Shown one piece after another: positions 1-64,000 of a DNA stretch of 64,000 bases. The first letter of the stretch is position 1. Each line of letters starts with the position of its first letter. The DNA is from Phoronis australis (Eukaryota > Animalia > Phoronida). The stretch lies in assembly GCA_002633005.1 (NCBI GenBank), contig NMRA01000341.1, positions 415,660-479,659 on the forward strand, given 5' to 3'. A program made the translations under genes and the position numbers. The notes beneath the pieces were generated by a model that worked only from the letters and a program-made list of their open reading frames with translations, ran no database searches and was not told the origin of the DNA.

Positions 1-57
1 ACTAACTTTGCCGTCGCCATCTAGGTCGGCTTCTTTAATCATGTCCGCTATTTCACC
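1..57 (-). CDS. Calmodulin-like protein, exon with EF-hand 4 (GEIADMIKEADLDGDGKVS), continues off window
   Basis: ttttttccAG acceptor at 58-59; phase 0 matches the donor at 159-160; EF-loop DLDGDGKVS. Confidence 0.9.
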
Positions 58-160
58 CTGGAAAAAACATAAGCGAAGCCAATAAACTTGCATTGCAACT
101 ATGCAAGGTTTGCAAATGAGATCGAATTTACTTGTCTGAGTTATAAAATGTTAGTCTTAC

Positions 161-336
161 TTTCGTTATCTTTTCCCCAAGTCCCTGTAATACATCATAC
201 AGCTCGTCGTTCGTAATAAAACCGTCTTTATTACCATCGAAAACATCGAACACCGCTCGCAGCTCCCTCTCTTGGTCGCTCGTCTCACGCTTAGACATCA
301 TTAGCAAAAACTCGTCAAAGTCAATCGAGTTGCTAC
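161..336 (-). CDS. Calmodulin-like protein, exon with end of EF2, linker and EF3
   Basis: AG at 337-338 and GTAAGA donor at 160; translates (G)SNSIDFDEFLLMMSKRETSDQERELRAVFDVFDGNKDGFITNDELYDVLQGLGEKITK. Confidence 0.93.
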
Positions 337-2796
337 CTGACAACAAAATTGATAGCGGTTAGATTATTACTTAGATCACACAGTTACAAAATTGGTCTCA
401 AATTGTTCCTTAATTAAAATATGCAAACGTGACTTTGGAGAGAACTGGCAGTTCATTATTCCTTGACACAATTAAGGTCAATGCTCAATAAATTGTAGCT
501 AGCCAGAGCGTGTTGTTTTATTCGCCAACAAGGGTGTCGCTGAACAACGAAGTGTCATTTCTTTGCATGAACAAAATCACAAGGACAAGTTGAAAACGAA
601 TGTAATGCAATACTTCAAAGAGGTCTTTCGCATACAACAGCTCCCGCCAACCAGGTGAAATAGGCGAGTCTATTTCTTTTTCATTTCATCAAACTGTGAT
701 TTTAGAGGAATACTGATTTTATTGGCTTCCTTTCAGTCCCAAGGAGGTTGCATCACTGGTAGATTCCATTTTGATATCGTGAACGAACGGTTTATTTTCA
801 TTGGTAAGTGTAAGCTGCGATCCCACTGCACAGCTGACACTTCGAGATTTTTGGTCAGCGAAAAAGGGTTTACTACGCGACGGATATTTTGCTGTGAGAA
901 ATTATTTCTTTGCGCCTTTCATTTTTCCAATATAGCGTTTGCTTAAATAGAAAGGTCAAACCGCAGAGAATCCACCTTCTACGATGCAAACCCCTTACTG
1001 TTGTAAAACTGACCAACGCCAAGTTGCGGTCATATCCCCTGTGCAACAAAAACACCCCGTCCCCCCGGTAAAACCAACTTATTGAACCTGTTCTGGCTAG
1101 TCAGTCCCTTTGAACCTATACAGGAAATCTAATTTGAGTAAGGAACGATTGAACACCAATTTTATGAGTGACCGAAATCAAAAAATTGTTTCCGAGGTTA
1201 ATAAGAGCTTTAGCTCCCATATAGCGCACCGTGAAACTAACATAATAACATAATTGTGAATTCCAAAATCTACAGAAGCGTGAATGGTGAAGTGACTGCG
1301 CGTCTTGAAAACTGCCAAGTTGAATGGAATTAATAAGCCAATTCCTGAACGCGGGCAAAACAGGTTAAATTGCGGTCTAAATTCGAAAATGTCCACTCTT
1401 ACATAATTGCCGTTTACAGTGAGTTGGAGTGCTAAATACATATTTACCTATCAACTACTGAACAAACTGAACGAAGTAATTACAATAACGCTGACTCTTG
1501 GCAAATATCACCGCATAGGATGACCCTGTATATATAAAGCTATTACTTTTTCCATACGGCCTATGCAGGAAATGTGAATAATTAACGCAAGGGTGTTTAG
1601 TTTTGGCTAACAAACTCAATTCGATTTTTGAGCTCCGTAATCTGTGACATTCTGCAGTGACATTAAACGCACAGACACAATTATCGACTTTAAAGGAAAT
1701 CTCTCGATGTTATGTACTTATAGTGCACGTTGAAGTTGCGAGTTAAATGTTTGTATGGGGGTTCATTTGTTTCTGTAATAGTCTCTTTTTCATGTGATAC
1801 ATACAGTGTTAACAAGTACGCATATCCGTTTTGTGTAGAGGATTCTGGGAACGACGGCTAGTCTGGCAGGTTTAGTTTCCTACCACTGGCAAAAAGAAGT
1901 CACGCAACTGTGAGCAACTGATAGGAATTCCGTTTCTGTCCCGACTGAAAAAAATTGACTTTATTTCAAAGGGTTAAACTAGTTCAATCACGTCAAAATA
2001 TGTATCTCTCCGACTATATTAGGCAACATACAACCTGGTGAAAGGTTTTCATCTTTTCTGTTATCAAACTTCAAGCCTTTTTGAACACAGTTTTGCACCT
2101 CCGACGAAAATTGAAAATCATCATCTATTCCCGTCTATTTCCGTGACCCGACTTCCTTATACTTCAGTTCGGGAACTAAACGACTCATGAATGAAAACCA
2201 TATCCTTGAAAACATATTAATACCACCTGGGCTTAAAATTGTTGTTATTTTCTGTGGTTGTTTTCGATTCAGATTTTGATTCTTTTTGTAAAAATTTGAT
2301 TGCCCAATTTTGCAGCTCTTTATATGAATTACACTCTAGACTCATTAACACTTAATGCTAAACTAGTTGCCAACATATCAAGTTTGTTTTCAGATGTTTG
2401 CCAGCAGTTGTATGCTAAGAAATCGGCCGTCGCTCAATGTTGGAAGGCGCCGTGTCGTCTAATACAGCCACCAGAGACACTGGAGGAAGTGAACCGTGAC
2501 GATTTTGTCTCACGATGGAGCGAGCCGAATGTCTCACCTGGTGGCTTTCTATTTTACCTGCATGGCGTGCGTAAATCCTCAAAGCACGCGAATGAGATGA
2601 GCTAAGTGCTTAGCCGATTACCTTCAGTAGCCATTTAAAATTATTATTGCATCTCCTGACAACAAATCTCTCCGGTTGGCTCATCCTAATCGTGTGGATT
2701 ACGTGTACATTTACGTTCACTTGCCGATTTAGTGCCCTTACCAGTGAGTTACTGAGGACCTGTTATGTGTGCAAAAACTGTTTGCAGCCAACTGTT

Positions 2797-3053
2797 ATTT
2801 CATCCATTCCATGAGCGGCCTTTTCGCCGTCTTCACACGCGATTTGGACAATGATATAATTAGCAATATACCAGTATGAGTTAATTAGATACTGTAAGTA
2901 TAGACGCTGACCAATAGTGAATCAAATAAACATTATGTAAACACATAAATACATGTATCAGGAACTCCAACTGGGAATCGAACCTCAGGTCTCAAGACTG
3001 CCGGTCTAGTGCTCTTACCACTGAGCTACTGATTTACCGATCACTGTGCAATT
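2797..3053 (-). mobile_element. tRNA-derived SINE with flanking direct repeats
   Basis: Minus-strand A box TAGCTCAGTGG and B box GGTTCGATTCC at about 2961-3035; 20-bp direct repeat actgtttgcagccaactgtt at 2777-2796 and 3054-3073. Confidence 0.65.
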
Positions 3054-3997
3054 ACTGTTTGCAGCCAACTGTTGCGTAAACCATCCCATATACGCATTCA
3101 GTACGTTGAGATATTTACTGTGAAATACAGGAAAGTAGAACCGATCCGTATAAAATGGCAGAGGCCGTATTTCAGGGTCGGTGTTTGATCTCCTGATGGA
3201 GTACAGTAAATTCGCATGTACGACGTCAAATTTGATTGGGCTCGTTCACTTGGGTTACCTAAAAGACTGATCCAATGGGCCGTTCCTGGAAAAGCAGTTT
3301 TACTGCTGTAAAAACTATTAAACTTTTTCTGACGACAATTCTGACGCACGGTGGTCAGGCGGATATTTTAGGCCACGCTAATTTTAATCTGGATCACAAT
3401 AAATGGGTCAATTGCCTAACACGTAGCGTTTCCTACAAAATAGGCAAAACCTGACTCAAATCAAACGAAAACGTTTTGTTGTGAATGCAAATGATATGTC
3501 TACATTGACTAAGATATTTACAGGGATTGCGACCTAATATCGAATGTGTTTTTTTAGACACAATCGTCTGCTAGAAGCATTCATAGACTCTCCCTCGCTG
3601 ATAGCGTAAAATCTTTTTTTTTGCGATACACTTCTTACCTCAAGTTCAGCAAATCAGCAGTTTCCACCGTTATTTTCAGTGATGTGATCAATATGGAGGA
3701 AATATTTCTATTCCAGAAACTAAAACACGAAAATAGATCTATACAAATAAGAAACTCATGGAAGCTGAAACGACACGCTGTTGTAGCTCAACTGTTCAGT
3801 TTATGTTTCAATTTCTATTTTCCCGGATGAATTGATTCTGAGTTCCCGACGAACTTTTTATATTATTAAAAGGTTCATTATTTTTACTTCAATACTTCAG
3901 AAACTGAAAGTTCTCATAAATTGAACATGAAATAAAACTTTACTAGTTATTAAACTTCGCGGATTATCTGATTGCTTAACCGGCGCGGCGTAGACAT

Positions 3998-4000
<3 letters not shown>

Positions 4001-4053
<53 letters not shown>

Positions 4054-4085
4054 NNNNNNNNNNNNTGTGTGTGTGTGTGTGTGTA

Positions 4086-4117
<32 letters not shown>

Positions 4118-4127
4118 TATGTATATA
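4001..4127. repeat. (TA)n / N gap / (TG)n microsatellite
   Basis: Seen directly; N run at 4054-4065. Confidence 0.95.
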
Positions 4128-4419
4128 TTCGATATATTCGATGTCGTTGGGACACTCCCAGATGACAGCAGAGTAGAGCTACTCAGCGATAAAATGGCGT
4201 CAAGAGCAAGTCATTTATGTGGAAAATGTTGGCATTTCCGCATATACTGCCGACTTCTTTCATTAAGTGTTTTGGTTAGGAACTGGTACTGTAGTTTGCT
4301 TCGATTAGGTCTTGCACAGGTACATGTACGACTTGCAAAATTTGGGTTCCAAGGTTTAAGAAGCTGGTCGAGCGTGTCTGTAATTACTTATTTACAGACG
4401 GGCTACATGTCTAGTTTAA

Positions 4420-4560
4420 AGCCTTGTTATTCAGCGGTTCCTGAATGAATCTCCCTTTCGTCTTAGCGGTTAATCTAAAATGGCGGCAGTGTATCACTCG
4501 GCAACAGATCGTGGTAACTGTAGATTTTTATCAATTTTTGCTTACGGATTACGTAGTAGT
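4420..4560 (+). repeat. Dispersed repeat, second copy at about 24315-24460
   Basis: Shared ttgttattca..gttcct.aatgaatctc...agcgg..aatctaaaatg.cgg..gtatcact.ggc. Confidence 0.6.
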
Positions 4561-4986
4561 TACTGATGGCTTCTTTACAAGACCCTAATAACTGCTGAAA
4601 TCACGCGCAACTAGATCTTAAAAGTTTGGGAGTATATATTTTTATTGGATTTGAATTGTAGTAGACTTCCCGCTCTACGGACCTACATATATTTATTGAC
4701 GACAGGCACGGATTTCAAATAGTGAACAAAGCCGTCTTTGTGGGTTGTTCAAAACACGACAGCTACTAGCCAATATTAACATTTGGTGAAGTTTCTGTAA
4801 CGTTCTTCTGGCCAACTCAGTGCGATTCAAGGTAGGCTACATGTACACACGTGACAGAACAAAAGATATTTGCTGTGTCATTCATGAGCAATCATTTATA
4901 TTTTGTCACTGAAGCCCTTCAGCCTCATGGCATGAGCTTCTAACTTCCATGTACTTAAGCATGCGTGAGTCGCTTCGGACTCTTAC

Positions 4987-5130
4987 CGTCCCTGTCAACT
5001 GTCCGTATCAATGTTTTGATCTCATTCACAGTTGGTCTGTAACCCAAATCCATCAGTACTGATTTCAGCTCGTCCGTTGATATCTCTCCGTCCCCGTTCT
5101 TGTCGAACACAGCGAAGGCGTCTTTAAATG
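4987..5130 (-). CDS. Calmodulin-like protein, 144-bp phase1-phase1 exon with EF1 and start of EF2
   Basis: gtttttacAG acceptor, GTAAGA donor; (A)FKDAFAVFDKNGDGEISTDELKSVLMDLGYRPTVNEIKTLIRTVDRD(G); boundaries match conserved calmodulin intron positions; absent from the ORF track. Confidence 0.93.
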
Positions 5131-6300
5131 CTGTAAAAACAACTATATCACAAGCCTCATAGACAGCACAAGACGTGAGACATTAAAAGATGAACTAAGA
5201 ACCCGCCATATGTTAAATGAAAACCACCTCATTTGAGTTACACTACTCACAGTTATAAAATTGGCCTGAAAATTTCATTTCCTGATTAGAAGTGATTTCA
5301 GGGTTTAGAAACAACTGACTAAGACAGTTCAATATCTGGGCAACAGACTGGCTGGTCATCTTACAAGTCAAGCATGTATTCAACTAATAACGAATTGTCA
5401 GTTCCTACCACGCTTAGAAATCCCTGCCAATCTGAGTGATGGACCAAGTTACATTGAGACTAGACTCATAACAGAATTTGGTCTAAATCCCCAGTTATAT
5501 GATCTTGTGGTCTGGCTTTATCTTACTTAAAATATTTACTGTTATTGATAATAATAACAGTGGGTATTTAAAATAAAATTTTGGTTTTATCATCCAAGTC
5601 TTTTTAATTCAGTTTTATATGAAGCTATGCGGGTAGTGGATATTTTGATTGCTGTTCAGTACCTCTTAATTTTTTTGTCATGACATTTTGAACTTTGACT
5701 AGTTATGAGTGATGATATACTCAATGTTACTTCATTTTGTAAGTTGTGAGCTATTCTACAGATTAGCAAGTGACTTGTAACTGTTGGTGAGTGGGAGAGT
5801 AGGATTGAGCCCTATACTGGCATGTCTAATAAATAATAGAATGTTCTAAAATTGTATTACGATTTTGTGGTAGTGATGAATTGCCTTGCTTTCTTCTTCT
5901 CACTTGTGTTACACCCACTGCACAAAACAATTGTCTGCATTGCTAGTAGCCTGGTGCATTGAATATGGAACACGGGTGGAGATGAAACTAGCAGTGAGCT
6001 GAGAGCAACATGTACATGTATGTCAATGGTCAGGGGAGCAACCAAAACGTGTGACGATGGGAGGGGCTCAACACCCATGTGGCATACATACCCATTGGTT
6101 TTTACCTGTTTAGCAATCCTCCCATGTAACCCCCCTGGGAGGGGTCAACACCCATTTGGCGCCCACCTAGTTTTTGCCTGGTACCCCCTTAGCTGGCACC
6201 TGTGGGGAATTCCCCTCTGAACCCACAGGAACAATCATTCAAATTATGTAGTCCATGGAGGTATGAACTGTTATAAGGAACGATAACTGCCGTGTTAAGA

Positions 6301-6612
6301 ACTCAAACATGAAACAAAACCATGATGGATTTTGAAGGGAGCTTCAAGAGAATAAAAACAAATACACTTTTATATTGATTAAAATACACATTTTCTATCT
6401 CACTCTATTGTAAGTGGATGTTAGTTTATGTATTCCAACCATATTCAATCACTCAGTAATTTTATTGCTCGTTGAATGTCATTAAAGTATGAATTTATGA
6501 GTGTTCGGACTACGCTCCTAACTAAGTGTTGATCAGTCACCGCTTGGAACGCTAGTGTTTCGACCGGTAACCATTGCGGCGAATGGTAAAATGGCGGAGT
6601 GAACTCTCATGT
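6301..6612 (+). repeat. Dispersed ~310-bp repeat, inverted copy at 13645-13962
   Basis: aaacaaaaccatgatggattttgaagggagcttcaagagaat is the reverse complement of about 13912-13953, and similarity extends to ggcggagtgaact. Confidence 0.85.
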
Positions 6613-7519
6613 ACTAGTACACTACTTGATAAGAGCTTCTTAAAGTGGTTAAAATATCTAAACCTACGGGACACACTTCAAACTAGAGTAACTGTTACAT
6701 GAGCCGACGCATTTACACGATTTTTGTAGGCAGCAAGTAGGAGTTTTCACTGACATTGCAATTGACAATCACAGTTTTCACTTGGACGCCTCCAGCGCAG
6801 GAAAACTCGTCTGCTCCACGTGCCAAGTCAGCCATTACATTAACAAAACGTAAATTGGGCGCTTCGTGAACATTTTCATATGCGTTGAACATGTTTGTTA
6901 ATGTCTTTATTCTATGATTCGCTCAGCTTGGCCTTACTCTGTGCGTATACTCCAAGAGGGTGCAAATACTGGCGCAGCTGCTCGTCAACCTATGGGATCT
7001 CAAAAAAAACCGGCCAGATCTCGAACCGCCAGTTCACATTTTTTTGGAATTGATTAACCTTATCCTCAGAACTAGCCCGATCTGATTCCACTCGATTGAT
7101 TACTTTTTGTGATTTAGTAACACCTTATTGACAAGTTTGCATATTTAGCTACATATCTACAAAATAAAGATTTTAACTTGGTATATGCTGTATTCTGAAA
7201 GTAGACTGCTGTCGAATTTAATTTTCGACTTTTTTGCCAACACATTATTAATTGAAATACGCAACCATGCCTTTCATATAAAAACGACATGATCAAATTT
7301 TATTTGAAACAAATAGTCAATTATATTGTTTGATTTCAAACTCTCTTAGAGTTTTCGGAAAAAACATTTCGCTTTCGGTTTTATGCGTTTTAGCAGATTA
7401 GTAAATACTCTCCCGATTTGTCTCCCGACTTGGCCGCGGTACTGCAAGCAAGAAGTTTTCCAAAATAAATTTTTTCTTCCACTTTTTAACTATACACACC
7501 ACAACTTTTGAGAACCCCC

Positions 7520-7528
7520 CTCTCTCTC

Positions 7529-7626
<98 letters not shown>
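7520..7626. repeat. (TC)n(TA)n compound microsatellite
   Basis: Seen directly. Confidence 0.95.
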
Positions 7627-7627
<1 letters not shown>

Positions 7628-7686
7628 GTATATTATGCTTAATGGATATTTTCATGGTGGCTTCAAATACATAAACAATGTCTTAC

Positions 7687-7738
7687 CTTGGATTTTATCT
7701 TCTGGAAATCCATAGGTGTTTTTAACGTATGCGCCACT
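7687..7738 (-). CDS. Calmodulin-like protein, N-terminal 52-bp exon (SGAYVKNTYGFPEDKIQ)
   Basis: tttctgttttAG acceptor and AAG|GTAAGA phase-1 donor; spliced FPEDKIQAFKDAF parallels calmodulin LTEEQIAEFKEAF; phase-0 start fits an ATG-only first exon. Confidence 0.8.
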
Positions 7739-8220
7739 CTAAAACAGAAAGAAAAAATGACCTTGAAATTCTATTTCCAGTTGCTGTTGCAAGAAGGTTA
7801 CTGCCTGATATTTACTTTCTGGATACCAACACAAACAAATGCATATACATGTACATGTAACGCGTTGTACTGAGACTAATAAGCTACAACATTACCAACA
7901 AATCTGTGTTTTCGGCTATCACTTCTGACCAGGTGACACCACTTTGAGTTGATAAATACACTGCAAATTTCGCCAACATACAGAAACGACCATTGATTAG
8001 GGAACTAGGTTATGGAACTAATTTGCATACAATATGGGGTCAATTGGCACGCGTTAACGACATTTACTGAAACAGAATGGTCTGATGTAAATTTTTAATT
8101 AAGTGTTGTTATCAAACGATAGGTTTCTATAGTTTGGGAAAGTGGATGCTGGTGTAAACCTCGAACTGATGACGAATCTGTTGTATTCGAAGTTCAGTAC
8201 ATTTCATAATGCACAATACA

Positions 8221-8372
8221 CATGGGCGTATTCAGGATTTTGAGTTGGGGGGGGGGCAGGGCAGACTATTAGCCTGGATTTTCCCCTCAGGCATTTGCAG
8301 CCCCGAACTGCCAAATGGAATCAGGGATATTTTAGGGCGGGCCATGGCCCCCTATGTCTAAATCCGCCACTG
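8221..8372. mobile_element. Small MITE-like element with hAT-type ends
   Basis: Imperfect inverted ends catgggcgtattcag / ctaaatccgccactg; no clear TSD. Confidence 0.4.
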
Positions 8373-8684
8373 ATACAAGTGAAGGTAAAGCATAGTTCCA
8401 GAGGCAAGCAGCAAAGTTGTAGCAAGTATTGTCTTCTGGTTTCCTTTATCTCGCAAATTGAGCCGAGCTTCAAAAGAGGTTGAACATGCCAAGATTTCGC
8501 GAATTTCCGATCGTTCGGTATAACATAGGAAGTGTCAAATGTAGCAGCGTAGTGTGGTAGTGTAGCTCGGTCCGTCAATGCGACATCTGTAAATAACTAA
8601 GTATAGAATACTCAATTATTCTAGTTACAGCAACTGGCAGTATATCCAGGAGAACTGACTGTCTTCACTAGAGAATATGTAAGG

Positions 8685-8704
8685 TATATATACATATACA
8701 TATA

Positions 8705-8738
<34 letters not shown>

Positions 8739-8771
8739 CATGTATATATGTATGTATGCATGTATATATAT
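8685..8771. repeat. (TA)n/(TATG)n microsatellite
   Basis: Seen directly. Confidence 0.9.
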
Positions 8772-9329
8772 ACAACTTATAAATGTGTGGGCTGCATGCA
8801 CTGAACTTCACGACTCAAATTTCTACAGGAAATAACAATCAACAATTCTATGAACATTTAGAGCAATCACAAAAAATGATTATTGTTTTTGCCATACACG
8901 GTCATGGTCAACTGCGTCAGGCAAGTGAATGACTTTTACATAATCTAGTTTACTTCAGAGTGTGAGGATGAACCGGAAGGACCACTTACTGTCTAAACTG
9001 GAAACCAACCAAGTAAGCATTAACATCAGGAATTTTCTAGCAAAGTAATAATAATGATATTAAAAAATCAATATACTCAATAAATAGGCAACATGAAATT
9101 CATGACACTGATTGTATGCCCCAGGGCGTCTTTACTTTACACTCCTTAAGTACAGTGTAAGTCCAAGCGTACAGTGCACTTTCGTAAATAGGGACATACA
9201 TGTATAAACGAAAATTTCGTTTAAAGTAGAAGTTCACGAATGTTTCCCTAGTTCCTAAAGACGACACACTGTTTAACAAGAGCAAAGCGCAAACGTTGTG
9301 CTTCTAGGCGTGTTTATTTGTATCATAAA

Positions 9330-10180
9330 AATGGCCAATAGACGGCTCAGAATACATCGAACCCATCCAAAAATGCGAAGGTGTCGTCGTCTCTCGGACG
9401 TATTAGCCAAATTTTAAGAAAATCCGTCAAAGAACTCCAAAGATACAAAGGGAAGCGTAAAAAACTGCCATTAGGAACCACAGCAGTAGTCGAATTCACC
9501 CACCTGCTGTCAAAGTAATAGGAATGCAATTGCAAAATTTCAAAAACACCTTACAAGGTGTTTAGGAGATACAGCCATGGATGCGAAAAATGTCATTAGG
9601 CGCCACCACAGCAGAGAGAGACCCATTTGAAAGTCTGCATTGTGTCATGGTTTTGTCAGTAGAAACACCTCTGCCAATTTTCATATTAATACAGAAGCAA
9701 ACGGCAAAACAAACTAAAATATAATTAACATGGCCAGTAATTGCTGCATAATACGTCAAATCCGTCACAGAATGAAGAGCTGTCGACGTCTTGATAATAT
9801 AAATTGCTTTGTCCAATTTCATGAAAAAGCATCAAGGAACTCTGAAGTTACATATGACAACGTAAAAAATAAATTGCCATTAGGGGGCACAGCTGTGGTT
9901 GGATCAGTCTGAAACTGCCCGCTTTCTGTTGTCATCTTCAAAGGAGCACATCTGCTAAATTTCTGAAAGATCTTGCACAGTAGTTGAACACGTCCGAAAA
10001 ATAACGTCACCCTCGGTCTTCTGATCAGGAACACATCTACAAATTTCAATAATAACCCTTCAAATAATTTGGTCTATTAAGAGGGTGTGATGTAAAATAC
10101 GTAATAAAAAAATAAAATGGCCACCAAGTGCCACATAATACGTCAATTCCGTCCGAAAAGTAAAAGACTATCTGCAAATT
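9330..10180 (+). repeat. Internally repetitive dispersed repeat; related inverted copy at about 45780-46890
   Basis: Recurrent units gccattagg..cacagc and cataatacgtcaa.tccgtc; gtcttctgatcaggaac and tagggggcacagctgtg match reverse complements near 46390 and 46560. Confidence 0.65.
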
Positions 10181-10874
10181 TCATGATAATGGTCAGTACC
10201 GTATTGGAATCGGCGCCATATTGCAATATTCTAATACGGTCCAGGACCGCATTGGAATTCTGATTCGGGTGGACCGTATCGGAAATGATGTTTGTTGATT
10301 GATTTCTGGGCTTCTCAATAACTCCACTTAATGATTACTCATGGTTCAGTGCTATTGAACAGACCAAACTTAATAAAACTAAAAAGTAAACTTAACGATT
10401 GAAAACCTGAACAACACGACTGGTCTTTCAAAATTGCCCAATGCAAAGAAAAAGCATGCGCATAGGCTGAATTAAGCCGAGACGTAAAATATTTGTAAAC
10501 TATGCAAAAGATCAATTAGCAAGAAATCCGAACGAAAAATGAGATTGCAAGCCTAAAACACTGAACTGGGTGACCTGATGGAGTGAACTTAAACAACAAC
10601 TTTGTTTTTGATCGTCACTCGCTGGCAGTTCAATAAGGGAACCCTGCAAAACAATAAAAGTACTAGATTCGTTGGAACATAGGTCAATGACAGGCATGCA
10701 TTTGGGGGACTTGATTTATATACATGTTGGATCCACGTATAGACTCATTTACTTATGTTCACTTCAGACCATATTCTGAGCTTGACGTAAGGAAAGAATC
10801 TCACGATATCGGCTTCGACATCGACACTTAAAAACATCGTGAGTTTTCACTTCCGGCAAAGATATTATAGGTAC

Positions 10875-10964
10875 ACCATACAGTATCTTTGCTTCCGGTA
10901 TCACAGGGGTACAGACCATACACTATCTTTGCTTCCGGTATCACAGGGGTACAGACCATACACT
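10875..10964. repeat. 40-bp tandem duplication (about 2.2 units)
   Basis: accataca.tatctttgcttccggtatcacaggggtacag repeated. Confidence 0.95.
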
Positions 10965-11109
10965 CCAAGTGGTTAATTCTGACGTTATCAATGGTCTGGT
11001 CAATAAAAGACCTTGCTTACACCCTATCTCAACACACATGGAAAATGCACAACTTACAGAAAGCACAACACACTAAATACGGTTTCTTGCTTTGCTACGT
11101 CCAACTAAG

Positions 11110-11400
11110 GAAAATTGAGATGCCAAAAATAGTCAAAAATGCGATTTTGGCGTTTTTGTACCTAAAATGACAAATTCACGTCTGCCCCGGTACAAGAGAG
11201 GATTCATGATCGAATTGCTCGTGAACTCTAGATTCCTGAAATTTAGGTTAAACGTGTCATTAAAAACCAGATTTTTGCCAATTTCCACTTGTCCGAAGAG
11301 TAAATTGTGTAAGAATAACCCACCCAACGAGAACTAGTGTGGTTTGAAAATGCCGAAACTCCTGTATCCAGGTAGGTAAGAGCAGAGGTCAAATTTCTGC
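11110..11400 (-). repeat. Dispersed repeat family; other copies at about 13330-13630 and 22765-23240 in opposite orientation
   Basis: tacctaaaat.acaaattcacg and aagagcaga.gtcaa match reverse complements at 22770-23030; tacggaagtgccgc and gtccgagacag are shared by the 13.3-kb and 22.8-kb copies. Confidence 0.7.
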
Positions 11401-13644
11401 ACTTAATTTAGTCAAAACAACTTCAAGAAACTCGTGAATACCCATGACGTACGTGACTAACGCCGTAACCCCATTCAAAGAGTCTATTAAGTGCAAGCCC
11501 TTAGTTGGAATGGTAGTCTTAATACGATTGCAGTGGTAAATTATAACCACCAATTATCATCCTCCCACCTTCATCTGACTGGCGAAGCCGAGATTATGAT
11601 AAAGGTTAAAAACAAACTTCGTGAATACTCAATTCTCTACTATACTCGTGCGCTACGCATCTCCACCTCTAAACTGTGTATTGTGCCGTGAAAACAATCC
11701 AATCAGTGTCAACTGGATAGGCAAGGCTGCAGTGACAGAATGAGCAAAGGCTGTGGTTGAAAAATAAACGTATTCCTCTAAAAAAACAGCCTCATATTAT
11801 TCCTTCCGTGATTGTATTCTAGTTCCGCTACCGAAAAGGAATTTCAAAACCGTCATAGACGAGAAAACGCGGCTCCAGAGCTTATTGGAGATGGGCATTT
11901 GACCCCAAAATTTGCAAATTCGAAAACGACACGAGTGTTGCATTGCTTGTGACTAAGTTGGCCACAATTTAAGATCGGATGAGCAGCGGTGGTAATTTGC
12001 TTATAAATCCAATATGTTTTGGTTCATAATTCAACACTGGCAGCTTAACATCGACGAGATGCCCGTTTAAGAATATCTTATAACCTCGAATCCGAATCTA
12101 ACCAAGAGACAGCGAATGCGCAGGTGTGAACATCAGGATTTGTGAATGTACATGTACTGTAAAGTGGTCGTGCAAAACAGGGTTAATTCATGGTTGATTA
12201 TGACAGTTCTACTCGTCTTTGGATGACTAGATTGATGACGTCGACCTGATAAACGCCGGGATTTTACGTGCTTTACACATTTGTGTAGTCTAACACTTGT
12301 TTAATTAATCTTCTTCGTAACCAGCGATATTACATAATAACACCGATGTAATGGGCTCACTATATAAATTACATATTGTGACAAGAACCAAATGAATGAC
12401 ATGGAACAATTTATTTCTTTTGTTAACACACGATTTGCATACGAGTTCTCAGGCTAATAATTACGCAAAATCGTTTGACCTTCTCAATATACTATGAGGT
12501 CACAAAGTGGAGGTAACGGTTACTTGGAATTAGGAAACTGTTTTGGAAACCATCGCACAAAAGAACACAGGGACGAAGCACAAAAGCAGCTGTGCAAGTT
12601 TCTGAGGCGCCAGAAATGTCTAAACTTCATGGTGGACTGAAGCAGAGAACGCAACCAACTTAAAAAACTATAGTAGAACAATTTATCGTTTCAAGAAAAA
12701 TGAAGTCATGGTGTCCATGGACCCTATAAGAAGATACATTATTAGGGTGCTATAACCGCTATCAATCTTGTCTTTACCCGCTCATTAATGTAGCTTGTTA
12801 TGGCGGGTTCTTCAATTTGTCTAGCATGGTCTCATGCGCTACCAACCCATAATTTCTTCCGGCCTATATATATCAACCATTTTCTGAGTATTGAACAATC
12901 TGAGGCCGATTTCCAGCAGAAAGTGATGTAAACTCAGAAGTTAGCTTCTTTGACGGTAGTCGCGCTAAGCGAGCTGAATATTTACACTGAAGTTACTGAT
13001 TATAAATAATGTGAGAAACATTTCAAGAAACATTAAGCAAAATGTATGCAGAACAGAGTGACTTACACCCTTCACTCGATGCTATGCTTATACTCCCTTG
13101 CAGATGAGTCTACCTTGTCAAATTAAGCCAGTCGCATACACCAACTACATAGGCAAACAAGTAGGAATTTTAATTGTCTTTTTTTGCAAGATGACCATAG
13201 TCTGCTAAATTGACAAATTAATAAAATGGGGTGGGTGGCTTTTGACGGTGGATATGTGGACTCGATGGGAAGTGGTTTCCAAAAATGGTATTTAGTTTTT
13301 CCTGAAGTTGTTTAAAGTAAACTGAGTCCAGAAATTTGACATGTGCTTTTCTACTAGTATACGGAAGTGCCGCTATTTTGAAAGCACATCTTTGTTGAGT
13401 CTTGAATTCTTGGGGTAATGTTCATTTTGGCACCTCTTTTTCGCCGATGTATGTAATAAGGAAAAAAAGACACGGCTTTGCTGAATTTCTTAATTTTTGA
13501 GAAGGCCTATAGACTGTCGGTGCTACTGTCAGTTATGCCGTTTTTCTTGTGTCCGAGACAGCAGTACAAAAGGGGCTTTGATTGACACAGGTCAGTTATA
13601 AGGTCAAAATCAATCACAGGTACTGTGGCCTTAGCAAAGACTGT

Positions 13645-13962
13645 ACATAGAATAGGACAGTTCACTCCGCCATCTTGCAATGGTCATCAGTCGAAAAACT
13701 AGCGCCCCAAGCGGCGACTAATCAACACTAATTTAGCGGCGCAGCCCGAACCATGTAAATATAGTTAAATTCCGATACTTTAAGGGCGTTCGACGTACAA
13801 TAAATTTACTGTGTGATTGAAAATGGGTATAATACGTAAACTAACATCCACTTATAATCGAATGAGAATGAAAATGTGTGTTTTAATCAATATTAAAATG
13901 TATTTGCTTTCATTCTCTTGAAGCTCCCTTCAAAATCCATCATGGTTTTGTTTCGTGCTTGA
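13645..13962 (-). repeat. Inverted copy of the 6301-6612 repeat
   Basis: Reverse-complement match read by eye. Confidence 0.85.
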
Positions 13963-16900
13963 GAGATGAGACTCAAAATGCATTTTGACGTGTATCTACA
14001 CAGTTTGTTTTCCACTTGTGTCGCGTGTTTGCGTATGTGAACTGCTGCCTTGAAAATAGTTTAAAGTAATAAACCGAAACGTCGGATCAACATGTCTTTA
14101 TTTACGTACACGCTCGTCTTAAAATTCGTGCTACCACAACACTGAATTCCACTCTCATGCTCCCTCACATATAATTTTAGCAGACGCACATCGACAACAA
14201 AGTATATGTAGAAGGCAGAGCAAAGCCTGTGCAGTAGCCTACATTGCAGACGACAGCGGCACCGACATTGCAATCACTTGTCTTCCAACCGTGAACAGAA
14301 CGCACAAAATGAAAGGCAATGTATGATATTAAATAACAAATAATCCTTAGTTCCTGGAAGCTTAGGAAACGTAAAAAATGACACGTCCGGGATTTCCGTG
14401 GATGAATTAGTGTAATTCATCGCATTGCAAAATGCGCTTTTCGCCGTTGTTCTCGCGCTTCCTACTTAACCTTTGCTTATTCACCACTTGGCGGCGCTAG
14501 TAGTAGCGAACTCACGAGTGAACTCTCCCGTTATACCACACTCCTTGGTCTTAGTCCAGTCAGATATCATAGCCGCTGAACCGGCTGATCCGACGGAGTG
14601 AATCACGTGTAGCCACAGAATGTGCGTTTGCACACTGTATCACGACGTATACTTATGAACAAACAAAAGAAATCTGGCCAGCACAGATGCAATACCGGAA
14701 ATCTCTGATGGTCGTGACCAGGGCATATTCGGCAAATATGACATATTTGCACCATTCCTGGCACTCAAATGTAACTTAAGCCAGATCGTACTTTTCTCAA
14801 ACAGGGGAATGTAAATGGAAAATGTATTAGGATCAACGTGTGTACGTATAGTTCACGGAGTCCTTATTCGTGCATGAATACATGTACGTTTAGTCTCGCA
14901 GCGCTCCGATCCTACTCTATTGTTCGCAAAGTAAAACGTAAGGTTACAGTTTCCACGTTCACACAAGTTATATTCACCCTGCGCCCCAAGTGCCCTTGCA
15001 AAAATCGAACATGTTACAATTTGCGTGTTCTGTGCGAGATTTTCCCCATCAGTGCCTGAATAAATTGATGTGTTCCCTTAAAAGATAATGCACATCAACT
15101 TGGACGGACTCCCCGTACAAGACGTATATATCAAGACTTCCAGCGACGGCCAATTTCCCTACGAAACGAGATGTACCTTTTGGCATAAATTCCAACGAAT
15201 GGATACCTTTTCCGACCTTATTTCATTTCAAAAGCTTTACTTAGGGGCAGCTGAACTCTACAGGAGGTTTTTTCAACTACCCAAATGTACAGAAACGGTC
15301 ATAAAATTATCCATTTTTGGTTACGAAAGAATGTGTTTCCGGAACAAAATTTAATCTTACGAAAGGGCGACTCTTTTCATAGGGTCCACTCTCGAAATTA
15401 GTGGGCATTCTAATTATTCACCTGCACGCCATGAGGAGAATAGTCGAATACTTCCTGGGGCCCCACTGGCTTGACAAAAATGAGAGAACCATAATTCTGC
15501 GTATGGAGCCGCCTATCTTCGCAGACACACGCACACGCACACGCACACGCACACACACCCGGTTCACAAAGTCAAACTTCCTGCAAACACCACAAAGAAT
15601 ACTGATGGAATCCACGGAATTGTGTCAGAAAGTAGCAAGCCCCGACGCTTAGCTTCTTTTAAATTCGAACAAAGAACAACGTCAACGTAACAGTGCGATT
15701 TAGTTATTTCCTTTCTCAGAAAGATCCAAAACTGTTTAAAGTGATAAAATCATCATTTATTTCCCCCAAATGATCAGAAAATTGCGAATTCTAGATTCGG
15801 TTCCAAATTTATCAACCACATATCACACGATACACGCGTCAGTCGACTAAAGTTACAAATTCACACTGCGTGGTTGGCCAAATGTTCGAATTCTGTATTG
15901 TTGTGCAGTTTAACTCTTTCTGTCAGGTTTCAAAAGGCATACAACAAGCAAATTTAGACGCAGGGTTTACCAACAGCAGTTTGCGGAAACGGAGACGCCT
16001 GATATCGTTCAACAATTCATCATGCGACGAGGAAGCTGCGACACCGGGAGTTTTTTTGCATTGTATTGTACACCACACCCGACTAGGTTCTTCAAGCACA
16101 TGTATGTCTATTTGATAACATAACGTAAATACGTAAATTAAAACTGTTCAATTCAGAAACACTAAATCAATTATACACATTTCATTAAAAGCAGCTTGCG
16201 TTTGAACGTTCACCTTGTCACTGGAGCACTGGAGTAGCGAGAATCAGTAAAAAGATCTCCGTAAAACAGTTTCAGAGGAGGGTCTGCTGGATTCCTAATA
16301 TGAGGGGGGCAGAGATCCGGTTCGAATTTGCTACGATTTCTAAGCTTGTCAGTGTTTAAGTTTAAACGTTCGCGTATTTTGTTGCGACAAGCCGCTCAAA
16401 TTGGCAACCGCCAACAGCGCGAGCACAGTTATACAAATACAAAATTTTTCGATTCATACCTTAGGAAGTCTTCCGAAAGACCAGTCCCTGCTTTTGCAGT
16501 CCATTGCTAGCAAAAAGCAAACGCTTGTGTAACCCTCCTATGTGTGAGCAAGTATGACGATTTGAGGAACTGAGACGTTCGTCTGCTGGACGTCAACTGT
16601 GAATGTACATGTACAGCTTATATGACATTCGCATTCCGCTAAAGCTGAGAGACAATAAAATGTAAGACCGCGTAGTGTGTCTCGTTATCGGAGTACTAAG
16701 CTTATTGTACATGGGCGGGTTTTACGGAAATGCGTTGTTAGATAAAACCACACAACAGACGATCATTCAGGAAATGGGGCAGTTAAATGGGTGCACCAAG
16801 CGGTTTTCAGTTTCAACGTTCAATGAAATTCCAGAAAAAACAGCAAGATCATCAACGAACAATATCACATGGATCAATTTTCCGATTTTAAAAATGACTT

Positions 16901-17330
16901 TGCTTAATATTATAGATTAGATTATCATTCATTTTGGATTGCGTTCAGTATCGCAAGAGTCTTGCGAAAATGCAACATATTGCCACTTCGCGATGCATGG
17001 AAAGCGAAGCACGTGACCACGCTAGATATAGTAAATTATAAAACAAAATGAAATATTCACATACTGCGACATGGTCCGTAAGACACGCCATGTTTGGGTA
17101 GCGAGTGTGGGAAATGTATCGACAATTCTCATTGGCTGACTGATGTCAGACATAAATAGAATAATGTTGGATATTAATCTTACTTATATCTGATATAAAT
17201 AATATTGGGATTGTTATTACTAAATCATGTACAATATTATCGAGAATTATGCCAGACATTTTAGCCTCGAATGGTAGATACAACCGGGTAAAAACCCATT
17301 AAGTTATCTCACTATAGTGATATAACATTT

Positions 17331-17411
17331 TGGCGGGAAACCGAGGCCAGATTCGAACACGGGCCTCAAGAGTTTCGAGTCGCCGAGTTTACCACTACAC
17401 CACTCAGCGGC
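17331..17411 (-). mobile_element. tRNA-derived SINE head or tRNA pseudogene
   Basis: A box TGGTGTAGTGG and B box GTTCGAATC on the minus strand; cloverleaf stems imperfect. Confidence 0.5.
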
Positions 17412-20400
17412 TGAGTGAAAATAGAATACTTAAATGAGCACGCCCAACAATCGCATGTTCAGCAAAGGGCATTGCACCGACATTTATACGCTATGAAAAT
17501 TAAGACGCATAATTTCCATAAAAACGATACTTTTATTCAGTGAAATTTTTCTCTCGTGTTCTCTCACTTGTAAATCACCGATCTCCAAATTGAATGCGGG
17601 TATCATGTCGTCGGGATCCTTTGACTTGAGCATTATAGTCAGTTACCAGTGGTAACCTACTTTAGCAGACGATATTTTCCCGGTCGCAGCTTAGCGTGAT
17701 CAAATGTGTAGTAAGCTATTGTATTTGCTCAACCTTAATTTATAGATTCACTTTATTTCTATTTTGTTTAAATTTGCAAATGGTTTTGAGTATAAGCATT
17801 ATTTGACAAAAATAGCTCGGCTTTTCTTAAAAGGTCACGACCTCCGACCCCGGGACTCTGACATAGAAAGTAGTTACAAAGCCGAGGCGAGTCGAGAAAG
17901 GTAGATCGATTCATTGCAATATTTCTCGTTCAGTATGTGGTATAAGTAGATTATTACATTTTCCCACTTATTATCCCCGTTATCTAGAGCCCGAGTGGAT
18001 TTTGGAGAATTATCGCCCTAGGGGGGGGATAACGACTTCGCCATGTACATGTAATAATCTATATTTACATGGGGCGTGATTATTCATATCTCATATGAAT
18101 CTTATTCATGTCAGACATAATTAAGATTTATGTCACACATAATTCAGACCTATATCTGAGTTCAGACGTACGTGTATGTCAGACATGCGCTAACCATATC
18201 CCTCATCCGATCTTCATGCGGGGAAAACGTGACGATGAACATTTCCAAGTTTCTCATGAAACTTAATGATTGGTTTTAACAAGTCATTGTATCCAACCGT
18301 GCAGCTACGTAGGTATGGGAGGGATTTAGACGTACTGAGCTTTGGTTAAGCGTTGAAAGGGCAGCGAGCGCGACCGCTTGGATATGCCGGTGAGTATACA
18401 GATAGGCAAATGAGCCAATGTACAGGCGTAAGTGCGACGGTCTTACAACTAATGCAAAGTCGGAGAAGTCGATTGTCCTGGCTGCTAGTGTGAACAACAT
18501 ATCTGTAACAAGTAAAATTAACCGTGGATGGCATTCGACACAGGCCCGAGTCGACATCAGAAGTTGATGGACAATTGTCGTGGCGAGCAGCTACAACACA
18601 ATATGTTTCTCCAAGTTTAAGTGTAAATGTCTTCTTAGCAGCCATGATTGCGACTACAATAGCGACTAATCACGAACTACTTCCATCGATAACCAACAGA
18701 TGCATGACTTTTGCCACATACAGTCTTCCACTCATTTCTTCTACTACACTGTTGCTGCCACGGTTCGTTGCAAATGTACAACTAACACAGTCAAGTCTTT
18801 ATATATAAACTGTTATGGCAGCTGTCCTCGTCCCCGCTGTTCACATTTGATATTCAAAATCACGACCGAGAGTTGACAAAACAGCGGTTTATTTAAAGGA
18901 ACTTTTAACGATTTCTACGGTCAGAAAACGCATTCTGTTTGGAGCTGCTTTTACACGTGGAACAGTTATCACGCCGCGAATAAGTAGCGAACGTTTGAAC
19001 ACACCTATAAACTAATAATATCAATTGCATTTTTGTAATTTTATTACAAATCCCCAATTAAGGTCGGTCGGTGGTTCGAGTGGGATATACCGGGTTCAAA
19101 TTCGCGCGGAGGCTGATTTCCAGGCACTTTCTGACTTGCCAGTTATTCGTCATTGATAAAAGTGAGTGGACAGTTTGTCTGTACCCTTGGCCGAGACCGT
19201 GGCTTGCTTACTTTTCTTTCGATGGCACGGGATCGTATTCTTTTCAATGTCTGCTACGCAGCTAAGGCGTAGCTGGCGTAGGTGCCACTGGGCCGAAGAT
19301 TCTTGGTTTCACACCAGTCATCCACCAAGCTACCCCTCAGCCCCTCCCCCGTTTGTTAATAGCATAAAATGCAGAATGTGTTGTGGTTTATACTGGAAAT
19401 GTAGCATGCACATGCACTGTACAAAGCTTTAAATGTAACAGAAGATCAATGACACGCAATTGATCACACGAGCACCATGACTCAATGGAACGTAAACAAT
19501 CACGGTTCTTTCTTTGTCACGGTTTACGAAACCTCTCCATACTCCTTGTGTGCCCATACGCTGCATAGGGTATTCAAACAGGTCTCGGCGTCAGGAAGTT
19601 ACCATGAGAAGTTCACGCTTGTGGATATAGAAACAACGTATCAAAACTTCAGTCGCTGTTCGTGAAGTATTTAGTGACGGATTGTAGAGCTTGTTCAGGA
19701 ATCTTGAAATTATAACGTGAAACTGGTTTTGGGAAGAAATGGAGCGAAATTAGCAACAGTTACAAAAATATTCATTGCAAGAAATGAAATCTATTGATAG
19801 CGTTTGAAGCCAAGATCACAGCCATTTTGATCCCATGGGCTGTAATTTGGTTATTTAGGACAAAATATGAAACGAAGGTTATTGCACTTTTGGCATTGTT
19901 TTTGCATGAATATCCAAGTGTCTTCCCAGGTGATTGCTTCCATACATGTTAAGTATAGTTTATATTATCAATAAAAAAGGAAACCGGTTGAACAGTTCCA
20001 TTACAGCTTTATCGCCTGGATGTCTACGTCATCCACCCGTGACAGCACATCTCACCCACATGAATCTTTAGAGCAGTCCATACAATGAAATATTTAGTGA
20101 ATGTTTAATGTAAGCCCCGGAAGTTAAGGGCAGTGCATTTATCAAATTATACACCGAGTGATATGTAACTGCGTTGTTATAAACCAGTGCTGTGATATTA
20201 TATACGTAAGACTAATAATTCATCATTAATCACTGGAATGTTTGTGAGTTTAGTGCCATACTCGAGGGCGGCTCCGAAGATAGAAATAAAGAACAGGGGA
20301 GAAAAGTCTGCAAGTTACGTAATTCGTGTATTATAAATAAACTAATAAAATCCGCTAAAGGATATGCCATTGATTATTATCCGCCAAATCCTCGAAACAT

Positions 20401-21802
20401 GTGCGTGTGGGGACATCGGGCATCATACGCCGGAGCAACCGTTTTACACTGAAAATCACTTGCTGGAAGACTGAAGTCTGCGCACGCGCAGAACATTCAC
20501 CACATCGGGGAAATGTGTTCCGGATGACAGTGCGGGAAGTGCTTGTATTTAGCTAATGTGTACACACAAGGAGAACAATTATTAAGAAACCAGTTTACAT
20601 CCGAGTACAATGGTTTTAATTGTCAAGGAACATGTATTGTTGCCTGGATTCCAAAATATTTTCAATTAGAAACATATAGTGTCTAGATCCTAATACGTTT
20701 TCCTTCAACTGGATTATTCATGATACACTGTTGTATCGCCTTGGTGCGTGATTTTGCTTGGCCTTGGCTAGCGATCTTGCATTTCTGCGAGTTTTTCGCG
20801 TTTCAGTACTGAATGAAGCCCAGGCAAAGCATTCAGTGGCGGGTCCGTGTGTTTGCCAGTGGATCGACACTGACAGGTCCCAACGAACTCTCTCCTGTTA
20901 CCGAAATTGTCCCAACCGCGTCTACTCGAACGCTGTGTTTACAGCTCTGTAGCTTGTGTCAATTACGCATATTTCGTTTGACAATGATAATACCCTTGTT
21001 GTATGGATTGTCGGATAAAATGACTACAGTTTCTTGGTAAACAACAAAATTGCAGAAAACGACTGCAATTATGTCATAATATGTCAAGGTTGACATACAT
21101 GTATGTACAGTCAAACATTGCTCATGATTAGATTCGACTCATTTAGATGTCAAAGGTTCAAACAAAAATATTCATTCTGGAAAATATCGAACGTCGCTGT
21201 CGTAAGTGCTTTATGACAAATTATTCAAATTCGCCCATGATTTATAGGACGGCGAATTAACAGCGAACAGAAATACAGACCAGTACAACATTAATCGGTT
21301 CACACTGAAATTAAGGCCTCTGACATGAGGCACGATTTAGCTGTTGATATGCAAATCCTATTATTTTTTTAAGCGGCCAACTTCCTATAGGCCTACATGT
21401 GGCTGCATCCAAGGGGTTCTCCTCCACCCTAGTAGCACAGACTCAAGGCAGTTTCGAGAAGAGTGCGACTGGAATACGTGCTTCGATCACTCTTGGGGGT
21501 TTTGCTTCAAATTCAAAATACATACCAATGGAATACATGACCAAGAAGGAAAAAGATCCCCGAGACAGTCCTAAGCATTAAAAAATAAATTCCACGACAA
21601 ATCAGTTCTGTAGTTCACAAGTCGCCACACGAAGTCCGGCAGACCTAGATAATGCCGATGCACATTAAGTCAAACTGTGCATTTCGAGATAGGCAAGGTT
21701 CCCAGACGAAACGAAACAATTCATGAAAGGACTATACATATCTGTTGACAGTATGACCCCGGCAGCCAAGATTTCTATTTCCGGGAGAGCCCCCGAAGGG
21801 AT

Positions 21803-22545
21803 CAGCCTTGTTCCCAAGCCTCAAGATGGCTCTCATCGTCTTAGTTATTTAAAGCTTGGTTATGGGAACTGCTGGGATCCATCAAATGCCGAGACAAAGC
21901 CCCCCACACGAGTGAATCTCCGGAGTCAAAATCAGATAGGCCAACAGTATAGCCACCAAACTAAAAAGTACGTATCTTGGAACAAATATATTAATTTTTT
22001 GTTTAACCTTCGAGTACTCCAGCAACATTGTTAAGTTTAGCTGCTCGTGTGGCCGTCCACACAATTTGATCCCGTCATCGTTTACACAGTCGACAACACT
22101 TTTTGGCTTAGGGAATGCCCAAAAAATAACGGGATAGTCATAACATTCAGTCATTTCCATTGGTTGAAATCTGGGAAACCCACTTCAGTTTACTGTTACG
22201 TAGTATGGCGACCACCTTTGATTTAAATCGTTGCAATTTATTAAAACGGGCAGTGATTGAAGTAAACAAAATCAAAATCAACGAACTCCAATCCAGTGGC
22301 TTAAGCCCAAACAAGTGCAGTGCATAAAGGCGCGTGCTTGTGGTGGCGATGTGATTGACCAAGGCATGCGCATTGATGCTCACACACGGAATTCCGTGTG
22401 TCGTTCATCTTGTTTCCACAGGGCCACCTTTCAGTATAGGTAGCGCTGTGTCAAAGGGTAAATTCTGACATTATTTCATTTCTCATAACCAAGCCTCCAA
22501 TGGCTAAACCTATCAGCACCATCATGAGGCTTGGGGACGAGGTTG
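21803..22545. mobile_element. Non-autonomous TIR DNA element
   Basis: cagccttgttcccaagcctca and tgaggcttggggacgaggttg form ~21-bp imperfect TIRs; flanks cgaagggat/cgaggctat match only partially. Confidence 0.55.
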
Positions 22546-25446
22546 CGAGGCTATAAAACGATTAGCTGCGTTCGTTATGTCAACAAATTCCACCACTCGT
22601 TTTGTCATTCTTTTGAATGATTGCTACCATGAAGTACTTTTCTTCAACATTTATTGAAGAATTTCACCCCGTATCACAATTGGTGAACAACGTAGGGCAT
22701 TAGAAAAGTACTATTAGTAAGTTATTGAGGGCAATTTCATTAAACCCTGACCCCCGGGTCAGTTACAAATTGACTTCTGCTCTTGCCTACTAGGATACGG
22801 AAGTGCCGCCATTCTGAGAGCGTCATCCTTGTTGACCTTGTTGAATCTTGAATTTCAGTCGCGAATCCAGGTACCCTTCCGATAAGTGGAAATTGTCAAA
22901 TATCTGGTTGGTAATGACACATTTTAACCTGAATTTCTGGAATCTAAAGTTTTTTTTTAATATGATCGAGCATTCGGATGATGGTCTCTTTTCTTGCGCC
23001 GGATCAGTCGTGAATTTGTGATTTTAGGTAAAATATGGCCATAATCGCACTTTTTTGTCATTTTTGGAACCTTGAATTTTTCACGGTGGGTGTAGCACGT
23101 TAAAAATGTCTTTGTTGCTTTTCTTCATTTTTGAGAAACCCCATAGAGTGTGTCTCTGTCATTTATGTCTTTTTTCAAAGGTCCGAGACAGGTGTGGAAA
23201 CAAGACCTTTGACTGACCCAGGTCAGCGATGAGATCAAAATCAGCCACTGATACTGATCTTCAAATGTTTTTTCTTTATCTTCATATTGTCAATCTGATG
23301 CAAAATATGAGTACTTGCCGTGTGACTATCGAAAGCGCACGTCATAACTTAGCAGCAAATCAGCACCGGCTTTACTGGCCGTTATAAATATCAAGTAGAA
23401 ATAAAAAAAAAAACATCCACACAATGTTTCAACAAGCAGAAACATTTCTATCTTAAACATTGCGCTTTTCAGCTGAATTGCAACACTTGTGCTTGGTTTT
23501 TGCTGCCCGGACATGACACTAACTGGCGAAGTTTCCCCGCCGGGCAGTTGTCATGCGTCACTACGGAGGAAAAATGACTTGGTGGTAAATTGACTTCAAT
23601 TTTCAATTAGTAGACAAAACATATTTCAAAACGTGACAAAAGTTTCAACCAACACCTCAGTTGTTTAAAAATAAAAATTCTGCAACTGATAAACCGGCAA
23701 ACGGGAGGGAAGGGGTGCAGTGAACTGCGTAGTCTATGAGCTGGGGTAGTATTGCAGTGTTAGGAGCATGGCGTAGTGTTTTTGTTCAACTTTAATCACA
23801 CGAGTTTCAACTATTCAAGGCTTGCGGAGCTACATGTACTTGTAATTAATGGTTTCATCCTACATGTGTATGCCGCGGAGCACTGATGTCCGCAGGCGAT
23901 CGGGGTCTTGCGGGTAGTGCCGGGCTAGTATACGAATGTTTCAGGCTGAATGAAAACTTCATTTTACTTTAAACTATTTATATTAATATTTTACCATTTG
24001 GAACCATACCAAGTTTTCTTTCTGAAGTTCTTTCGCCACCAGTTGATGCCATGTATTCTACAAGAAATAGGCCGTCGTTCATTGTTGACCGTCAACTGCC
24101 TAACCAAATCTCCGGAAACCAACGTTATCTACGTTTTCCCTGTCTAAATTTATTTTCAGTATTTTCGTGAGTTGTCAGAATATTCTTACTGCATAGCAGT
24201 TTTACTGAATTATTTTGCTGGTGCGTGTTCGTTGCTATGTTTATCCTGTTTACCTGAGTTAATTATTCCCAGTGAAAGACGCTTAGCGTAGTCGAATCAT
24301 TAGATTAGTAGTCGGCCTTGTTATTCAACTGTTCCTTAATGAATCTCACTTCTGACTTCATTAGCGGCAAATCTAAAATGACGGAGTATCACTTGGCTCC
24401 AGTTCGTGACAAATTAGGATTTATGTGACTTTTTGACCAATGGATTTAGTTAGGATTAACTTGTAGGTACAGGTGGCTTTGTTAAACATGCTCTAACCAT
24501 CTAGTAATGGTCAAGATGACAGTGCTATTAGGTCTTTAAAGACGCCAAGTCTTTTCAAAGAAAACGTGTGTAGTTGTAAGAAATTTTTTGACAATTAGCA
24601 TGTTGACTTTTCCTATCTCAGCTGAGCAAAATTCTTATTGAGGGAGGTGATGGCAAACCCAGTGGGATCCCCTCTAAATTCGACACTCTCAGTAACATCG
24701 TTGAGGGGTTTCACGGACAGCAAACAAGGATTTGAGTGAGGGAATACTTCACAGTCACATCTAGCATAACCTACACATATCAAATCCTGGAGAAAAAGAA
24801 TGTTAGCAAAAATTGACAGTAGCGAGGATTCGCAACCACTCAGCTACGCAGTAGCATAGTGATTTAAATGAGAAACGTATTTTTCCATAAATTAGTGTTA
24901 TCGTGGAACACCCATTAACAATGTCATCCGAACGCTATGCCGCCACACGCCAACTTGCAGAATATTTTAAAGGCATGCTTTCCTTTACTTACGCCAATTA
25001 GAACTCATGGTAACTTACGTCAAACGAAATGTATCACTGAAAAAAAAAAAAACATTTCGCAACTTTTTAGTCCCACTTGTGTTTGCTTTATTTTACTGTT
25101 ATTCCTAAGTGGACGGGGTTTCCGTAGAAACCGCATAACATGTTTTGGCAGTGGATAGAGTATCCATGTGAGTTTTGGGACATTCACTTGATTTAAAGTG
25201 ACACGCTCGCTTTTATGGCAGAACAACGCATTTTGAAAATCATTGTTTAATGGAAGTAGGTTTGATTAGAGCCAGACAATAAGCAAATCTTTTGCGTTTT
25301 TGTGATTTCATTACAAAACGCCAATTATAGTCTTTATCTGCCAGTAATTGGCTGAAGTCAAGGTCAGTTACCGTACTAGGTAAATTTGCTTACAATACCC
25401 TGCTACTTACCGATTGGGTTTAGCTCAACCAGGAAAGCGGTCTGCT

Positions 25447-25547
25447 CAGTGCTGTAGGGGGTCGTAGGCGCACGTAGGCGCAGCCAACCATCTTTTGGCA
25501 TTTGAACGTAGCGCCTACTTACCTCTAATTTTACCACTACAGCACTG
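25447..25547. mobile_element. 101-bp hAT-type MITE
   Basis: Perfect 11-bp TIR cagtgctgtag/ctacagcactg; 8-bp flanks ggtctgct and ggtctcct (7/8). Confidence 0.8.
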
Positions 25548-27496
25548 GGTCTCCTGCAACCGCAGAGGGCGTGAGTTGGATTTCGTGTTGGTGCTGATCT
25601 CAGAAACCCCTTTCCTCGCCTATAAAATCACTTTAAAATGGCATTGGTCACTTCAAATCAACGATTATTTTCCAATAATACTTGTAACTGGACTGTATAA
25701 TAGGATCAATTTGACAACACACTGAATAATACGCAAAACGCACAGACCTTAATGTGGCTGAAGATAGCGAACTGTTTCACTATACTGCACCAGTCTTCCT
25801 AAGACCAATTTGTCTTAGCCTCGTTTCATGAAATTTCTCAAAACCTAAATTAAGGACGAAATCTTTCGTAATACTTCGAGGTACCCCACTTGAGGAGTAC
25901 AATTGCTTTTTACAGTCTGATGAGAAATAACTTTTGCAATTGACATCGCACTGCCCTAAAAGACTTAACGAACCCTGAATTGGAAGACGCTATGTTGACT
26001 TCATTGAAAAAAGCAAACATCCTTTGACAGGGAGTATTATTATCATTATTATAGTAACCCTTCCTACTGACCTACATGAAAGAGTCTGCTGGTATTCACG
26101 TTTACCCATGGGCAATTACTCGCCCTACGGAAAAAAAGAAATAAACACGAAGTAGTGTTGAACTTTTATCTAAACATTGTTTTGCACAAATTCATTGAGC
26201 AAAGCTTTATAGGTACGTGTATGGAAACTGTCTCTCCCACACCGCGGACTTTGTAATCAGCAGAAAATGTTTATTAACTCCCTATTCAGTCTATTGAAGT
26301 GTTCATCTGGCTTTGTTGTAGTAGTAATTAGATTTTAGTAAGTAAAAATAATCGCAAAGTGTGACATAGGTAGGATTGAATAACAACGTATTTTTCTTCA
26401 CCCATCTACGTTGCAAACAAGAACAAACTCTAGCTCTTATAGGCCTACATCTTTACTAACTTGAAATGCTTCAGCAAAGTTTTGAACTTAAATGCTTACT
26501 AGTCGCACTTTCGATCACGCCACACCACGGTGGTCTAACATCATTAACAACGTGAGACAATATAAGCTTGCATTATCTTACTAATATTTGGTCAGAGTTG
26601 TCTCCACGTGTTAGTGCACGCAGTGCTTTCAGCCAAAAGCATGGTATTATCTCGTGATACCGGGCATCAAATGCAATGGCAAACGAGCGTTTCGGCTTTT
26701 GACAACTAGGTTTCGTTTCTTCTGCTTCTCTTAAGCGCAAATTGTCCCTTTGCCGAACTTTTTGAACGGACTTCTACATCAAATGTCGTGTCGATTTCCA
26801 CTCGTTTGTTGGGTTCCAGATGAGCCGCCACGTGGTCGAGCCAGTTTCGCCACCTGTTGACTGGATCTAATAAGCTTGCGTTTACTGTGGCCACTTTTCT
26901 CCACAACAATTAATCATGCCAAAAATTATACCATGACACTTGGCTTACCTCAAAATCCAACTGCTGCCTGGTGGTTTGGTAATTGACCCAATTATGTTAC
27001 ACACCCAGCAGAATTAATGAGGAACATATTATTGCAGCATTAAGCAAAAGTTGTAAGAGTAACATTTCTTGTCCAATTTTCAAAATTCAAAAACCTATTA
27101 ATCAGTATGCTTCAAACATTCAAAAGGAAAAGTTAAAAATACTAATTTCGCTCCCAATGTGTTTATGATGGTCTCATTATCTGGAGAACGATAACTTTAG
27201 CAGCCTGAGGCGATTTAATTAGCCATAGCAGCATGGTGTCTTTGATCTAAACCGGCAGATTCTGTGATGCGCAAGCCAGTTGAGTAGCACAATCTCGACC
27301 GGTTAGAGTGTCAACATAGGATTCTTTTCATGATAAAATGACACTTGAAAAAATATCCTATATGTGTGTCACGTGCACTTATTTCAAGCGGACGTTTTAA
27401 TACGAATTGCTTTGACTAATATAATGCCTGGTACTAAACATTCTCGCGAGCAGGTACGCCTATTATGTATCAAACTCGTGAACTGGGGTGCGTTCC

Positions 27497-27709
27497 GTCA
27501 AAGAACAAAAATGTTCACAAAATACCCCCCACACACGTCCATCGGTTGCCGCTCGAGGTCAAGGACGGTACGGAAATTGCCGGTGAGTTACAGAAGTACC
27601 TACGTCGTGACTTTACGCGACAAAACGACAATTTCCGTACCGTCCTTGACCTCGAGCGGCAACCGATGGACGTGTGTGGGGTTTTTTGTGAACATTTTTG
27701 TTCTTTGAC
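27497..27709. repeat. Near-perfect ~82-bp inverted repeat with ~49-bp spacer (foldback MITE or hairpin)
   Basis: Arm 27497-27579 is the reverse complement of 27629-27709 apart from a small mismatch/indel at the C/G run. Confidence 0.9.
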
Positions 27710-29167
27710 TGCGAATTTCTTACGAAGTCGCCGGAACAGGACACCGTGAATGGTATTGGGAGAAAGAACAATTCTTCATGGTTTGTTGAACCTCTGTTTT
27801 GTGTAAATTTATTGAGTTTTATGTTTGCTATGGACGGCTGAAGTGAAGCACCCGTGGAATTTCTGGTCGGAAGTGTCATACCTTGTAGTATTATATGTAG
27901 TGTATTGGGGACGATCAGAAGCTGAGGACGCCTGTGGTTGTGAGCGGTATAATACAAATGCACAGTGTAAAGGAAAAGCGCTGTATCAGTGCAGCGCATT
28001 TGTTACAAAGTAACAGTAGGTCGCTGTATAGTAGGAACATCAGCTTACTAAGGTGTCGCCCGTATGGAACAGGCATCGTCGAGAAATCAAAAGTACAAGA
28101 CACGACCGAAAAGGGGACCAAAGACAAAATCGAAGTTCGCCGCCTTTTTCGGTTACCGAAGTTGCGTTAAGTACAAAATATAGCACTATCTTCCTTTGTG
28201 ATGACATTAATTTAGGTCACCCCAAAATGAATTATAATCCTGATTCAATGATTTAAATCTTGTTGGATTGAACGTTACATTGCCCGAAGCAACAGGCTGT
28301 CCTGTCTTGTGAACATTTTAGTACATATCTGCCGAAACGAGTTGATTTGAAGCCTTTCAGTAATAGACAGTCGTGAGTTTTGCGTATGAAAACGTTACAT
28401 TATCAATGGCCGCGAACTTGCTTGTCAAATATTCTCGTGTGAGAAACAGTAATGTCTAAGGTTTCCACAATTAGTCGATTTGTAATCAATTCCCGTACTG
28501 GAGCGATCGAATTCGATGTCGATACGCTAAGGCCCATTTCGAGTCGATTCTTAGTTCCAGTTTTCACCGTTAGATGTCTTACGAAGTCACGGCATTTTCG
28601 ATTGTATCTTTTGAAGAATGTTTGTGAGATATTTATAAGAATTAAACAGCTCAGGATCGAACATTAATTGGAATTTTATCATACTGAACAATTTTCATCT
28701 GAACTTTTCGAAAATACAATGTTGTTGCTGCTAAGGTATACAACGTAGTCACAGATTTGCAGACAGCACATCTTCGGGGTCTTCGCTTAGGTCGAGGCAA
28801 GGCATGGACCGTTTCAGAAAATGAATTGATTTGCCAAACATGAATCGAATCGAAAATAACCGAATTCCTGCTAAAAAGAATGAAATCGAATCCAATTCCT
28901 AAAAATTTACACCGTCTCACCCTCAGCTATACCTTTTTATGTTTAGGCCGAAAACCAAAGGAAAACAATGTCATTGTGACAAAAATGGCAACGAAACTTG
29001 ATACACAAAGATAAACCCCCAACTAAAGTGTAGGGCAACTTTATCACAAATGGGTACCTTTTCAAAACTCTTAACTATCGGTCACTCATTTACATAAATC
29101 TCTTGTCCAGCGTTTTCTTTCTTTGCCAATTTCCATGATTGAAAAGTATTGGGGACATAACACACCT

Positions 29168-30111
29168 TAGGCAATGGCCATCGCCTCTGTTGGCCTGACC
29201 AGGGGCGATGCAGCTCCTATAGGCGCTCCATACGCCGGAAGCTTTCCGGCGAATTATGCCTCGCACCGACTAAAACATCAAAGTCACGTTGTTATAAATA
29301 CCTTTTGCGCATAGAGGAACACCTTAGATGTGATTAATTCCTTCCAACTCTAACAAATACTCCCGTTATCAAACTTTTTCTTCGAGCAGTCCCTATTTCA
29401 GTTCCCAAAATCGTGAACTCATCATTTACTCGGCGCACGCCAAAATTGAGATATGACCTCGTTCTTTTAACCAGGCCGAAGGTCAGAAGTTGCGGTCCTA
29501 CCGGCAAACTTTGAAAGCTGACGTCCCCGCCCTCTGCGTACGTGCTGCCGGGAACCAGTCGTGCATTTGCCTTGTTAGACATTAAAATGTCAAATATGTG
29601 CACAAAGACTATTAAATGTCATATCAACAGCATTTATTTTTATCAAATACAAACCATAATTCATTGAAATACAATCAGTTTCAAGTAAAGCCAGTTAAAG
29701 ACAAGTAGTGGTGGCATTTTGGAAACGAACATTTGACTGACAAGACCGCAGTGGTTCACCTTTGGCCTGTTTAAAGAAAGAGGTCATAAAGTCACATCAC
29801 CTAGCGAGCGCGGTAAAAATTGGAGCGTGCGCAGTATAAAAATGGTGAGTTCACGATTTTGGGAACTGAACGAGTGACTGCTCGAACAAAAAGTTCGACA
29901 ACGGAAGTATCTGTTCGAGTTGGAAGGTGAATTAAACACACCGACAACCTCCTAAGGTATCCATCTATGCGCAAAAGATATTCATAACAACGTGACTTTC
30001 ATGCTTTAGCCAGTGCGAGGCATAATTCGCAGAAAAGCTTCCGGCGTATGGAGCGCCTATAGGAGCTGCATCGCCTCTGGTCGGGCAAACAGAGGCGATG
30101 ATCATTGCCTA
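29168..30111. mobile_element. Non-autonomous Mutator/MULE-like foldback element
   Basis: TAGGCAATG...CATTGCCTA ends, ~280-bp imperfect TIRs, perfect 9-bp TSD aacacacct at 29159-29167 and 30112-30120. Confidence 0.88.
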
Positions 30112-31709
30112 AACACACCTGCGACACCTCCCAGAAGTTACCCCCTCACGGTAGTGAGGGAGGTTTGCACACCCTTGTGAATGACTGCAGGCTATCGGTA
30201 CTTGTTCCGTGTAAGAGATGCAGTGGTCACTCGCAATGAGTGGTGACGCACTACCGGTATACATGTTCTGCGTTTGTGACGACTGTCCGAGTTCCATCGA
30301 TTGTGTGACCTGATCTTTACTTGTGTGAGAAGTTGGCGTTTTACAGGAAGTGGCGCACGCGCTATATTTACCAGAATTTCACTTTCTAGACATCACTTGA
30401 CGATGACACTTCAACCTTCAACTTCAAATGACATTTTAACTATATTTTGGTGATTTCAACCAAACCACATTCTGCCACGTGCTAATGCACCATTGGCGTC
30501 CCACCTGAGTTCATATCAAGGCTGCTTTCAAATAAAAACTCATACTTTATTTGGCACAGATAAGATGTTATGGTTCTTGTGGGTGGTCTTTCCCCACAGG
30601 TGTGTAACTCCCTAAAGCGTAGGTCACGCTTGCCCTTTTGGTATTCTTTGTAATCAATTTTCAAACATTGCTCAGAACAATTAAGGGTTGTCAAGAGTCA
30701 CAGTGCATTATCTTGTTTTAGAGAACTATAGATCGGAACATTCTTTTTAATATCTATTAATAGGCCAAAACCTGGTTTGATACCCTTTCAAGACAAATGC
30801 TTGTTGTTGTATAAGCCAGATTTTTGTTTTTTTAACACGACTTATATCATTTGCAACAATCACTCATGTCACGAAAAACATCCCGATGAATTTTCTAAGG
30901 TACAGGCTAACTGGTGCGCTCGATCCTATCTACATGTAGCAATAGATCTACGAAGTGGAGGCGGCCTTTCGCGACACATCATTAAAGTCCCTAAATAAAA
31001 GTCTTCTGCTGATATTTATTGATTATATGTGATCCATTTAGAAGTCATTAATTATAAATAGGATCCTAAAAATAAATGCTATAAATCATTTATAACCTTG
31101 ACCTTGGACCGAGGTCTGTGCAGAGGCGTGTTATTGGAAAGACGCATGCAATGAAACCTATATGTTATTTCAATTCTCGCGTGACTTAATTTTTGATTGA
31201 TAACACCATTTAGTAGAAGCTGAGTGGAAACACAAGCTTAGCGGCTGCATTTAAAAATAACAGCGATGAGACTGACACTTTCTTTCTTCACTTTTTAGGA
31301 CTTGGACGCATGCACATCCTTGCAATTTACTCATGATACTGGCATGCATACTTATTTCATCCTTTGAAGACACGGTGTTAATACTATTATCGGAATTATC
31401 CTGGAGTTTGTCGTTGACCTGGATTTCATATTTACTTCACGCGAAATCAAGGCCGAAAAGTCTCCTGAAATGCGTTCTTAGTTTTACACAAACTATTAAT
31501 TGCAGCACACGCTTTGCCTGGCGAAAGACGGACTCACTGATGTCGGTAATGAATTAATGGTAGGCGTATACATATAAGCCACTACACTTAACGGTATAAT
31601 TTGGGAAGTAGTCAGAAACACCCGTGAAAACCGAACCTTTTAACAGCTCAATAGCTACGCAATGTGTGCCATGTATTTAAGTTGAATGGTCCAGGCACAT
31701 TCTCAAACT

Positions 31710-31785
31710 CAGGCTACCCGAACAACACTGTTCACCAACTCACATTATTTGATATGTGCACGAGCCGTGTTGTTCAAGTAGCCTG
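31710..31785. repeat. Short 19-bp-arm inverted repeat
   Basis: caggctacccgaacaacac / gtgttgttcaagtagcctg. Confidence 0.55.
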
Positions 31786-34700
31786 CGGCCGTTAATCAGT
31801 AGACGACTTTGAGGTACTGAATGTGTTGTGCTGCCATCCACAGATATTTTGAATCGACAAGTGGAGAATGATAAATATCAGTAAGTGCGTTTGGTCTAAA
31901 ACTGACCTGGAGCTGTAATCTAATCTGTGTAGGCCCCACTCGAAGTCGAAATTATTTGTTTGCATTTTTCTGTTTTATTTTTGTGCGAACTCAAGATAAT
32001 TGTCCATTTTGAGCTTGAAAACACCATATAATCTGCGTGGATTACTGTCTAGTTTGAACCCAATGGTCACCAAACTTCGAATCTCTACTCGAAATCTCAA
32101 GTTTTTACTGGAAATCAGTCTAGTTTTAATCAAGTACATAGCTCGAATGTAAGGGTCACCACGTGCGAATCTGTAGTAAATACTCACCGCCGTAAACAAT
32201 AATATACTCGGACGGTGACGATCGTTTACCTTGAGTTTGCAGAAACGCAGAATATTAAATGCAACATAGATTTTGAGCACAATGATTAGACCCCAAAAAC
32301 TGATGTCTTGTCTGCGAATGACGTCATATGCTATTTGTCCCACATTTCTATAATTATGCAGATGTCGCTATATGATCAAGGTAAATTAGTGAGCTGGTGG
32401 GTCACGTTCTTCATCCCATTGCAAGTTTGCTGGATATATTTTTGGAACAATTGCAGGATGATATCTTTAATACAGAATGAATTGCATACATGCATACATG
32501 TAGTCTTTGATGAGACGTTAACCGTTCACGAAGTTTTTACCATAAGGAAATTAAATTATTGATTTATTTACAGCATTTTACTCGATTTTGTCTTTAAACA
32601 CAGCATTACAACGTTACACTGAAGTACTTCCTGGATCAAGTTATAAAATGAATTGATCCAGCGTGGTAAGTAGCAACAGCCACTCAAGCACCAATAGAAT
32701 ATTTACCGGCTGTTCAGCCGACGTTCTACGACACGCTACTAGGTGACACAGTGCGAAGACAGTGGCAAAATGAACACATCATTATTCTAAACAATCAAAT
32801 TTTACCTAGTCTAATTTTAGACGATTGAAGGAATTATTAACCATTGAGCATATCAAATGGGATACTTTAAAATCAGCAGCTGTCTTCAGCATACAACGAC
32901 TGGAAACACTCCTTCTATTTAATAACACTTTCGTAAATAAATAGAATATGCTGACACCACGTAAAACCTAATCGCGACAAAACAAGATGATTTGAAACGA
33001 TAGAAAAATACCTTTATACGCAAATGCTTTTCTCGGGAAGTTACACCTGTCGGAAATTGAAACTGTCATGTTAAAAGCAGACGCCGTTAACTTTTAAAGG
33101 CTAATAAAGTAATCCGTTTGATTTATGTATTTAATATTGCCCACGCAAGAAAGGTTTGGTTGACACTTCAGTTCCCAGGATAAATTCGTCTAATAACAAC
33201 TGATTATCCTCCTCCACGTCTGTAATCTGAAAACTGACACTTACTCGCTAAAACCTAACTCAGGTTTCCCGGGCTCACAGCATAACCTTGGCAGTGTTCC
33301 CATAGGCGTAAGAACCCAACGACGCCATAATTGAAATGGGCCCCTTCCCCCACTAAACAGGGACGTAGGAACCGCGTGGATGACGTGGAAGAGTACATGT
33401 AAGTGCACCAGGCGCGAGACTGAAACTGTCGTGGTCACCGGCATAGCGATGGTCACCGGCATAGTGTGGCCAACGGCGTGGGGTTGGGGGGTTTGTGGGG
33501 AAGGCAGACGGAATTGAGAAAAGAAAGACACTGCGAAAGAAGTGGAATAGAGAACAGCTTAGAGACCAGTGCCGGGTCCTGGCTGCTCCAGTATTAAAAA
33601 ATGTCGTTTCGCCTGCGCTCACTTCAGTAAAATGTACTCCTTTCATACCTATCTCATGGAAAAGTCAGAGAAAACTTTGTTATGCATATGTTTTCCAGAC
33701 CAAATTGATTCTAAAGACAATTCTTAGAAATGCTGTATTCAGGGACACCCTCTGGCACGGGATATTGGAATATCTGTCGCTTGCTTTTTCTACTTTTTAA
33801 ATAGTCTGTTGTTTTATGTAAATCCCAGCACTTGGAGGGGGTCCGCTGATAACACCTATGACTACATTTTCTTGTTTTATTGATATGTCTAAAAACTTTG
33901 GAGCCACTCCCGGAGGGGATAGCAGTGATGGGATCACGATTAGTTACATCTCTTTCCCTGTATTTTGTCAAGTCATACATAACGTAGTTTGTTAAGGAAG
34001 CTACCTCGACAGCAAAAGAAGCGTAACCCGATAATGGAATCAACCGTCAATCTTTTATCCAATAATTCTAAAAGTTATAACTTTTTGGGCAGCATGGCTT
34101 TCATATCAAGCAACCACTTCTCGAGTGGGGGAGGTCCGGTGCAATGGCGTATTTGCACCATATAAATCTAGTAGAATAAACTTTTTGAGAGATGAAGTGA
34201 AAAAAATTCAAATTGGCCATGGAAACCACAGAATATGTTTATTGGAAGCACAGCAGCATCAATAAATTGGGATCAAACACCCTTAAACGTGAGATCACTC
34301 TCCAAAAAAAACAAAACAAAACAAAATAGTATTGACTGGAATCAAATGAATAAAGATCTTGGACCACTATTTGTGAATTACAAAACCAAAATTCAGGTCC
34401 CTTTCATAACGATACAAGTGTCGGTCCTTTTTCAAAATAGATGCAACAATAGTATTTCTTTTGGAGGTCGTTATTAGGAAAACATTTTTAATGAAGACGG
34501 AGTTGTGCTCACGAAACTCAACGTTTTAGGTTTTTGATGACGGCGCATTGCACACAAGTCTAACGAATTAATGTGGTCAAAATGCATTTGCTGGCAATCG
34601 TAAACAAACAGTTCTGAGATATTTTGGAGTGCAAATTTAACTCATCAACCGTGACTGGTATAAATCAAAATCCTAGTTAAAACGAATAGATTCCAAAAAT

Positions 34701-36879
34701 TTCTTGAGGAGGGCCCCAAATCCCCGGTGGTACACTCCGTCTCCCGTGCTGTCCCAGTTGCTTGTCACAGGTGGATGTACGATGTATTTACCAAAACTCC
34801 ATCGGGTATTGCGTAAAATCTCTCACTGTAAACAACGGATTCGAAAATGTCTTAAAACTGAACAACCGGCTGTCCATCTAGAAATCGTATGACTCTAGTT
34901 TCATGTTGTGTTGGCGCGTCATGTCCCAACATATCAGGGATATTTCCAGAATGTCTATGTACGAAAAACGATAGGTTCATAGACGATTGTTTACTGTACA
35001 GTATAATAAGCTAGTCTAGGTAAGAAACTGACGATGCTTCATTGAACTTTGATGCAAGCTGAAATTCATGAAAGATCTCCATCCCTCCTTCCCAATATCA
35101 AAGTGATGGTTTTTGCAAATATGAAATATCCTTCTAAGAATTTTGACGTACATGTATCATGATGAGATTTGGGCAGTTAATTTACTTGTGGGCGCCCGGG
35201 GAGTCAGCCAATAAAACCCAGGAGCCTCTTTTCCTCACGGGATTTTGAAGCAGCTCATTAAGCAGTAATTCAGGGACACCACGAATGGATACTTTCAAAG
35301 TGTACCCTGATAAAGAGAATATTTACCTTAGGCCTCGTTTTTACTCTCTGAAATAGACGTAACTATGAGACGAAGTTTCTGACACGATGTTCCATCTACA
35401 CTGTGCTCATTCCGAGGGGAAATGGTTTCTCCCCGCATTTCTCCGGATTTCGCAGCTCGCGTTAATGGTTTCTTTCGTTACTTTTGTACCCATTTGAGAA
35501 TGAGTTTGGCACCACATCTTTCTGGTATCTTTTATAATTTATTAAAAGATACCACCTTAAGAAAAAAAACATGTCCTAACTGCACAACCGCGTAACATAC
35601 TCAGGTTTACTAAGTGACCATTCCTCACGAAATATAGTGTGAATACCCAAGTTTCTGACAGGCTCGGCTGCCTCTGTGGGAATATCTCTGAAACAGCCAC
35701 TGAAACTGTGTATTGGAGTATACATGTACTAAAACTTGTGTCCACAAAGGCGCAGATGGAGGTAAAACGTGTATCGATTGGGGATGAAGGGGTGTGAAAT
35801 GAGAGTCCATAACTGGAAAACTGGAGTGGACCGAGTCTGGTGTACATGTAGGATTGCTCTCACCATTGTTTTGCGCTCCACCCAATAACTTCCATCGTTC
35901 ACGTAAGTCTCTTGCGTCTACGGAAGGGCATGCGTACCTGTTTAAAGGACGTCATTTTTACGGCCGAAAACGCATTTCGAGAATACTGTTGGATTGAATA
36001 GACTTCTTGAAGCTATATTATACTTTGACTAGAGCTATAAAGCAATAAAATCCGTTGTGCTTCGTGATTTTATTGCAAATTGCCAGTTCCCGCCGTTGTC
36101 AGCCAGACATTCACTGAAATCGAGACCAACTAGTGGAGTTAGCATCGTCAGCAGAATGTTTGGAGCGACCGCGAAGGTTCGTTGATCGAATCCGCGCATG
36201 GGCTGAAAAACGATGTTGCGTAGTTAAAAAGCAACAACTTTCTCAGAGAGAGTACAGGCATATGTTTCCTCTTCGAAAACAATTTAATAGTAGCGATGCC
36301 GTCACATTTTTATGTGAATTTCAACAACTGTTCTGTGATTTTCGCTGGAGAGTTACATGTAACAGGATTGAAGAAACAGCAATAAGTTTTGCACAGATTA
36401 TACATTTTATTGAAAGTAATTTTGTGATTGCAAAATAGTTCACAAAAAGTGGTCCGCGAGAAATTTCGAAGTTCGGCGCATTCATAAAGAGAAAGTTTAG
36501 TGATCTTGATAGAGAGAAGATATGTCATTATTATAATATTGAATAGATGGAATCAAAAATACAGTGTCTTCTCGAGTGTAATATGTATTCAAATTTTGAT
36601 AAGGTGTGCGAAAAAGTATGCAGGGACTACATTAATGACGTCATAGGTCATCAGGTCAACACTAATGACAACAGAAATATACGAATATTTGTCGTCTGCT
36701 CTGTCAAAATGGCTGATAAATTCATTGAAGGAAGTTTCAGTGACCTACCTAAAGGCGGGGGGCAGGGAGCGGGGGGTGAACAGCCCCGGGTAATATCCTA
36801 TTAGGGGTCTTACTCTAAACTATCACGCCCTTGGCAACGGCTAAAGATGACAAAAACGTAGTCCTTTTATCTTACACTG

Positions 36880-37530
36880 ACTATAGGAATAGTGTTATAT
36901 CATCAAGTGTCACTCAAGAAATCCCTCGTGAGTACCGCTGATGGTACCAATATTCTAAAGGCATGCCTGTTTTGGTGTGTTCGTGCAGGGTTTGGCGCAC
37001 AGGTTTGGCAACCGTAATGTAATGCATGTGGCGACCAGACTGTTCAACTTTCTCTACTTACTCTTACATTGTAGCAACTCGCGCAATAATACGGGGTCAA
37101 CAGTGTTTTTTCAATGTCACAATTTTGCTGTGCAAGCCGTAACTTCACGTTCAATCTCCTCAAAAATGCCAAAACACAAGGAATTGGTAGCAGCCGTCGA
37201 CAAACCAAACAAAAATGGCGAGACAGTGCAGAGACTGTTGGATGTAACTTTGTTTTTGGCAATGCAAAACTGACTATTCCGAGGCCACCCTGAGTACGAC
37301 CCGTCCTCGAACAGGGGCAATTTTTAGAACTCCACACAATGTTATCAAACTCTATTTGGTGACGTTGGCCGGGAGCAATGTGTCTCCTCAGATACAGAAT
37401 GAATTTATGTTCGATCATGTAAGGGGAAAATACTGAACGAAATTACATGTAAGTCAGCCGAATACTAGGGAATGATGTTTGACAGTAAACCTGACGAAAC
37501 CCACGTAGACCAAATATTGTAAATCATCAT
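36880..37530 (+). pseudogene. hAT transposase remnant, N-terminal DUF4371/ZMYM1-like region
   Basis: RLLDVTLFLAMQN*LFRG...NRGNFLEL, SPQIQNEF and GMMFDSKPDETHVDQI motifs with stops and frameshifts. Confidence 0.8.
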
Positions 37531-38152
37531 GCGTGGAAATGGGGCTATTTGGAAAATCTACAATAACTAGAGGGCGTGCGTGTACTAGTGGTGATAGATT
37601 AACAACCTCGATTTCGCGAGCCCTTTAAATACATGTACATGTACATGGTGAAATGGTTTGTAGCCGTGCCAACTGAATCTGAGATTGCGTAAAAAGGGTG
37701 CTTCTAAGAGAGGAAGTAAGCAGACCTCATACAAAGGTAAGGTTTGTGATTATTTTAACGCTGATTCCATGATTATTCTACCGATGCCTGTTAACTGAGG
37801 TACTCGCCGCAGTCACCAGTCGGGTTAATCTTTGTTTGTTGTGATATGTGATACGATACTTGACGTAGCAATCGGGATCTTTTCGTACATCAAAGCATTA
37901 TTATTGTTTGGAATGATTTCTAACAGTTTATCAGTGAAAGTGACATCAATCAATGCTGAATGTTTATGCTGTCAACTCGATACAGGTTAATGAGTTAAGA
38001 TTACAATCCAAGCCCAATGGCAAAGGGTACATGAGTGACAAATATTGCATTAGACTATTTGTTTACTCCCTATCATATGTCTTCTGGAAATCTATTACAC
38101 GTTGTGGATGGAAACCTATCACGTCAGTTTTCACGTAACCATTGGTTTTTAG

Positions 38153-39731
38153 GTTTGAGGGCTTGTACCGTGCAAAGGAGACTGATATGCATCGCTTCTG
38201 CACCGTCCTTGAATGGACAAAAATTGGTTTTCAGCATTTGACTGCAGCTAACCAACAAGATCTTCCCATCCAGTGCAGATCTGTTGTCAAAGCCTACTTT
38301 CAATATTAGAGACAACGAACAAAGCCTTTGAAAAGGAACAACTATTTTCAATTTAAAGAAAGGTATGTAAGTAATTTTGTTAATTTAGTTATTCAGGTCC
38401 TTAGCGGGGGATTGGCATGGGGGGGTTGGGGTTGTAATATTCGGTACAACTGAATGTGTGGAAATAACAGGTAATACATGTTTGAGGAAAAGAGCATGGT
38501 GAGGTAATTCTTAACCTTCACGAAGTCCCTCCAAGTTGATTTCATGAAACTGTTTTGCTACTTGTATCAATTGTAAACCCATGAAAATATTTTACATTTT
38601 CTGAATTCACAGTGACTGAATAGTCTTAACTCATGCCTGGAAATTTGCAAGTCGTTATAACTTCAAATGACTGCCATTTTTGTGAAAATTGCATTTTTGA
38701 TGGTGCCTTTCGATTTGTAATTACTCTTAAACAACAGAAAGATTATCCATCATTTTTAAATGACCCAAGTCTTCATATCTTCTATTAGAAGAAAAATTAA
38801 AAGTCTGAGAAACTTTCCCTCAACCTTAGTCTAGGAGTATGCTTGACAGACCCATGAACCTGTAATCTGAGTTTAAAATTGCTGAAAGTATCAAAATTAA
38901 AAAGGCTTGAAAATGGATAACAAAGGTTTGAAGTTGTCTCAAAAAACTTGTATATTTTGCAGACAAGTGATGCATTTAAAGAATTGTTATGGCTAGGAAA
39001 TGAAAAATAAAGACACAGTTTTATGCAATACTTATTATATATTGTATACACCCTTGGTTTCTGAAAATAGTAATTATTTAATTTTATGTGAAACTGTAGA
39101 GCAGTCACCATATATTTTTGAAAAACAGGGATAACATTTTTGACCCAATCTGGAGTACTTAATTATTCATATTTCAATATTTGTTCCAGGTTCAGTGACA
39201 TTTTAAGGCCACTTCAAGCTGTATCATAGACAAGCATTGTTACTCCGTTCTCTTCCCACAGCACTTCCACACACCAGCAGTGCTGCATGGCACAATGTAC
39301 AAGTCATTGGCCCTGGAGAAATGTGAATCGCAGTACTAAGTTACCATATGACAATGTGCGAGTGGGCTGTCTGTGCATTCAGGCGAACTATATATGACTG
39401 CTACACAAATAAGCCTGGTTGGTGAGGATGCTCTTTCATAGGCAATGGGTCATGTGTGGACAAAGCTTATTTCCTTTCCTGGAAGAAACATGAGGGACTG
39501 AAGCTAAAGAAGACCTAGTGACACTCTGGTCTAGTTCAGGGTCTGATTATGGGCTCAAAACGATTCAAGTGATATGCTGCTGTGTTTACCTTCAAGGGTC
39601 TAATTGTGGATGTTATTGAGGCTGAGTGAGGTTACATGAAAGAAAGCCACGTGTTGAAACTGGACCTTTTTTACAAGCGCTTCTATAGGCCGTTGAAACT
39701 AGATCCCAGTGAAATGAAAGCCAAAAACTGA
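38153..39731 (+). pseudogene. Intron-containing YqaJ/lambda-exonuclease-like gene remnant (exons about 38153-38362 and 39190-39731)
   Basis: (R)FSDIL; TPAVLHGTMYKSLALEKCE; SGLSVHSGELYMTATQISLVGED (degenerate GL.V....YL.ASPDGLVG); LKLKKT..GLVQGL..VFTFKGLIVDVIE..KLDLFYKRF; AG/GT sites present. Confidence 0.68.
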
Positions 39732-39769
39732 GTGACATTAAACTTTCCTTTCAGAAGAAAAGCTTTATA

Positions 39770-40978
39770 CTATTGGTAAAGATTGGTACAGATTATGGGG
39801 AAATGACATTCAGTGACTGCATCATTGTCTTGTTGTATGTTTTCAATTGTAGCTGGCTGGATAAGAATCTGCTATGCACAAGATTCGAGAATAAACAATT
39901 ATCAGTGTATTTAAAAACAAATGGCAAACTTAAAAAGCACAGAAAGAAACAACATTGCGACGGTGTCCATAATCAGGCATATCAGGTGCTTAATTTCTGA
40001 ATTACGTTCAATTCTCTCAGGTTATTGCTGAAGGATTGCTTTTACTTTGTCCAGTGGTAAAATAGATGGTCGGGCGGTTGGTTTCGGTTGTTTTCTCTCA
40101 CCTGTAACAGAATAGTTGGAGAAATATTAACAAATTGTAAAAGAAAAGATAAGACAAAACTACTTTTGTGAGGCAGAACATACTTGACATTTCATCTTCA
40201 TGTTTATGTGTAGAAACTAATAACCTTTGTACCCAAGTCTTATTTAATATCTGAATTAAAATATGTGAAACAGGCTAAAAGTGATTTAACAATGTGTATT
40301 TTTCATGACACTTAAAATGTGCTTCTGAGCTCAAAAAAGTAAAATTCATTCTAGGTGTCAATTTTTTTCCAATGCAATGTTATGACGTATACTGAATTAA
40401 GGCTTATTCATGTTAATTCGATAACTGATCTGGTAGTCCTGGGGGTGGGATCCACGATAAAATAAGGAAACTCACTCATCTAGAGAATTTTATAGGAAAC
40501 AGCATAGTTTTGAAGAGAAACTGCTGTGAAAAAGTCACCCTTGACTTCTGTGCATCACGTACCACACACCTCTTATTTTGGGAGCACTCCCACCCAGGAT
40601 AATATGAATATGTGCTGCTAGTCTACCCGGCATCGGGTGAGTTTCCTAAAAGAAACACTTAGTTCCACTCAATAAACCCGTTATAATTCAGTGGGGTAAG
40701 TGGTGGGGATAACATCACCGAACGATGTTGATAGAAACTGATTGCTAAAAACTTACCAAGTAATGTTGTGTAGTCTCCGAATGGAACGGCATAGCACACA
40801 CGGGGTTTCAGCATCCACACACTTTTTGTCAGTTAGTTGACCCTGTTGACCGCAATTGTCTACGAATATAGTAACCTTAGTTCTTTTGGGAATTTGTGGC
40901 CACCTGTCGAAGACTTTCACCAGGAAAATTAGCAGTAATAAGGCTTAGCGCGACGACGTATTTTCATGAAAATTCCAT
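39770..40978 (-). pseudogene. THAP-domain DDE transposase remnant; THAP split by a phase-1 intron (40102-40756)
   Basis: HKFPKELRLLYS*TIAVNRV..KSVW..RVC...DYTTLLG|ERKQPKPTARPSILP with GTAAGT donor and gttacAG acceptor; weaker DDE-region similarity near 39770-39900. Confidence 0.62.
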
Positions 40979-41084
40979 CTTTTACGAGTTGTTTACATGC
41001 AGACAGCCACGCATGCGCAATTCAATCACCACTAGTACAGCAGCGACACCGCGAGGAGAATTCTCCGAGTAGCCCCATTGACGG

Positions 41085-41830
41085 GTGCAATGCCTCAACT
41101 ACATGTACATGTATGGCAGCAAGTGTTTAAAAGAGTTGTTATTACAAGGTGGAGCGCTCACTGGTTTGGTCAAAGTGCATGGCCACAGACAATTACTGTA
41201 TGCAAAGGTTCTCGAAGCCCTAGAAATACTGTGTGATCCAGATGACAAAAGGTTCTTGGGAATGTCTTCGCATAACAATCGGGGAATGACTTTACGATAG
41301 ATGTACTCTTGGGGCGAAGTAAATGGTACCCAAGAGTACATTTAAACCAAAGACCTATCAGTAAAGGGAATAAAGGGAAATGTTAGAATGCTTGGAAAGA
41401 TTCGCATAAGTTGAATTGCAAAGGAATGCTGCAAATCGTCGATTTGTTCGAAACCATCTAAACCATTCATCAACTCCATCGCAGATTGCCATTAAGACAT
41501 CTGTGATGAAATTTGCTGGTTTTTATGACGTAATATTGTGCATCCGAACCGGCAATCGAAATACCGAGATTGAGAAGGTACTTGGAGTTTCAGGAATCAA
41601 ACTTCTCGAATTTCGTGATATCCTAAAGTTGTTTCGGACAATTTGCGTATCTATAGCCATCTATGAAAGCAGTTTTTCTAAGATAAATCTCATAAAAACG
41701 TATTTGAGATTTAAAAGGGCCCCAAACACAGTTTTCAGAACTTGGAATATTTTCAGTTGAAAGCGAGTTGGCCCGAGACCAAGATTTTAAAGCTGCTATT
41801 GACAAATTCGCGTTTTAGAAAGCTAGGAAA
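41085..41830 (+). pseudogene. hAT transposase remnant including the C-terminal dimerisation domain
   Basis: YAKVLEALEILCDP and LKLFRTICVSIAIYESSFSKINLIKTYLR (hATC-like ERSFSKLKLIKTYLR), ending near ARK. Confidence 0.82.
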
Positions 41831-44346
41831 TCACCATCCAAATTCTTAAACATGGTGGGCTGAGCGGGTGGTTTGGTTTGGTGAGGGTGACACCTAAAAC
41901 CTTTGCCCCGGGTGTCACCCGTGTTAGGTACGCCGCTAGAAAGTTTGATGTTGTTTTAACAGAGGAGGCAGACAAAAGATTGCTAAAATGCATAGTGCTT
42001 TTTAAAGTTTGTGATTGTTTCGCGTACATCGATAAAAATGTTTGAAAGACCCCTCTTTACGTCGAGTAATATTACACTCAAATAATACGTCTCACACATT
42101 GAATATCCTTGCGAACAACTTGTTTATATTCATTTTTTCAACTCAACTTGTAGTGCGCTTGCAAATTCTCAGGCCCAAGTTCAAATCCCTTGCTTTAGCC
42201 AAGTTTCGAATTTCCCGCTAAATCTATATGTCACGAAAATGGTTATTAAATTGTCGTATGTGCAGAAAAACACAATAGGTGAAGGATAAGCTCTGTAGTT
42301 TTTGTTGCTCCGATAGTCAGTGCCCTCTGTTACGCATTACGGTACATATTTACAAAGTGGGTGGGAGGCCTATTACTGTACATGAAATAAAATAAAAGCG
42401 TTCATAGTTGAACTGAGACGGGTTACAAACGAATTACTTGGAATTTGGCTGGAGGCCGTGACTTGCTTAACAACTGACACTAACCCGCAGTGAACACAAT
42501 GAGCATGGTCTGAAGCAATAACCACCTATCAGCTCTTCTGAAATCGATGAACCTTTTTATCTGAGTAAGGAACCCGATTTTTCATCAGTAATTCAGCTTT
42601 CGCTATTCAGCTTGTCTCTTTGTATTCGAATGTTTAGTGGTGACGTATGTACCACAATTATGACGAGATTAGGACCCAGAAATAGGAATACAAATCTAAA
42701 CACAAAATAATGTGTTTGCATCAAACGGTTTGCCCCGACAACGGTTTTACCCATTGTATTCTCCCGGGGGGTTAAGAGGGATTAAGACTGACCTGGTCCA
42801 TGTAGCCAGGAAATAATTCTTCGAAGCGCTTAGCAAATCATAGCGCTACATAAATCCAGACAAATTTTTCTTAGTGTTTTTGATTTTGGCATTTTAACAT
42901 TATTTGACCTGATCCAAAACGTCAAAATGACGTCATACTAAACAAGCGCAGATATTTGTCGTTTGCGTGTGACGCCACAAGAGGAATACGGTACAACAAA
43001 GCTACATATATTCAGATGGAAGGTTTCAAATAAATGCTCATTTATGTGATGCGGATTGTAGTCTTTCATTTTTCTGTACGGTAAATCGGATTGTAACGTG
43101 TCGGACAAATTTCGAAAGCACGAACGAGCCCGATAATTACTTTAATGCTTGATCCCTGTAGACCAGTTAAGTGCATTTGCGTTTTTTGTGTACCATGTAC
43201 CAAAACATCACCACGTGACGTAGATTATACATGCATTGCATATATTAAACTTAAAGGTGATAAACGTCATCAATTGTGAATGAAAACCTTGCTAAAATCG
43301 GACTTCCATTCACAAATGAACAAAGACCTAACCCCTACTTTATTATTGTCATCAATGTTCTGCGGGTAATTTGTCTAGCATCACATCTGTCTATTTCAAG
43401 AAGTCTTTTTTCCTAATCCTTTACCAATGAAACAACTTTAACTTGTGTAATTTTCCATTTTCACTTTCTATGGAGACGGGTTCAAATCAACCGATTTATG
43501 CAACACGTACCTGTGTATATATAATCGACGACTAAGCATTTTAAAATTCTCTAGAATAAATCATGACGAGTCATTCTTGGCATTGAGAAATCGGTACGAA
43601 TTCGTTACAACGGCTAGCTGGTAAACAACTGCCGGACATTCCCGAGCTGTTGAGCCAATGGTATTTGGTGCACTCATTATTTGTACATCTTTACAGCTGA
43701 CCAGAGAAAGATCTAACACGTTTTAAAACGAAGTTTCATTGAATATTACTGCGGCTAGGATTGCAGATTTTTAAGGAAAAAGATACAACTTAAGTATTTT
43801 ATTTTGAACAGTAGGTTGTACGGACGCCGTGACTAAATGATGACCGAAGAAAAAGTTTCGTATAACAAGATCGTACGCCTATTCTTTAGTAAGCCAAGAG
43901 CTAGTGAGCCGTGTTCAGTCATTAGGGCACTAGATGCATTCTAAACCTCGAAATACATTCGGCGTTTCAATTCAAATCTAGAACCCTGCTGCTGAGAAAT
44001 CGAAATATATTGCAAGTAATAACACAGCAAGCTCGAACTAATGCAATGACAAGACCGACGTGTACACCATACGCATTGAAATTTGAAATAAAAACTACTT
44101 CATCGATCGTTTGTGCCAACACGAAGAGCTGAACTCGAACGATGAGCTGCAATTCATTACTGAACTCATCAGTCTTTCATTTTCTTTCATGTCTTCGTTT
44201 CATCGAACGACGTACTTACTGATTGGCCTCAAACTTTGAGGTCCGAGACTGAGCCATTGGCTGACCATTCACTAAGATCATACCTTGGTATTTTAAACCC
44301 AATAAATTAGGTAATTACCAGCTGATGAGGGAAACAGCTAACTCAC

Positions 44347-44349
44347 CAT
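44347..44349 (-). CDS. Candidate ATG-only first coding exon of the calmodulin-like gene
   Basis: ggccacaATG|GTGAGT: good Kozak context and consensus donor; best ATG|GT site I found upstream, but implies a ~36.6-kb intron. Confidence 0.3.
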
Positions 44350-45791
44350 TGTGGCCTCAGAACTTCAATTGAGCGCTTCTTTATCCAGATTGATGGTAAC
44401 GAAATTTATGCATAACGAGCATTCTCTGTTTTATCAACATTCAAGAGTCCATATGCTGTGCTAAAACGGTGTTGTTTTCTGATAAGACAGGCTGCCGTGA
44501 TGAAGGCAAAATACGATGACGCGTACAGCGTTATTTGCGGAAATTGCCTATCAGAAATTATAGCTGAACGCTGCTTGTTCACGTAAAATCACAGGGCATC
44601 AACATCCCATCTGTGCCGTCAGCCTATATGCCATTTCACCAACACTCCTAAAAGTTGTTCCCAATTGCACGCGGGAAATACGAGGATCGGATTTCATTCG
44701 GTGGCCCGACTTACAAGCTATGAGCGCTGCCGAGATCGAACCGAATCCTCTCAACTCAGTGTGAACATGAACAATCAATCCTACGCGCATATGGCGTATT
44801 ATCTGAGGCGTTACCTAGAGAAATAAGGTACTTGTATTCTAGACGCAACCAACCGTCAAGGTTCTAAGAATTAAATTTCCGCAGCTGCGTTTGCTTGTCT
44901 AAACGATTTGCAGAGGCTGGTTTTCTTCGCGTTATAGTGATTAATTACCCAATACAACTGTTTCAGAAAGCGTGCCCTGGAAGAGCAGTGTTTCATGGCG
45001 ACGGCTAGTACACAACCCTCGATAGTCCGACCACAAGAAAAGCGATCACGAAACTCGTAAGATGTACATGTATAAAAGCGCAAAAGACAATGATAATTAC
45101 CCTCAGGACGAAAGCAATCTATAACTGAGCATGTCTATTACAAATGGCATTTTCATTAGATTTGATGACCGTATACGTTATCAATGTGTCTACTTCACAA
45201 GATGCGCGTCTCGTATGGTTTTGAAATGATAGTGTTTACTCTTGAAGTGTTTCGTTTGAACATTTATGTGATTGGTTTTTAGTCGCTTCAGATCGTAGCG
45301 AACTTCCTGAAAGGAGGGCGCTAGCCGTTGAGAGTAAACGAGTTTTTATCGCTAAACATGGCTGTTTCATGCCGCGGTGTACTTACAGAACTACACTGTA
45401 CATGTACTTCGTCTGTGCACCCATCGTCTCCTGCTGTACATGCACCTTCTAAACCCCTTACAGATTCTTATTGGAATACGGCAGATATGTTTCTATGAAG
45501 CTAACAACTGATCGTGACAACAAATTAAAGACCAATTTCTCAATTATATTATTTTTAAAATATTTTTTTTTACTTTTGGCTCCGTATCTTGAGGGTTCGT
45601 GATTTTTTAGGAAATAAGTTTTTATTACGGTAACAGTGATGGTCTTCTGTTTTCGGATGGGCATAACATGTTTTACGCCGCTTTGTGGCCGTTTTTCTTG
45701 ACTAAGTCCGTTTTCTGGCAACTTAATCCCTATGTGTCAAAAATCTCGGATCATTATGAAAAGCTGATGTGTTTCTGATCTAGAAAGTCAC

Positions 45792-46882
45792 AACTGGTGT
45801 TAATTTTTGAACGTGTCGGACTACTGTGTCATTGACGGATTTTTGTGAAATTTGGCAAATCGGTTTGTGTAAAGGAATCAACGATACCTTTTCAATTTTG
45901 GAGTAGTCGTATTCTTTGCCACCCAGTGGCCATTTATTATTTCGGGTCCATTTTTGGCGTCCACCTATTTATCCGCCACAGTCAAATCCAAAGATGACTA
46001 TGAAACTTAGCGGTTGTGTTTAGTCATGGGAACATCGTGGCGGACATAATTTTGGATGACTTGGACAATTGTGGCTGTATTAGAGACGACCNAACTGGTG
46101 TTAATTTTTGAACGTGTCGGACTACTGTGTCGCCCCCCAGTGGCGATTTTGTTTTTGTGTCTGCTGCCGAATCGGCTCTTTAACCCTTTAAGAGATCTTT
46201 GTAAAGTTTGGCAACTCTGTTCCTATGGAGCCGAATACAAACATTAACGATTGCGGAATTCTATTGAGGAGACGACAACGCCTTCCCATTTTAATTCGAA
46301 CTGACTGGCGTTTTCTGAGTACATTTTTTACGTCCGCCTATCTATTCGCCAAACCGCTCAAAGAATCATTATGTAAATTGGCAGTTACGTTCCTGATCAG
46401 AAGACAGCAGCTGGTATTGATTTCCCGACATGTTTGACTATTCTGGCGCCCCCTAGTAGCTTTTGTTTTACAATACGGCTTTAAACATTTAAACGACCTT
46501 TATTAAATTTTGCTCCTATGCAGATGGCAAGAGATGACGAGTTCCACACGAACTGGAGCACAGCTGTGCCCCCTATAGAGTCAATTTATTATTAACGTTT
46601 GTCTTTGTATCTTTGGAGTTCATTGACGGATTTTTGTGAAATTTGGCAAATCGGTTTGTGTAAAGGAATCAACGATACCTTTTCAATTTTGGAGTAGTCG
46701 TATTCTTTGCCACCCAGTGGCCATTTATTATTTCGGGTCCATTTTTGGCGTCCACCTATTTATCCGCCACAGTCAAATCCAAAGATGACTATGAAACTTA
46801 GCGGTTGTGTTTAGTCATGGGAACATCGTGGCGGACATAATTTTGGATGACTTGGACAATTGTGGCTGTATTAGAGACGACC
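45792..46882. other. Duplicated segment across the n at 46092, probably two haplotypes
   Basis: 45830-46091 equals 46621-46882, and 45792-45830 equals the sequence starting at 46093. Confidence 0.85.
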
Positions 46883-46900
46883 GCAAAACTGTAATTTTAT

Positions 46901-47550
46901 TGTAACGGGGGCGGTATCTACGACCAAGGCGCCCCGATTTTACGAGCCCGGTGCGGACTGAGGGTGATGTTGAAAACTAAAAGTTGGTGAATAATACATA
47001 GGTTTATTGTAAGAATATATATATATGACTACAATATTTCACACTTACAAGCAATCCAGTTGTTCCATGACTTAGTATCGCAGCGTTGTGATTCATACAG
47101 TTCTGATACACGGGCAAGCCAGTCGCTGATTAATACTTGTGTGTGCAAGAACGGGGCAATTTGGTTATTCAGATCCGAAAGGTGAGGTGCAATCAAGCGC
47201 GGGAGGAGCCCGAGAATTGCTGGGGCTAAACTATTGGCAACCAAGTTCGGGAGGAGCCCGAAAGCTGCACAAACAGTTGCAATTTGGTGTGAGTGAAGGT
47301 GTACATGTTTGCTTCTTGAACTCTGCGACTGGACTCCTCGTGTCTGACAGAGACAAAGCTTAAGTACACAATTTCAACCAATCAGACACGATCTGAAGGG
47401 CAAGGCCCATAGCTCCTAGCTTCTGACCATATTTGGCCATGTCCAAAGGACTCAACATCATAGGAAAATTCCATACGTAATACACAGCTTGACCACTAGA
47501 GGGCGCATATATCTTTCTTACATAATCATGTCCAGGGCACACCTGTTACA
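46901..47550 (-). repeat. 3' LTR (650 bp)
   Basis: tgtaac...gttaca; near-identical to 55477-56121; AATAAA on the minus strand at 47003-47008. Confidence 0.97.
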
Positions 47551-47563
47551 CTCCCCCTGCCTC
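47551..47563 (-). other. Polypurine tract
   Basis: GAGGCAGGGGGAG abutting the 3' LTR. Confidence 0.9.
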
Positions 47564-47814
47564 AGATCTTGTCACCCCCGTGACTGATAATAAAAAATAA
47601 AATAAACAGGAGAGAACTTCAAACCACTTAAACATATCGATATCAAAATCAAACTAATAACGGCAAAAAGAAACTATCCAAACACCATGAGCAACTTACA
47701 CAGTAACAGTGCCCGTAATAAAAAAAATCAAACTAATACAAAAAAAATAAATAAAAGAAAACAATTAAGGTGCGGCCATCACCTGTACACATATAAACGA
47801 ACTAAAAACACTAG

Positions 47815-48286
47815 CTAGCTAATATAACGGCGGTATGGCTCGACGGGGACGGAACCAGTGCTGTTTGGGGGAGACATACATCCGGCCTTCTCGGTCCCAA
47901 CGCACTGCCTCGTCTCGCGCCACGGTAACTCATCAGGAAATGGCTGGGGAACGTCCCTTCTGGCGTCTACCTCTCGCCGGCGTTCTGCAGCAGCGACAGC
48001 CTTTGCATGTTTCCGGTTCTGAACCAGTATTTCTGTCGTTCCGTCGTGGCCTGTCTTGCGTTGGTGTTTTCGGCACGCGTGCCTAGCTGAAAACCTACGC
48101 TTACAATGTGAACAACAGGTAAGTTTAATTAACGGTGAGCAAGTCTTTTCGTGCCGCTTCAGCGTGTAAAATTTGGTGAACGTCCTGTCACACTCGGCGC
48201 ACTTGTATACGGGTCGAGATCGGCTGGTGGCCTCCTCTTGCTTCCCCACAGGTTGCTCCACCTCTGCAGGATCTGTCTGAAGGTCT
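47815..48286 (-). CDS. Accessory zinc-finger ORF (C2HC plus C2H2), predicted second exon of a spliced LTR-initiated mRNA
   Basis: YKCAECDRTFTKFYTLKRHEKTC and CSHCKRRFSARHACRKHQRKTGH; no in-frame ATG before the fingers; preceded by ttttttttattttgttacttcttgcAG. Confidence 0.78.
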
Positions 48287-48315
48287 CTGCAAGAAGTAAC
48301 AAAATAAAAAAAACA

Positions 48316-51043
48316 TTATAGAAACCGGGCCGGTTTCTTGATCAATCTGCCTCGGCGGTTGCGAACAACTGGGGTACTTGCTGCAGCGTGGACAGCGCCA
48401 CGGCAGCCAGTACCCGAAGAAACATTATTCTGAGCCTCACTCAGAATGTCCAGAGAGCCAGAACACAATTCACTGTCGACCTCTTCTAGTGAGCTTACCA
48501 CCTCTGCCCCCTGATCAGGCTCCGGAGTGGCATCTCGTCCCTCGTGAACTCCAGTAGGCCCATGCCACGGCTTCAAATGATCAACATGGACTACAATTTT
48601 GGGCATATCAGGTCCCTTCTGAATTTCATACAGCACATCACTTACTCGTCTAACTATCGTGTAGGGGCCCACCCACCCAAGACCAAGTTTCTGGTTAGCA
48701 GTTGGAGGGTACCATCGGAAGACCCAGTCCCCATCACGAAATTCGCGAAATTTCTCTCGGGCATCGTTAGTACTTCTTCTGGCGCTGAAAACTTGAATTC
48801 AACGCCTCCCGAGCAAAGCTCCAGGCGTCCTCCAGCGTCTGACACAGCCACTCGTTGTATTCACTGGCACATTCTGACACAACATCATCAGGAGGGTTAC
48901 CAGCTATGACATCTAAAGGTAGCGACACCTCCCGACCGAACAATAACTTGTATGGTGTGAAACCAGTGCTTTCATGCTCTGAAGAACGATATGCCATCAT
49001 GACGTGCGGTAGATGGTCGTCCNCCAGTGCTTTCATGCTCTGAAGAACGATATGCCATCATGACGTACAGTAGATGGTCGTCCCAGTCCCTCCGATGTTT
49101 GTCGACAAACATGGCCAACATCCCTTGGACCGTGCGATTAAACCGCTCCACCATGCCATCGGATTGCGGACGATATGGGGTGGTTCTAGTCTTCTGCATT
49201 CCGAGCAATTGACAAAGTTCAGAGAACAAGTTACTCTCAAACTCCCGACCCTGATCAGAATGGATGAACGTTGGTACACCAAATCTGGAGATAAACTCTG
49301 TCGCGAGTTTGTCTGCGACTGTCTGAGCCGTGTGGTTTGGTAAGGCATAAGCTTGCGTCCACTTGGTAAAGTAGTCTCCGACCACCATGATGTATTCCAT
49401 ATCATTGTACGACTTTGGAAGAGGACCAAGTATGTCCAGGGCAATGCGCTGGAATGGAGCGCCTGCTTGCCCCTGCTGAAGTGGTGCCCGACCTCTGCCC
49501 GGACCTGGTTTGCGACGTGCGCACATCTCGCAACGCTTGCATCACCTGGAAACATCACCCTGCAGCCCTGGCCAGTAGAAACGAGAACGGACGGTCCTAA
49601 TAGTCTTGTCGCGACCAAAATGTCCTGCTGTCCTTGCGTCATGCGTCAGCTTGAGAACCTGACTTCGTAACTGACGTGGAAGTACGATCACCATTCGATC
49701 ACCGCCGCCACCGGCGTCGATCCAACGCCGATACAGAACACCATCCTGCAAGCGCAAAAGGTTCCACTCAGAAAACAAACGCCGGGTACCCCAGGAGTGC
49801 CCCAATATAGCTTTAAGCTCAGGCTTCTCCGACGACTCAGACATGAATTTCACAGCTGGACCTATGACCTTATCGTTCCGTTGCAGAGCACGAAGCTCAT
49901 CTTTATTCCAGGTAGGCAGCCAGGCGTCACTCTCAGGGTTTTCACGTTCCTTGGTAACACGTCTTCCCCGTCGCACTGCAGCGACGACTCTTTGACCAGC
50001 ACATTGGTCACAATCAGATCACTGGCATCTGCGATATGGTTTCCGGGACAAACCATCAGCGTTACCGTGGTGATTACCCTTCCGGTGCTTAATCTCGTAG
50101 TCATATGTGTCGAGAACCGCTATTCACCTGGCAACCATGTCGACGGGTTCCTTAAAATTCTTTAACCACTTCAGGGAATGATGGTCTGTTCTTATAAGGA
50201 AGTTGCGGCCCCACAAATAATGCCGGAACCGCTTAACAAACGTAACAACAGCCAAAAGTTCACGATACGTTGTGCAGTAGCGCTGTTGTGACGCTGACAG
50301 AGTTTGGCTGGCATAGGCGATGACCCTCTCCTCGCCATCCTGTTCCTGAGATAGTACTCCTTAGATGCCAAAGGCCGATGCATCCGTGTCAGGGATTAAA
50401 CTTCCCTGCCGCCGGGGATACGCTAACACTGGATGGTTGGTAAGCAGTATCTTCAGCTGGTCAAATGCCAATTGGCACGTGTCATCCCACTCGAATCGTT
50501 GGTTCTTCCCGGTCAAACGTGACAACGGTGCTGCAACAGTGGAGAAGTCAGGAATGAATCTTCAGTAATATGAGGCCAATCCAAGGAAACTGTGTACTTC
50601 CGAAACTGAGGATGGTGTCTCCCAATCTGCAACCGCAGCAACCTTTTCAGGGTCACAACTTACTCCTGCCTCAGACACTACGTGGCCTAGGAAAGGTGCC
50701 TCCCTCCGAAACAGACTGCACTTGGTCGGCTTAAGTCTCAGACCGGCTTCCCGCAACCGTAGAAAAACTGCTCGGAGATCGCAGAGGGTGTCGTCGAAAG
50801 TCTTTGCAAAGACCAGGATGTCGTCAATATACAGTAAACACTTGTCCCTTTGCATTCCAGCAAAAACTACCAAACGCTCAAAACTAGATGCTGCATTTGC
50901 CAGACCAAAAGGCATAGACGTGAACTCAAAAAGTCCCCTATGAGTGGCGAATGCAGTCTTTGACATGTCTTTCTTGGCCATTGGCACCTGCCAATATCCA
51001 CTGGCCATGGCAAGGGTGGTAAACCATGACATGCCCGCGAGGG
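48316..51043 (-). pseudogene. pol: RT C-terminal part, RNase H and integrase (disrupted copy)
   Basis: YIDD; IN HHCC (HDARTAGHFG...C..C), ALDILGPLP, IHSDQGREFES, DGMVERFN; GPY motif; stop TAA at 48316-48318; frameshifts and stops present. Confidence 0.95.
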
Positions 51044-51044
51044 N

Positions 51045-52210
51045 ACTGACGTGGAAGTACAATCACCATTCGATCACCGCCGCCACGGATGTCGATCCAA
51101 CGCCGATACAGAACACCATCCTGCAAGCGCAAAAGGTTCCACTCAGAAAACAAACGCCGGGTACCCCAGGAGTGCCTCAATATAGCTTTAAGCTCAGGCT
51201 TCTCCGAGGACTCAGACATGAATTTCACAACTGGTCCTATGACCTTATCGTTCTGTTGCAGAGTACGAAGCTCATCTTTATTCCAGGTAGGCAGCCAGGC
51301 GTCACTCTCAGGGTTTTCACGTTCCTTGGTGACACGTCTTCCCCGTCGTACTGCAGCGACAACTCGTTGACCAGCACATTGGTTACAACCAGATCGCTGG
51401 CATCTGCGATACGGTTTCCGGGACAAACCATCAGCGTTACCGTGGTGATTACCCTTCCGGTGCTTAATCTCGTAGTCATATGTGTCGAGAACCGCTATCC
51501 ACCTGGCAACCATGTCGACGGGTTCCTTAAAATTCTTTAGCCACTTCAGGGAATGATGGTCTGAGGGTGTGCGTGTACTAGTGGTGATAGATTAACAGCC
51601 TCGATTTCGCGAGCCCTTTAAATACATGGCGAAATGGCTTGCAGCCGTGCCAACTGAATCTGAGATTGCGTAAAAAGGGTGCTTCTAAGAGAGGAAGTAA
51701 GCACGACNTTGGTCACAATCAGATCGCTGGCATCTGCGATACGGTTTCCGGGACAAACCATCAGCGTTACCGTGGTGATTACCCCTTCGGTGCTTAATTT
51801 CGTAGTCATATGTGTCGAGAACCGCTATCCACCTGGCAACCATGTCGACGGGTTCCTTAAAATTCTTTAACCACTTCAGGGAATGATGGTCCGTTCTTAT
51901 AAGGAAGTTGCGGCCCCACAAATAATGCCGGAACCGCTTAACAAACGTAACAACAGCCAAAAGTTCACGATACGTGGTGCAGTAGCGCTGTTGTGACGCT
52001 GACAGAGTTTGGCTGGCATAGGCAATGACCCTCTCGTCGCCATCCTGTTCCTGAGATAGTACTCCTGAGATGCCAAAGGCCGATGCATCCGTGTCAAGGT
52101 TAAACCTTCCCTGCCTCCGGGGATACGCTAATGCTGGATGGTTGGTAAGCAGTATCTTCAGCTGGTCAAATGCCAATTGGCACGTGTCGTCCCACTCGAA
52201 TCGCCGGTTC
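51045..52210 (-). pseudogene. Redundant pol RNase H/linker fragments from other copies or haplotypes
   Basis: LDTDASAFGISGVLSQ, RELLAVV and RTDHHSLKWL; overlapping repeats of 49670-50500 bounded by n. Confidence 0.9.
51564..51707 (+). mobile_element. Terminal fragment of the ISL2EU-like element inside gypsy RNase H
   Basis: Matches 37571-37725 from the terminus (agggtgtgcgtgtactagtggtgatagattaac...gaggaagtaagca); truncated by the n at 51708. Confidence 0.85.
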
Positions 52211-52211
52211 N

Positions 52212-53100
52212 TCCCTGCCGCCGGGGATACGCTAACACTGGATGGTTGGTAAGCAGTATCTTCAGCTGGTCAAATGCCAATTGGCACCTGGCATCCCACT
52301 CGAACCGTTGGTTCTTCCCGGTCAAACGTGACAACGGTGCAGCAACAGTGGAGAAGTCAGGAATGAATCTTCGGTAATATGAGGCCAATCCAAGGAAACT
52401 GCGTACTTCCGAAACTGAGGATGTTGTCTCCCAATTTGCAACCGCAGCAACCTTTTCAGGGTCACAACTTACTCCTGCCTCAGACACTTCGTGGCCTAGG
52501 AAAGGTACCTCCCTCCGAAGCAGACTGCACTTGGTCGGCTTAAGTCGCAGACCGGCCTCCCGCAACCGTAGAAAAACTGCTCGGAGATCGCAGAGGGCAT
52601 CGTCGAAAGTCTTTGCAAAGACCAGGATGTCGTCAATATACAGTAAACACTTGTCCCATTGCATTCCCGCAAAAACCTTCTCTACCAAACGCTCAAAACT
52701 AGATGGTGCATTTGCCAGATCAAAAGGCATAGACGTGAACTCAAAAAGACCCCTATGAGAAGCGAATGCAGTCTTTGACCTGTCTTTCTTGGCCATTGGC
52801 ACCTGCCAATATCCACTGGCCATGTCAAGGGTGGTAAACCATGACATGCCCGCGAGGGAATCTAGGCAGGTGTCTATGCGTGGGAGAGGATAGGCATCTT
52901 TCCTGGTCACTGCGTTCAACTTCCGGTAGTCGACACAGAATCGGTAGCTGGAGTCTCTCTTTCGCACCAACACGATCGGCGAGGCCCATGGCGAATCACT
53001 TGGTTCGATAACACCAGCAGCCAGCATCTTGTCGATCTCCGCATCGGCGATCTCCCGCTGAGCTATAGGTAACCGTCGAGGAGCCTGTTTAATTGGAAAA
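52212..53100 (-). CDS. pol: reverse transcriptase domain
   Basis: SPWASPIVLV, RFCVDYRKLN, LDMASGYWQ, YIDD, FLGLASYYRRF. Confidence 0.95.
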
Positions 53101-53217
53101 TGCGTCCTTAATTATAGGTTCCAAATGAGGCGGAAGATGGACAGAAACTTCGCTGACAAACGTCCCCTCAGAAATGGACCTTGGAACTATGACACTGCAA
53201 AGTGCCCTCTTCTCCGA

Positions 53218-53628
53218 CTAAAGATTGATCGACTTTCCACAGAGGTGTAAAACGTCACCCTCCGGAGCTGCACTCAAATTACAAAAATTATTTTTCAAAA
53301 AGTCTAATCCAAGAATCACCTGTGGATTGACGTCGGCGACAACAAATCGCTGCTTCAGTCGCAAGCCTGCTACGTCAAAATCAGCCACCACGCAACCGTA
53401 ATCATTAATACGCGCCCCACCTGCGCCTGACAATGAAATGAGAGTGGGTTCTAAACTACTTATATGTGAACTACTTAACTCAAAAACGTTTCTAGACATA
53501 AGAGAACAAGGCGAACCGCCGTCTATTAAAGCGGGAAACTTTTCTCCAAACAAATCCACAAAAACAAACGAACATTCTGCAAACCCGGTCGAGGCCTTGG
53601 CCGCGGACCCGACCGGTCCTAGTTTGAC
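53218..53628 (-). CDS. pol: aspartic protease, in -1 frame to gag, followed by a stop and apparent deletion
   Basis: ALIDGGS active-site variant and ILGLDFL motif. Confidence 0.85.
   Translation of the reverse strand, partial: VKLGPVGSAAKASTGFAECSFVFVDLFGEKFPALIDGGSPCSLMSRNVFELSSSHISSLEPTLISLSGAGGARINDYGCVVADFDVAGLRLKQRFVVADVNPQVILGLDFLKNNFCNLSAAPEGDVLHLCGKSINL
53585..53628 (-). other. Candidate gag-pol -1 frameshift signal
   Basis: G_TCA_AAC_TAG, 5-nt spacer, then GC-rich stem CCGGTCGGG...CTCGACCGG; protease is open in the -1 frame. Confidence 0.6.
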
Positions 53629-54695
53629 GACTCAATAGTATCTGATTTACAAGTGTTCCCCTTCCTTTCCTGGGGACATTTTCTGGCGATGTGTCCCTCC
53701 TGCCCACAGTTGTAACAGCGGATTGGTTCCCGGGGCTTTCGGTCGCTGAGCTGGCGCTGAACATCCGCTAATGCCCTCTTTATCTCTGCCATGTCAGCAT
53801 GGTCCGGCCTGTTGGTTGGACGCTCCCGCATGGTCATGACTCGTGTGTCGGGGCAGGGAGCCACATCCGAAGTTTTGTTTTTCCGGCTGCACCAGGTCCC
53901 CTCAAATGCCTCGAACTCGAGTGCATGAGAAATCGCTATGTCCACGGACAGTGGCCTCTGAAACTGTACGTGCCTCCGCAGCGCCTGGTCGTTGAGCCCA
54001 GCTATAAATTGGTCTACGACCAAAACTTCACGGGCGTCACTGGCTAACTCAGGGAATGCCAATGACGCTAGCCGTTTAACACTAAAACCATAGTCTGAGA
54101 TGTTTTCTGTTTTCCCCCTCGTCCTTCCTCGGAACTCGCATCTGTGCGCGGCGACGCGTTCTGCGGGACAGAAACGCTGCGTAAGCGCTGCTTTCAAATC
54201 GTCAAAATTCTCAGACACTTCATCGTCGAGGTCCCCTACAGCACGCAAGGCCGGCCCCCGCAGACACATGACTAACTGCATGGCCGACTCCTGCTTGTCC
54301 CAACCATTTCACCTACAAATTTTCTCGAATTGGCGAAGAAAATCTGGCCATTCACATGATTTTCCGTCAAAATGTTGTGGCACCCGTTCTTTGCGTTTCG
54401 GTAGGGCGAGCGCGTGTTGTTGCTGCTGTTTTGAATTTTGCTTGATACGGGGGGCCATCGAATCCAATCCTCCCCTGTCAGTCTGATTTACATTTATAGT
54501 GGCCTGTCGCTGATGGTCAATTAATACACTAGGCGGGCTGTTGCTTGGACAGTCGACGTATGGCATTTCAGAGGAATGGTCTCTATAATCACCAACTGGG
54601 AAAATTTCAGGCAGAGAACCCGGTTCGACGTGATTTTCTGCCGCCATAAACGAGGGAGTAAACCAATTCGACACATTTGACAAGAAACGGGCCAT
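53619..54695 (-). pseudogene. gag with CCHC knuckle and one in-frame TGA (54309-54311)
   Basis: FDGKSCEWPDFLRQFEKICR*NGWD; DQFIAGL; CYNCGQEGHIARKC. Confidence 0.92.
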
Positions 54696-55454
54696 TTTGG
54701 ATTATGGAATTGGATGAAATCAGCAAATGTAGCGTATAGAACTGAGCTTGAGGTCAGTAGATGATACTCTCAGTAATTGAAACCACTAAAACGTGTCCTG
54801 AATACGTGGAGTACACCAGACAACANACCAATTCGACACATTTGAAAAGAAACGGGCCATTTTGGATTATGGAATTGGATGAAATCAGCAAATGTAGCGT
54901 ATTTGAGCCTGAGGTCAGTAGATGATACTCTCAGTAATTGAAACCACTAAAACGTGTCCTGAGTACGTGGAGTACACCAGACAACAGTAACCGAAGACGA
55001 ATGGAGTAGCCTAACAACAGAGCGTCAACAGACATGAATCTACTTCTAGAAAATATTAAGTGGGCAACAAGTGGGCATTACTTCCCACATTCAAGCTATC
55101 GCCACCTGAATATTGCAAGTTTCGCGAGAGCAAGGTATATCCATGGAAGTTAACAGCAACACACGACAAGTTGTGAATTGATAATCGACAAGGGTATTTA
55201 GTGAAACCTCAACGGCAAATCAACTCAGGAGTACTGACAAACATGGGTTCAATGTCGCTACTATTACGTTTTGAACTTTGAACACGCAACCTTCAACAGA
55301 CGTTTGCTGTGTGAGTTAATTAATTCCTAACATCACCCAGCGAGCGTGACAAGACGTCAACGGCATGAGCAACGAAAAGAATGTCATTAACGCACGGAAT
55401 AGGCATGGACGGTAAGAAACTTTATTTTACTGCTTTTCAACATCACTCGCACAT

Positions 55455-55475
55455 ATCCGCGGGCCACGCGCACCA
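55455..55475 (-). other. Primer binding site
   Basis: TGGTGCGCGTGGCCCGCGGAT one base after the 5' LTR; imperfect His/Gly tRNA 3'-end complement. Confidence 0.75.
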
Positions 55476-55618
55476 GTGTAACGGGGGCGGTATCTACGAC
55501 CAAGGCGCCCCGATTTTACGAGCCCGGTGCGGACTGAGGGTGATGTTGAAAACTAAAAGTTGGTGAATAATACATAGGTTTATTGTAAGAATATATAACT
55601 ACAATATTCCACACTTAC

Positions 55619-55638
55619 AAGCAATCCAGTTGTTCCAT
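55619..55638 (-). CDS. Predicted first coding micro-exon (MEQLDC-L) of the accessory zinc-finger protein, inside the 5' LTR
   Basis: atcATGGAACAACTGGATTGCTT|GTAAGT; phase 2 joins in frame to the acceptor at 48286. Confidence 0.6.
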
Positions 55639-55929
55639 GATTTAGTATCGCAGCGTTGTGATTTATACAGTTCTGATACACGGGCAAGCCAGTCGCTGAT
55701 TAATAGTTGTGTGTGCAAGAACGGGGCAATTTGGTTATTCAGATCCGAAAGGTGAGATGCAATCAAGCTCGGGAGGAGCCCGAGAATTGCATGGGGCTAA
55801 ACTGTTGGCAACCAAGTTCGGGAGGAGCCCGAAAGCTGCACAAACAGTTGCAATTTGGTGTGAGTGAAGGTGTAAATGTTTGCTTCTTGAACTCTGCGAC
55901 TGGACTCCTCGTGTCTGACAGAGACAAAG

Positions 55930-56079
55930 CTTAAGTACACAATTTCAACCAATCAGACACGATCTGAAGGGCAAGGCCCATAGCTCCTAGCTTCTGACCA
56001 TATTTGGCCATGTCCAAAGGACTCAACATCATAGGAAAATTCCATACGTAATACACAGCTTGACCACTAGAGGGCGCAT
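55930..56079 (-). promoter_or_regulatory. LTR U3 promoter motifs
   Basis: CTCF-like TGACCACTAGAGGGCGCAT (56061-56079), CArG CCATATTTGG (55998-56007), CCAAT box AACCAATCAG (55947-55956), TATA-like TACTTAAG (55930-55937); all kept in the 3' LTR. Confidence 0.5.
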
Positions 56080-59000
56080 ATATCTCACTTACATAATCAT
56101 GTCCAGGGCACTCCTGTTACATATGGAAGAACCAGTGAGATACAATTACATACATTAAAAAGAACATGTTTCTTTACAATTTCACTAATATGTTTAAAAA
56201 ACACTTAAAATGTTTGACTGTTTTGGAAAATATGCCCGCCTTCTTTCCGAAAATACAGCTGACTGGCTACATAATCGGTTTCCTTTGACATTTTCCCATT
56301 GGCCTGTTTTCGTACACCGTCTGACCATTTTGTTGCGACAGGCTGGGTTTCATAATTGCGATTCTTTTGAGCTAACACGAGTTGGTTTGAAAGGGTGGCG
56401 ATTTGTCTGGAATGAAGTGCACGTGCGATATTTTAGAATGCAAACCACAGTAACAAATTTGCATTATTTTCTCTCCCTCGGTATTTTGAAAAAAAAATCA
56501 TTTACAAAATCTCTGCCGAACGTGAATTTTGCTGGTTTGCCTTAGTTTTCATGGTTCACAAAGCGTCCATGAAGAAAATGAAAAATACAACGTCTTGTAA
56601 GTCTTTGTCCATCCAGGAAAGTTCATAGTCAAAACAATTAAGATAAGAGTGATCTGGAGCAGCTCACTAGAGTACGAAAGTGCGCTATAAGAAGGTGCCC
56701 AAGTGCAAAGGCGCACTAGTCCTAAGTTACACTAGTTGGATGGTCTTCTAAAAGGTGGAACTAAGCCATTAAAATGCAATTTTATTTTTGTCGCGCTATT
56801 CTACGTTGTCCATTCCCAAAAGCAGTTATGCCAAAAATAATTTCGTTGCATACTGTTTCCTATTTTACTGTATACCTCATTTCCAAAGGTTGTCATGAAG
56901 TTCAGTATGCATAAGACTTGGATGTCACATTAAAGTACTGTGCCGCCACAAGTATCGCGGCAGTGCAGTGTCAATTGTAGTCACTTGCGCGGATGACTTT
57001 GAGTATCACAGCTGCCAATCTACGTTACAGGATTTTTTAGTTGGATTATATTCGATTTTGTGGCATAATTGAGTCAATACGACGGTAACTGTAAAACGAC
57101 TCGCCCAGAGACCATAACAATCAAGTTGTTGCCAATTCACAAACAAGAAGTTTTTCTGCTCAACCACATTTACAGGAACAAATCTCAAAAGGTATCCCAC
57201 ACTCGAATTGCCCAAAAACCACTTACTTCTAAGGTAATAATGACTTACGGAGAGGTCCCACGTTTTGAAAAACATTTTCTCCACTGAACTAACGGCAAAC
57301 TGGCTTTTCAAAATCCAAGACCCCTGTAAGTGACTATCACCAATTCAAAATTAGGTTCAACACCTTCAAATTTGTGACATTCATGGAGTAAAACACACTT
57401 ATCACTTCAATTTCACTTGGCTGGTGGGCAAATTAGCAACCAGTCAGAACCAAACTGCAGAGGGGCCTGAGCTGTAATAACAAGGCTGGCACCAGAGGGA
57501 TAAACCATGAAACACAACAATGAAATTCGCTAAATTACAACGTTTTTAACGTTTGAGGATCGCCTTTAGCACAGGACGAGCCTCACGCGGCCACGCTCAG
57601 CAGCGAAACATTGGCTATTAACATAGGGGGAGGCAGGGGACAACCTCCTCTAAGACCACCAACAGCAAATAAAACAAACAAGTACCGAGTGAATATCCCT
57701 GACTCACAGGGCAAATTGGTAATGCAATGCCGAAAGGTAAAACACCTTGATTTCACAACCCCAGGTCACGACCACAAAGGCCACACGTCAACCGCGGACA
57801 GTGGTGCAGGATGCATCTGCCTGCTCGTGTCCGTAATATCCCACCCCGGGGTCACTCACAAGTGTGCGAGTCCACAAGAATTTGAAACTATGAAAGGGCT
57901 CCTGCTGTATGCCTGACCCCTGCCCCATATGGGGAGTAAGATTTCATTTTGCCACCCCCTATTGCAAACTTTGGATATCTTTGCAATCAGATTTTATAAC
58001 TGGGAACGAAATAAATCAATTCCATGTTGTGCATGAATATAATAAAAGAAGAAACATAGAGACTTTTAAGCTTATGGAGGAAAAGTGAAGCTTTGGAACC
58101 CCCCCTGAGAGTCATTGCAGAAGAAAAATAAAAATTTAGGGCAATATTTGACTGGCCGGGAGGATTTGGCGGCCGAGCTGCCAAAAGAAGCTCCTCCCAC
58201 ACTTTTTTGGGAACAAGGATGCGGTAATCTTTGAAAAACAAGTGGTCCCCCCGGGTATCCCACGCTGATCCGCTAGTGGGTGACGGGGAAAAGTTGCTGT
58301 AGCCCGAGTCAACCACGAGAGATCGAGCTCGCCGCGTCCGCGAGCAAGTTGCCAGACGTCCGGTTGGCGCCCAAGTTTTCCAAGGGGAGATTCGATTTCC
58401 GAACCCATCCTCTGTGGCTACGATCCCACATTACTGTAGTTTACCGGATTTCGACTTGGGGGCAGATTTCGAAAAATTAGGGTCCCTGTAGATAGGAAGC
58501 TGGTGAGGCCCCCTCCCCACTACCTGACCCCGTTGCAATCCTTAAATCGTACCTTCGGTGTTTTTTTCTAGTTCTCACGTCTTTCGCTCCCGTATAAATT
58601 TTAGACGAAAAGGGCTTCCTTTCGTAGAGACTGAAGTTGACCGGAAAAGTGACCTTTTCGGGCGGCACATCCCCCAGGCCTGTCCCCCTTCTCAGTTTGG
58701 ATGCAGGCTTCTCCAATACTTTCAATCGTAGCACATCGTGATCTACGTATCGAGTTGACGTGTTTTCCACAATTTCTCGGCGGGTAACGCGTGATACGTT
58801 CATGACATTGGGTGGTGCCATTTTGAAGATTCTTAGATAACCAACAGGAAAGATAGCAAACTGTTCGACCAATGTAACTCTACTTGACATTTTAACGAAG
58901 CCGAACATTCGTTCATAGGGCATACAAACTTATAAACAACACTACACTGGGCAGCGACGCGGACTTTCGTTTTAGAAATATGCCATACATGAACTGCTGT

Positions 59001-59954
59001 CATATTAAGCTGTGAAACCATACTGGATTAAATATTTAATCTATGATGAAACCTTCTCAATTCATCATGCAAACGTTACTGGTTAATGTTAATTTTTTAC
59101 TTTTACTGTGTCAAGGTGCACTGAAAACAAAGAAAAAAATGTCACTGTACTTTTTTCTGTGAGAAATGCATATATTTATGCATAGACAAATTCGTCATTT
59201 AGGGTTTGTAGGAAGGCAAGTTGGCTTTGAGAAAGTTGTCACGGAAATGGAATCTGCCTCTACGCACTACGAAAATTTCTCTATACCTTGCCATTTGAGT
59301 CCAGACAGCAGCAGGTTTGAGATATAAAGTAAGGCTTGTCTCGTTTATTGAGAATTCAGTGTAGTTTAGGCATACACCATAAAGAGGGAAGCAAAAAAAA
59401 ATCAATGTGAGATATGTTTTGGTAGGCCTACTATGGAAAGTCCAACGTTCTGTACTCTGTTCACTTTTGTAGCAGTAGGAATGAAATAGTCACATCCAAA
59501 TCTGTGCATTGTGTAATAGTCATGAGTTATGACCAAAGCCGTTTGTAGCATAGTTTTTGCAAGCACAGTTCAGCTCTTGCAGTCAAGAGGAGGCACACAG
59601 AGCGACCTAGCAAGATAAGTGTTGGTTTCCTTTACTCAAGGTCGTGGGTCGAGTCCCACTGAGGCACATTGATAGACCCTTGAATCAGATCTCAAGCTCC
59701 CCAGCTCAGTTTAAGGTGTATTAATCAAGTGTAAAATGATTCCAAGTGATCAGTGAAATGGGCTCACTTAAGCGTCTTTGCATGTCTGATCCAACGTGTA
59801 CCGGACCGCCTGCAATTATTTTTGACATAAAATTTCACTTGTCCACTGCATTGGTGAGATTATGCTATTTGAGTAATTTTAAAAACTTGTACATAAGTAA
59901 GCGCAAGTGTAAAACCAGCCAAATCTACAACTCATCAAATTACAAAACATGACC

Positions 59955-59960
59955 TTTATT
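59955..59960 (-). terminator. Candidate SPG7 polyadenylation signal
   Basis: AATAAA about 80 nt after the stop codon. Confidence 0.45.
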
Positions 59961-60038
59961 GTAATCTTGTTTTAGGCTAGAACAAGAAAGCTTAGGGAGA
60001 AAGTATGAGAATCAGAAGACAAGAGACAAATTCTAATG

Positions 60039-60218
<180 letters not shown>

Positions 60219-60589
60219 CTACGAAATTGAAAGACAAAAACCGGTCGTTAAATAAATAAGTAAAAGCCTACGGACAACTTAAATAAAAAAAGCCCAAAAC
60301 AATTCTGAGCACAACAGGAATTATTTTGTTAAGTGTTAATTGTTAACTGAGGGACATCTTTCACAAAGTACATTCTAAACAAACACTGAGAAAACATACT
60401 GCATTTGATTACAAGCCATTAAGTTTTCTGTACCAATAATTTCCCTATCCAGGGTTGGTTTTTGATACGTGATCATCAGGACACTGAATAAGGATAATTG
60501 GTAAACAGTAAAAGCACTGACTTTCAACAGCTTCCAGTCCAAATACAATGCTGTTAATTTACAGAATACATTGGGTAAAACGAAATTCT

Positions 60590-60838
60590 GAGCCCCGTTT
60601 CAACAAAACTGGTGTAGCTAAGACAAATCTTAAACTGAAGTAAATTATAAAATAAAACTCAAATTTGTTTTAAGTCCGTTCCAAGAAAATGATCTTAAGT
60701 TTAACTTTTAAGTTTTTGACTTAAATTTTATCTTAAGTTCGAAGCATTTTACTGGATGTGGAAGTTTCAAAGTCTGGATGCTGAGATAAATCTTAGACTT
60801 AAGTAAAAAGCTTCAGCTGGGTTCTTGAAAGGAGCCTC
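60590..60838. mobile_element. Harbinger-like MITE in an SPG7 intron
   Basis: Imperfect inverted ends gagccccgtttcaacaa / ttcttgaaaggagcctc with internal cttaag repeats. Confidence 0.4.
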
Positions 60839-60913
60839 GAACTCCTCACTGTGCGACAACATCCCTGCCTAAGACAGAAATACTTTGTTATATAGTGTTA
60901 AAACAGTCCTTAC

Positions 60914-61158
60914 CAATAAAAGTTTGTCAGCATTCTCCTTTAATACATGTTCTGCATTCTTGTAGGCTCTGCCGACAAGTGCACGTGCTTCATCATCGAT
61001 TGTGTGAGCCAACTTTTTACTGTATGGTTTCATGCCAAACTGGCTCTCCTGTTCGACAGTGGCGGGAAATGACAGTAGGCCAACCACGTCGCTCATTCCA
61101 AAACTGCGAATCTGGTCGTATGCTAGCTGGGTCACCCTCTTCAGGTCATCCTGGGCCC
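60914..61158 (-). CDS. SPG7: Paraplegin exon (245 bp), peptidase M41 domain
   Basis: (G)AQDDLKRVTQLAYDQIRSFGMS...KPYSKKLAHTIDDEARALV...NADKLLL; AG and GTAAGG boundaries. Confidence 0.93.
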
Positions 61159-61663
61159 CTGGTGTTGAAATAAAGAGGCATTCAGTGGCATTCATCTTAA
61201 GTCTGATACGCTAAAAGAAATTTTGAAACACAATGATCGGGTATTGAAATGATGTTGCATAATAGCACCGAAAAACATTTTACATCGAACAGCTACCCTT
61301 AAGGCAGAATACGAGATGCGAAAGACTGATTTTCTTATGCCACAAGCTAGTAAAATGGGGGACTTCCACTGCAAATCTCCAGATATCTTCACTTCATTAA
61401 GAGCTGGCCCCATTACATTAAAGGAAAAAACATACACACTAGTATCAGATTCTACACACTTCAGTAACCATTTGTAAATGTAAAAGCAAAAAAATGTAAG
61501 TGACATGAATGCAACTCTCTAACTCAAAAATGCCAGAAGAAATCAAAAAAGTCACCTATGAACATTAGCAACAACAGCTTTCAAAAACGAACTGTTAGTA
61601 GCTACAGTACACACCCTTGAGCTAATAGTTATCACAGCATAACATTGTAAACTTATTACACTA

Positions 61664-61843
<180 letters not shown>

Positions 61844-62459
61844 TCAAAATTGACTTTTGCTTTGGACCATTTACCTTTACAGGATTAGCATAACTCGTTC
61901 TTAACTTTAATTAACGACTTCTCGGATAAGAAAGAGTTGATGATTCCCTATTCCTTGACACCAAGCTCACCACATTTACTTGTCTGACTTGGTGGATAAT
62001 ATTACGAGCATTGTCTTAGGCAATAACAAAATGTCAGTTCCTTCCAATACCAGAAACTCCTTCTCATCAGTTTTGGGAACACGGAATGCTCCATATTTTT
62101 TACAGAACTGGGGTTCACTACAGCTTTAAAGGTCTTAATAAACTGCACGACTCATCGAAATTTATACAACTGTCAAACAATTACAACAAAAAAGCCACTC
62201 GAAGACCGCACCAACACTAATCAATTACTTATTGTTTACTGCAACACTGACCACGGATACTTGAATTATAGTGTGGCCTCACACCACCAGGAGGCGCAGC
62301 AAGTAAAATGAAACACATGTATCTATTCATTGACAGAATGAGTTAATTTTTGGCTTCATTTCCTTCCCTCATCCGACAATAATGTTTAAACTTAATTCCA
62401 CTAAAATGTTTGTTTTGAAATACATGAACTCTTGATTTATGCAAACCATAGCGCCATAC

Positions 62460-62543
62460 CTCTTCTTTAGAGTGTAACTTGTGATCAGCAGGCATGTACT
62501 GAGCAAAACCCAAGGCACTGCTTGTTCGAGGAACAATAGACAC
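62460..62543 (-). CDS. SPG7: Paraplegin exon (84 bp), copy A
   Basis: VSIVPRTSSALGFAQYMPADHKLHSKEE; PRT..ALGFAQ is SPG7-like rather than AFG3L2-like. Confidence 0.9.
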
Positions 62544-63284
62544 CTGCAACAAGGAACAGGAGAGACCTGAGAAGCTACTCAATTACCACCTGGAATGTCA
62601 GACACCTGACACATGCGAATGGTCAGAAGATGTCTCACAGTGACTAACAAAACAAAGCTCTACTGAGACATGTTAAGTTTGGTTGACAAACAAAATACAA
62701 CACATTTAAATCATGATACAAACTCTCCAATTTTGGGCAGTCTGTAAGATTTGCGACACCGAAATTGGAGCAAACTGAGATTTCTTGATTATGAAAATTG
62801 GAGCACGGACAATTTTGTCATTCTTTATATTTCTCATCCAATATTACCTATTTATAAATATTTGGAATAAGCTCCAAAATAATAATTTTTCACTGTGTCA
62901 CACTAGAGAATTTTTACAGTAAGGGTATCAAGAACTTTGCAACAAGGTGCAATTGTCCTTTGTATCCCTCAGTAAGATGACTTTGCAAGACCTTAAACAA
63001 AACCGGCAGCCTTGTCGTTCATATTTCACTAACATCAACTGACTGACCCTGAGTAAANGTTTACTGCAACACTGACCACGGATACTTGAATTATAGTGTG
63101 GCCTCACACCACCAGGAGGCGCAGCAAGTAAAATAAAACACATGTATCTATTCATTGACAGAATGAGTTAATTTTTGGCTTCATTTCACTCCCTCATCTG
63201 ACAATAATGTTTAAACTTAATTCCACTAAATTGTTTGTTTTGAAATACATGAACTCTTGATTTAGGCAAACCATAGCGCCATAC

Positions 63285-63368
63285 CTCTTCTTTAGAGTGT
63301 AACTTGTGATCCGCAGGCATGTACTGTGCAAAACCCAAGGCACTGCTTGTTCGAGGAACAATAGACAC
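63285..63368 (-). CDS. SPG7: Paraplegin exon (84 bp), copy B, probably allelic duplicate
   Basis: Same peptide as copy A with synonymous differences; lies within the 824-bp duplication across the n at 63058. Confidence 0.8.
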
Positions 63369-63872
63369 CTGCAACGAGGAACAGGAGAGACCTGAGAAGC
63401 TACTCAATTACCACCTGTAATGTCAGACACCTGACAAATGCGAATGGTCAGAAGATGTCTCACAGTGACTAACAAAACAAAGCTCTACTGAGACATGTTA
63501 AGTTTGGTTGACAAACAAAATACAACACACTTAAATCATGATACAAACTCTCCAATTTTGGACAGTCTGTAAGATTTGGGACACAGAAATTAGAGCAAAC
63601 TGAGATTTCTTGATTCTGAAAGTTGGAGCATGGACAATTTTTTCATTCTTTATATTTCTCATCCAATATTACCTATTTATGAATATTAGGAATAAGCTCC
63701 AAAATAATAATTTTACACTGTGTCAAACTAGAGAATTTTTACAGTAAGGGTATCAAGAACTTTGCAACCAGGTGAAATTGTCCTTTGTATCCCTCAGTAA
63801 GAGGCCTTTGCAAGACCTTAAACAAAACCGGCAGCTTTGTCGTTCATATTTCACCAACACCAACTGACTGAC

Positions 63873-63988
63873 CCTGAGTAAAGCGTCCGTGTGCTTCAAC
63901 AACCAGCCAACCAGAGCATGTCCTGCTTCGTGATATGCAACGACGTTCTTCTCTTGAGCTGTCAACACACTGGTCTTTTTAGCCACGC
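63873..63988 (-). CDS. SPG7: Paraplegin exon (116 bp) with HEXGH zinc-binding motif
   Basis: (G)[38 protein letters not shown]; ttttccAG and GTCAGT boundaries. Confidence 0.93.
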
Positions 63989-64000
63989 CTGGAAAACGGA

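Follow-up and report, generated by a model that had tools for sequence, protein, structure and literature searches.

The minus strand of the window, the 64,000-nucleotide stretch of Phoronis australis DNA analysed here, carries a gypsy element with a zinc-finger reading frame in the position of env. Our data support the view that this frame, ORF3, belongs to the element as a spliced accessory gene that is not an env and is under selection. Its fold and position suggest that the product may regulate its own element. We judge that the more specific reading, in which a two-zinc-finger protein made from spliced RNA binds the LTR DNA of its own element and modulates the transcription of that element, has an even chance of being right.

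Architecture of the element

The element is framed by two LTRs (TG...CA) and has a PBS and a PPT. Together with the LTR pair, Pfam matches to gag, protease, RT, RNase H and integrase confirmed the gypsy retrotransposon announced in the preliminary description. The domain order, gag followed by PR-RT-RH-IN, is the Ty3/gypsy (Metaviridae-type) layout. Its features, in the direction of transcription, are:

55477-56121, minus strand: 5' LTR (TG...CA), 645 nt
55769-55832, minus strand: 15-nt motif in two copies (55832, 55783), 5' of the TATA box; putative cis-acting element
55662-55667, minus strand: TATAAA, with an initiator-like TCA 29 nt downstream
55613-55638, minus strand: ATG (55638) and phase-2 donor GTAAGT (55618), predicted as exon 1 in the preliminary description
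55579-55584, minus strand: AATAAA poly(A) signal; 3' LTR counterpart at 47008-47003
55462-55475, minus strand: PBS-like TGG... stretch directly after the 5' LTR (sequence)
53619-54695, minus strand: gag with one CCHC knuckle (Pfam Retrotrans_gag), interrupted by a stop at 54311-54309
48316-53631, minus strand: pol (Pfam; protease, RT, RNase H, integrase with p58 C-terminal domain)
48287-48315, minus strand: polypyrimidine tract and cAG acceptor, used in RNA
47815-48286, minus strand: ORF3 exon (ORF, Pfam, RNA reads)
47551-47561, minus strand: polypurine tract (sequence)
46901-47550, minus strand: 3' LTR, 650 nt

The two LTRs are 98% alike, with 12 substitutions and 2 indels over 651 columns. 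No tRNA gene was found inside the window. At the integrase C-terminus Pfam detected no chromodomain, only Integrase_p58_C / SH3, and the closest named integrases are those of Mytilus, Pinctada and Littorina (57-67% identity). The pol of the window copy contains several stops and frameshifts as well as N-flanked duplicated blocks, and the five single Ns with duplicated flanks in the element indicate an assembly patchwork. The 4-5 bp flanks of the element differ, and no target-site duplication of 4-6 bp was found. The window copy probably results from patchwork assembly or recombination; the Ty3/gypsy family call is unaffected by this.

The ORF3 protein and its predicted fold

The pol stop TAA (48318-48316) is followed by a T-rich tract and a cAG ending at 48287. 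Beyond it, ORF3 encodes an acidic start, a C2HC finger (ligands C29, C32, H45 and C49; 48207-48139), a C2H2 finger (C58, C61, H74 and H80; 48120-48046) and an extra strand and helix, with 15 K/R against 3 D/E over the fingers. The ORF with two fingers and a basic stretch between the pol stop and the PPT (48286-47815) is thus as first described, and so is the absence of a start codon ahead of the fingers, where ATG is missing in every frame. The proposed profile check gave a zf-C2H2 match at E 6e-4, under the family's curated cut-off. The protein conforms to the classical pattern C-x2-4-C-x12-H-x3-5-H/C, with a beta-beta-alpha fold in the model. Pfam and domain searches revealed no env-like or transmembrane family, and the fusion glycoprotein, signal peptide and TM segment of an env are replaced by zinc-finger Pfam matches and a predicted two-finger fold.

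Models were predicted for the window ORF3 and for that of one relative (pLDDT 84 and 78, respectively); both contain two beta-beta-alpha fingers and an extra strand. The best structural match of the relative's model was PDB 2DRP (E 7e-4, TM 0.77 on the target), a DNA-bound peptide with two fingers that we take to be Tramtrack, and the same entry came first for the window model (Z 4.5, rmsd 4.0, 58 aligned). ORF3 thus appears to fold like two-finger DNA binders, a structural likeness from which DNA binding is predicted. It would share with the 2DRP module the tandem fingers and the added strand; it differs in having neither a BTB or other effector domain nor a TGEKP linker, and in the C2HC type of the window's first finger. 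A wide structural search with the window model returned nothing at Z of at least 5 and is uninformative on fold novelty. Fold scores were low throughout, and any C2H2 pair would match DNA complexes, which dominate the PDB.

Splicing, selection and the start codon

Use of the acceptor was analysed in three RNA samples of one study (runs X2, X3 and X4), of which about 19% of each run was read; joints or loose ends were listed at a minimum of 3 reads with at least 2 starts. The acceptor at 48287 shares the top pyrimidine score among the 273 YAG sites of the element. RNA depth rises on entering ORF3 at this site: 20.3 vs 1.7 in X4, 13.1 vs 1.9 in X3 and 5.0 vs 0.9 in X2 (first-mate-plus side). At the acceptor, nine X4 reads break away from the window sequence and continue into one of two upstream sequences (6 and 3 reads). 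The polypyrimidine tract and cAG noted right behind the pol TAA therefore form an acceptor that is used in RNA. Neither upstream exon is the LTR exon, and both are absent among the donors listed for 48290-64000, so that they may be exons of the host spliced onto silent copies. Seven X3 reads come from an apparent DNA deletion copy without the acceptor, and the depth step may thus partly reflect copy structure.

The reads also define the frame of the expressed copies. All reads over 47931 carry a 2-letter indel relative to the window (9/9, 11/11 and 24/24), and many carry a second one at 47848-47849. Beyond 47931 the window's tail frame thus differs from that of the expressed copies, and the intact product of 163 aa initially proposed is not upheld. 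Among the variants listed, 10 of the 20 between 48285 and 47935 are silent, where 5.7 would be expected (P=0.03). Of ten listed tail variants, seven are silent when read in the frame of the expressed copies, against 2.3 expected (P=0.002), and one in the window's frame. The silent bias in the tail is seen only in the other frame, showing that the window's last residues are not those of the family. These tests rest on the listed variants, with 26 others outside the list, and variants are not independent events. Any listed variant at a zinc ligand is silent; one listed tail variant is a stop in some copies. Among expressed copies, silent changes are thus in excess in ORF3. Another argument, that disruption spares ORF3 but not gag and pol, weighs little: about ten breaks over about 6.4 kb predict under one per 470 nt, and the copy is likely an assembly patchwork.

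The start codon had been placed in the 5' LTR, from ATG 55638 to the donor after 55619. The arithmetic of this proposal holds, since these 20 nt end in phase 2 and 20 + 472 = 492 nt give 163 codons and a stop, and comparison of the LTRs showed that ATG and donor are kept in both. The junction itself was not seen: among the joints and loose ends listed for X2, X3 and X4 (about 19% of each run), none fits a link from the LTR to ORF3, and the LTR ATG exon as exon 1 is not supported so far. The in-frame fit is not rare: under the same test, an in-frame ATG accompanies 11 of the element's 33 donor-like sites. Moreover, the spacing from TATA to initiator places the predicted +1 on the A of ATG 55638; the ATG is doubtful because it sits where the cap would be. 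A spacing of 28-29 nt is also found in L011, L012 and L019. ATG 55638 is retained in reads, also in copies with an adjacent 2-letter insertion.

In the LTRs of three relatives (L011, L012 and L046), the initiator-like site is followed after about 30-55 nt by a donor-like site; overall, donor-like sites are not enriched in LTRs (18 sense vs 12 antisense in 6.7 kb, L025 left out). L025, like the window, has no ATG after the acceptor, and its single LTR GTAAGT has no open in-frame upstream ATG, which gives no independent backing for the LTR-ATG model. Whether the LTR ATG supplies the start codon in this family is a close call that we lean slightly against. A pol-ORF3 fusion through integrase-tail donors at 48645 and 48498 was rejected, since no in-frame ATG leads through either of them to the used acceptor.

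Splicing is the textbook route of expression for an env-type third ORF. We propose a subgenomic RNA that would start at the LTR promoter and join a short first exon to the ORF3 acceptor, like retroviral env RNA. In most relatives this exon would need no coding sequence, since the ATG comes after the acceptor. In the window family the ATG would have to come from upstream, either from the LTR or from a gag-derived or other exon. If the start codon has moved into the LTR, the regulator would be made from correctly started and spliced RNA only. The protein would bind DNA in the nucleus, with its own LTR as the probable target.

Related elements, known systems and alternative roles

Finger ORFs behind acceptors recur in several gypsy branches. 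A sense ORF of at least 80 aa with a finger motif follows the integrase core in 24 of 80 related loci, against 1 of 80 on the antisense strand. Of the 14 loci in the branch of the window element (placement and SH-aLRT of 92 from a quick tree) that have at least 800 nt of downstream sequence, 11 carry one. An acceptor-like site lies at most 10 nt before an in-frame ATG in 16 of 25 finger ORFs; ATGs with such an acceptor make up 18/62 in finger ORFs vs 81/2044 in gag/pol and 61/765 in antisense, with thresholds chosen after examples had been seen. With a profile of 11 relatives' ORF3, the window ORF3 ranks 72nd of 140 finger proteins, and its tail likeness to the relatives is non-significant (p 0.07-0.36), so that it need not be orthologous to their ORF3s. 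A tail motif in common with L003 and L024-type proteins, seen by eye, was not significant when tested. A profile search with the relatives' ORF3 returned 7 proteins without informative names, one or two of them the loci's own products. The viral contigs searched gave no relative. The finger alignment of the relatives is too variable for scanning.

A wider reading would make several aquatic-invertebrate gypsy branches 'complex' retrotransposons, with a sequence-specific zinc-finger transcription factor of their own on spliced RNA, gained repeatedly, some with two genes, the start codon having moved into the LTR in the window family. We hold it tentatively and consider it rather unlikely as a whole. 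If finger genes encoded by the elements are widespread in the env slot, simple gypsy elements would have a regulatory layer of the Tat/Rev type, and C2H2 finger genes would join the known classes of ORF3 cargo. Animal C2H2 finger proteins are usually treated as host repressors of retroelements (bioRxiv 10.1101/2022.11.29.518450, available text); if the reading is true, elements wield the protein class that animal hosts deploy against them.

Spliced regulators in the env slot are already known. According to the available text of PMC10309623, CERV of the C. elegans gypsy-type element Cer1 occupies the env slot without being an env, is expressed by splicing and acts as a nuclear regulator of Cer1, with a possible zinc site; it has H/M/G domains. 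ORF3, through its used acceptor, likewise gives spliced RNA from the env slot. By the same description CERV is set apart by its 517 aa, five exons shared with gag, a Cys-rich loop instead of C2H2 fingers and restriction to Caenorhabditis. Errantiviruses and other env-bearing Ty3/gypsy elements have a third ORF after pol in common with the window element; unlike theirs, its ORF3 lacks a fusion protein, a signal peptide and any transmembrane family, and the available text of PMC13524379 contains neither 'zinc' nor 'C2H2'. In bdelloid rotifer LTR elements, unrelated cargo has repeatedly been captured into the ORF3 slot, family-specific and separately transcribed, with spliced expression stated; this cargo is a GDSL lipase, a DEDDy exonuclease or a coiled-coil or TM protein, and 'zinc' is absent from the available text (PMC5408684). 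Additional ORFs of plant elements (Athila/Bagy2 in sense, Retand/Grande in antisense) also lie between pol and the 3' LTR; some are spliced, some nuclear, and a Tat/Rev-like role has been proposed. They belong to plant lineages and carry TM, SMC-like or transposase-28 domains, and the available text describes no C2H2 pair (PMC7264820). Surveys of molluscs and annelids (PMC6238403, PMC8556966) contain neither 'ORF' nor 'zinc' in the main text available. A literature search, which excluded subscription papers and Repbase/Dfam, turned up no gypsy element described with a C2H2 ORF3.

The spliced ORF3 protein could instead act on RNA, exporting unspliced genomic RNA like Rev or CERV, possibly as a gag-ORF3 fusion; we consider this unlikely. 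A strong acceptor obliges the element to export intron-retaining RNA, which Cer1 handles via CERV, made from spliced RNA sharing exons with gag (PMC10309623, available text). The element's gag holds a phase-2 donor-like site at 54312 with in-frame ATGs upstream, and no gag-to-ORF3 junction is listed in X2-X4. This site coincides with the gag stop of the window copy and may be private to it. A gag fusion is also unnecessary, as in most relatives the acceptor is followed by an ATG of the ORF itself. C2H2 fingers can bind RNA, as in TFIIIA and JAZ, which counts towards this role, as does a weak match of ORF3 to zf-C2H2_jaz (E 0.07); the top fold matches, however, are DNA complexes.

Less probable is a protein that binds host chromatin or host factors rather than the LTR, and thereby counters or evades silencing or steers integration. 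Long acidic or coiled-coil tails are added to the ORF3s of L008, L025, L028 and L068. The finger frame continues that of integrase in L011, L012 and L029, much like the chromodomains of chromoviruses, and the Copia MBD is a precedent for the capture of a chromatin reader (PMC6673714, available text). However, no ORF3 matched a chromatin-reader or enzyme family, and L011 and L012 retain acceptor and ATG inside the fused frame.

We regard as improbable that ORF3 of the window family is a fading relic with no start of its own, an LTR ATG too near the cap and an acceptor that only traps host transcripts. The missing ATG ahead of the fingers, the predicted transcription start on the LTR ATG, the non-LTR nature of all upstream exons seen and the differing tail frames are what such a relic would show; the excess of silent changes in both parts of ORF3, the at most silent alteration of listed zinc-ligand codons and the retention of the LTR ATG in reads argue against it. 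For annotation, an invertebrate gypsy ORF3 should not be called env by default, and such acceptors can trap host transcripts.

A word-based protein search with the window ORF3 gave no match, and an exhaustive one gave only multi-finger proteins, aligned over the fingers at 23-41% identity; neither produced a close host homolog. Capture of a host zinc-finger exon by the window copy alone, which the preliminary description had named as a way to be wrong, or an assembly chimera, could be suspected from these matches and from the patchwork copy with mismatched flanks, but is very improbable and largely refuted, since several haplotypes (90-99% identity) cover ORF3, some ORF3 reads continue unspliced into the integrase tail, and the same layout is found in 24 of 80 relatives.

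The gypsy element and its third ORF

The element under study is a Ty3/gypsy retrotransposon, whose closest named integrases belong to bivalves and one snail (57-67% identity).

Features of the gypsy element (window coordinates)
56121 to 46901, minus strand: Ty3/gypsy retrotransposon
LTR pair, minus strand: 645 and 650 nt long, differing by 12 substitutions and 2 indels
Internal parts, minus strand: PBS-like stretch; gag with one CCHC knuckle; protease, RT, RNase H, integrase
48286-47815, minus strand: ORF3, with two zinc fingers, between the pol stop and the PPT
47561-47551, minus strand: PPT

Five single Ns lie inside the element, each at a duplicated block, and a search for the target-site duplication found mismatching flanks. 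This copy is thus likely an assembly patchwork. Further N-flanked duplications lie beyond the element (45829-46882 and 62234-63358) and fit overlap joins in the assembly.

The preliminary description proposed that ORF3 is expressed by splicing from an ATG in the 5' LTR (55638) and its donor GTAAGT (55618) to an acceptor after pol. The pol stop, the T-rich tract, the cAG at 48287 and both fingers are present as described, no ATG precedes the fingers, and the LTR ATG and donor fit ORF3 in frame (20 + 472 nt, or 163 codons). The intact 163-residue ORF holds as a frame fit in the window, but its tail is not that of the family, since all RNA reads at 47931 carry a 2-letter indel relative to the window (9/9, 11/11 and 24/24); many reads show a second difference at 47848-47849. 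That ORF3 stays open while gag and pol are broken had been offered as evidence, and this argument weakens: chance alone predicts an open frame of 470 nt, as we count about ten breaks in pol over 6.4 kb.

Use of the acceptor in RNA and indications of selection on ORF3

Three raw RNA runs of one study under the same species label (X2, X3 and X4; about 19% of each) and one contig set were aligned to 46880-48950 and 47800-48460. The reads derive from other copies, mostly 90-99% alike to the window. Each run shows a fall in depth across the acceptor. It is clearest in X4, from 20.3 to 1.7, where nearly all reads are on one strand. At the acceptor, 6 + 3 reads of X4 pass from the window into one or the other of two upstream sequences, so this acceptor is used in RNA. 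Neither upstream sequence is the LTR exon, and compared by eye neither fits any donor in the list for 48290-64000. Both may be host exons, and their 30 letters are too short to judge a start codon. No junction from the predicted LTR donor was among those listed, though the donor sequence is contained in the 46880-48950 stretch, and no loose ends at 48286 appeared among those listed for 47800-48460. Each run also has a small number of partly aligned reads outside those listed, so the LTR donor may be used rarely; it may also be used in other tissues.

Seven X3 reads link ORF3 to integrase at 49481-49452 through a shared 4-letter stretch without GT-AG ends. This joint (49481-48279) looks like a DNA copy that has lost about 1.2 kb internally, including the integrase tail and the acceptor. 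In three X4 reads, 69 letters of the ORF3 tail (47832-47902) are missing, through a deletion copy or a minor splice. Many reads cross the edges of the LTR copy (47550-47552 and 46900-46901) from or into unrelated flanks, 50 of them from one flank in X4, which suggests host read-through at other loci.

Forty variants were listed, with 26 more beyond them; 20 were scored in 48285-47935 and 10 in 47930-47850, the 10 outside being left unscored. Of the 20, 10 were silent where 5.7 would be expected (P=0.03); the other two frames gave 3 and 7. In the second segment, 7 of the 10 were silent in the frame of the expressed copies (P=0.002), compared with 1/10 in the window's frame. A minority of reads carry, in this segment, a variant that creates a stop. 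This silent excess among expressed copies points to selection on ORF3, as an indication and not a dN/dS, because the variants are non-independent events. Altogether, we consider the ORF3 gene and its acceptor well supported and very probably real.

Finger ORFs in related elements

From 291 related metagenome loci found with an integrase alignment, the 80 best were taken. Of these 80, 24 have a finger-motif ORF of 80 residues or more in sense 3' of the integrase core, and 1 has one in antisense; many of the remaining loci are short, and many truly lack a finger ORF, the PPT being reached within about 500 nt. On a quick tree the window's branch holds 22 rows (SH-aLRT 92), with a finger ORF in 11 of the 14 loci having enough downstream DNA. 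Finger ORFs also occur in two further supported branches (97 and 96) and two single rows, a distribution that a single origin with losses would fit as well as several gains.

An acceptor-like site lies 0-7 nt ahead of an in-frame ATG in 16/25 finger ORFs. Such sites stand just upstream of 18/62 ATGs (controls, 4.0% and 8.0%), by thresholds fixed after examples had been seen; a branch of five loci (L039, L052, L057, L058 and L061) mostly lacks them. This adjacency to ORF3 ATGs is the strongest argument that the env slot holds a gene expressed from spliced RNA, with a first exon that usually need not be coding.

Relatives in the window's branch share a CP-x3-4-C first finger, an H-W-x3-H helix and, after the second finger, an N-x2-Y/F-I/V-x-P motif. 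The window's ORF3 has their zinc ligands and the Asn of this motif. Since the relatives' profile does not single it out (rank 72 of 140), it is either strongly diverged or separately gained.

Locus L008 carries two finger ORFs after pol (6776-7369 and 7773-9392, the second with a long charged region); in both, the ATG closely follows an acceptor-like site. Fingers lie in frame with the pol end in L011:4407-5702, L012:3623-5230 and L029:4833-5957, the first two retaining an internal acceptor and ATG. Extra ORFs without a finger motif follow pol in L036:1630-2007 and 2079-2450, L053:8893-9447 and L074:2040-2450.

Predicted product, known systems and the first exon

The model of the first 117 residues of exon 2 (pLDDT 84) shows two beta-beta-alpha fingers, an extra strand and a long helix, and the protein of the related locus L003 is modelled alike (pLDDT 78). 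One search per model gave the two-finger DNA complex 2DRP as top match with modest scores, none reaching E 0.001 for the window's model. Pfam matches of the relatives' proteins are exclusively to finger families, with 8/18 proteins having none. Given the basic two-finger module and the acidic start, a small transcription factor fits best, with RNA binding or chromatin roles as alternatives; the regulator role is a prediction from fold and position.

The nearest working parallel in the literature available to us is CERV of the C. elegans element Cer1, a spliced non-env regulator in the env slot (PMC10309623). Extra ORFs of rotifer (PMC5408684) and plant (PMC7264820) elements indicate, in the available portions of these papers, that the slot accepts diverse cargo. 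Fingers are unmentioned in the accessible part of a metazoan env survey (PMC13524379), and nowhere in the literature within reach did we meet a gypsy element described with a C2H2 ORF3, although curators of Repbase, Dfam or GyDB may have noted such ORFs. The finger ORF3 is a real, lineage-wide and apparently undescribed variant of the spliced-ORF3 theme.

Donor 55618 is the sole donor-like site 3' of the LTR TATAAA, and a spliced start from the LTR ATG would be acidic, as in relatives. The in-frame test is passed by 11/33 donor-like sites, so the fit is not rare, and no enrichment of donors in LTRs overall was found. An initiator-like site lies 28-29 nt past the TATA box in L011, L012, L019 and the window, where this spacing would put +1 on the A of the LTR ATG. 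Ribosomes initiate poorly at an ATG located on the transcript +1. The chance that ORF3 starts at the LTR ATG appears about even or slightly lower. A partly self-complementary 15-nt motif occurs in two copies in the LTR (55832 and 55783), 5' of the TATA box.
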